A DNA stretch of 44,333 nt from Candidatus Methanoxibalbensis ujae (GTDB lineage Archaea; Halobacteriota; Syntropharchaeia; Alkanophagales; Methanospirareceae): positions 1-44,333 of the forward strand of contig JAOQIN010000010.1 of assembly GCA_026134085.1 (NCBI GenBank). Reading direction: 5' to 3'. Positions 1 to 44,333 of the stretch are shown here, one piece after another. Position numbers and translations under genes: made by a program. Within the stretch, counting starts at the first letter, position 1, and each line of letters opens with the position of its first letter. The notes beneath the pieces were generated by a model. It was not told the origin of the DNA and ran no database searches. It worked only from the letters and a program-made list of their open reading frames with translations.

Positions 1-248
1 ACTCTAAGGAAGAGGAGAATCCGATGTTCTATGAGCGATGGAGCGTTTGAGGAGAGAGCATCGTGTCGAGGAAGAAATCAAATAACTGGCTGAAGCAGCT
101 GAAGCGTTTATGCAAGATATACGAGAAAATAGAGAGGAGGAGAGACAACTCACAAGCGCGGTTTTATAACTATGCATAGCGGTTGAAGCCTTGAAGCCTG
201 AAAAGAAATCTCAATCTTTCATCTGAAATTTCAGTCTTGGGTGACACC
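1..248 (+). mobile_element. Decayed 3' end of an IS5-like DDE transposase, with possible right end
   Basis: The frame from 24 reads MFYERWSV*...NNWLKQLKRLCKIYEK, resembling the IS5-family C-terminal RWxVE...WLKxxRRLxxRYEK. There is an in-frame TGA at 48-50. A possible terminal IR (GTCTTGGGTGACACC) lies at 234-248; its partner is outside the window. Confidence 0.45.
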
Positions 249-266
249 AAAACACGCATTATATAT
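249..266 (+). promoter_or_regulatory. Putative archaeal BRE/TATA promoter
   Basis: AAAACACGC followed by ATTATATAT (258-266), about 125 nt upstream of the ATG at 392. Confidence 0.5.
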
Positions 267-286
267 CTGCTTGTAGAATACTAAAG

Positions 287-391
287 AGGGGAGCCTGTTG
301 TCTCATACTCCGTGTCACCGTGAGGTGATAATGGGACAAGTTCTTTCGACGAAGCGGGAACCCAGCTGGATGCCCAAGTGAGGAGGTCACG
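287..391 (+). promoter_or_regulatory. Structured 5' leader (long hairpin with GUGA tetraloop plus second stem)
   Basis: TTGTCTCAT (298-306) pairs with ATGGGACAA (331-339); TGTCACC-GTGA-GGTGATA (313-330); GTTCTT/GGGAAC (340-361). G-U pairs favour the + strand. SD-like GAGGAGGT precedes the ATG. Confidence 0.45.
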
Positions 392-1882
392 ATGAAGGTC
401 ATGCTTATAGGATTGGATGGAGCATGCATTGATCTGATAGGGAGATGGGCATGTGATGGAAAATTACCGACATTTGCAAGGCTTATGAGCGAGGGAAGCT
501 ACGGAAATCTTGAAAGTGTCATACCCCCGCTGACTATTCCCGCATGGAACTGCCTGACAACAGGAAAGAATCCCGGGAAAACGGGAATATTCAGCTTCGT
601 GCAGAAGGAATTCGGGAGCTATGAGTTCAAAGTATATCTTGAGCGCTTCATAAAGGAGAGAGATGTGTGGGATGTGTTGAGTGCTCATGGAAAGCGCGTT
701 TTTGTTCTGAATGCGCCGAATGTGATATCCGCATACCCGGTAAATGGCAACATGATCGCCGGCATCCTCTGCCCATCGGAGAATCTATTGACTTATCCGA
801 GAAGTCTGAGGTGGAAACTGGAGGAACTCAATTACAACAGAGGCAGCGGATATCTCATATCATTTCTGGCTGCTGAGGACAGGACATTGTCAAAAACGCT
901 CATGGAGATAACAGAGTCAAACTGCAGGGTGCTCTTCCACCTCATGGAAGATGATTGGGAATTCGGCTTCGTGGTTTTCACCGAGCTCGATGGCGCACAA
1001 CACAAATTCTGGGAAAATGAAATGCTGCTTCTGAGACATTATCGCAATATTGACAGAAAATTGAAGGAAATACTGGATAAATTGCACAAACAAGATGATG
1101 AAGCCATAGTTATAATAGCATCTGATCATGGTTTTGGACCTAATAAAAGAGTGTTTCTTGTGAATGAGTGGCTTGCAAGGAAAAATCTTCTTAAATTGAG
1201 AAGGAAAACATCAGCTATTGCTTTCAATTCTTTTATTCGTGCCTTTGGAGAGGATCGCATACTGTCTGCGCTTGGTGTGTTTATGAGGTTTTCTTTTTTG
1301 ACGCCTCTATATGAGTGCCTGCTCAGGCGTGCTGTGAGCACACCGGTGAAATGGGAAAAGACTGTGGCTTTCAGCTACGGAAACTGGGGCACAATTTACA
1401 TAAACCTGAAGGGGAGGGAGCCGAATGGGATTGTTGAGGAGAACGAATATGAAGCGATGAGAAGCAGCATAATAAAAGAGTTGAGCAAAATATCAGTAAA
1501 GGCACACAGAAGAGAGGAGATCTATCACGGTGAATATGTTGAACATGCGCCCGATGTCATCATAGAGATAGATGAAAATGTGAACTCCGTCAGCGGGAAG
1601 GTGGGATATAACAGGGAGTTCATAAGAGGTTCTCTGCTGAGCGGGTATCACAGCAGAGATAACGGCACTTTTATTGCTTACGGTCATGGGATAAAAGAGA
1701 AAAACAGAATAAGTGCGAGCATATATGATGTGGCACCCACAATACTGTATATCTTCGGCGTTCCCGTCCCGATGGATGTTGATGGCAGAGTTTTGAGGGA
1801 GATATTCAGGGATGATATTTATATGGAAAGAAGGAGAATAACGACGGGGATAAAAGCACTGAAAGAATGTGGCAGGATATGA
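392..1882 (+). CDS. Alkaline phosphatase superfamily protein (type I phosphodiesterase/nucleotide pyrophosphatase)
   Basis: Motifs IGLDG, PPLTIPAWNCLTTGKNPG (Thr nucleophile), ELDGAQH, SDHGF, GYH and DVAPTIL. Confidence 0.9.
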   Translation: MKVMLIGLDGACIDLIGRWACDGKLPTFARLMSEGSYGNLESVIPPLTIPAWNCLTTGKNPGKTGIFSFVQKEFGSYEFKVYLERFIKERDVWDVLSAHGKRVFVLNAPNVISAYPVNGNMIAGILCPSENLLTYPRSLRWKLEELNYNRGSGYLISFLAAEDRTLSKTLMEITESNCRVLFHLMEDDWEFGFVVFTELDGAQHKFWENEMLLLRHYRNIDRKLKEILDKLHKQDDEAIVIIASDHGFGPNKRVFLVNEWLARKNLLKLRRKTSAIAFNSFIRAFGEDRILSALGVFMRFSFLTPLYECLLRRAVSTPVKWEKTVAFSYGNWGTIYINLKGREPNGIVEENEYEAMRSSIIKELSKISVKAHRREEIYHGEYVEHAPDVIIEIDENVNSVSGKVGYNREFIRGSLLSGYHSRDNGTFIAYGHGIKEKNRISASIYDVAPTILYIFGVPVPMDVDGRVLREIFRDDIYMERRRITTGIKALKECGRI

Positions 1883-1953
1883 TCGGGAGATGAACGGAAA
1901 AATAATGATGAGTAATGATGAGTTTGATATGTCGGTAACAATGACGGTATGAT

Positions 1954-3264
1954 ATGACGGTGATGGGGGGGGAGAGCGATGATAATGAAGGAGAAAGGCA
2001 CAGTGTCGTTCTTGTGACGATAGATTGTCTGCGGGCGGATTATGTGAGCTGTCTTGGTTTTCCTGAAGAAACAACTCCAACCATAGATCGTCTGGCAGGG
2101 GATGGCATTCTCTTCAGACAGGCGATATCCACAGGCACTTCAACCCCCATATCATTTCCGGGCATCCTCGCATCTGCTTATCCTCAGTACAACACCTGTG
2201 ATCACAGATGGCTCCCGAAAGACACACCTCTGATATCCGAGATTCTGCTGCGAGAGGGCTATAAAACAGCGGCATTCCATTCAGCACCTTTCCTCTCAAG
2301 ATATTATTCGTATGACCGCGGCTTCACATTCTTTTATGACTCCTTGGGAGATATGCGCATGAGCAGAATTATAAGAAATGAGAGACGCAGGATGATTCTG
2401 TTGAAAGCTAAATTTCTGCTCTCCCTGTTCACATTTCCGAGTCTGCCCTACAAAAGGGCTGAGATAATCACAGATAAATCGCTGAAATGGCTTGAAAAAG
2501 TGGAGAAAGGACAGCTTTTCTTCCTCTGGCTGCATTATATGGACACACACCCTCCTTATCTGCCTCCCAAATATGATATTGAAAAATCAAAAGTGAAGGA
2601 ATTGATGAGGAAATTGTTTAAAAACAGAGAGAAAATAACGGATAAAGATCTGAAATTGCTGCTCACACTGTATAAAAGCGAGATAATGTATGTTGACAGC
2701 GAGTTGAATCGTTTTTTTGAGGGACTTGGTGAGATTTATGACGATGCTTACATAATTGTGACTGCTGATCACGGTGAGGAGTTCAGGGAACACGGCATGA
2801 TAGGTCATGCGCTTCCCCGGCAGAAGCCATATGAGGAGTTGATTCATGTGCCATTGATAATCAGAGGTCCCGGACTGAAAAGGGGGCTCGTCGTTGATAG
2901 ATGTGTCAGTCTGCTTGAAATATCTCCAACCATATTGAATCTCCTGAATATCCGCGCTGAGAGCAATATTTTGACGAAGATGAGGAGGTGTGTGATAAGT
3001 GAGAGCTATGTCCTCGGAACCGGAGATATGTATGTCTCCCTGAGGACATCCGACTGGAAATTCATATTTGATTTGAAAAACAAAAGCTGCGAACTTTATA
3101 ATTTGAGAAGAGATCCACGGGAAAAGGATAATCTGTATGAAGAAGAAAAAGACAGAGCAGCAGTTTTCAGATCAATAATAAAAAAACATATTGTGGAGAG
3201 ACAGGTGGGAAAAGAACGCAGGATAATCGGAAAAATGACTGAGAATTTGAGAGGTAGAATATGA
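1954..3264 (+). CDS. Sulfatase-like hydrolase/transferase
   Basis: Motifs VTIDCLRAD, TPTIDRLA, LHYMDTHPPY, TADHGEEFREHG, ELIHVPLII and ELYNLRRDPRE. No canonical (C/S)xPxR motif. Confidence 0.88.
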   Translation: MTVMGGESDDNEGERHSVVLVTIDCLRADYVSCLGFPEETTPTIDRLAGDGILFRQAISTGTSTPISFPGILASAYPQYNTCDHRWLPKDTPLISEILLREGYKTAAFHSAPFLSRYYSYDRGFTFFYDSLGDMRMSRIIRNERRRMILLKAKFLLSLFTFPSLPYKRAEIITDKSLKWLEKVEKGQLFFLWLHYMDTHPPYLPPKYDIEKSKVKELMRKLFKNREKITDKDLKLLLTLYKSEIMYVDSELNRFFEGLGEIYDDAYIIVTADHGEEFREHGMIGHALPRQKPYEELIHVPLIIRGPGLKRGLVVDRCVSLLEISPTILNLLNIRAESNILTKMRRCVISESYVLGTGDMYVSLRTSDWKFIFDLKNKSCELYNLRRDPREKDNLYEEEKDRAAVFRSIIKKHIVERQVGKERRIIGKMTENLRGRI

Positions 3265-4821
3265 TCATGAATTCAATCTGTGTGATATCAATTTCAACAT
3301 AATCATGTCCTCCTCATCAAGGCTTCTTGTGATGAGAAAACATGCGCCATAAACGGCTGAGGACAGAAGAAAGAAGGAGGCGACAGCCCATATGGATGTG
3401 CAGCATAAATAACCGAAAACAAGATAAGAAACGGATAAAAGAGGTGTTGATGTGATTACTGGTTTGAGATATTTCTTTGTGAAGGGATGTATTCCGTGAA
3501 TATGAAAGATCTGCACGGATGTGAGTGCATTTATCACGGCGATGGAGATTGCGGAAGCCATAGCTGCACCCGTCATACCGTGCGATTTTATGAAAATTAT
3601 ATTTAAAGTTGCGTTCATCGCCACTCCTATAACACTGTTCATCATGCTGAGTCTGGTTTTCCCGAGCACAACCAGTGTCATCATATTGGGTCCCAGGAAA
3701 ACATGGATGAGCATTCCGGCTGCCAGTATCTGGAGGGCTGTGCTCGCTTGAGCATACGAGTGTCCGAATATGAAACCCAATATTTGCTCCGGGAAAAGAA
3801 AAACTGTTATAAAAAAGGGGAATGTTAAAGAGAAAATCCATTTAGTAAGCACAGTATAACATCGTTTCACCTCATTTATCTGTCCTCTTGAATATAATTG
3901 TGATGCTATTGACACATAGATAAATGTCAAAGAGGATAGAAAAATCTGAATGAGCTGAGATGTGGAGCGTGCTGTGTTGTATAATCCCACGATGTCAGCT
4001 GTTCGGAAATATCCGAGCATCAGATTATCTGTTCTGAGCATAATTATGCCTGAGACATTTGCTATGAGCAGAGGTGTTGAGAAAAGGAGAAGACTCTTTA
4101 TGCCACCGTTCAGATAACTGCCGTTAACGCCGCAGGCTCTGAGTGTATATGCAGCAAACAGGATCGTGGTGGTCATTATTGCGAGAAAATAAGCGCAGAT
4201 AATTCCCAGTAATGAATAACCGAGAGCGACAGCGAACGCAATGAAAATCACTTCAAGCGCATACATGAGCACATCTCTGAAAATTACCTTCTCCTGAATT
4301 CTGTCATATCCTCTGAATACCGATGATAGCATCTCCACTGTCACATAGAAGGGAAGAGAAACAGCGAAAATCTGAAATATTGGCTGTGACGATGCTGGCA
4401 GATGGAAGAGAGATGTGAGAAGAGGAGATGCGAAGAAAAGGGATGCACTGCAGATGGCGCTCGCGAGTAGTGAGAGTTTAAGTGATGCAACTGCGACACC
4501 TCTTGCCCTCTCAAATTCTCCCCTGCCACGAAAGAATGCGATGCATCTTGGAGCTGCCGCTTGCAAACCAAGAGAGGCGAGAATCACACAGATCTGGAAA
4601 AGCGAGAGGGAAAGACTGAAAATTCCATACTCATATTGTGATGTGTGTCTTGCGACAAGCACTTTTATGACGAAATCAAGAATTCCGAAAATGACAAGCC
4701 CGAAGAATGCGAGTGCTGTTCCTTTTGCTGCTCTGAAGAGAGCATCTGCGATCTCATCCTGCAGGCCGTGGCTGTTCTCCTCTTTTTCACACTTCTCCTC
4801 TCCTCTGAGCATTCTTTTCAC
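3265..4821 (-). CDS. Polysaccharide flippase (RfbX/Wzx, MOP superfamily)
   Basis: Many TM helices; YGIFSL, TDNLMLGYF, VGLYN and GAAMA patterns. The start may be the ATG at 4812. Confidence 0.9.
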   Translation of the reverse strand: MKRMLRGEEKCEKEENSHGLQDEIADALFRAAKGTALAFFGLVIFGILDFVIKVLVARHTSQYEYGIFSLSLSLFQICVILASLGLQAAAPRCIAFFRGRGEFERARGVAVASLKLSLLASAICSASLFFASPLLTSLFHLPASSQPIFQIFAVSLPFYVTVEMLSSVFRGYDRIQEKVIFRDVLMYALEVIFIAFAVALGYSLLGIICAYFLAIMTTTILFAAYTLRACGVNGSYLNGGIKSLLLFSTPLLIANVSGIIMLRTDNLMLGYFRTADIVGLYNTARSTSQLIQIFLSSLTFIYVSIASQLYSRGQINEVKRCYTVLTKWIFSLTFPFFITVFLFPEQILGFIFGHSYAQASTALQILAAGMLIHVFLGPNMMTLVVLGKTRLSMMNSVIGVAMNATLNIIFIKSHGMTGAAMASAISIAVINALTSVQIFHIHGIHPFTKKYLKPVITSTPLLSVSYLVFGYLCCTSIWAVASFFLLSSAVYGACFLITRSLDEEDMIMLKLISHRLNS

Positions 4822-4885
4822 TTTTTGAAATTTCTTCTCATTTTTTTCTCGTGCTCAAATCTGACGCTTTTCATGTTCCCGCTGC

Positions 4886-4912
4886 GGAGTGCAGGGAGTG
4901 CAGGGAGTGCAG
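4886..4912. repeat. Tandem repeat GGAGTGCAG x3
   Basis: Three exact 9-mers in the divergent intergenic region. Confidence 0.9.
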
Positions 4913-5024
4913 GGGCGGCAATGAGGAGCAAGGGCGGCGATGAGGAGGCGGAGATACGGAATAAAACAGAAAGTTTTATATTTTATTTTCGTGAAGAGGA
5001 GGCGGATGGAGAGGTGTTTTTCAA

Positions 5025-5633
5025 ATGGAGAAAGGAGAGATTGTGCTTATAGGACTTGTTGTGCTGACGTTCATAGGTTTTGCCGGTGGCGCTGTGATCA
5101 TGCAACAGCAGATGAAGCACATGCCTATGGAGAGCTGCGCTCAGATGTGCCACGAGATGCACGAATATTATGTTTCTTTCATAGAATCGGAACATGCGAA
5201 GGAAATACATGACTGCCATGAGTGCCACGAATCTCATGAGGATATGATAGGTGAAATGCTGATGTATGGCAAGGAGATGGTGAAGCACATGGAAATACAG
5301 TATCATAAGATGCATGGCGGAGAGGTTGAGAAAATAGAGCAGAAGCCGCCTTCCTCTCCAGAAAATGAGGTGTGCATGAAGTGCCACGAGACAGGTGAGA
5401 AAGGAGCGCCAATCGTGTCTGAGGAAATTTCGCCAAACGGCACAACCTGCATCACCTGCCACCTCACCATACCGCATGAGGAGCATCCGATAGGCGAATA
5501 CGGAAAGCCGGACAGCAAATATCGGGGATATGAAAGCCCTGTATATGAGGGGAGAGAGTGCGTAGCATGCCACAGTGATCACTCAATGGTGGTGACAGAA
5601 GACACATGCGTGAGCTGCCACAGGCATTATTAG
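5025..5633 (+). CDS. Membrane-anchored multiheme cytochrome c (6 heme motifs; NapC/NirT/NrfH-like N-terminus)
   Basis: N-terminal TM helix, then CAQMCHEM (CX3CH), CHECH, CMKCH, CITCH, CVACH and CVSCH. TATA-like AAAGTTTTATA at about 4970-4980. Confidence 0.9.
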   Translation: MEKGEIVLIGLVVLTFIGFAGGAVIMQQQMKHMPMESCAQMCHEMHEYYVSFIESEHAKEIHDCHECHESHEDMIGEMLMYGKEMVKHMEIQYHKMHGGEVEKIEQKPPSSPENEVCMKCHETGEKGAPIVSEEISPNGTTCITCHLTIPHEEHPIGEYGKPDSKYRGYESPVYEGRECVACHSDHSMVVTEDTCVSCHRHY

Positions 5634-5681
5634 AGGGAAAAAACAGCAGAAGGAAAAAAACAGCACGCACTGCAGCGGAGA

Positions 5682-6650
5682 TCACAGCAGCCTCGCGTTC
5701 AAAATGCGATAATCGCCGTTCAGACAGCACTTCACAACATCCTTCAAAAACTCCACATTTCTGTGCAAATAAGTGCGCGCTCTCTCATATATGTCATCAA
5801 CGCCCTGCCGCAACGACCTCGCATATTCTCTTATGTATTGCTGCTCGCTCAGATATCCAGCTTTGAACTCCACTGATGCTCTGTGTATCATATCAGAAAT
5901 ACATTTCATCACATATCCGTCAGGCATAACAAACAGAGGAGTGCCGAAAATTTCTATTATCTCATCACATTTTTCAATTTTTTCAATCTTTTTAATTTTT
6001 TCAATCTTTTCAATCAAAAACGCATTTATCGCATATCTCTGCATCCCTCTTGCGATCTTTTCCTCCATCTCCATCACATGAACAGGTGCTGATATCCTCG
6101 GTGAAATCCTTATTATTCCCGCTTTTTCAGCTTTTTCATTTCTTTCGGCTCTTTCAGCTTCATCTCTCGCAATTTGCAGCAGTTCAGCGTAGAGATTTGC
6201 ATATTCATCACTCAGTATGTGAGCATGTGTGTCCTCATGAACGATCCTTATCAGTATGAATCTCGGAACAGACAGGTCATACACCTTATATCTGCGGCGA
6301 AAAAACCCGACCCTCAGGATCTCATAGTTCTCCATCAGAATGAAAGATGTTCCACTTCTGACATCAAACATTGAAAAATATAAGTGTTCAAGATGAGACT
6401 TCACAGTTGTTCTTCCTGCGGAAACTGCATCACTCAAACGCTCACCTATCCATTTTGACGCACTTCTCATTCCTGTTTCCCTTTCAAATTTGAGAACGAA
6501 CTGCTCAATTTCTCCAAGTATATCAAAAAATCTCTCTGCTGATATGTTGTTCATGCTGTTAAATGTGCGGAAGGGCTCTTCGTCGGCACTTTCAATCATC
6601 CTCTCCGCGCTGTCAGTGAGTTTCAGCTTCCAGTGCCTTTTCATTGCCAC
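5682..6650 (-). CDS. Hypothetical protein with HExxH motif (putative zincin metallopeptidase)
   Basis: 322-aa ORF directly downstream of porD; RIVHEDTHAH and a downstream MEEKIA; internal KIE repeat. Confidence 0.6.
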   Translation of the reverse strand: MAMKRHWKLKLTDSAERMIESADEEPFRTFNSMNNISAERFFDILGEIEQFVLKFERETGMRSASKWIGERLSDAVSAGRTTVKSHLEHLYFSMFDVRSGTSFILMENYEILRVGFFRRRYKVYDLSVPRFILIRIVHEDTHAHILSDEYANLYAELLQIARDEAERAERNEKAEKAGIIRISPRISAPVHVMEMEEKIARGMQRYAINAFLIEKIEKIKKIEKIEKCDEIIEIFGTPLFVMPDGYVMKCISDMIHRASVEFKAGYLSEQQYIREYARSLRQGVDDIYERARTYLHRNVEFLKDVVKCCLNGDYRILNARLL

Positions 6651-6694
6651 TGTGAATGCGGGATGCGACGCTGTTGCCTGCGCTGCGATGTGAG

Positions 6695-6982
6695 CTACTC
6701 CTTCTTCTCCTCAATCATTCTGATAACGCCCCTCGGACATTCGTAGGCGCATATGCCGCAGCCCTTGCAGTAATAGAGATTGGCATCAAAATATCCGTCT
6801 TCTGTTCTGTATATGCATCCTTCAGGGCAGAATATGTAGCAGATACCGCACTTTATGCACTTTTCATTGTCTCTGACCGGTACTTCTGAGCGCCAATCAC
6901 CCGTTTTGTATTCTGATGCGCTGCCGGGTTCTTTTACAATTGCTCCAATCTCCACCTCATGCCACTTTATGTCTATCTTCAT
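6695..6982 (-). CDS. porD: 2-oxoacid:ferredoxin oxidoreductase delta subunit (2x[4Fe-4S])
   Basis: YKTGDWRS, CIKCGICYIFCP and YCKGCGICAYECP. Confidence 0.9.
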   Translation of the reverse strand: MKIDIKWHEVEIGAIVKEPGSASEYKTGDWRSEVPVRDNEKCIKCGICYIFCPEGCIYRTEDGYFDANLYYCKGCGICAYECPRGVIRMIEEKKE

Positions 6983-7060
6983 ACTATCTCACCTCCTCTT
7001 ATCTCTTATCTCACTTCCCATTTCTCATTTCTCACTTCTCACTTCTCATTTCCATGTTTC

Positions 7061-7627
7061 CTATTCTCCTCTCTCTCCACTCAACTGCTGAACCCGCACT
7101 TGTGTCTCATCGTATGCCTTTCTCATTGTATCTATGTTTTTTGAGGCGAGTTTTCCGAAGCGCTCCCGCATTTTTTCTTCCAGCGAATTCAATGATACAA
7201 TTCCCGTGGCTTTTGTAAGCGCTCCAGCCATTGCTGTGTTTGTTATAGGGACGCCGAGTATCTCTCTTGCGATGCTTGTAGCATCAACTGTCGCGACTTT
7301 ATGTGCAATTTTCAACTCCTCAGGCTTTTTATTCGTGTTGACAACAGCGGTCCCGTCCTTTTTCAGTCTATCAACAACATCTCCGACGCCGAGCAGCGAT
7401 TCATCAAGGACAATAAGCACATCAGGCTCCAATATCTCAGACCGAATTTTTATGCGATCCTTCTCATCCACACGAACAAACGCGAGAACAGGTGCACCCC
7501 TCCGCTCAGGTCCGAAGGACGGCATTGACTGCGCATGCTTTCCCTCGTAAATCGCCGCATGTGCAACGAGCTCGGCAAGCGTTACGCCACCTTGACCTCC
7601 TCTGCCGTATATGCAAATCTCTATCAT
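7061..7627 (-). CDS. porG: 2-oxoacid:ferredoxin oxidoreductase gamma subunit
   Basis: MIEICIYGRGGQGGVT, SFGPERRGAP and NTAMAGA. Start reassigned to the ATG at 7627. Confidence 0.9.
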   Translation of the reverse strand: MIEICIYGRGGQGGVTLAELVAHAAIYEGKHAQSMPSFGPERRGAPVLAFVRVDEKDRIKIRSEILEPDVLIVLDESLLGVGDVVDRLKKDGTAVVNTNKKPEELKIAHKVATVDATSIAREILGVPITNTAMAGALTKATGIVSLNSLEEKMRERFGKLASKNIDTMRKAYDETQVRVQQLSGERGE

Positions 7628-7855
7628 CAACAGAAAATCCCCATCACAAAATATAACTTGTTTCCCATTTCCTGCACTGCACCACACTCCACGCATCCCA
7701 CTTCATGCTTCATACCTTATACTCTATACCATGCCTCATACCATACTTCACACTTCACAACAATTATATCACACAGCACATCTCACTCATCACTCCTCGC
7801 CCATCGTACATCATTCATCACTCATCCTTCATCTCACTCCTCATCATATGAGCTC

Positions 7856-7887
7856 ACAATCTCAGCAGTTTACAATCTCAGCAGTTT
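7856..7887. repeat. 16-bp tandem duplication spanning the stop of the Cas4-like gene
   Basis: ACAATCTCAGCAGTTT x2, exact. Confidence 0.95.
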
Positions 7888-8715
7888 GGATAACAGTGTT
7901 TCGCCTTTCACATTACAATGCTCGTTGAAAATGCAGAGATGGCAGGGTGCATGATCGCCTTTTTCGGGGAATTTCCCGCTTTTTATTGCTCTCACACGCT
8001 TCAACGCGTGCAGAGCCACAGCTCTGTCCTTTCTTCTTATGACTGTGGCTCTGAAAGAAGCATCTCTGATGTATTCCACAAATCCCCTGCTGACTGTGAT
8101 GTTGTATGATTCCTCTATCAAAAATGCGTAAGCGGCGAGAGATGCCCTGTCGGAAGCCCACACGCCCATTTCAGGGCTTTTTCCGGTGCGGATTATGCAT
8201 GGCACCTTTTCCTCATTGTCTATCTCTATCATCTTGTCAACGCATCCGCTCATTCTCAGCTTTGAGGAGAACATCAGATGTTCTCGTATGAACCCGTGCT
8301 TGATCTCCGTTTTTATAATCTCACTTCTCGCTGATTTCATGATAATCTGCGATCGCTTCATATATTCTATGAAATCTCTGTGTATTTCTCTCAATATGTT
8401 GTCATCTATGCATCTCAAATTGTCACTGTAAACATATCTCAAATCTTCCATAATGCTTTGAGCGAGGTTTTCAATTACCTCTTCCTTCTCTCCACAGTCA
8501 GCCAGTTCCTTCACCGTTTCTGGCAATTTAAATGCGAGCTCTCTCAGAAGCATTTTCTCTGTCATGCGTCTCATGCGAGCTTCCTGCGCTGCAGTGTTCT
8601 CTGATTGCTGCGCTTTAAAATAAAGTATGCGAGGGCAGAGGAAGAAAGTTGAAATATCGGAAACCTTCACCTCACCGCGCATGTCTTTTATTTGTCCGTT
8701 ATTTATTTCTGACAT
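7870..8715 (-). CDS. Solo Cas4/Dna2-like PD-(D/E)xK protein with 4-Cys Fe-S staple
   Basis: N-terminal VSDISTFFLCPR, C-terminal CHLCIFNEHC, central LRMSGCVDK. No CRISPR array or other cas genes nearby. Confidence 0.8.
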   Translation of the reverse strand: MSEINNGQIKDMRGEVKVSDISTFFLCPRILYFKAQQSENTAAQEARMRRMTEKMLLRELAFKLPETVKELADCGEKEEVIENLAQSIMEDLRYVYSDNLRCIDDNILREIHRDFIEYMKRSQIIMKSARSEIIKTEIKHGFIREHLMFSSKLRMSGCVDKMIEIDNEEKVPCIIRTGKSPEMGVWASDRASLAAYAFLIEESYNITVSRGFVEYIRDASFRATVIRRKDRAVALHALKRVRAIKSGKFPEKGDHAPCHLCIFNEHCNVKGETLLSKLLRL

Positions 8716-8762
8716 CTATTTCTATTGGTAAGGAGGAAACAGAGAAGGAGGTGTGGACAAAG

Positions 8763-9503
8763 ATGTTCCGTGCCCGGATAGATGCATCGCTCTTAAAGGA
8801 GTGCGTGGATGCGATCACTGCTGTTGTGGATGAATCACGCCTCAAAATCTCGGATGATGGCTGGCGAGTCCGTGCGGTTGATGCCGCGAATGTGGCACTG
8901 ATAGATTTTGAGCTGAGGAGAGAGGCATTTGATGAATATGAAAATCAGACTGATGAGGAACAGGAAACGGAAATAGGGATTGATTTCTCAAAATTGAGTG
9001 ATATTTTGCGTGTAGGCTGGCGGAAAGGTGACATCACACTGGAATTAAATGACAAATTGCATGTAAAGATGAATGCACTTTCATACACATTATCTCTTAT
9101 AAGTATTGAAACATTGCGAAAGGAGCCAAAATTACCTTCATTGGAGTTTCCAACGAGGGTTGTATTGGATGCTGAAGATTTCAGAAAAGTGATAAAAGTG
9201 GCTGAGAAGATGGGGGATCATATCGTGATGGGCGTTTCCGGCGATGTTTTTTTCATGGAGGCGGAGAGTGAGATGGATTCAATGCGATTTGAGCTGAGGA
9301 GAGAAGAGCTCCTCTCTCTCTCAGGAGATAACGCCCGCAGTATATTTTCGCTTGACTACATTGCTGCGATGAGCCGTGCGATGAATGTGGAGACAGTCAC
9401 GCTTTATCTCGGCACTGATTATCCTCTGAGAATTGAGTTTGAGCTCGCCGACGGCGCAGTTCACATCATGTATCTGCTTGCTCCACGCATAGAATCTGAG
9501 TGA
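8763..9503 (+). CDS. pcn: DNA polymerase sliding clamp PCNA
   Basis: AVDAANVAL, FSLDY, LGTDYP and YLLAPRIE. Start reassigned to the ATG at 8763. Confidence 0.96.
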   Translation: MFRARIDASLLKECVDAITAVVDESRLKISDDGWRVRAVDAANVALIDFELRREAFDEYENQTDEEQETEIGIDFSKLSDILRVGWRKGDITLELNDKLHVKMNALSYTLSLISIETLRKEPKLPSLEFPTRVVLDAEDFRKVIKVAEKMGDHIVMGVSGDVFFMEAESEMDSMRFELRREELLSLSGDNARSIFSLDYIAAMSRAMNVETVTLYLGTDYPLRIEFELADGAVHIMYLLAPRIESE

Positions 9504-9545
9504 AGGTCGCCATATTCAGCATGCTGAGTGTGCGAAGGGGTGGCA

Positions 9546-10637
9546 ATGGAAGTGGAAGTGTTGTGTTTTTTTCCCTTCTTGAGGAAATCCTCCGATTATA
9601 TAAAGGAGATTGGCGTCAGTTTGGATGACCTCATTTACTCAGCTGCGTTTGAGCGCGCACGTGATAGGGGCTGTGAGCGCGTTATTTCCGCAATCAAAAC
9701 AGGAGAGGTGTCATCGCACCATGTGCTGGCGAAGGATGTGGATATGGAGATTCTCTCATATCCATTTGCGAGAATTCTCGTCAGCTGCATAGGTGATACT
9801 CATCTCGCACGCAGATATGCGAGGGCGGAGGCGAAAACCGCATACAAGATACTGAGTGCTTCCATCGCAGATGAAACGCTGCTGCATGCGCTCGCAGAGG
9901 ATCTCGGCGTGACGGTGTTATGTGGAGGCACATCTCACACTTCCTGTGACGGGGTCGTAGGCGCAGCAAAGCTGGATTTTGGTGTCAGGATGTATCGCAT
10001 ACATTTTACGGATTACCTCCGTCTCGCATCTGAGTTGAGGGGCAGTAAATGGCGTCTTGTGAATCGCATGCTCCACGAGGGCTTCGTTATGGTGAGCGGA
10101 AACGACCTTCTGCAACTCTTTCATGAGGCTTTCTATGACAGAGTGCGGGAGAATCTTCCGATTGAGGTTCCCGGGGATATCTGCGATGCCGTCCGCAAAT
10201 ACACGGATGAGATAAGACAGGTGTTGTCCGTGAATACGAGAGAGGATCGTTCAATCGCCTGTGACGGGATCTCCCAATCCGCTTTCCCGCCATGCATCTC
10301 ATATCTGCTTAAAAGACTGATGGGGGGTGAGGAAATATCCCACAGTGCCAGGTTCGCTCTCACATCTTTTCTTCTGAACATAGGAATGCGCACGGAGGAC
10401 ATCATCCGTCTATATGAGAAAGCGCCTGATTTCGATGCTGAAAAGACCAGATACCAGATAGAACACATTGCGGGCTCGAGAGGCACAAAATACACGGCAC
10501 CTTCATGCAGAACAATGCGCACTTATGGCATATGCGTGAGGGAAAATGATGAATTGTGTGAGAAAGTGGCACACCCTCTCGGCTATTACGCACTCGCAAA
10601 AGAAAAGGAGAAATCAGAAAAACGAAGAAACATGTGA
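9546..10637 (+). CDS. priL: DNA primase large subunit
   Basis: FPPCI, HSARFALTSFL, FDAEKTRYQIEHIAG, PSCRTMRTYGIC and HPLGYY; follows pcn. Confidence 0.95.
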   Translation: MEVEVLCFFPFLRKSSDYIKEIGVSLDDLIYSAAFERARDRGCERVISAIKTGEVSSHHVLAKDVDMEILSYPFARILVSCIGDTHLARRYARAEAKTAYKILSASIADETLLHALAEDLGVTVLCGGTSHTSCDGVVGAAKLDFGVRMYRIHFTDYLRLASELRGSKWRLVNRMLHEGFVMVSGNDLLQLFHEAFYDRVRENLPIEVPGDICDAVRKYTDEIRQVLSVNTREDRSIACDGISQSAFPPCISYLLKRLMGGEEISHSARFALTSFLLNIGMRTEDIIRLYEKAPDFDAEKTRYQIEHIAGSRGTKYTAPSCRTMRTYGICVRENDELCEKVAHPLGYYALAKEKEKSEKRRNM

Positions 10638-10654
10638 TAAGGAGATGAGATTTA

Positions 10655-10990
10655 ATGGAGGACCGGGAGATGAAGACAGAGGGCAAAAATGCGGAGGAGA
10701 GGGTTTGTGATGACTGTGAAATGAGCAATGAAAATAAAAGCGCAGGCGGAGGCAGTGAACATAGCAGTGAAAAAATGACACTTGAGGAAGCCATGATTCG
10801 CCTTGAGGAGATCGTTAATACACTGAGAGATGGGAATTTGTCACTTGAAAATGCACTTCAACTTTTTGAAGAAGGTGTGAATCTGTGCAGGTTCTGCAAT
10901 AAAAAGCTGGATGAGGCTGAATTCAAAGTTCAAATGCTGATTGAGGAGGAGGATGGCATAAGGATAAGAGATATGGAAAGCACAGAATAG
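10655..10990 (+). CDS. xseB: Exodeoxyribonuclease VII small subunit with N-terminal extension
   Basis: TLEEAMIRLEEIVNTLRDGNLSLENALQLFEEGVNLCRFCNKKLDEAE. Start uncertain. Confidence 0.88.
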   Translation: MEDREMKTEGKNAEERVCDDCEMSNENKSAGGGSEHSSEKMTLEEAMIRLEEIVNTLRDGNLSLENALQLFEEGVNLCRFCNKKLDEAEFKVQMLIEEEDGIRIRDMESTE

Positions 10991-11020
10991 AGCAGCGGCA
11001 GTGAGTGAAGGAGCATCATT

Positions 11021-11092
11021 GGGCCCGTGGTCTAGGGGTATGACGTCGCCTTTACGAGGCGAAGGTCATGCGTTCGAATCGCATCGGGCCCA
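11021..11092 (+). tRNA. tRNA-Val(TAC)
   Basis: Acceptor GGGCCCG/CGGGCCC-A; anticodon arm TCGCC-TTTACGA-GGCGA; T-loop TTCGAAT. Confidence 0.97.
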
Positions 11093-11097
11093 TAATC

Positions 11098-11145
11098 TCC
11101 CCTTCTTTTTGTTTTCTCTGTTCTCTCAATTTTCTCTGTTTCCTG
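11098..11145 (+). terminator. Pyrimidine/T-rich tract after tRNA-Val (putative terminator)
   Basis: CCCTTCTTTTTGTTTTCTCTG... immediately downstream of the tRNA. Confidence 0.45.
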
Positions 11146-11204
11146 TTGGCATCAATCTTGCATCCATAGATTGTGTTGATTCTTCTTTGTCTATGATTGG
11201 ATCA

Positions 11205-11660
11205 ACGTGTCCGAATAAGCATCAAACAGCAAATGAGGGACCATCCGGTGACGGTGCCGGTGACGGCGGATATAAAAAAACTGCTGAAAGAATTTGATTT
11301 AAAAAAGTGAAATAAAAGTTGCGGCGATGTATCTCCTCTCATCCCGGAAGAATCTCAAATGTTTGCAAATCGGCCGTCCACTACTGGAGGGACGCTTTTT
11401 TGGTGAGGAGAATAAGAAGGAAAACTCGTAATAGCTTGCTTATATGAAAGAAGCACAACGGAAATGCTATACTCTGATAAGATGAACCTCCAGACGAGAG
11501 ATCAGGATGTGTGAGGCGGATGATTTTGGACAGATTATACTGCTCCGGAAGGAAAAGTGAGAGATCTTGAGGTTCGAGGAGAAGAGTTGAGGTTCGAGTA
11601 GGAGAGGCTGGAACAGGTTATGCAGGATGTTCGCTCAACATGGTGAGATGGTGTCATCAG
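11205..11660 (+). pseudogene. Heavily decayed archaeal IS6-like transposase relic
   Basis: Fragments in shifting frames (KVAAMYLLSSRK, VCKSAVHYW, KHNGN, ELRFE*E..NRLCRMF) occur in the order expected for archaeal IS6 transposases. Many stops and frameshifts; boundaries approximate. Confidence 0.4.
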
Positions 11661-11674
11661 AACAGCACACAGGC

Positions 11675-13714
11675 TCAGCACAACCTGAATGGCTTGAAGG
11701 GGACGCCTCCCCCCTCATAAAACTTCGTGAACCACTCGTAGAAGTGGAGCCTGATAGTGTGTATCGCAGACATTATAGCCTCAAGCAATATCACAATAAC
11801 AGTTCCGAGGAGAAAAATGACAGCACCGATTATTATTCCGACATATGGAACATTGAGACACATGAATGACAGCAGAATGAACACCTCTATCAGCGCAGCA
11901 TGACAGAGCGCGAGCGCGAGAATCCTGCCATAAGATATGATGTTCGCAAGAAATCTGAAGAAGTTCTCAAGAACAGCATCTATCACACCGTCAATGAGTA
12001 TGAGCAGGTAGTCCATCGCCGACCTCGTTTCTTCGCTGTGCTCTGAAGATTCGTGATGATGCTTCAACTCACCGACTACATGGAATATGAAAAGCAATAT
12101 AACGGGCAGAACCAGGAAAACAAACGCCTGCCAATACTCAAATTTGTGGAAAAATATCTTGAACAGCGACAATATGAAATACACAGCACCGAACATGCAC
12201 CACAGCTTCACAACACTGCTTATTCCCTCCATAATCTTACGCTCTGAAAATCTCATTATTCCGTTGAGAACAAGCCCAAGACCCATGTGGACAAAACCGA
12301 TCATCATTGTTATGATGAAGAACATCTTTATCTCCTTAATTGGCTCAAACAGGAATGTTGGCAGACCTTCAAATGCCTTCAGAACATATATGAGCATGCT
12401 CGGCAACTTCATTCCGAGAGATTCCTCAATGATATGAGAAACATGCATGCTGAATCCGAAGAACTCGCCGAAGAGTAATCCGCCTATGATTGAGAAAAAA
12501 CCACAGAGTGATATTATTGTTCCCATATCAGTTCCAATCCTCCTTCTCAAAATAAACCCGAGAGTCAGGAGAATGAGGCCATGACCGATGTCCGGAAACA
12601 TAAGACCGAATATAATGGGAAATATTATTGCTGTTATGAATGTGGGATCAATATCACGATAAAGAGGTGTTCCATACATCTCTATCACAGATTCAAACGA
12701 CTTTATTATTGGCGGATTTTTCAGAAGTGTGGGGACTCTTCTGTCATCTCTGCTCGGCTTGCGAACATCAACCACACAACATTCACCAACTTCCTCCTTC
12801 AATCCAGATATCACACGCTCAACATCTGATGCCGGTGTCCAGCCGTGTATAACTCTTGCGTGCTCTGTCCTCCCGAAAAGCATCTTGGCCCTCATCTTAC
12901 TGTGCTCAGTGCTTGCGAAATCACGCATCTTCATAAGTGTTTCCATGTGCTCATCGCGAAATGCAGCCAGATCACGCCTCACATCTGATATCCTTTTGTT
13001 CAATGATGCAATTTCCTCCTCAACCACGCTCATTGCATGTGCTATATCTGCTGGCATATCCTCCGGAATCTTCTCAAATTCATAATCATATCTTCTCAAA
13101 ACCCTCTCAACTCTGTCCTTATACTCAATCAGCGATATGACAACTGTTTTATCATTTTTTGTTGCGATGAAGAAATTCTCATCAACAGCATCTTTAAGCG
13201 CTCTCTCCAGGCTTTCTGCATTTTCTGCGGGCAGCTTTCCGAAGAAAACGCATATGAACTCTCCCCTGATTTGATCAAGGGATTCAATGCCAAATTCCCT
13301 GAGATCATTCAACATTGCGAGCACTTCACGCCTCTCAGCAAGTTCCTTCTCAAGAGTTTTCAGGTTTTCAATGAGAGATGTTGCATTTCTCTCAAGTTCC
13401 TGAAAAGATGCGGAGACATCATCAAGATTGTTCCATGTTCTGTTCGATGCATGATGTCTTTTTGCCTCGCCGCCGGAGGAGGTTCCTGTTGCGCCCTTTA
13501 TCATGTCAATCAAATTATCAATTTTTGTGACAATTTCAGCACTCTTCATGAGTAGTTCCTCTGAAGGTCTGACAAAGCCCCCCCAATCGTCAATGAACAC
13601 GCGGACATCTGTGAGATGGACATTACCCAGTGCGTCCAATCGTTTTATAACGCGGTCAACATCATCTTCAAGCACAATGACACGCAGCTCTCGCATCTCC
13701 ACCGGCTTCAGCAT
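11675..13714 (-). CDS. atpI: A/V-type ATP synthase subunit I (a)
   Basis: MLKPVEM, PTLLKNP, YGTPLYRDIDPT, DIGHG, SYGRILAL and IRLHFYEWFTKFYEGGG. Start at ATG 13714. Confidence 0.95.
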   Translation of the reverse strand: MLKPVEMRELRVIVLEDDVDRVIKRLDALGNVHLTDVRVFIDDWGGFVRPSEELLMKSAEIVTKIDNLIDMIKGATGTSSGGEAKRHHASNRTWNNLDDVSASFQELERNATSLIENLKTLEKELAERREVLAMLNDLREFGIESLDQIRGEFICVFFGKLPAENAESLERALKDAVDENFFIATKNDKTVVISLIEYKDRVERVLRRYDYEFEKIPEDMPADIAHAMSVVEEEIASLNKRISDVRRDLAAFRDEHMETLMKMRDFASTEHSKMRAKMLFGRTEHARVIHGWTPASDVERVISGLKEEVGECCVVDVRKPSRDDRRVPTLLKNPPIIKSFESVIEMYGTPLYRDIDPTFITAIIFPIIFGLMFPDIGHGLILLTLGFILRRRIGTDMGTIISLCGFFSIIGGLLFGEFFGFSMHVSHIIEESLGMKLPSMLIYVLKAFEGLPTFLFEPIKEIKMFFIITMMIGFVHMGLGLVLNGIMRFSERKIMEGISSVVKLWCMFGAVYFILSLFKIFFHKFEYWQAFVFLVLPVILLFIFHVVGELKHHHESSEHSEETRSAMDYLLILIDGVIDAVLENFFRFLANIISYGRILALALCHAALIEVFILLSFMCLNVPYVGIIIGAVIFLLGTVIVILLEAIMSAIHTIRLHFYEWFTKFYEGGGVPFKPFRLC

Positions 13715-13879
13715 GGCACCCTCACACCTCCTCCAGTTCACAGCAGTTCCGCTGGCGGTTCCGTTATGCTCAACGCAGTATCCTCAGCCGCTCGCCCAAC
13801 GGTGCAGCCAGTGGCGTGTTCGCACAGCGCGGGTTGAGATGAGCATCATCAAAGAAAAATATAATAATTTCTCTTTTTT

Positions 13880-13943
13880 GTAAGCGGACCAGTAAGCGGA
13901 CCACCGGGGGATGCATGTTGCGTTGCAGCCCACCCGGGTGGGC
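13880..13943. promoter_or_regulatory. Direct repeat and perfect palindrome in the atpI/suhB divergent region
   Basis: GTAAGCGGACCA x2 (13880-13903); 16-bp palindrome GCCCACCCGGGTGGGC (13928-13943). Function is inferred only. Confidence 0.45.
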
Positions 13944-14061
13944 AGCTGAGTGTGAGGTGCTGAGGTGCTGAGTGTGAGGTGTAACCAATAGGAATAATGA
14001 GGAGGAATGAGAATGAGGAGTATGGCGTGCATAATCTGATGATGCGAGGGAGTGAGTGAGA

Positions 14062-14913
14062 ATGGACGAGCATGAGCTTTTAGCGATTTCAAAGGAGATA
14101 CAGGGAGATGTGAGGAGGTTCATTGAGGAGAACGAGGAGGATTGCGGTGAGATCATAGGAAAGCGTGTGAGTGATGTTACAAGGCGCATAGACATGTTTG
14201 CGGAGCGTGCACTGGAGCGTGCGCTGGAGAGGCGTGGCATATGTGCGCATATAATCTCGGAGGAGCTCGGCGATCATGTTTTTCCTGAGGACTGCAAGCC
14301 CGAATGCACTCTTATATTTGATCCAATTGACGGCTCTTCAAACGCTGCGACAGGAATTCCCTTCTTCTGTTCATCAATTGCATATTCGCCCAAGACAGAT
14401 AATGTGTCGTTTGATGACATAGAGATAGGCGTCATTGCGACAATATTCGGAAGGATATATCACGCTGTTAAAGGTGTTGGCAAGGCGTTTGTTGATGGGA
14501 AGGAGATGCCTCGCCCGATGAAGGGGAAGGACAAAGCGATAGTCAGCATTTATTCATACGGCAGGAGAATTCCAAATCCGCTCATTAAGAAGCTTTTTGA
14601 GATGCAATATGCTGAAAGATTTCTTGTCCGTGTGCTCGGCAGCATTGCAGTTGAAATGTGTTATGTGGCGGAGGGCGTCATGGATGCTGTGGTTGACCTC
14701 AGAGGCTCTCTTAACGGCTACGATATCGCATCCGCACTTCTCATATTGAGGGAAACAGGAGGTGTCGCAACAGATATTTATGGAAATAATGTGAGCGGGG
14801 AGGTGGCAAAGACCATAAGTATACCCATAATAGCTGCCCGCAAAAAGGAAATGCACGACAGAATCATTGATTATATAAGAAGTGCTCTTCCGAGCAGCGA
14901 GTTTGAGCGATGA
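14062..14913 (+). CDS. suhB: Inositol monophosphatase / bifunctional FBPase-IMPase
   Basis: ISEE, DPIDGSSN, RVLGSIAVEMCYVAEG and YDIASA. Confidence 0.9.
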   Translation: MDEHELLAISKEIQGDVRRFIEENEEDCGEIIGKRVSDVTRRIDMFAERALERALERRGICAHIISEELGDHVFPEDCKPECTLIFDPIDGSSNAATGIPFFCSSIAYSPKTDNVSFDDIEIGVIATIFGRIYHAVKGVGKAFVDGKEMPRPMKGKDKAIVSIYSYGRRIPNPLIKKLFEMQYAERFLVRVLGSIAVEMCYVAEGVMDAVVDLRGSLNGYDIASALLILRETGGVATDIYGNNVSGEVAKTISIPIIAARKKEMHDRIIDYIRSALPSSEFER

Positions 14914-14950
14914 GCGGTGTCGTGGCGAGGAGCTGTGCATTTGTGCTATA

Positions 14951-15020
14951 TGACAGGATGTGATAAAATGCGATAAAATGCGATAAGATGTGATAAAGTG
15001 TGATGAGGTGTGATGTTGTG
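14951..15020. repeat. Degenerate 10-bp tandem array (about 7 copies, YGATAARRTG-like)
   Basis: TGACAGGATG TGATAAAATG CGATAAAATG CGATAAGATG TGATAAAGTG TGATGAGGTG TGATGTTGTG. Confidence 0.85.
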
Positions 15021-15069
15021 AGGGCACAGAGTCACAATTTGAGTGGTTTTGAGGCCGGAGGTGTGTGAT

Positions 15070-16947
15070 GTGCGTATTGCGATTGTTGAGCGAGTCCGCT
15101 GTCAGCCAAAGAAGTGTCAGCAGGAGTGTTTCAAATACTGTCCGCTTGTCAGGACGGGAGTTGAGGCGATTGTCTTTGACGATGACGGAAAGCCTATAAT
15201 ATCGGAGGAGCTTTGCGAGGGATGCGGCATATGTGTAAAGAGATGTCCATTTCACGCGATATCCATCATAGGGCTGCCTGAGGAGTTGAAGGGGCATGAG
15301 ACGCACAGGTTCGGACCGAATGGTTTTGTCCTCTATGGTCTTCCCATACCTGCACACGGAAAGATAACGGGCATAATCGGCGCAAACGGAACCGGAAAGA
15401 GCACTGCCGTGAAGATATTGGCGGGCATGCTCATACCGAATCTCGGTGATTCAGACGCACCGGACACTGTTGAGTGTGAAGGAGCGCAGGGAAGTGCCGA
15501 TAAATGGAGAGAGGTTTTGAAGCGTTTCGCAGGCACTGAGCTGCAGGGATACTTTGAGCGCCTCATATCGCATCGTGTAAAAGCAGCGTTAAAGCCGCAG
15601 CACATTGATGCGATACCTGAGTTCTACGAGGGCGAAGTGAAGGTGTTGCTTGAGCACTTTGACGAGCGAGGAATCATGGAGAACATCGTGAAGACTCTTG
15701 AGATAGGCGAAATGCTTCACAAACCCATCTCAGAACTCAGCGGCGGCGAGCTACAACGCATTGCTATCGCTGCATGCATTATGAGGGATTCTGATATTTA
15801 TTTCATAGATGAGATCACACCTTATCTTGACATATATCAGCGCATGCGCGCTGCGAAGGCTATAAGAGAGTTTCTCGCACATAAAACAGTGGTTGTTGTG
15901 GAGCATGACCTCGCAATCCTTGATATGCTCGCCGATTTCGTCCACATAATATATGGAGAGCCCGCGCGATACGGCATTGTATCGCTGAGAAAAGCAACAA
16001 ACCGCGGCATAAATGAATATCTGCAGGGCTATCTGCGTGCTGAAAATGTGAGGATAAGAGAAAAACCAATAGAGTTCGTTGCACATCCGCCGAGAAAAGC
16101 GGAGAGTGAGGAGGAAGACGATGTTATCGCGGAATTTGGTGATTTCTGCAAGAAATGGGATGGTTTCTGTCTGGTGGCACATTTAAGCGGCACTGTCGGA
16201 GATTCTGGAGTCGGAGGAGATAGAGGTGATAGAGGAGACAGAGGAATCAGAGGAGACGGCAGAGGATGTGTCATAAGAAGGAACGAAATAGTGGGAATTG
16301 TTGGCAGGAACGCCACTGGAAAGAGCACATTCCTCCGCATAATCGCGGGCGAAATAAAGCCAACTGTTGGAGATGTATCAATGAAGGCGAAAATATCATT
16401 CAAGCCACAGTATATAAAGCGCTTTGACATGCGGGTGGGAGACCTTCTTCGCTCGCTGGATGCTGGTGATTTTGAGAGGGTTGAGGTGCTCGAGCCTCTG
16501 GAGGTGAAAAATCTTGAGGATAAAAATGTGAAGGAGCTGAGTGGTGGCGAGCTGCAAATGCTTGCAATCGCGGCATGTCTCTGTCAGTCCGCGGACATAT
16601 ATGCGCTTGACGAGCCATCAGCACATCTCGACATAGAGCAGAAGGTGAGGCTTGTGAAGGTTATGCGGAGATTTGCTGAGAAGAAAGGGGTTTCAATGCT
16701 CATTGTTGATCACGACATATATCTCATTGACATTCTCAGTGATAGATTGATTGTGTTTGGCGGCGTCCCCTCTGTGAGAGGAGAGATTCTTGGAATGTTT
16801 TATATGAGAGATGGTATGAACCTCTTCCTCAAAGAACTCGGTATAACTTTCAGACGCGATGAAAAGACGATGAGACCGAGGGTGAATAAAATAGGCTCCT
16901 CAAAGGACAGAGAACAGAAGGAGCGCGGTGAGTATTATTATCTTTAG
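15070..16947 (+). CDS. rli: Ribosome recycling ATPase ABCE1/RLI
   Basis: N-terminal Fe-S domain (CQPKKCQQECFKYCP, CEGCGICVKRCP), two ABC domains (GANGTGKS, GRNATGKS, LSGGELQ x2) and C-terminal GEYYY. Likely GTG start at 15070. Confidence 0.96.
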   Translation: MRIAIVERVRCQPKKCQQECFKYCPLVRTGVEAIVFDDDGKPIISEELCEGCGICVKRCPFHAISIIGLPEELKGHETHRFGPNGFVLYGLPIPAHGKITGIIGANGTGKSTAVKILAGMLIPNLGDSDAPDTVECEGAQGSADKWREVLKRFAGTELQGYFERLISHRVKAALKPQHIDAIPEFYEGEVKVLLEHFDERGIMENIVKTLEIGEMLHKPISELSGGELQRIAIAACIMRDSDIYFIDEITPYLDIYQRMRAAKAIREFLAHKTVVVVEHDLAILDMLADFVHIIYGEPARYGIVSLRKATNRGINEYLQGYLRAENVRIREKPIEFVAHPPRKAESEEEDDVIAEFGDFCKKWDGFCLVAHLSGTVGDSGVGGDRGDRGDRGIRGDGRGCVIRRNEIVGIVGRNATGKSTFLRIIAGEIKPTVGDVSMKAKISFKPQYIKRFDMRVGDLLRSLDAGDFERVEVLEPLEVKNLEDKNVKELSGGELQMLAIAACLCQSADIYALDEPSAHLDIEQKVRLVKVMRRFAEKKGVSMLIVDHDIYLIDILSDRLIVFGGVPSVRGEILGMFYMRDGMNLFLKELGITFRRDEKTMRPRVNKIGSSKDREQKERGEYYYL

Positions 16948-16976
16948 ATTTGGATTTGGATTTGGATTCGGATTGG
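16947..16976. repeat. GATTTG hexamer microsatellite starting at the ABCE1 stop
   Basis: GATTTG x3 followed by GATTCG and GATTGG. Confidence 0.85.
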
Positions 16977-16997
16977 GAGAAAGAAGGAGAGGCAGTA

Positions 16998-18359
16998 ATG
17001 AGAAGGAAAATAAGAACAACGGGGAGTATATGTCCTGTATGCTTCCGCGTCATATCTGCGAGCATTTTTGAGGAGAATGGTGCGATTTATATGGAGAAGG
17101 AATGCCCTCTTCATGGATATTTCAGCGATATTTTATGGTCTGATGCTGAGTTATATAGAAGATTTGAGAGTTTGGATGTATGTTGTGATATGATGCATCT
17201 GAAAGCACAACATTGTCCTTACATGTGCGGTCTTTGCGATTATCATGCATCCACGACTGTATTGGGTGTGATAGATGTCACTGACAGATGCAACATGCGA
17301 TGTCATGTCTGCTTTGCGGACAGTGGTGCGGGTGAGCGAGAGGAGCCGAGCATTTCAGATGTGAAAAACATGATAGATGCGCTTGCTGATTCTGGAGCGT
17401 TTGCGATACAGTTCAGTGGCGGCGAGCCGACGCTTCGTGATGATCTGCCTGATATGATAGCGTATGCGAGAAAGAGGGTGAAGCATGTTCAGGTTGACAC
17501 AAACGGCATAAGAATGGCTGAGAGTGAGGATTTCTGCAGGGAGATGGAATCAGCTGGGTTGAGTGTTGTGTATCTTCAGTTTGATGGCGTCACTGAATCA
17601 CCATATATAAAGCTGCGTGGCAGGAAGATGTTTGATGTGAAGAGGAGAGCGATAGAAAACCACCGCAAAGCAGGTGAAAATCCAGCTATTGTTCTTGTTC
17701 CCACTGTTGTGAGAGGCGTGAATGACGGGCAGATAGGCAGCATAATAAAATTTGCAGTGGAAAACAGTGATATAATAAGGGGTGTGAACTTTCAGCCCAT
17801 ATCATTCTGTGGCAGAAAAGGATACGATGCGGATATGCGCATAACTGTTTCTGATGTCATCGCAGCAGCGGTGAATCAGACTGGATTTATGCGTCGTGAG
17901 GATTTTTTTCCCCCCTCAGCAATGAGCATAATGCTGAGCACACTCGGTGGTGATGTCGGCTGTCATCATGCATGTGGCGCATTCTCATATCTTTTTGTGA
18001 GGGAAGGAGGAACACCGGAGCCGTTCACTGATTATGTGAATATGAATGCACTGATTGATTCATATAAAAAAAATGGAAAAGTTGGCATATATGCAATGCT
18101 GCGCGGCTCCTTGAAAGGCTCTTTAAAAATTTTGAGAGAAGCGCTTCATAGCTATTTCAAACTCAGCGAACTCCACCGCAAAATGATATTTGTTGGTGCC
18201 ATGCACTTTATGGATGCGTTTAATTTTGATCTTGCGCGTGCGAGGAGGTGCTGCATTCACTATGCACTGCCTTCAGGCGATATCGTGCCTTTTTGCACAT
18301 ACAACATCATACATCGCCGCCGCGCTCGTAACCTGACACCTCGATCTGAGCCGATCTGA
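16998..18359 (+). CDS. tes: Radical SAM tetraether lipid synthase (Tes/GDGT-MAS family)
   Basis: N-terminal SICPVC...KECPLHG, CPYMCGLC, radical SAM CNMRCHVC and C-terminal MHFMDAFNFDLARARRCCIHYA...PFCTYN. Confidence 0.88.
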   Translation: MRRKIRTTGSICPVCFRVISASIFEENGAIYMEKECPLHGYFSDILWSDAELYRRFESLDVCCDMMHLKAQHCPYMCGLCDYHASTTVLGVIDVTDRCNMRCHVCFADSGAGEREEPSISDVKNMIDALADSGAFAIQFSGGEPTLRDDLPDMIAYARKRVKHVQVDTNGIRMAESEDFCREMESAGLSVVYLQFDGVTESPYIKLRGRKMFDVKRRAIENHRKAGENPAIVLVPTVVRGVNDGQIGSIIKFAVENSDIIRGVNFQPISFCGRKGYDADMRITVSDVIAAAVNQTGFMRREDFFPPSAMSIMLSTLGGDVGCHHACGAFSYLFVREGGTPEPFTDYVNMNALIDSYKKNGKVGIYAMLRGSLKGSLKILREALHSYFKLSELHRKMIFVGAMHFMDAFNFDLARARRCCIHYALPSGDIVPFCTYNIIHRRRARNLTPRSEPI

Positions 18360-18497
18360 GATGAGATGAGATGAGAGGGTGAGAGAGTGAGTAAAGTGAG
18401 CAAGAGAGAGAGCGTGTGATGTGAATGTGAGAGCGAGCGAGAGCATGTGTGAGGGAGTGAGAGTGAGTGAGAGAGTGAGTGAGAGAGTGAGAGAGGG
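18342..18497. repeat. Purine-rich microsatellite tract (CGATCTGAG x2, GAGAT and GAGAGTGA repeats)
   Basis: About 150 nt of nested short repeats between tes and the ArsA/Get3 gene. Confidence 0.9.
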
Positions 18498-18509
18498 GGA
18501 AGATGCGAG

Positions 18510-19682
18510 ATGCGTGTGATTTTCTACACAGGAAAAGGAGGTTCTGGGAAGTCTGTGCTTTCATGTGCCACGGCGCTCCGTCTTTCTGAGAGAGGATATG
18601 ACACACTTCTCATGTCTTCAGACCCCGCGCACACGATTTCAGATGCTTTTGAGTGCAGCGTTGGCAGCACACCTACGAGGATAAAAACGAATTTGAGTGC
18701 TGTTCAGGTTGATGCGTTCAGAGAGGTTCGTGACAGATACGGCGTCATTCAGTCTTATGTGGTATCTGTGTTCAGATCACGCGGAATTGACGAAATTCTT
18801 GCATATGAACTTGCATCAATGCCCAACATGACTGAATTTGCCGCCATGCTTAAGATTGTTGATTTCTCAGACGAATATGATGCGATCGTTCTTGATACTG
18901 TTCCATCGGGAGAGATGCTGAAGAACATATATCTGCCATCGCTGATTGGCAATTTCGCGCCCAAGCTGCTCAGGCTCATCGTTCCATTCGCAAATATCGC
19001 CAAGATTGCGGAGCCGGTCATGGGTATTCCCGCACCGAGCAGGGAGGTGATAAAGGAGGATATAAAGCTGATAGAGGTTATGAAAGAGCTCAGAGATATA
19101 TTGATGGACAGAGAGGTAACAAGTCTGAGGCTTGTTGCAAACCCCGAATCCTTCAGCTTGCAGAATTTGAAGCGCACATATATGCTTGCAAACATTTACA
19201 ACATAAATGTTGACCTTGCTATAATCAACAAAATCCTTCCAGATAGTGTCAGGGATCCGTATTTTGATAAATGGAAATCTGATCAGCACAGATATCTCAA
19301 GGAGGCTGAAAGAACATTTTACCCGCTTCCGATAAGAAAGGTGAGATTGTATCCATCGGAGGTCAAGGGGATAAAACTGCTTTCGGAAGTTGCTTATGAG
19401 CTGTTCGGCGACGAAGATCCGGCGAAGATATTTTTTAAGGGCAGGGGGATAAGCGTGAATAAGACTGAAAGTGGAATTGAGATTGTTGTTCCGATGCCTT
19501 TCGTGAGCAGGGACATTTGCGAGGTGGAACGCACCGGCAGCGAACTGTCTATAATAGCACACACAGATATAGGAGAAATCAGAAATTTTCTCCCTCTGCC
19601 CACAGCAGCATGCATGATGCGGCTTGAGCGCGCAAAAATGATAGACAGCGAACTTCATATTTATTTTGTGAGGGAGGAGTAA
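18510..19682 (+). CDS. ArsA/Get3 family ATPase with C-terminal HSP20-like domain (Get3d-type)
   Basis: MRVIFYTGKGGSGKS, SSDPAHT, LDTVPSGE and DPYFDKWKSDQ (no CxxC), plus an ~80-aa beta-rich C-terminal extension. Confidence 0.85.
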   Translation: MRVIFYTGKGGSGKSVLSCATALRLSERGYDTLLMSSDPAHTISDAFECSVGSTPTRIKTNLSAVQVDAFREVRDRYGVIQSYVVSVFRSRGIDEILAYELASMPNMTEFAAMLKIVDFSDEYDAIVLDTVPSGEMLKNIYLPSLIGNFAPKLLRLIVPFANIAKIAEPVMGIPAPSREVIKEDIKLIEVMKELRDILMDREVTSLRLVANPESFSLQNLKRTYMLANIYNINVDLAIINKILPDSVRDPYFDKWKSDQHRYLKEAERTFYPLPIRKVRLYPSEVKGIKLLSEVAYELFGDEDPAKIFFKGRGISVNKTESGIEIVVPMPFVSRDICEVERTGSELSIIAHTDIGEIRNFLPLPTAACMMRLERAKMIDSELHIYFVREE

Positions 19683-19698
19683 AAGCTGAGGAAGGTGA

Positions 19699-19974
19699 AT
19701 GAGGATGAGGGAGCATGATGATGAGGTGTTTGTGGAGATCCTGGGATCACTCATCGGATTGAGTATATTGCCTCTGAAGGTGAGTGCCTGTGTTGTTTCT
19801 GATGTCGCAAAAGCAGTGGAGAAGGCAATTCCTGAGCCGGATGAAATAAAAGCAGGCATATGCGCAGCAGAGTTGAACGCGCTGAGGGCTTTGAGAGATA
19901 TGATAGATCGCAGAATAGAGGAAATTGAAAAGAGCGCATCTGAGGAGAGAAGGGAAAAGGTGAAGGTGGAGTAA
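19699..19974 (+). CDS. Small hypothetical protein, probable ArsA/Get3 partner
   Basis: 16 nt after the ATPase stop, SD-like AGGTGA; hydrophobic N-terminal segment and amphipathic C-terminal helix ELNALRALRDMIDRRIEEIE...KVKVE. Confidence 0.75.
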   Translation: MRMREHDDEVFVEILGSLIGLSILPLKVSACVVSDVAKAVEKAIPEPDEIKAGICAAELNALRALRDMIDRRIEEIEKSASEERREKVKVE

Positions 19975-20257
19975 GCGATGAGGACCGGGCTCACCGTATC
20001 TGAGCTCCGAGCTCCGGTAAGGCTGACAATCTCCAGAGCCGGAGGCTGTTGAATATAATATTCATCACTCAGGTTGCTGAGTGAAGTGCGTGTTGAGATG
20101 TTAGACTGAGAGCGCTGGCTGTGGTGACTCAGGTCAGTCAGGTCAGATAGTCTGCTTGGACATTATATATTATGAAATTATGAAGGAGGGATGAGGGACG
20201 GGGGCGGGGTCCCCTTGAGATCTCAGGTTGGTGATGGAAACGGGAAGGTGATAAGAC

Positions 20258-20554
20258 ATGGCGCGTCATCACGGTCCTCGCAAGAAGACAAGGCGGAAAT
20301 TCAGGAAGAGAGTGCGTGAGAGAGGTCTTTCACCGATAAGCAGAGTTATCCAGCATTTTGAGATTGGCGAAAGTGTGCATATATGTATAGACCCGAGCGT
20401 CCATAAGGGCATGCCCAATCGCAGATTTCACGGCAGAACGGGAAAGGTGATCGGAAAGAGAGGTCGTGCGTATATCGTTGAGATATACGATGGCAAGAAG
20501 CGGAAGGAGCTCTTCGTGCGGTCTGAACACCTCAGACCACAGCAGACGATCTGA
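20258..20554 (+). CDS. rpl21e: 50S ribosomal protein L21e
   Basis: [27 protein letters not shown] and EHLRP. Confidence 0.97.
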
Positions 20555-20627
20555 AAGGCTGAAAGCGCGGTGGGATGCAGATATTGATTGGAGAGCGAGA
20601 AGAGGCGAGAAAAAGAAAAGAATAAGA

Positions 20628-20795
20628 TCATTTCAGCCGCTTCAGCTTTGTTGTTCGCCAGTGTCTTCGCTTTGGATGCGTGGTCACCTTGCGATTCGTC
20701 CTGACGATGACCCATGCAGGCACTCGCCTGTTCTGCTTCGCGGCTTTGCACAGCCGCAGTTTCATACCTTTCGTGTTCTTACCGACCGCCATCAT
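20628..20795 (-). CDS. rpl39e: 50S ribosomal protein L39e (absent from the ORF track, 55 aa)
   Basis: Manual translation: [55 protein letters not shown], carrying the QNRRVPAWV and KRRHWR signatures. Confidence 0.95.
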
Positions 20796-20826
20796 GCTTT
20801 TATGAGGTTCTCCCCTCTTTTATAAC

Positions 20827-21189
20827 ATGAAGCTGGGTGTGACATCGCATTTCAACGCCGCGCACATGTTGCCGAGGCATACGGGAAAATGCAAAAATAT
20901 GCACGGTCATACATACAAGGTTGAAATTGTTGTTGAGGGCTATAAAAACAATGAGACCCAGTGTATCGCAGATTTTTCGGAAGTTAAGGAATTGCTTGAT
21001 GAGGTCATTGATATGCTTGACCACAAACTTCTTAATGATGTTTTGTCATATCCCACAAGTGAGAACATAGCTGAGTTCATATGGAATGAGCTGGATACAA
21101 GAGTGAGGAGGTTGGGTGTCAAACTGTATGCTGTCAAGGTGTGGGAGGGAGAGGGGAAGTGGGTTATGATTGAAGGAAATGAGTTATGA
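20827..21189 (+). CDS. queD: 6-carboxy-5,6,7,8-tetrahydropterin synthase
   Basis: FNAAH, CKNMHGHTY, LDHKLLN and PTSENIA. Confidence 0.93.
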   Translation: MKLGVTSHFNAAHMLPRHTGKCKNMHGHTYKVEIVVEGYKNNETQCIADFSEVKELLDEVIDMLDHKLLNDVLSYPTSENIAEFIWNELDTRVRRLGVKLYAVKVWEGEGKWVMIEGNEL

Positions 21190-21244
21190 TTGAATAAGCG
21201 TTGTTTCTCTGGAGAAATTGTTGTTGGGATGGTTGTGGTTTGAG

Positions 21245-22090
21245 ATGGAGATGGGGAGGGAGATTCTTGAGATATTGCGTGAGCGCCGCATAATTTTGAA
21301 GCGTGGGGAAGGTCAGCGATTTCTGATTGATGAGCGAGTTGCTGAGCGGATGTTGGAATATGCTGCGGTGAGTGGGGAGGATGTTGTGCTTGAGATAGGT
21401 GCTGGCATTGGAAACCTCACGAAAAGGTTAGAAGAGCGCGCTGCAAAAGTGTATGCGGTTGAGAAGGACAAGAGGCTTTGCGAGATACTGCGTGAACGAT
21501 GCAAGAACGCTGAGATTATAGAGGGAGATGTTTTGAGAGTTGATCTTCCTCCATTCAACAAGGTTATCGCCAACCTGCCTTTTCATTTATCATCGCCTAT
21601 AACGCTGAACTTGCTTCTTTTTCACGATTTTGATATTGCTGTTCTCACTTATCAGCGTGAATTTGCTGAGAAAATGGTGGCTTCGCCTGATATGCGTGTC
21701 GGAAAGAAGAAGATATATGGGAGATTGTCCGTGATTGTGCAGACGCTCTCTGATGTTGAGATTCTTGAAATCGTGCCGAGAAGTGTTTTCTTCCCGCAGC
21801 CATCTGTTGATGCTGCAATTGTCAGATTGAAACCGAAGGATGTTCCTGAACTTCCCACAATCGCGGAGAAATCATATTTCTGCAGCGTTGTCGGTATGGC
21901 ATTCTCCCGCAGGAGAAGAAAATTGAAGAACATCCCTGCATTCAAACATGTGTTCTTCGGTGAGAAGCAGGAGAGTGCGAAAATGGACGAGGATGATAAA
22001 TGGCTGCGCTCAATCGCCGATCTGCGGCCTGATGCCCTCAAACCCTCTGATTTCGTGAGGTTGAGCGTGGCAATGATGCGCCGCCGTTGA
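21245..22090 (+). CDS. rsmA: 16S rRNA adenine dimethyltransferase
   Basis: GQRFLID, LEIGAGIGNLT, ANLPF, YGRLSV and FFPQPSVD. Confidence 0.95.
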   Translation: MEMGREILEILRERRIILKRGEGQRFLIDERVAERMLEYAAVSGEDVVLEIGAGIGNLTKRLEERAAKVYAVEKDKRLCEILRERCKNAEIIEGDVLRVDLPPFNKVIANLPFHLSSPITLNLLLFHDFDIAVLTYQREFAEKMVASPDMRVGKKKIYGRLSVIVQTLSDVEILEIVPRSVFFPQPSVDAAIVRLKPKDVPELPTIAEKSYFCSVVGMAFSRRRRKLKNIPAFKHVFFGEKQESAKMDEDDKWLRSIADLRPDALKPSDFVRLSVAMMRRR

Positions 22091-22209
22091 AGCCGCGTTC
22101 AGTTTTGCTTTAAGCGTGCGCATCACATTTGATCTATGCAGGGTTTCAGCTTTAATGTTTTTCGGACAGCGCATACACATCGCAGCCCTGGGAGATTGAA
22201 AAGAAAAAG

Positions 22210-22324
22210 TCCCGCCTCCCGGATTTGAACCGGGGACATCGCGGTTTCTGCATGAGTGCGCGGACGCCTTCACCGCGTCATTCACACTACAGCCGCGCAC
22301 TCTTCCAGACTGAGTTAAGGCGGG
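22210..22324 (-). tRNA. tRNA-Tyr(GTA) with 41-nt intron at 37/38 (22246-22286)
   Basis: Acceptor CCCGCCT/AGGCGGG-A; anticodon arm CGCGG-CTGTAG^A-CCGCG; BHB helix CTGT/GCAG. Confidence 0.95.
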
Positions 22325-22408
22325 TCCACTATTGATAGGCAGCTCATCATAAAAATATATTTGCAAGCACCGCCTCGCTGCGGCGGACGGGGAGGAGGAA
22401 ATGCGTCA

Positions 22409-22479
22409 TGCGTCGACCGGGATTCGAACCCGGGCTGTGGGCTTGGAAGGCCCAAGTCATACCGCTAGACCATCGACGC
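22409..22479 (-). tRNA. tRNA-Gly(TCC)
   Basis: Acceptor GCGTCGA/TCGACGC-A; anticodon arm TGGGC-CTTCCAA-GCCCA. Confidence 0.97.
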
Positions 22480-22515
22480 CATTAATTTGGTTGTGTGGAT
22501 GAGTTAAAAATTCTT

Positions 22516-22568
22516 ATCCTCGCAATCCTCACAATCCTCGCAATCCTCTCAATCCTCACAATCCTCGC
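22516..22568. repeat. 9-bp tandem repeat ATCCTCNCA x6
   Basis: ATCCTCGCA, ACA, GCA, TCA, ACA variants, then ATCCTCGC; just upstream of the tRNA-Gly promoter. Confidence 0.92.
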
Positions 22569-22644
22569 TTGCGCCCGCATCACTGACCGCGGCACCCCTC
22601 ATGCTTTTGAGCTCGGTTGCCATTATGACTTTTGTCAATGACCT

Positions 22645-22686
22645 CCGCCGCATGTCAATACTTCACCGCCGCATGTCAATACTTCA
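22645..22686. repeat. 21-bp tandem duplication spanning the thermosome stop
   Basis: CCGCCGCATGTCAATACTTCA x2, exact. Confidence 0.95.
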
Positions 22687-24466
22687 ACCTGCCGCGCTTT
22701 ATTTTTCTGTGTGCGCGCAGTTTTGCTCTCCGCTCCTTCATTATCCACTCCTTCGTCCTGCCGGCGATTTTGGCCTCAATATCCTCCGCTTCCTTCTCAA
22801 CCTCACTCTTCGCGATATGGAGGTCCTCTATTCTTATCATCTGAATTGCGCCTTCAGTCGCTGCTATGAAAGCCTGCTCCTTGACGACGAGTGGATCAAC
22901 TATTCCCCTCTCAAAAACATCATCCACGATCTCCCCCTCAACTGCCGATATTCCGGCGTATTTCTTTCCTGATGCATGTGCTGCCCGAAGTGCTGTGATC
23001 GTGTCGATCATATCCATGCCGCAGTTCTTCGCGATCGCATTTGGTATGCTCTCAAGCGCATCTGCAAACGCCTCTATGGCGAACTGCTCCTTGCGCGGAA
23101 TGCTCCTCGCATATTTTCTCAGCCTGACAGCGCATTCAACTTCAACCGCACCACCTCCCGGAATCACCCTGGGATCCTCAACACATCTCGCAACAGCATT
23201 CAGCGCACTCCTCACCTCCCCCACAATACCCTCAAGCACTCTATTGGATACCCCTCTTATGAGTATTGCACACGCCTTCTTGTGCGGACAATCCTCAAAA
23301 AAAACATATTTCACACCGCTCAAATCTCGTTGAACAACTTTTCCAGCATATCCCAGCTTATCCTCACTCAATTCATCAGATTTCTTCACTATTTTTGCAC
23401 CAGTAGCGCGCTCCAATCTCTGTAAATCTGTGAATTTCACTCGCTTCATCGCCATTATGCCGTTATCTCTGAAGAGATCAATCGCTTCATCATCAATGCC
23501 CCAACGACAGCACACAACATTCGCACCAGATGCGATTATCGGCTTTATCATGTCCTCAAAAAGCTCTCTGCGCTTTTCGTAGAACGCTTTTATGGCATTC
23601 GGATCTCTTATCTTCAGAGTGAATCCGAGCGCACCGAGTGTCTCGCCTGCTTTGCTGCGTTTCCTCACGAACTCCTCCTTAGGCGCTTTTCTCCCTGTTG
23701 TCCTCTCGGGCTCCCAGTGCTCAATGGGGAAATCAAGCAGTGCGATCCTCGCATTCTCCATCTCAGTGGGAAGGTCATCAAGCACTTCCCTGTCTATGAG
23801 AACGCCATCAAGAAGCCGCGTCTCCTTAACCGCACCGCCCGACTTGGCCTCTATAAGCACATCATCCACATCTATCAGCAGTTCCTCGCCAGCGCCATCA
23901 GCACCATTGCCACAACTGTCGCTTATACGCTTTATCGCTTCGACAACAACCTCAGCAAGCGCGTCCTCAGACCAGTAATCGCTCTTCTTAAGTGCGGTTC
24001 TCGCCACATCCCTCAGAATTCTGTTCTCTCTTATTTCGCTGAATTCAATGCATATATCATCAAGGACATCAAGAACATGATCAAGCGCCATGTTATATCC
24101 GCGTGAAATTGTGTTCTGATGGACGCCCATCGCACGCAGCTCAAATCCATTTCGCACAAGCTCGCCGAGGAGCACCATCATTGTGGCCACGCCGTCACCT
24201 ATGTCGTCGCCGAGTGAAATGCCTGCCGAGATCAGAATGTCAGCAGTTGGATGGTCGTATCTCAATTCCTTCAAAATCGTATATCCGCTGCTTGAGACGA
24301 GGTCAACAACCTCCTCCTTCGTCATATCTCTCGTCAGCATTTTCTTTGAGGCTATCGGCCCGATTATAGACCTGAACATATCAGAGAAAGCCTCACACAC
24401 TATCTTGTTGGCCCACTGAATCTCCTCAGGCGGCACATCACCAGGTGGTAACACATCTTCTATCAT
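22676..24466 (-). CDS. Divergent group II chaperonin (thermosome-like) subunit
   Basis: GYTILKE..HP, IGDG, GANVV, GIDD, ILIRG, PGGGAVE, FADALESIP and GIVDPLVVK. ATP-site motifs are degenerate. Confidence 0.9.
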   Translation of the reverse strand: MIEDVLPPGDVPPEEIQWANKIVCEAFSDMFRSIIGPIASKKMLTRDMTKEEVVDLVSSSGYTILKELRYDHPTADILISAGISLGDDIGDGVATMMVLLGELVRNGFELRAMGVHQNTISRGYNMALDHVLDVLDDICIEFSEIRENRILRDVARTALKKSDYWSEDALAEVVVEAIKRISDSCGNGADGAGEELLIDVDDVLIEAKSGGAVKETRLLDGVLIDREVLDDLPTEMENARIALLDFPIEHWEPERTTGRKAPKEEFVRKRSKAGETLGALGFTLKIRDPNAIKAFYEKRRELFEDMIKPIIASGANVVCCRWGIDDEAIDLFRDNGIMAMKRVKFTDLQRLERATGAKIVKKSDELSEDKLGYAGKVVQRDLSGVKYVFFEDCPHKKACAILIRGVSNRVLEGIVGEVRSALNAVARCVEDPRVIPGGGAVEVECAVRLRKYARSIPRKEQFAIEAFADALESIPNAIAKNCGMDMIDTITALRAAHASGKKYAGISAVEGEIVDDVFERGIVDPLVVKEQAFIAATEGAIQMIRIEDLHIAKSEVEKEAEDIEAKIAGRTKEWIMKERRAKLRAHRKIKRGRLKY

Positions 24467-24548
24467 ATCTTCATCCCCCTCCTTCCATCTCCTTTCTTCC
24501 CGCTTCCTTTGTGCTGCAGAACGGCAGCTGCAACGCGCAACGCTGCCT

Positions 24549-25343
24549 TCACCTCAAATAAATTTTTCTTATCCTGTGCGCCTCTTCAACTGCGATATCA
24601 ATCATGCGTTCAAAAGTGTTCTCGCTCAGAACGCCCCTTCCGCTTTTCTGTATGCAGGATATGTCGCCGTCTTCTGTTGAAGTCACGATAAGTCTTGCAT
24701 CAGCCGCACTTTCCTCAAACATGTTTGGATCAACGAGAATATTGCCATCGATCTCAACTGTTGTGACAGCAACGGGCGTGTATTTGACCATCAGATTATC
24801 AACCTTCGGATTCACCTCACGCGGCGAGAATCCATGTCTCTCATAGGGGATTCTTGTGTTCATGAGCGCTGCAATAGCGCCGAGGGCAGATGCGTCAACG
24901 AGGTTTCCGTCGTCATCAAGCACATGGATGTCTATGAAGATCATCCAGACCTTTTCTCCCTCCTCTATGCACAGCGATTCCACATCCAGTGCATGCGAAC
25001 CTCTTATCCCCCTGTCAACAATCCTCGCAAGCTCAACGCTGTTCTCATCAGGCGGTCCTGGCTCAAATTCAGGCGATGCGAGGGGGACAAACTCCGCATT
25101 CGTGATGATGACACCTTCATTCGGAATGTCTGGAAAGGGCTCTCCAATCTCCATCTTAACACCGACGAGAACCTGAGTGTTCCCTATTTTCACCCTCGCA
25201 GACCCCTCTGCTCTCTTCACAACACCCTTCTCAACGATTATCTCACGATATTCCAGGAATCTTCTGCCGTCCATACGCTTCCCGCTTCTTATGAGATCGC
25301 AGACATAGTCACGACGCATCTCCTCAGCAATGTCGCTCCCCAT
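24549..25343 (-). CDS. rrp42: Exosome complex component Rrp42
   Basis: RMDGR, AEGSARVKIG, FEPGPPDE and DIHVLDDDGN; operon position. Confidence 0.96.
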   Translation of the reverse strand: MGSDIAEEMRRDYVCDLIRSGKRMDGRRFLEYREIIVEKGVVKRAEGSARVKIGNTQVLVGVKMEIGEPFPDIPNEGVIITNAEFVPLASPEFEPGPPDENSVELARIVDRGIRGSHALDVESLCIEEGEKVWMIFIDIHVLDDDGNLVDASALGAIAALMNTRIPYERHGFSPREVNPKVDNLMVKYTPVAVTTVEIDGNILVDPNMFEESAADARLIVTSTEDGDISCIQKSGRGVLSENTFERMIDIAVEEAHRIRKIYLR

Positions 25344-25363
25344 TTGTATCACCTCACAGTCAC

Positions 25364-25399
25364 AGCACACACATCATTCAAAGCACACACATCATTCAA
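25364..25399. repeat. 18-bp tandem duplication spanning the rrp41 stop
   Basis: AGCACACACATCATTCAA x2, exact. Confidence 0.95.
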
Positions 25400-26117
25400 T
25401 CTCCTCACTGTATTTGCTTATCAAAGCCTCACGCTGCATCTGATATATTTTCCTGCAGGCGTTTTTTGCGATTTCAAGTCCTTTTTGTATCTCTTCTCTC
25501 GTCATTTTTCCATCCATCTGTATCATTGTTATTGTGTTTGTCTTCGCTATCATTGCAACTGGCATATCTGCGTCGCCGTAATTGTCCTCAATTGCGTTTA
25601 AATCGAGAACGATCTCTCCATCCACCTTTCCAACGGCTATCGCAGACACGAGACCCCTCATGGGAATTCCCGCGTCAGCGAGCGCCACGGAAGCTGCATT
25701 TATGCCCGCAGTTCTTGTTCCAGCATCAGACTGCAGCACCTCCACGAATATATCAATCGTGGTTCTCGGATAGAACTCGGTCATTATCACAGGTTCAAGT
25801 GCCTCCCTGCTCACCTTTGATATCTCAATGCTCCTCCTGTCAGGTCCGGGACGCTTGCGCTCATCAACAGAAAAAGGCGCCATGTTGTATCTGTATTGTA
25901 TTATAGCCCTCTTCGCATCCTGATAATGACGGGGATGCAGCTCCCTCGGACCATAAACTGCTGCAATCACCTTGTTGTCTCCAAGCTCAAAATAACATGA
26001 GCCATCCGCTCTCTTAAGAACGCCGACCTCTATCCTTATGGGGCGCATCTCATCAAATGCCCTTCCATCCACACGCCTCCCATCCTTTATGAGAGGCTGT
26101 TCCACTTTCCTCTTCAT
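25392..26117 (-). CDS. rrp41: Exosome complex exonuclease Rrp41
   Basis: RVDGR, YGPRE, YNMAPFS, PDRRSIEIS, DAGTR and ADMPVA. Confidence 0.97.
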   Translation of the reverse strand: MKRKVEQPLIKDGRRVDGRAFDEMRPIRIEVGVLKRADGSCYFELGDNKVIAAVYGPRELHPRHYQDAKRAIIQYRYNMAPFSVDERKRPGPDRRSIEISKVSREALEPVIMTEFYPRTTIDIFVEVLQSDAGTRTAGINAASVALADAGIPMRGLVSAIAVGKVDGEIVLDLNAIEDNYGDADMPVAMIAKTNTITMIQMDGKMTREEIQKGLEIAKNACRKIYQMQREALISKYSEEIE

Positions 26118-26139
26118 CCCTCATCACACCCACGCCAGC

Positions 26140-26217
26140 TCCGACACACCCGACACTCCAGACAACCAGCAACTCCAGCAGCACCAGCAACTCCAGCAAC
26201 CCACAACCACAACACAC
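26140..26217. repeat. CA-rich degenerate tandem repeats (CCGACAC, CCAGCAACT)
   Basis: Repeated 9-mers between rrp4 and rrp41. Confidence 0.75.
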
Positions 26218-26227
26218 GCTCCCCGTT

Positions 26228-26953
26228 TCATTCATTTCCGCCCTCCCCTTCGTTTTCTGCTGTTGCGGAAGATGTTGTGAGGATTTTGCGCTTCCGCTGT
26301 TTGATGAGAGCATCAAGCATCGCCGCAACTCTGTCTGTGAGACCGGATGTGTGCGCCTCATTCGCTATCATGAGAATAGCCTCAGAAACCACATTCACAG
26401 CGTTCTCATCTCCTTTTATCCATATCCTTCCATTTTTCGCTATGAATATAAAACATCCACTCCTCTCCTTAAGCAGTTTTATCATTGAACCATGCCTTCC
26501 TATAATGCGAGGTATTTTTGTATGAGGTATTTCAATTATTCTGTCTCCTCTCTTTATGCGAAATTCCTTCATCAATGTCAGCTCAATCCTCATTGAAACA
26601 TCAATATTCCTGACCTTGGCCACTATCACATCGCCAAGATTTAGATATTCGTTCATTTTGCCAAACTCTATTCGTTCATCATCTGACACCTCAAGCACAT
26701 GCAGAAGCGCCTTGTAGGGGGAGGCAATTTCAACTATCCAGAAGGGAAACGATATGTCAATGATGCTGCCTATGACAACATCGCCACGACGGGGCACATA
26801 TTTTCCTTTGAAAGGAACCACCTTTATCTCATCCTTCTCGTCAAGAACTCCATATCTCTGCGCATAAACACAGTTGCTGAAAATATATGTTCCCTCTCCC
26901 GCTCTTTTAACATCTTTTGAAATAAAATCTCCCGGAACAACAATTCTATACAT
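26228..26953 (-). CDS. rrp4: Exosome RNA-binding protein Rrp4
   Basis: IVVPGD, YVPRRGDVVIG, KH motif IIGRHGSM, NGRIW and EAHTSGLTD. Confidence 0.95.
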   Translation of the reverse strand: MYRIVVPGDFISKDVKRAGEGTYIFSNCVYAQRYGVLDEKDEIKVVPFKGKYVPRRGDVVIGSIIDISFPFWIVEIASPYKALLHVLEVSDDERIEFGKMNEYLNLGDVIVAKVRNIDVSMRIELTLMKEFRIKRGDRIIEIPHTKIPRIIGRHGSMIKLLKERSGCFIFIAKNGRIWIKGDENAVNVVSEAILMIANEAHTSGLTDRVAAMLDALIKQRKRKILTTSSATAENEGEGGNE

Positions 26954-26966
26954 GGAAATCCCTCCT

Positions 26967-27695
26967 CTATTTCAATATCCTGGTCTCAACTTCTCCCCTT
27001 GTTATCTCATTCAGTAATGCAAAAAGCTCATCTTTCATCCCGGCAGGCACACGGAGAATCGCGATAAAAGAGCCATCAGGCTGCCATTCCTCCTTTATAA
27101 TCTCATAATTCCTCTTTATCTCGTATATCCTTCCCGTGTATGCAGCGGGAATCTTCACCGCAATCTCATTCGTGTGAACTTTTATGGGCAATATGGGCCT
27201 GAGCGCATTTATCGCATCCTTAACGAGTGCGTCAATGCTCTTCATCGCATCTATGTGAAACTTGGCCTCCTTCAACGCGATCTCAATTCTCGTGGGAGGA
27301 TGGGGAGTGTTCGTCTGGGGATTAACGCATATGCGTGATATGCGATCTATCACCGCCCTTCTTTTTTCCTCAGTGATCCTCCTGCGCTGTTCAGTCGTGA
27401 GTTGAATCTCTCCCTCCTTCAATATGCGAAGAGCTATCTCCCTCACATCTGTCGTCCCGAAGACCGCTCTGAGATCATCCTCTCTGGCTCTCTCGCCTTT
27501 TGATGCGTCTTCAAATATCTCCTCAACCGCCAGAATCTCGCTTATCTCACCTATCTCTCCAGTCCCAGATTCCGCATTCTTTCCTCTTCTTCCTCTGACT
27601 CTGACATTCTCCGCGCCATAGGGGTCAACAAGAACCTCAAAAACCTTCTTTCCCTTCCTGAACCTCGCAACAACAGCATCCTCAAGCCTCACCAT
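26967..27695 (-). CDS. Ribosome maturation factor SBDS/Sdo1
   Basis: FEVLVDP, GEIQLTTEQRR and NPQTNTPHPPTRIE. Confidence 0.96.
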   Translation of the reverse strand: MVRLEDAVVARFRKGKKVFEVLVDPYGAENVRVRGRRGKNAESGTGEIGEISEILAVEEIFEDASKGERAREDDLRAVFGTTDVREIALRILKEGEIQLTTEQRRRITEEKRRAVIDRISRICVNPQTNTPHPPTRIEIALKEAKFHIDAMKSIDALVKDAINALRPILPIKVHTNEIAVKIPAAYTGRIYEIKRNYEIIKEEWQPDGSFIAILRVPAGMKDELFALLNEITRGEVETRILK

Positions 27696-27717
27696 ATCCC
27701 TTCACTTCCGGCGCTGC

Positions 27718-28461
27718 CTATTCGCTTCTTTCGCTGTCCTGCTGCTCCCTCCTCACACGCTCAACATATCGCTCAACCTCTTCATTGCTCAGTATCCTGA
27801 ACTTCTCCTTGGAGAGATCAGCGATGCCTATATCAACATTCATCGCCGAAGCACCTCCCTCAGACACCCTGAAGAGCGCTTTCAGGCCCAGATGGATCGC
27901 ATCATCGCACGTCATCTGCATGTCATATTCGCTCTCCAGCGCCTCAATGACGGAGTTCCTGCCCGCACCTATGGCCGTGGCCTTGTATTCAAGCAGAGCG
28001 CCACTTGGATCTGTCTCAAACAGATAGCATTCTCCCTCATACACACCTGCAAGCAGTAACGCAGTTCCAAAAGGGCGCAAACCTCCTATTTGCGTGTAAA
28101 TCTGCTTGAAATCACATATTTTCTTGGCCAGTGTCGCAACATCTATCGGCTCATCATATATTATGCGATTTATCTGTGCTTCCAACCTGCCTTTATCTAT
28201 TAAAACACGAGCATCAGCAACCAAACCTGATGTCACAGCTCCTATGTGCTCATCAATGAGAAATATCTTCTCAAGCGACCTGACCTCAAGCAGTTTCGAT
28301 GCAATTCTCTTGTCAGCAAGCAGCACAACGCCGTCACTCGCCTTTATCCCGATCGCCGTAGTCCCTCGCTTCACAGCTTCCCTCGCATACTCCACCTGAA
28401 ACAACCGCCCATCAGGGCTGAACACTGTTATAGCACGGTCATATCCCATTTGCGGAATCAT
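27718..28461 (-). CDS. psmA: Proteasome alpha subunit
   Basis: [25 protein letters not shown]. Confidence 0.98.
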
Positions 28462-28491
28462 CTCTCATCACCTCTTGCTCTCCGTTCAAAA

Positions 28492-28563
28492 TGGACTCGA
28501 CGGGATTTGAACCCGTGGCCTCCGCCTCGCGAAGGCGGCGCTCTTCCACTGAGCTACGAGCCC
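28492..28563 (-). tRNA. tRNA-Ala(CGC)
   Basis: Acceptor GGGCTCG/CGAGTCC-A with G3:U70; anticodon arm CCGCC-TTCGCGA-GGCGG. Confidence 0.97.
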
Positions 28564-28629
28564 ATCATTCTTGCTCTCACATTACAGTCCTCTATTCCCT
28601 CTTTTCATAATTAAGTTTTATCATCAGAT

Positions 28630-29391
28630 ATGAACGATCAGACCGTCGTTGAGGCGCTCACGCTTTTCGGCATGGGGTTCATAACGGGATTGAGTGGTGC
28701 TGCCATTCCGGGACCCCTCTTCGCATTCGTCATTTCCGACACCCTTAAAAAAGGATTCCTGTCAGGCCCTCTCACCGCTCTTGGACATGTTATCGTGGAA
28801 CTCCCCGTCATCGTCGCATTTATGCTCGGCATAGGCGCTCTGCTTATGGGCTTTCAGCATTTTATATATGCTGTCGGCGGTGTTGTTTTCATAATTATGT
28901 CGCTGCACATAATGCGAGAAACACTCCATTACTCTCCATCCAACCTCAAACTTTTTTCTTCTGACAGATACGCAGATGCAAAACCATCTCAGCAGCTATC
29001 TCATCGGAAAATTCATCAGAACATATCTCAAAAAATGCAAAAATACGGTAAACTCAACTCAGTAATCGGCGGTTTGATATTCACAGCGTTCAATCCCTCT
29101 TTCATACCATGGTGGATGACTGCAGGTTTTCCCATTCTGCTCATGGGACTCTCATCATCACTTTCGCACACAGGCGTCATTATAGTTGTGATGGGGCATT
29201 TCACCTCAGATATCTCATGGTATTCGCTTGTTTCTCTTCTGATCGCAATGGGCAGAAAACACCTGATCGGTCGCTGGTACAGAACTCTCATGTTCATCGT
29301 TTCCTCCTTTCTCGCAGCACTCGGAATTTTTTTCCTGTTGTCTCTGATCCCCTTTTTCTCCGCTCACACACCGCTCACACACAATGCGTGA
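28630..29391 (+). CDS. LysE family transporter
   Basis: GLSGAAIPGPL, GH..VE, NPSFIPWW and GHFTSD; about 6 TM segments. Confidence 0.85.
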   Translation: MNDQTVVEALTLFGMGFITGLSGAAIPGPLFAFVISDTLKKGFLSGPLTALGHVIVELPVIVAFMLGIGALLMGFQHFIYAVGGVVFIIMSLHIMRETLHYSPSNLKLFSSDRYADAKPSQQLSHRKIHQNISQKMQKYGKLNSVIGGLIFTAFNPSFIPWWMTAGFPILLMGLSSSLSHTGVIIVVMGHFTSDISWYSLVSLLIAMGRKHLIGRWYRTLMFIVSSFLAALGIFFLLSLIPFFSAHTPLTHNA

Positions 29392-29440
29392 GAAGCAAAG
29401 CAAAAAAGCAAAGCAAAGCAGCAACAGCAGCGAGCGCCGC

Positions 29441-31063
29441 TCACAGCTTCACGAGCTTCACATCAACGATGTTTTTCACATTTCTTATCTCTGCGATTGT
29501 CGCATCGTCAACTTGGCTGTCAACATTCAACACCATTATCGCTTCTCCTCCCGGCTCTTTCCTGCCAACCTGCATTCTCGCTATATTTATGCCTTTGTCG
29601 CCCAGTATTGTGCAGACGGGCCCTATCACGCGCGGCCTGTCAATGAAAAAGCATATCAGCATGTATTCCTCAGGAACCGCATCAATTCTGTATCCATTTA
29701 TTTTCACGATGCGTGGCTCATCGCCCAGGTCCTCAAATATTGTGCCTGATACCTCAGTCACAGTTCCGTCCTCGGTGTGCATTGACACGCTCATGAGCGA
29801 TTTGAACATATCCACATCTTTCGTTCTCCTCTCAGAAACCTTTATTCCCATTTTCCTGGCCATGACCTCCGCGTTCACGATGTTCACACCACTCACAAAG
29901 TTTGAAAGAAATCCCTGAAGTGCTGATGCAGTGAGTATTTTCGTGTCCTCTGACATGATCCCCTCATATGTCAGCTCAAGACGCATAATCCTGCTGAGCT
30001 TCGGTTTGAGCTGTGCGCAGAGGCTGCCTATTTTCGATGAAAGCGTCAGATAGGGCTTCATCACATCCCAGCGCTCCTCCTCAAGATATGGCATGTTGAC
30101 GGCATATCTCACGGGTTCTCCCTTGAGAGCCCTTTCAACTTCCTCAGCAATGACTATTGCTGATGCTCGCTGAGCCTCCTCCGTTGAAGCACCGAGATGA
30201 GGGGTCACAATCACATTTTCAAGCGAAATCAGTTCGTTTTCTGGAGAGGGAGGTTCCTCCTCAAACACATCAAGCGCCGCACCAGCCACCTTCCCCCGCT
30301 TTATCGCATCTGCAAGCGCACTCTCATCTATTATGCCGCCTCTCGCGCAGTTTATAACGCGCACACCTTCCTTCATCCTGTCAAACGCATCCGCATTCAG
30401 CAGATGATATGTCTCATCAGTGAGAGGTGTGTGAACTGTTATGAAATCAGCACGCCTGAGAACATCGTCAAAAGACACAAGAGATGCTCCTATCTCCCGC
30501 GCTTTTTCAACAGATGTGTATGGGTCATATGCAATTATCCTCATCCCAAACGCCTTCGCCCTCTTAGCAACCTCAGCACCTATCCTTCCAAGCCCTATTA
30601 TTCCGAGTGTCTTTCCGTTGAGCTCAACACCCATGTATTTCTTGCGGTTCCATTTTCCAGCCTTCAACGATGCGTTCGCGGATGGAATCCAGCGCGACAG
30701 CGCCAGAATCATCGCGATCGTGTGCTCAGCAGCTGATATTGTGTTCGCCTCTGGAGCATTCACAACAAGAACGCCTTTCTCCGTCGCAGCAGACACATCT
30801 ATGTTGTCAACTCCGACCCCTGCCCTCCCTATAACCTTCAACCTGCCATCCGCTCCCGCCTCTATCACATCCGCCGCAACCTTCGTGCCGCTCCTCACGA
30901 TCAGCGCATCATACGACCGGATGATCTCAATCAGTTCCTCCTCCTTCAGCCCTTCCCGTATGTGAACATCCGCAAACTTCCTCAATCGCTCTATCCCATC
31001 ATCAGACAGCGGATCAGTGACAAGCACTCGCCATCCTCCATCAGATCCTCTCATTCCTCTCAT
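29441..31063 (-). CDS. serA: D-3-phosphoglycerate dehydrogenase
   Basis: RAGVGVDNID, GLGRIG, NCARGG, TPHLGAST and C-terminal ASB/ACT domains. Confidence 0.96.
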   Translation of the reverse strand: MRGMRGSDGGWRVLVTDPLSDDGIERLRKFADVHIREGLKEEELIEIIRSYDALIVRSGTKVAADVIEAGADGRLKVIGRAGVGVDNIDVSAATEKGVLVVNAPEANTISAAEHTIAMILALSRWIPSANASLKAGKWNRKKYMGVELNGKTLGIIGLGRIGAEVAKRAKAFGMRIIAYDPYTSVEKAREIGASLVSFDDVLRRADFITVHTPLTDETYHLLNADAFDRMKEGVRVINCARGGIIDESALADAIKRGKVAGAALDVFEEEPPSPENELISLENVIVTPHLGASTEEAQRASAIVIAEEVERALKGEPVRYAVNMPYLEEERWDVMKPYLTLSSKIGSLCAQLKPKLSRIMRLELTYEGIMSEDTKILTASALQGFLSNFVSGVNIVNAEVMARKMGIKVSERRTKDVDMFKSLMSVSMHTEDGTVTEVSGTIFEDLGDEPRIVKINGYRIDAVPEEYMLICFFIDRPRVIGPVCTILGDKGINIARMQVGRKEPGGEAIMVLNVDSQVDDATIAEIRNVKNIVDVKLVKL

Positions 31064-31147
31064 TCTATATCACTGCCCGTCTAAAAAAAAGTCGCCATAA
31101 AGTGCATTTGCCTCATAATATGAGGATATGAGGAGGGGGTGTCAGGT

Positions 31148-32365
31148 ATGAGCGCAAGGTTGCTTTTCCTGCCAAAGCTGCTTCCGAGGGCGGACATAAT
31201 CGGAGGGCCCATCCTGATCTACCACAGAATAAAGAACCTGTCGGCTAAGGGGCACAGGATAACACTCATAGCGCCAGCTTACGACGAGAAGGACATAAAC
31301 GACAGGAGTCTTGATTTTTGCGAGCGTGTCATCAAGATAAGATCGATGAAGGAGCGCCCGTTGCACGAGATAGAGGAACTTCATAAAAAGTTACGAAGAC
31401 CTCGCGCGTTTTTCCGCGGTGATGGAGCTTATGACGAGCGCCTGGAGAACGCATTTGTCAGTGTGGTTAGGGAAGAACATTTTGATGCTGTTATCGCCGA
31501 ATACTCAATGATGGGGCAGTATATAGAGGCAAATTCTGATGTCATACCGAAAGACACTCTTAAAGTGATATCTGTTCATGAGTGTTACACAAGAGCGCTT
31601 GAGCTGCGAGCCAGGAAGGGAGAGAGAATAAGCGATCATGAAATAAAAGAAATGAGAGATTATGAGTTCAAAATGTATTCCGCCGCGGATATTGTGCTGA
31701 CATTGACGAAAGAAGATGCGGATATACTCGCTGAATATGACAGATCTCTTCGGGATAAGATAAGAATAGTGCCTCATGGTGTTGACACTTCATTCTACAA
31801 GCCTCCAGAGAATAAGAGAGAGACAAAAAATATTTTATATGTGGGAAATTTTCTGCATCATCCAAATGTTGATGCTGTGAAAAACTTCATCAATAAATGC
31901 CTGGATCGCATTCTGAGTGAGGTTCCAGATGCTAAGTTCTATGCTGTGGGATTCAGTCCTCCTGAGGAACTTCTGAAAATGTGTGATGAGCATGTTGTGA
32001 TTCGGGAGGGGGGCAGCAACGAGAATGTCCGCAGGTTCTACTGGGAGAGTGATGTGTTTGTCGCGCCGATTGAGCTCGGAACAGGATTCAGAGGGAAGAT
32101 ACTGGAAGCGATGGCGTGCGCACTGCCTGTGGTTGCAACATCTCTCGCCACATACGGCTTGAACCCCATACATGGAAAGCACCTGTTCATAGCCGACGAC
32201 TATGATAAATTTGCGGAATATGTGATCATGCTCCTGAAAGATGCATCTCTGAGGAGAAAGATAGGGACCAACGCACTTGCGCTTGCGAGGAAATTTGATC
32301 ATCGCTTCGCATCTGAAACTCTTGAGCGAGTTTTGCTTGAGGGACTGCGTGAGCATGAGGCATGA
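31148..32365 (+). CDS. Glycosyltransferase family 4
   Basis: VPHGVD, GNFLHHPN and GTGFRGKILEAMACALPVV. Confidence 0.9.
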   Translation: MSARLLFLPKLLPRADIIGGPILIYHRIKNLSAKGHRITLIAPAYDEKDINDRSLDFCERVIKIRSMKERPLHEIEELHKKLRRPRAFFRGDGAYDERLENAFVSVVREEHFDAVIAEYSMMGQYIEANSDVIPKDTLKVISVHECYTRALELRARKGERISDHEIKEMRDYEFKMYSAADIVLTLTKEDADILAEYDRSLRDKIRIVPHGVDTSFYKPPENKRETKNILYVGNFLHHPNVDAVKNFINKCLDRILSEVPDAKFYAVGFSPPEELLKMCDEHVVIREGGSNENVRRFYWESDVFVAPIELGTGFRGKILEAMACALPVVATSLATYGLNPIHGKHLFIADDYDKFAEYVIMLLKDASLRRKIGTNALALARKFDHRFASETLERVLLEGLREHEA

Positions 32366-32424
32366 AGCGTGCATGAATTGAAGCGTGCTGAATTGAAGAA
32401 AAAATGAGAAGAGGTGAGCGGTGA

Positions 32425-33639
32425 GTGCGTGAGGAGCGTCGTGATGTTGTCGTTGTGGGTGCTGGACCTGCTGGCAGCGTAACTGCCAGGCGCCTTGCTG
32501 AGTGCGGTCTGGATGTGCTCATGATAGAGCGGAATCAGGAGATCGGTGTGCCGGTGAGGTGTGCTGAGGGCGTCAACAGGGGAATAGAGGACATTGTGCA
32601 TCTTGACAGGCGATGCATATCCGCTTCTGTGAGAGGTGCACGCATATACAGTCCTGATGGAACAGCTGTTGAAGTTGAGTCCGCGCGTGAGCGTGTTGTT
32701 GGATATGTGCTTGAGCGTCGCATGTTTGACAGATTTCTCGCAGCGGAAGCAGCGAATGCGGGTGCAGATGTGTGGGTGAAGACAGCGGCAAAAGGCGTCA
32801 TGAAAGATGATAACGGGCGTGTGTGCGGTGTTTACGCATGTCACATGAATGAGACTATCAGGATAAGGGCGGATGTGGTCGTCGGTGCGGACGGCGTTGA
32901 ATCAAAGATAGGCGAATGGGCGGGAATGCACACAAAGTTACGAATGCGTGACATGGCGATATGCGCGGAATTCATGATGAGCGGTGTTGAGATAGATGAT
33001 GAATACTGTGAGTTCTTCATAGGGAGTTTTGCACCGCGCGGTTATGCATGGGTCTTCCCGAAAGGAGATGGATGTGCGAATGTGGGCTTGGGGATAGGTG
33101 CAGATGTGTCTGCAGACAATCGCCGCGCATTTGACTATCTCACACAGTTCGTGGAGTCGAGATTTCCATCTGGAAAGGTGATTGCGGAGATGTATGGTGC
33201 CGTCCCTCTTTCAGGACCCGTCTATGAGACAGTCTCTGACGGTGTTGTCCTTGTGGGAGATGCGGCTCGGCAGGTGAACCCTATATCAGGAGGCGGTATC
33301 ACATATGCGATGCGCGCAGCTCTCATTGCTGCGGATGCCATCTCTCATGCATTTGAAGCAAAGGACTTCTCAAAACAGCAGTTACACGAGTATGAGCGCA
33401 GATGGCGAAAGGAGTTCGGACACCATCTTGAAATCGGACTGAAAGCGAAGGAATACTTCCTGAAAATGCCAGCCTCACGCATGAACAAACTCGCTCACTC
33501 AATCGCAGCCAGGGGTCCGGTAAAACTGAAAAATCTGAATTCTGTATCAATGCTCAAAGAATTCATAAAAAGAAGCCCATCAATACTCATAGACCTCGCA
33601 AGAATAATGACCCTGATGAGTGAGAGAAAATGGAAGTGA
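32425..33639 (+). CDS. Geranylgeranyl (digeranylgeranylglycerophospholipid) reductase
   Basis: GAGPAG, VRCAEG, RRMFD, PRGYAWVFPKG and GDAARQVNPISGGGI. Confidence 0.9.
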   Translation: MREERRDVVVVGAGPAGSVTARRLAECGLDVLMIERNQEIGVPVRCAEGVNRGIEDIVHLDRRCISASVRGARIYSPDGTAVEVESARERVVGYVLERRMFDRFLAAEAANAGADVWVKTAAKGVMKDDNGRVCGVYACHMNETIRIRADVVVGADGVESKIGEWAGMHTKLRMRDMAICAEFMMSGVEIDDEYCEFFIGSFAPRGYAWVFPKGDGCANVGLGIGADVSADNRRAFDYLTQFVESRFPSGKVIAEMYGAVPLSGPVYETVSDGVVLVGDAARQVNPISGGGITYAMRAALIAADAISHAFEAKDFSKQQLHEYERRWRKEFGHHLEIGLKAKEYFLKMPASRMNKLAHSIAARGPVKLKNLNSVSMLKEFIKRSPSILIDLARIMTLMSERKWK

Positions 33640-33716
33640 TAGATGAGGGGATGCGAGTAATGATATGGAATGAGAAATAAATAAGAAATAAAGTGATGAT
33701 TATAAAGTGATGAGAA

Positions 33717-34160
33717 ATGTCATTTGTGACACTTGTAGGTGCTCCATTTGCGAAGGAGGGCATGGAGTTCATATTTTTTGGAGGCACACGAAAATGTGAG
33801 GAGTGCAGATTGAAGGACACATGCCTGAACCTCGAGCCAGGGCGAAAGTATCGCGTGCTTCATGTGAGAGAGGGGTTTAAGCATGAATGTGCACTTCACG
33901 ACGGCGGCGTATGTGTTGTTGAGGTGGAAGAAGCTGAGATTGAGGCAGCATTGGAAGCGAGGAAGGCATTGGAGGGCTCAAAAATAAGGTTTGAACTGCC
34001 AAAATGTGAGGAATATGATTGCAACCTTCGCGATCTATGCTTTCCAGCTGGATTGAACGATGGTGAAAAATGCACTGTCCTGAAAGTTATTGATGAAACC
34101 GAGACATGTCCCAAGAAAGGGGTGTTCATGAAAAAAGTGCTCCTCAGACGAGACAGATGA
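33717..34160 (+). CDS. UPF0179 family protein
   Basis: VTLVG..FAKEG.EF, CEECRLKDTC.NLEPGRKY and Cys-rich C-terminal half. Confidence 0.88.
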   Translation: MSFVTLVGAPFAKEGMEFIFFGGTRKCEECRLKDTCLNLEPGRKYRVLHVREGFKHECALHDGGVCVVEVEEAEIEAALEARKALEGSKIRFELPKCEEYDCNLRDLCFPAGLNDGEKCTVLKVIDETETCPKKGVFMKKVLLRRDR

Positions 34161-34234
34161 GAGGACTTACTTCATTCCATTCCTTTCCATTTTATCTTAT
34201 TTCATCATTCATCTCATTTCATCATTTCATCATC

Positions 34235-35371
34235 TCATTTCATTTTTCCAGCGATCAGCTCGGAGGAGGCGATGAGGTCTTTTTTTGTGACAGCGCCCAC
34301 GAGCTTCCCCTCGTCGTCCACAACAGCAAATATGTCCTTATGCTCACGCAGCATGTGTTTGAGTGCGTCAAGTGCGATGTCCTCAGATGAGACAACTTCT
34401 ATCGGTTTTATGAAATCGGATATCTTGTGCTCTCTTTTCTCCTGTATTTCCTTAAGCTCTCTGAAGAACACGGATCCAACAGGCTCGCCATATGTGTTGA
34501 CAACGACATACTCGGTATGACGCTCTGAAGCCATTTTTTCAAGCACATCCTCAACAGTCATATCTGCGGAGACGAACGCCTGATCTCCTCTTCGCATGAC
34601 ATCCCCGACTTTCACATGCTCAAGCGCTGAGAATATGCGTGTTGCGTTTTCCTCCTCAGTTGCTGCGATGAAAATAAGTATCGCGATAAGCGATAGGAAG
34701 GGGCTCATTGGCGGTGCCGGCTCACCTCTCATAAGAGCAGCAGGATCTGGCATGAGTCCCACAACAAACATTACCACTGCAATTATCTTTCCGACGAGCG
34801 CTGCTTTTTTTGTGGCATCTACAAACCTCATCCTGCACGCAAACGCCGCACGAAGGAGCCTGCCGCCGTCCATAGGAAATGCGGGTATGAGATTGAAAAA
34901 AGAAAGCATGAAATTAAGTGTGCTCATGCTCGCTGCAAGAAGTCTTACAGGAGAAAAAACACCTAAATATTTCAGAAAAACATAGATAACGAGGAAAAAT
35001 ACACCTATAAGCATGCTCATCGCAGGTCCTGCAAGTGCAATTTGCATCTCTTTCCTCGGTTCCTTCGGTATATCTTCCATCATCGCAACTCCTCCAAATA
35101 TGAAAAGCGTGATGTTGTGTATTTTCGTGCCGTATTTAAGTGCGAAAAAAGAATGTGAAAGCTCATGAAGCACGATTGACAGGAAAAGAAGGAATGTGGC
35201 AGACGCTGACAGAATATATTTTGTGGTCATGTCAACATTATTAAAGCCTATTGGCGGGCTGTTCATCATGAAGAATAGGAACATAACGGGAATGAAAATA
35301 AGCATTGTAAAGTGCAATCTTATAGGAATCCCCTTAATTTTGCATATTTGCAGCGATGCATCCATCTTCAA
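34235..35371 (-). CDS. Site-2 protease (M50) with CBS domains
   Basis: HELSH, IALAGP, FNLIPAFPMDGGR and C-terminal CBS pair. Confidence 0.93.
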   Translation of the reverse strand: MKMDASLQICKIKGIPIRLHFTMLIFIPVMFLFFMMNSPPIGFNNVDMTTKYILSASATFLLFLSIVLHELSHSFFALKYGTKIHNITLFIFGGVAMMEDIPKEPRKEMQIALAGPAMSMLIGVFFLVIYVFLKYLGVFSPVRLLAASMSTLNFMLSFFNLIPAFPMDGGRLLRAAFACRMRFVDATKKAALVGKIIAVVMFVVGLMPDPAALMRGEPAPPMSPFLSLIAILIFIAATEEENATRIFSALEHVKVGDVMRRGDQAFVSADMTVEDVLEKMASERHTEYVVVNTYGEPVGSVFFRELKEIQEKREHKISDFIKPIEVVSSEDIALDALKHMLREHKDIFAVVDDEGKLVGAVTKKDLIASSELIAGKMK

Positions 35372-35668
35372 CCTTTTCCTCCTCTCTTATGAGATATCAC
35401 GCGACACACATAATATGCTCTCTTTTCATTTTTCTTTTTTCTGATTCTCCGAGACACGCTCTCCGCTCGTATCGTTCGGAGGTTCAGGGCAGGGCAAAAC
35501 AGAATAGTGCTGCCATGTGGCTGCCGGTTATTCTGAGAGCAACTGCACATTGATCGCATAATTCAGGTCCAATTATAGTTGAGAGCATGGAGACCATTGA
35601 AAATGAGGATTGAAGATGAGGAGGTGGAGGGAAGCCAGTTCTGTCAGTCAAAGCCTGATACAACTATT

Positions 35669-35811
35669 GTGAAGGCGAAGCAGGAGCACTGGATGGGTGC
35701 AGCGATATTATTCAGGCATAACAGCCCATCCGAAATGGGAGCCCTCATGTGAGGCAAAGGACAGCAAAGTTCCTGTTGGAACTGAGTTGAAGGGGAAATT
35801 ATGGGCGTCTT
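35669..35811 (+). mobile_element. Internally deleted IS200/IS605 tnpA fragment
   Basis: 35670-35704 matches 43919-43953 at 34/35 nt; 35717-35811 aligns with about 44099-44201. Confidence 0.85.
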
Positions 35812-35886
35812 TAGAACTCTCCCTGACTGATGGAGAGAGAATGAGGAGAAAGCAGCAGCACTACACTGCAATGACAATGACGATCG

Positions 35887-38800
35887 TCAAACAACGAATA
35901 TAGCGGGTCTTGTGGGTATTGCCGTTTTCCGTCTGTTTTTAGGGTCTGTGCGTTCATCAACGCTTTCAGCATCGTATATCTCAAAAGGACAGCCGAATTC
36001 CTGCTGAAGGAAATCCTGCGCACTTTTCAGCAATGTGATCTCGTCAACATCTGCAATTTCAGGCACATCACTCCAGCCCTTCTCGCTCAATCGCTCAACT
36101 ATTTTTCTCACTAAATCTGGAATCTCGCGGTGATGTTCTTTTATGCGCTCATCATTGCTCCTCATTATCGCTGGTATTATCTCATTCATCCCTTTACCAT
36201 CGCACAGCATGCGACAGACATTCGCGAGCAGATCTCTCTTCCATCTCTCTGCGACGAACAGCGTGATTTTCTGGGGGGAGATTCCCGTGACTTTGAGAAT
36301 TTCGTTCAAATCTTCAACGACACCTGCGAGTATCTCCTCAGATATCTCAGATTTCCTGTCGATGTAAGCATCGCAGACTTCTGGATAGCTTGCGAGCGAG
36401 ACGAAGCCCTTTCCTCCCATCCTTCTCCATATCTCCTCGCACACATGAGGTATGAATGGAGAAAGCAGCCTCACCCATACATCAAGCACATATCTCAGCA
36501 CATTCAAATCGGGATTTGCCGCCCTCCGCCTGAACCATCTCAGGTCATTTTCCATGTTGAAGAAAGCGTGCTGAAGTGCTTTTCGGCATTGAAGTTTCTC
36601 CAATGCGTCCGTCGTCTCTCTTATGTGGCGCTGAGTCCTGCTCAAAATCCATCTGCTCACACTGTCATCCGGCATTTCATATGCCTCCGCTGTCTTATCT
36701 GCCTCGGCTGTCTGATGTGCTGAGGATATCAGGTTCAGTATATCAACTGCAGTGTTGAAGAAGCGCTCAACATGCTTGCGAGCGGCGAACGCGAGGTCAT
36801 CACGCCAGTCGAAGTCCTGCCATGGCTCTGCAGCACTTATCAGGAAAAATCTGACAGCATCCGCTCCATAGCGCTCTATCGCATCGCTCAGAAGCACGAT
36901 ATTGCCCTTTGAGCTGCTCATTTTTTTTCCATCTTTCGTTGCCATTCCGAAGACAACAATTCCTCTCGGCCATTTCTCTCTCGGAAAGATGGCTACATGA
37001 TGGAAAATCTGAAATGTGAGGTGATTTCTCACGAGATCTTTCGCAGAAAACCTCAAATCATACGGGTACCAATACAGAAATTCACGCCGCATATCCTCAT
37101 ATTTCCCATCATATGCTTTATTGCCCAGAAATATGTAATCAAACGCATTTTCATCAACATCTTTTATTTTTTTGATTATATGAGAAATTGTGTAGTAGGC
37201 CATGTATATAGTTGAGTCGCTCAGTGGCTCTATTATCCATCTCTCATCCCACGGAAGTTTTGTTCCCAGTCCTATCCTGCGCGCGCATGCCCACTCTCGC
37301 AGCCACTCCACGGTCTGAAGGAACTCCGCCTTTATTTCAGGAGGCACGAATGATATTTCCTCTATGAGTGCTCGGACATCTGATTTCCAGTTCTCATCAT
37401 CATACCGCAGGAACCACTGATCGCTCATGAGTGACACAACAACCCCCGTGTTGCATCTGCATATCACAGGTCGCTCGCTGAACTCATACATTTTTGATGC
37501 AAGTCCCCTGCTGAGCAGCACATCCCTGACGCGCTCACGCGCCTCGCTGACATTCATGCCCGCATATTCGCCGACAATCATCTCTCCGCTGTTGAATTCC
37601 GCGGCATACAGCTCTTCAGTGGCTTTTTCAAGCCGCTCATCATGCTGATCCTCAATTCCCATCCGGTCAACGATGACTTCCGCTGGAGGAATGCCTTTCT
37701 CTCCGCCTCCGTAGGCCTCCGTGCGGATTATCGTCACCGGAGATATGTGCATGTATTTTCCGCTGCGATGAAGGTCTCTGAGTGCCACAAAATCATACGG
37801 AGCGTGAGCGGGAACACTCATCACAACGCCCGTTCCAAAGGAGGGATCAACAAAATCAGCAGGCAGTATCTCCACGCGAGTGCCGTTCATCGGATTGACT
37901 GCGAAATCACCAATAATGTCGCTTCCGCTCAGCTCTTTCTCAACCTCAACTGCGTATCCCTGATATGTCAGCTTTGATGCACATTCCTCACTTATTATCC
38001 ATCTCTCATATTCTTCTCCCTTATTTTCAGAGTTTTCTCCCCTATCTTCAGAGTCCTCTTCATTTTCATCTTCAGAGCTCTCACAGTCGCTTGTGCTGTC
38101 CGCTCTGTTGCCGGCATTTATGCGGACGCCGCTATCGCCGCCATGTCTTATGCGTGCGATGACATACTTCACATTTGGATTGACCCAGAGATTTGTCACG
38201 CCAAACACAGTTTCAGGGCGCAGTGTTGCAGCTGGCAGAAAAACTGCTGCGCTTTCACCATGACGGGGAATATGCATGAATTTCAAAAGCGTGAACTCAA
38301 GTATGGATGCACCTTCACCCGCAAGGAGGTCATGGTCCCCCACAGGATTTCCGCATGACGGGCAGTATTTCACAGGATGAACCCCCTTTCCAATGTAACC
38401 CCTTTCGTTAAGCTTGTTGAACTGCCATCTTATGAATTTCTGATAATGAGAATCAACAGTAGTGAAACATCTTCGCCAGTCTATGGAGAGACCGAGTTCC
38501 CGCATGACCATGCGGTATTCCGCTGTGAAGTATGAGACAATACGCTCGGGAACTACAAATTTCCTGAGCTCGTCCTCGGGCACCTTGTATATGTCGCGGT
38601 ATAAGCGTATTGCAGACTCATCACCCGCTGCTATCCTCTTTGATATTCCTATGACCGGTGTTCCTGTCACATGAAACGCCATCGGAAACAGAACATTGAA
38701 GCCCTTCATGCGTTTGAACCTCGCGATGACATCGGGAATAGTGTATGTGCGACCGTGTCCGACATGCATCGCACCTGATGGATAGGGATATGCTACATTC

Positions 38801-38919
38801 AAATAGAACTTCCTCGCAGCAGCACGCTCCGCAGCTGATGGCGCATCAGCTTGAAATATGCCTCTCTCAAACCACTCATCCTGCCATCTCCGCTCTATAT
38901 CCCTCAATTCCTCACTCAT
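35887..38919 (-). CDS. leuS: Leucine--tRNA ligase (archaeal type)
   Basis: [34 protein letters not shown] and KMSSS. Confidence 0.97.
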
Positions 38920-39075
38920 TTTTTATTTTGTTTTATCCTGTTTTATCCTTCTCCTCTCATTTTCCTCCCATCTCCCATTTCTCCTTTTCGTTCGCTGCCT
39001 CGCCATGCCTCATCATCCCATCCCATCTCATAATCTCTTCTCATCTCATCATCTCATCACCCCATCCCATCATCA
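38920..39075. repeat. Low-complexity TTTTA / TCTCA / TCCCA pentamer tracts
   Basis: Degenerate 5-mer repeats between the Mrp-type gene and leuS. Confidence 0.75.
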
Positions 39076-39095
39076 ACCGCAATCAGATGCTCGCA

Positions 39096-40691
39096 TCACG
39101 GAACCCCCGCAGCTTTACCGGCGAGTTTGAATATGTACAGCGATAGAAAATCGGGAGCAACAGGCTGCAGGAAGAACAGTATGAACAGCACAACGGAATA
39201 TATCGCTGTTATGGTGAGCGGAATGACCATGAAAAGATATAGCGCTGATGAAGTTTCAACCCTCTTCGCCTCAGCTGTCGCAGTGCCGTGCGCCGCTTTG
39301 TGTGGTGGAGCTGCGGCTGGCTCGGCTGGCTCGGCTGGCTCAAAGAACGCTGTCTTTATGATGGGGAAAAAATACAGAACATCCAGAAAAGAGCTCATGA
39401 TAATTATGAGGAGCAGTGCGAGAGCAAGCATGTAAGAGGAGGAGCTCCATTCCCACGCGCCTATGCACATGAAAAGCTTACTTATAAATCCGCACAGTGG
39501 CGGAAGACCGCACATTCCGAGCGCTCCTATCGTGAAAGCGATCATTGTCACCGGTATGATCCTGCCTATACCCGCCATCTCACTTATGTTCTTCTTTCCT
39601 GTGATGACTGCTATCGCACCTGCGCACAGAAAAAGCGTTATTTTCATGTATCCATGAAAAGGAATATGAAGCATTGCACCCATTACTCCCTCTTTCCACA
39701 GCAACGATGCTCCAAATATTATGTAAGAAAGCTGTGATATTGTTGAATATGCAAGTCTTCGCTTGAGATTGTCCTGTGCAATCGCAAAAAGTGAGGCAAC
39801 GATCATGGTAAATGATGCGACGGACACGGTGAAAATCCAGAGTCCTGAATCATTCATCGCTTCTGTACCGAAGACGAAGCATATCGTGCGCACTATGCCG
39901 AACGCACCGGCTTTCACAACAGCAACCGCGTGAAGCAATGCGCTGACCGGTGTGGGAGCTATCATCGCGGTGGGCAGCCACGAATGGAATGGCATCCACG
40001 CACTCTTCATGAATCCGAGCATGAAACACAGAAGCAGCACGAATGGCATCACCTCTGAAGCGCTTTTTGCAGCATTTAGGAGCCCGGGAATGCCACCTCT
40101 GCTGAAATCAGTTGTGCCGGCAAAGTGATATGTGAGGATGACCCCCGCAAGCAGGAAACATCCCGCCGTCATGAGATATGCAAGATACTTTCGCCCTGCC
40201 GATATCGCCTCATCGCTCTGCTCATGTATGACAAGCGGATATGTTGAGACCGTGAGAATCTCGTAAAATATGAAAAGTGTCAGAAGGTTTCCCGCCATCG
40301 CAACCCCTATCGCTCCGCATATAGCCCAACAGAAGCAGAAATAATAACGTGTTTGCGCATGTTCGTTGAGCGAGCGCATGTAGCCTATTGAGTAAAAAGA
40401 TACAAGAATCCATAAGGATGATGCAGTTATCGCAAATATCTCACCAAATGCATCAACTTTAAATGCAACATCAATGTTTTCAAGCATTGTATGCATCAGC
40501 ACGCATTTTATATCACCATCACTGAGTATCGTGGGCGCCATTGAGAGCACTATCGCGAAAAGCGAGAAAGATGAGATGATCGTCCAGAACTCTCGCAGAT
40601 TGGGATGATTTCTTGATATCAAGATGAGCGGTGCGGCAATTACAGGACACAATATTGCAAGAAGAGGCTTCAGCGATTCTATCATGGTCAC
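39096..40691 (-). CDS. Mrp/Mnh subunit D-like proton-conducting membrane protein
   Basis: FYEILT, MKSAWMPFHSWLP.AM.APTPVSALLH and LKRRLAYSTISQ. The ATG at 40691 overlaps the upstream stop; alternative start at 40685. Confidence 0.88.
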   Translation of the reverse strand: MTMIESLKPLLAILCPVIAAPLILISRNHPNLREFWTIISSFSLFAIVLSMAPTILSDGDIKCVLMHTMLENIDVAFKVDAFGEIFAITASSLWILVSFYSIGYMRSLNEHAQTRYYFCFCWAICGAIGVAMAGNLLTLFIFYEILTVSTYPLVIHEQSDEAISAGRKYLAYLMTAGCFLLAGVILTYHFAGTTDFSRGGIPGLLNAAKSASEVMPFVLLLCFMLGFMKSAWMPFHSWLPTAMIAPTPVSALLHAVAVVKAGAFGIVRTICFVFGTEAMNDSGLWIFTVSVASFTMIVASLFAIAQDNLKRRLAYSTISQLSYIIFGASLLWKEGVMGAMLHIPFHGYMKITLFLCAGAIAVITGKKNISEMAGIGRIIPVTMIAFTIGALGMCGLPPLCGFISKLFMCIGAWEWSSSSYMLALALLLIIIMSSFLDVLYFFPIIKTAFFEPAEPAEPAAAPPHKAAHGTATAEAKRVETSSALYLFMVIPLTITAIYSVVLFILFFLQPVAPDFLSLYIFKLAGKAAGVP

Positions 40692-42310
40692 CTCCCTCCC
40701 ACAGCCTCCACTCCAGCTGCAGCAGCTGCGGCAGTTCCCATGTCACTCAGCTGAGGAAGACCGAACATCGCGCAGAGGTTGTGCACGATTGTCTGCGGAA
40801 CAAATGTGAGCCAGAGTATGCCGAGGATTATGCATGAGGATGCGAGGACAAACATTGAAAAAAGCATTGCACGCGGAATGCCGTCTGCTCCGCTTCCACT
40901 TTTGCTTTTGCTTCCACTTTCGCTTCCACTGATATCATGATGAGGATGCGGCTCTATGAAATACATGCGCTCTATCACCCTCCAGAAGTAAACGAGATTG
41001 AGCAGGCTGCTGAGAAGCAGAACTGCGATAAACGCATATCCCGAGGACACTGTCTCCGCCGCCTCTGCGGAGGCTATGAGCAGAAAAAGCTTTGATGCAA
41101 ATCCTGTTGTCGGAGGCACACCTATCATTGAGAGCGCTGCCACTGTGAAAAATGCGCTCGTCCATGGCATCTTCCTCCCCAATCCGTTGAAATTGTTTAT
41201 GTCAAGCAGCTTGAGGCGGTGAAAAAATCCACCAACGGACATGAACAGACAGCACTTCATTATCGCATGATTCAATATATGGGCAACCGCACCCACAAGA
41301 CCCCACGGAGATAAAGGTGTAAGCCCAAGACCCAGCATGATGTATCCTATCTGCGACACGCTTGAATACGCAAGCATCCTTTTTATGTTTCGCTGCATTA
41401 TAGCAAATAAAGAACCTGCTATTATGCCAATTGCAGCAATCCAGCATATCAATATATCAAGACCAACATAATTAGTTATAAAATCAAGCGTAAACACTGA
41501 TAACAAGACACGCATAAGTGCGTAAATTGAGACTTTTGATGAAGTGGCTGCGATAAGCGCGCTCACTGTTGAAGGAGCATAAGAATATGCGTCCGGCTGC
41601 CATATGTGAAGAGGGAAAAGAGCCATTTTTATGCTGAATCCTATGAGGATGAACACGAACGCCGCCTGAACCATTTTGTTCCCGTATCCCAGAAGCGGAA
41701 GTATTTCTTTTACGCTCTCCATGGTGAGATGCCCAGTAACCGCATACAGAAATCCCACGCCCAGCAGATAGAAGCAAGCGCCTATGGAACCCATCACAAG
41801 ATAGTTGAAAGATGCCTTGAGCGCCCTTCCTCCAGCAGAAGCGATGAGCGCATAGCTTGAAAGAGATGCTATCTCAAGAAACACATAGAGGTTGAAAAGG
41901 TCACCGGTCACAACTATACCGCATAGCCCCGTGATGTAGAGTTGAAGGACCACATAAAAAGTCACAGTTTTTCTCTGCCCAATTTCCTTCTCAAGATTTT
42001 TCCATCCGTAGATCACGCATAACACACCTATAAAAAGGATGACGAGCAGGACAAATGCGTTCAGCACATCAACAACATATACAATGCCCCACGGGAACAT
42101 CCAGCCTCCAATTTTGTATATTATGGGGGCTGAGATGGCACGGTGTAATATCAGAACTGCAAGGGATAACTGGGCGATTAGTGTCATCAAGGATATCGGA
42201 AAGCATGCCTTCCTGTTGAACCATCCAGCAACAAGAATAGTATATGCAGACAGCAGCGACATTACGACGACAATTATCGGGAAATGTTCCACGCCTATCA
42301 ACGCAAACAC
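40688..42310 (-). CDS. Mrp/Mnh subunit D-like proton-conducting membrane protein
   Basis: GDLFNLYVFLEI, IKMALFPLHIWQPDAY, KRMLAYSSVSQIGY and NHAIMK. Confidence 0.9.
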   Translation of the reverse strand: MFALIGVEHFPIIVVVMSLLSAYTILVAGWFNRKACFPISLMTLIAQLSLAVLILHRAISAPIIYKIGGWMFPWGIVYVVDVLNAFVLLVILFIGVLCVIYGWKNLEKEIGQRKTVTFYVVLQLYITGLCGIVVTGDLFNLYVFLEIASLSSYALIASAGGRALKASFNYLVMGSIGACFYLLGVGFLYAVTGHLTMESVKEILPLLGYGNKMVQAAFVFILIGFSIKMALFPLHIWQPDAYSYAPSTVSALIAATSSKVSIYALMRVLLSVFTLDFITNYVGLDILICWIAAIGIIAGSLFAIMQRNIKRMLAYSSVSQIGYIMLGLGLTPLSPWGLVGAVAHILNHAIMKCCLFMSVGGFFHRLKLLDINNFNGLGRKMPWTSAFFTVAALSMIGVPPTTGFASKLFLLIASAEAAETVSSGYAFIAVLLLSSLLNLVYFWRVIERMYFIEPHPHHDISGSESGSKSKSGSGADGIPRAMLFSMFVLASSCIILGILWLTFVPQTIVHNLCAMFGLPQLSDMGTAAAAAAGVEAVGGR

Positions 42311-42430
42311 CTCTCAACTCAGCAAAAGCCCATCCCTCTCCTTCCACGCTGAGACATTTAAATAATTTTCGCTTTTTTCGCTCTGCTCCAGTGAGATCCT
42401 CTGCGGTCAAACCACAGCAGCTTCAACGGT

Positions 42431-43726
42431 TCAGCGGCGACGGGCGTGCTCACGCAGGAAAATCGTACTTGAGATGCCTCCAAGAATAAGGTTCATGTAA
42501 TACACGATGAGCCTCCAAAGCAGTGTGAACACCGCGTCAACATGAATTCCTATGATTTTGTAAATGTGTGTGAAGCCAAACTCAGCAACTCCACTGCTTC
42601 CCGGCGTGAGGGGTATTGAAACGAGAATCAGAAGAATAAACTGCGCAGCGAAGGAGGGTATCCACGCAGGGTCGGAATACAAACTCAACATTATCAAAGG
42701 AGGAATGCAGAAATCAACAGACCAGAGAGCTGCTGAAAGTGCAAAGGATTTGAGAACGACAACACCTCCTTCATCACGGATAACTGATATCGCACTGCAG
42801 AAGTTCTCCAGTTCAACCTGCACACGCTCCATGAAGCGCTCAATCGCATGTCCTCGGCTGCGCGCAGCAAATCGCTCCACAATCCCAAACACCCTGTCCA
42901 TTGCCATTCTTATCTTGAGAGGATTATCAACACCTATCAGAACAACAGCGGACAATATGCTGAATATTACGATAAGAGACACACATAAAACCATAAAAAA
43001 AGGTTTTAATGCAGGTTCCACTACAAAATAAATGAATATAACACTGAATATTGCACCTATCATCACAACGAAGAAGTCAAACACACGCTCTCCAAACACG
43101 ATAACTGTGCTTTCACCTATGGAAAGAGCTCGCTTGCTCAGCAGATATATGCGTATGGGCTCTCCACCAAACTGTGATGGCGTTATGCAAGCGCCGAAAA
43201 GGCTTGCGAACACTATCTTCAGAGAATCACGAATTTTCAAACGCTCATGCATCACATCCTCCCGTGCATTCATGCGCACATTCCGGGCATTTGTTGAGCC
43301 GGGCTTCTCTGTTTTTCCCGCACGCTGTCTGAGTCTGCGGCTTACCACAAAATCACTCAAAACCTTCAGGCGAATACTCCATATGAAAAGCGCAAGAAAG
43401 TGCATAAACACTGCAGCAGCGAAAAATAACAGATTTATACGCACAGTGGTGAGCTCGTCTATGCTGAAATTCAGAAGCAATGCAATCGTGAAAACACTTA
43501 TAAACAGGGATAGCAGCAGCATTATTTCTCTTTTACGCTTACTTCCAAGGCTTCTTAGCATGTCTTCTGAGTTTGATCCGTTTTTTGATTCTTCAGTGAT
43601 CTCACAGTTTGAATGAGATGTGCTCGTTTCGTTCAGGGATCTTTCTGGAATGTGCGCGCCTGCCATCGCATAACCTTCTTTTCTGATTTTATGTGATATA
43701 TGTTTATGCCTGTTCATTGTGCTCAT
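42431..43726 (-). CDS. UPF0104 / lysylphosphatidylglycerol synthase TM-domain (flippase-like) protein
   Basis: ITPSQFGGEPIR, ERVFD, PLTPGSSGVAE and LLWR. Start uncertain. Confidence 0.85.
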   Translation of the reverse strand: MSTMNRHKHISHKIRKEGYAMAGAHIPERSLNETSTSHSNCEITEESKNGSNSEDMLRSLGSKRKREIMLLLSLFISVFTIALLLNFSIDELTTVRINLLFFAAAVFMHFLALFIWSIRLKVLSDFVVSRRLRQRAGKTEKPGSTNARNVRMNAREDVMHERLKIRDSLKIVFASLFGACITPSQFGGEPIRIYLLSKRALSIGESTVIVFGERVFDFFVVMIGAIFSVIFIYFVVEPALKPFFMVLCVSLIVIFSILSAVVLIGVDNPLKIRMAMDRVFGIVERFAARSRGHAIERFMERVQVELENFCSAISVIRDEGGVVVLKSFALSAALWSVDFCIPPLIMLSLYSDPAWIPSFAAQFILLILVSIPLTPGSSGVAEFGFTHIYKIIGIHVDAVFTLLWRLIVYYMNLILGGISSTIFLREHARRR

Positions 43727-43917
43727 TCATGTGCCATCCAATTCTGTGCATGTGCTACACTTTGGACTGCAGTGGGGTGCTGAGAGGTGCTCTGTTGTAT
43801 GTGCTTGTAGCGGCGCTGTGCGAATGCATAATGCTTCAATAATTACTGCTGTTACTGCCCGTGGTAGAGCGGGGGAGGTGTGTGATTTATATATGATATA
43901 TGGTGACATACATATCT

Positions 43918-44250
43918 ATGAAGGCGAAGCAGGAGCACTGGATAGGTGCAGCGGGCTGCGTGTATGACATATACTAACACTTTGTATGCTGCACTACGGG
44001 AGGCCTGTCAGGCCTTGCGGAATGAGAGAGCTGAATGAGGAGAAGCGCAGGATCATGCTGAGAGAGCAATTCATAAATCCTGATTGTGTTCATATTTTCA
44101 TAACAGCACATCCGAAGTGGGCGCAATCGCAGCTCGTGAAGCAAAGGACAGCAAAGTTTCTGTTTGAGACCTGAGTTGAAGGGAAAATTGTGGGCATCTT
44201 TGGCTACTGCGGCATGGGGATGTCTCAGACAATTTATAGAGAGGCAGAAT
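43918..44250 (+). pseudogene. tnpA: IS200/IS605 TnpA (HUH Y1 transposase) pseudogene
   Basis: MKAKQEHWIGAAGCVYDIY*HFVCCT with stop at 43975-43977; PDCVHIFITAHPK (HUH motif mutated); PELKGKLW; FIERQ; frameshifts. TATA-like TTTATATAT at about 43887. Confidence 0.88.
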
Positions 44251-44333
44251 GTGAAAGCAATAACTCATAAGTTCAGGCTGTATCCTTCGGAGGAGCAAAA
44301 AGAGAAGTTGCTGTTCATACTGGAGCAATGCAG
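44251..44333 (+). CDS. tnpB: TnpB (IS605 OrfB) N-terminus, truncated by the window edge
   Basis: VKAITHKFRLYPSEEQKEKLLFILEQC is a typical TnpB N-terminal HTH and directly follows the tnpA relic. Confidence 0.85.
   Translation, partial: MKAITHKFRLYPSEEQKEKLLFILEQC

Follow-up and report, generated by a model that had tools for sequence, protein, structure and literature searches.

Rings of the chaperonin CCT have been reported to assemble and to work with ATPase-deficient subunits (PMC5413064), and the chaperonin-like proteins BBS6 and BBS12 are described as an adaptor that links a canonical chaperonin to a single client complex (PMC5534436). In the archaeal thermosome Mm-cpn, the D386A substitution is reported to leave ATP bound and to abolish its hydrolysis (PMC5019054). 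As for MCR, McrC and A2 have been described as parts of an ATP-driven activation complex, with McrC and Mmp7 carrying L-cluster-like Fe-S centres (PMC12176620), and a 2022 review states that, McrD apart, no protein for MCR assembly had been found (PMC9081873). ANME-1 is reported to have swapped its ACRs for a transferred MCR (PMC9894754), and one ANME-1 MCR, produced in M. maripaludis, to have assembled with its three subunits complete (PMC9584954). Transfer of divergent MCR between distant lineages has also been proposed, in a paper whose main text does not mention chaperonins (10.1101/390617).

The gene described here lies in a 44,333-nucleotide stretch of DNA, the whole of which is called the window below, and its open reading frame runs from 24466 to 22676 on the minus strand.

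22676..24466, minus strand: divergent group II chaperonin gene P0001, the third thermosome paralog of the genome, 596 aa

The product matches Pfam Cpn60_TCP1 with an E-value of 2e-128 (429 bits); its homology is full-length, covering the equatorial, intermediate and apical domains, and it has the GDG, PGGG and KEQ(L/F)A motifs in common with thermosomes. The lid (helical protrusion) region is alignable to canonical copies, plus an insert of 25 columns, and the whole protein is acidic (net charge -15). Thermosome models score best (411-426 bits, against 73 or less for GroEL), in agreement with an earlier note on this DNA, which had found the group II chaperonin fold motifs intact. P0001 falls below the cut-offs of TIGR02339 (411 vs 671 bits) and NF041082 (426 vs 450 bits) and just above that of NF041083 (415 vs 400 bits). 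All eight CCT models score far under their cut-offs and under the thermosome scores, which gives no CCT1-8 orthology; this comparison is one of model scores. Apart from P0001, tblastn detects two chaperonins in the genome and no more; both have canonical motifs, and P0001 is 37% and 35% identical to them. Its close relatives carry the database names Methanophagales, ANME-1 and Methanospirareceae. Note also that the mcr operon of this genome holds an mcrD-like gene, a reported trait of ANME-1c (PMC9894754).

Orthologs with 54-78% identity were present in 24/24 same-family genomes of the first search; given this and the strength of the Cpn60_TCP1 match, P0001 is the product of neither chance nor decay. 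A 27-member profile, some members of which come from the same genomes, was then run over the 79 genomes of the class, where family matches scored at least 610 bits (one 382-aa contig-end piece scored 514) and canonical copies at most 492. Across the class the gene is single-copy, with open frames. The family forms one clade among 173 chaperonins (support 0.99), with P0123 as its sister at 1.0, and in a second, quick maximum-likelihood tree (support 99) the order of its members follows that of the host families. Nei-Gojobori dN/dS is 0.04-0.17 over nine pairs, dS being near saturation in four, as compared with 0.05-0.15 for the canonical copies of three of the same genome pairs. The dN/dS test that the earlier note had proposed thus finds a gene that is not decaying: the P0001 family is a lineage-specific, vertically inherited thermosome paralog under purifying selection. 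P0291, for which genomic context is missing, is a second member found beyond P0123. We found no published description of the family in the literature, although the gene could be listed in supplementary tables to papers on the comparative genomics or proteomics of ANME-1.

The motifs of the nucleotide pocket were aligned to the two canonical thermosomes of the genome and to solved Mm-cpn chains.

24350..24364, minus strand: IGPIA, aa 35-39, replacing LGPKG; Pro in 91/91 and Gly in 90/91 of the family members covering it
24284..24298, minus strand: VSSSG, aa 57-61, replacing ITNDG; an acid at 58-61 in none of 94 members, three of them without coverage
24182..24199, minus strand: GDGVAT, aa 90-95, replacing GDGTTT; Asp91 and Gly92 in 92/92
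23204..23224, minus strand: VGEVRSA, aa 415-421, replacing ERALNDA, with Ser420 at the catalytic Asp position

These substitutions, all of which had been read from the sequence in the earlier note, are borne out by the alignment and extend to the family, here a set of 94 sequences of which about three quarters are ANME-1-like. The position of the catalytic Asp (equivalent to Mm-cpn D386) is Ser in 87/94 and Asn in 7/94; that of the T-N-D-G Asp (Ser60 in P0001) is Asn in 79, Ser in 5, Lys in 5, His in 1 and Thr in 1, with a gap in 3 (n = 94); and the first Thr of GDGTTT has become Ile or Val in 91/92. Invariant in the same set are Pro37, Asp91, Gly92, Gly437-Gly438 and an acid at position 524 (n = 94). 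From thermosome and GroEL structures, we take GP, Asp91, PGGG and the acid of EP to be the adenine, Mg and ribose contacts. Since these contacts are kept, and since Mm-cpn deprived of D386 alone still binds ATP and does not hydrolyze it, P0001 likely binds without hydrolyzing: the family has probably lost efficient ATP hydrolysis, and Mg-nucleotide is probably still bound. Of the pseudo-enzyme subunit proposed in the earlier note, what stands is a full-length, conserved and probably hydrolysis-deficient protein encoded beside two canonical copies; its place as a minority subunit of a hetero-ring is a possibility.

Besides this genome, the gene occurs in 61/65 relatives of the ANME-1 family (f1), and in two more as contig-end fragments (63/65); the remaining two, without a match, are 75% and 82% complete. 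Elsewhere in the 79-genome class it was found in families f2 (2/2), f3 (4/4) and f5 (3/3), all ACR-bearing, and was not found in f4 (0/3) or f6 (0/1), so that 9/10 ACR-bearing class members have it. Every family that carries the gene has mcrA or acrA, some incomplete genomes having the gene without an assembled mcrA. Family f4 has neither, and is the only one of the class without mcrA (0/3), the gene thus being absent from 3/3 MCR-less genomes, the best of which (90% complete) encodes two chaperonins, both canonical. Among the 334 genomes outside the class in a 401-genome phylum sample, the sole family-level match was in G396, a member of another class whose protein is 67% identical to P0123, the deepest member; three candidates were scored per genome, and a check of three genomes from the five that scored next best showed canonical copies. 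G396 is one of two genomes in that sample with its ACR type. There are also counter-examples. In the class of G396 the gene is present in 1/96 genomes and absent from eight with canonical MCR; the methanogen families of the phylum sample gave no match; nor did 5/5 genomes of the class of G085, which combines a canonical MCR with one ACR and has one other tested class member with MCR. No match was obtained in G030, which bears two ACRs (84% complete), or in G376 (95% complete), the only other ACR genome of the G396 class, the orthologous A2 gene of which is cut by a contig end exactly where the chaperonin follows in G396. The presence profile reflects some two independent events, namely a single loss and a single transfer, and suggests that the family tracks MCR/ACR rather than the exosome.

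Gene order outside this genome points the same way in part of the loci. The f3 loci read cfbC, mcrC, chaperonin, a protein with eight Cys and A2: mcrC lies directly upstream of the chaperonin in 4/4 loci, cfbC precedes mcrC in the 3/3 that are long enough, and A2 follows two genes downstream in two, contig ends limiting this count. An Atlas search of the eight-Cys neighbour returned scores all under 0.9. In G396, which has two divergent mcrA, the chaperonin stands directly behind A2, and a second contig begins with the C-terminal piece of the chaperonin, directly followed there by cfbC, markers 15, 5, 6, 7, 17 and 3, an ACR operon and mcrC. A third contig carries the second ACR operon together with marker 8 and ends in an N-terminal piece of A2, very likely of the same A2 gene; from these ends we infer the order of the island across the three contigs. 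Among the remaining loci, a single ANME-1 genus has nifB directly upstream in 3/3 genomes, and in G008 the distance between A2 and the chaperonin is 1.7 kb; besides these, 50/55 Syntropharchaeia loci outside f3 have no MCR-related gene or nifB in the fetched flank, the commonest neighbours overall being a ClC channel (18/60) and ncsA (17/60).

The ACR-bearing relatives carry divergent chaperonins of three further clades (B, C and E), all of them supported at 100%. Clade C occurs in 8/10 ACR-bearing class members and in 0/66 ANME-1-family and 0/3 f4 genomes; G396 has a C-like gene immediately 3' of mcrC, and in G030 a clade B gene and A2 are arranged tail to tail. For clade D, a common origin with B, C and E was supported at 0.955 in one tree and became an open fork in a quick tree once unrelated long branches were added.

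On these grounds we propose, as a reading that falls a little short of an even chance, that P0001 is a chaperonin subunit which is deficient in hydrolysis and lends specificity, in the service of activating or maturing MCR/ACR. Its parts carry different weight. Partnership with canonical thermosome subunits is rather probable: P0001 would join the ATPase-active alpha/beta thermosomes either as a minority ring subunit or as an adaptor in the manner of BBS6/12, with client specificity coming from the changes in its N-terminal helix, lid and tail. That the client is MCR/ACR-related we hold slightly more probable than not, and the most likely candidates would be in the machinery that matures or activates the enzyme (McrC, A2, marker proteins, CfbC). 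A client in the activation machinery would fit retention of the gene after the ACR-to-MCR swap better than would a client among the catalytic subunits. It counts against the proposal, however, that ANME-1 has retained the chaperonin gene although its ACRs were replaced and its A2 forms a separate clade. Since ANME-1 MCR assembled in M. maripaludis, which is without the P0001 gene, core MCR folding does not strictly need it, and the linkage of the gene to islands may be hitchhiking. A more specific version is tentative and rather less probable, namely an undescribed assembly factor dedicated to the machinery that activates MCR/ACR, the hydrolysis-dead one of four specialised chaperonin subunits (clades B, C, D and E) that would travel with ACR islands and divide the labour for one enzyme system much as CCT subunits do, ANME-1 having retained only P0001 after the swap. 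A plain substitute for McrD was considered and rejected: McrD-like genes coexist with the P0001 family in 10/79 class genomes, this one included.

P0001 could instead belong to a hetero-oligomeric thermosome as a general subunit of low ATPase activity, similar to CCT6 or CCT8 and with ordinary cytosolic clients, in which case the MCR/ACR linkage would record historical hitchhiking on an island. A canonical-looking ring-forming region, a canonical thermosome gene lying convergent within 0.5-3.9 kb in 8/60 loci and the ATPase-deficient subunits of CCT rings are all in keeping with this. However, the gene was lost exactly in the MCR-less family and its one occurrence in another class is within an ACR island, which is not what would be expected of a housekeeping subunit, and we regard this explanation as unlikely, though with a real share of the probability. 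Degenerate-site thermosome paralogs were common among the unrelated archaeal clusters returned by the searches, an observation that would also suit a general subunit.

The question of whether P0001 enters rings at all brings in its lid and its equatorial domain.

23651..23716, minus strand: lid insert, quoted as aa 251-272; 25 alignment columns relative to canonical copies

The insert of about 25 aa reported in the earlier note is thus recovered, and the quoted 22-mer carries a net charge of +4. Its length varies by family, from about 25 aa in the ANME-1 family to about 9 in f2, about 6 in f5 and none in f3. The ring-forming region of the family is conserved in sequence and canonical-like: with approximate borders, the C-terminal equatorial region has 44 canonical vs 5 family-specific conserved positions, and the N-terminal equatorial region 24 vs 21; conservation peculiar to the family is seen in this N-terminal region, in the lid and in the tail. 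A stand-alone, ATP-independent holdase, monomeric or homo-oligomeric and never a part of canonical rings, would agree with an insert of 25 residues that might crowd a closed ring, with chaperonin-like BBS proteins reported without CCT-like rings (PMC5534436), and with persistence of the gene in the ANME-1 family, where clade C was not found. Yet the C-terminal equatorial region is canonical and conserved and the lid insert is short or missing in basal members, and we consider such a holdase improbable.

Only slightly less credit goes to an active ATPase with a rewired site, in which Glu417 would serve as catalytic base and Lys160 as phosphate sensor. These are two family-conserved residues that had escaped the earlier note.

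23987..23989, minus strand: Lys160; Lys in 89/94 family members, Thr in the canonical copies

Lys160 sits in the nucleotide-sensing loop, which is one residue shorter than its canonical counterpart. Position 417, Glu in P0001 and one helical turn ahead of the lost Asp, is acidic in 92/94 members (Glu 72, Asp 20) and Ala or Ser in canonical copies. Both residues thus differ from the canonical state, selection acts on the remainder of the pocket, and Glu417 could restore catalysis. Against this, Glu and Asp interchange freely at 417, Gly or Gln occurs there in intact genes at 4/30 genome loci, and the family as a whole is without the second catalytic Asp and the first Thr of GDGTTT. In GroEL, Arg395 stands three residues ahead of Asp398 and pairs with Asp155, and by this homology position 417 would presumably face the intermediate-domain loop. 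The free exchange of acids and the intact genes with Gly or Gln favour a Lys160-Glu417 salt bridge, which would be a simpler reading of the pair than a catalytic base.

Far less probable than either is the explanation to which the surroundings of the gene in the window had first given rise, that of a chaperonin which binds RNA and works with the exosome or the proteasome.

24549..28461, minus strand: psmA-sbds-rrp4-rrp41-rrp42 operon, context; its adjacency is not kept in relatives
24467..24548, minus strand: spacer of 82 nt between P0001 and rrp42, purine-rich and without an A/T run
22679..22741, minus strand: C-terminal tail; only the last residues are family-conserved, the polybasic stretch being a local trait

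The earlier note had the gene start 82 nt after rrp42 on the same strand; the gap is confirmed, and the strand, which it left unstated, is the minus strand. The spacer being purine-rich and without an A/T-rich, promoter-like run, read-through from the exosome operon into P0001 is likely in this genome; a sigma-70 promoter scan gave 2 sites vs 2.4 expected, its model not covering archaeal promoters. A basic C-terminus in place of a GGM/acidic tail, also claimed there, is found as well, with a net charge of +10 over the last 22 residues, and together with the mildly basic insert it could speak for RNA binding. However, rrp42, rrp41, rrp4, sbds and psmA occur at 0/60 ortholog loci, that of the closest relative (G009) included, and 55/60 of these loci have at least 900 nt upstream. 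The gene following rrp42 varies in 5/5 relatives checked (purF, TFE twice, alba, trm5), and in none of them is it rpl37ae, rpoP or prefoldin, which the earlier note had taken to be the normal followers. Loss of the exosome adjacency in relatives was named beforehand in that note as counting against its proposal, and the relatives are indeed unlinked. The position of P0001 next to the exosome operon is a local rearrangement, and the link to exosome or proteasome is rejected by synteny. A polybasic RNA-binding tail is likewise rejected as a family trait: a tail net charge of +8 or more is found in 2/92 full-length members, P0001 and its closest relative, and the protein as a whole is acidic. What 90/92 full-length members do share is a terminal G-[RKI]-[LIV]-[KRNE]-Y. 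A HbYX tail of the kind that opens the proteasome gate is unsupported, the ends varying among KY, KYK, KYR, KYM and longer tails. Finally, a decaying pseudogene, which only the loss of catalytic motifs would recommend, is rejected almost with certainty by open single-copy frames, the low dN/dS and a gene tree ordered like the host families.

MCR/ACR assembly and activation are an open question, for which a conserved chaperonin of ACR islands gives a concrete candidate gene. Were P0001 indeed a dedicated assembly factor for this machinery, the difficulty of making active ANME-1 MCR and ACRs would be due in part to expression hosts that lack it. It would also be an archaeal counterpart of BBS6/12, a pseudo-chaperonin devoted to a single client system. 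Should the MCR link fail, the gene would be one more degenerate thermosome paralog, of a type common in archaeal metagenomes.

Compared with the archaeal thermosomes (PF00118, NF041082/NF041083, TIGR02339; Mm-cpn of Methanococcus maripaludis, T. acidophilum alpha/beta 1A6D), P0001 has the same full-length homology but is without both catalytic Asp residues and the first Thr of GDGTTT, and it has a lid insert; its family ends in GRxKY rather than in a GGM/acidic tail and is confined to MCR/ACR-bearing lineages in the genomes searched. Like CCT6 and CCT8, it would be a paralog with weak or dispensable ATPase beside active subunits (PMC5413064); unlike them, it is not a CCT ortholog, and whereas CCT subunits hold fixed positions in the ring, P0001 is a putative ring member. 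With the MCR accessory factors (McrD; the McrC-Mmp3-Mmp7-Mmp17-A2 complex; CfbC) its family shares gene clusters and, in part, distribution, although a chaperonin is not named in the available parts of accounts of the activation complex (PMC12176620) or of MCR assembly (PMC9081873). It differs from the methanogenesis-marker proteins in being missing from some mcr/acr-bearing lineages (the eight canonical-MCR genomes, the class of G085 and the methanogen families) and resembles them in being found only in such lineages. New observations on the family are its place in an ACR island of a different class, its loss where MCR is missing, the counter-examples and the acid at position 417. BBS6 and BBS12 are eukaryotic, CCT8-derived and far more diverged, and are related to P0001 through shared-family homology only; with their chaperonin fold, degenerate ATP-hydrolysis motif and insertions (PMC5534436), they would nevertheless offer the closest functional analogy to P0001.

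Beyond the family of the window's chaperonin (clade D), three more divergent thermosome clades, B, C and E, occur in genomes bearing alkyl-coenzyme M reductase (ACR) that belong to four families (f2, f3, f5, f6) of the host's class, Syntropharchaeia, and a further divergent chaperonin is encoded at the ACR locus of genome G029.

L228-L240, L067, L068, L082, L083: thermosome clades B, C and E (f2, f3, f5, f6)
L233:3340-13368: ACR operon and downstream genes (G029)

By sequence comparison, both catalytic aspartates are retained in clades B and C, and the equivalent of D386, a catalytic Asp of Mm-cpn, is missing from most of clade E. Clade C, found in 8 of the 10 ACR-bearing class members and in 0 of 66 genomes of the ANME-1 family, lies in tandem with clade E in f3, f5 and f6. 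In G029 the ACR operon is followed by an A2-like ATPase gene, a 196-aa gene of no assigned function and the divergent chaperonin, which carries TCDG and GDGATK, lacks a D386 equivalent and is placed outside clades B-E. Two other proteins of about 1050 aa each, P0121 and P0122, contain two chaperonin-length matches apiece and are possibly tandem fusions of thermosome subunits.

The ACR clusters of f3 and of G396, a genome of another class, also encode a protein of 128-138 aa with eight conserved cysteines and without annotation.

L064:3610-4023, L056:7655-8065, L201:13070-13453: 8-Cys protein gene

It had no Pfam or NCBIfam match, an atlas search returned nothing scoring above 0.9, and tblastn did not find it in the window's genome.

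The methyl-coenzyme M reductase operon and the genes for component A2 of its activation complex were located as follows.

G000:C47 about 4985-9468 (L246, L138:1300-1692): operon in the order mcrB, mcrD-like, mcrG, mcrA (window's genome)
L196:5014-8879: two side-by-side A2 genes, then mcrC (G005, ANME-1 family)

McrD matches are rare in the ANME-1 family (only 2/66 genomes). ACR-bearing relatives have 2-4 A2 paralogs each.

Several observations concern the chaperonin gene's flanks and the window.

L034, L036, L249: chaperonin gene preceded on its own strand, at a distance of about 130 nt, by nifB (3/3 genomes of one ANME-1 genus)
22507-22577 and 22645-22686: repeats between chaperonin stop and tRNA-Gly
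7870-8715, minus strand: Cas4-like (DUF83) gene

The repeats comprise a tandem array of about five 9-nt units and a perfect 21-nt duplication overlapping the chaperonin stop codon. The Cas4-like gene stands alone, adjoining those for PCNA and the primase large subunit.
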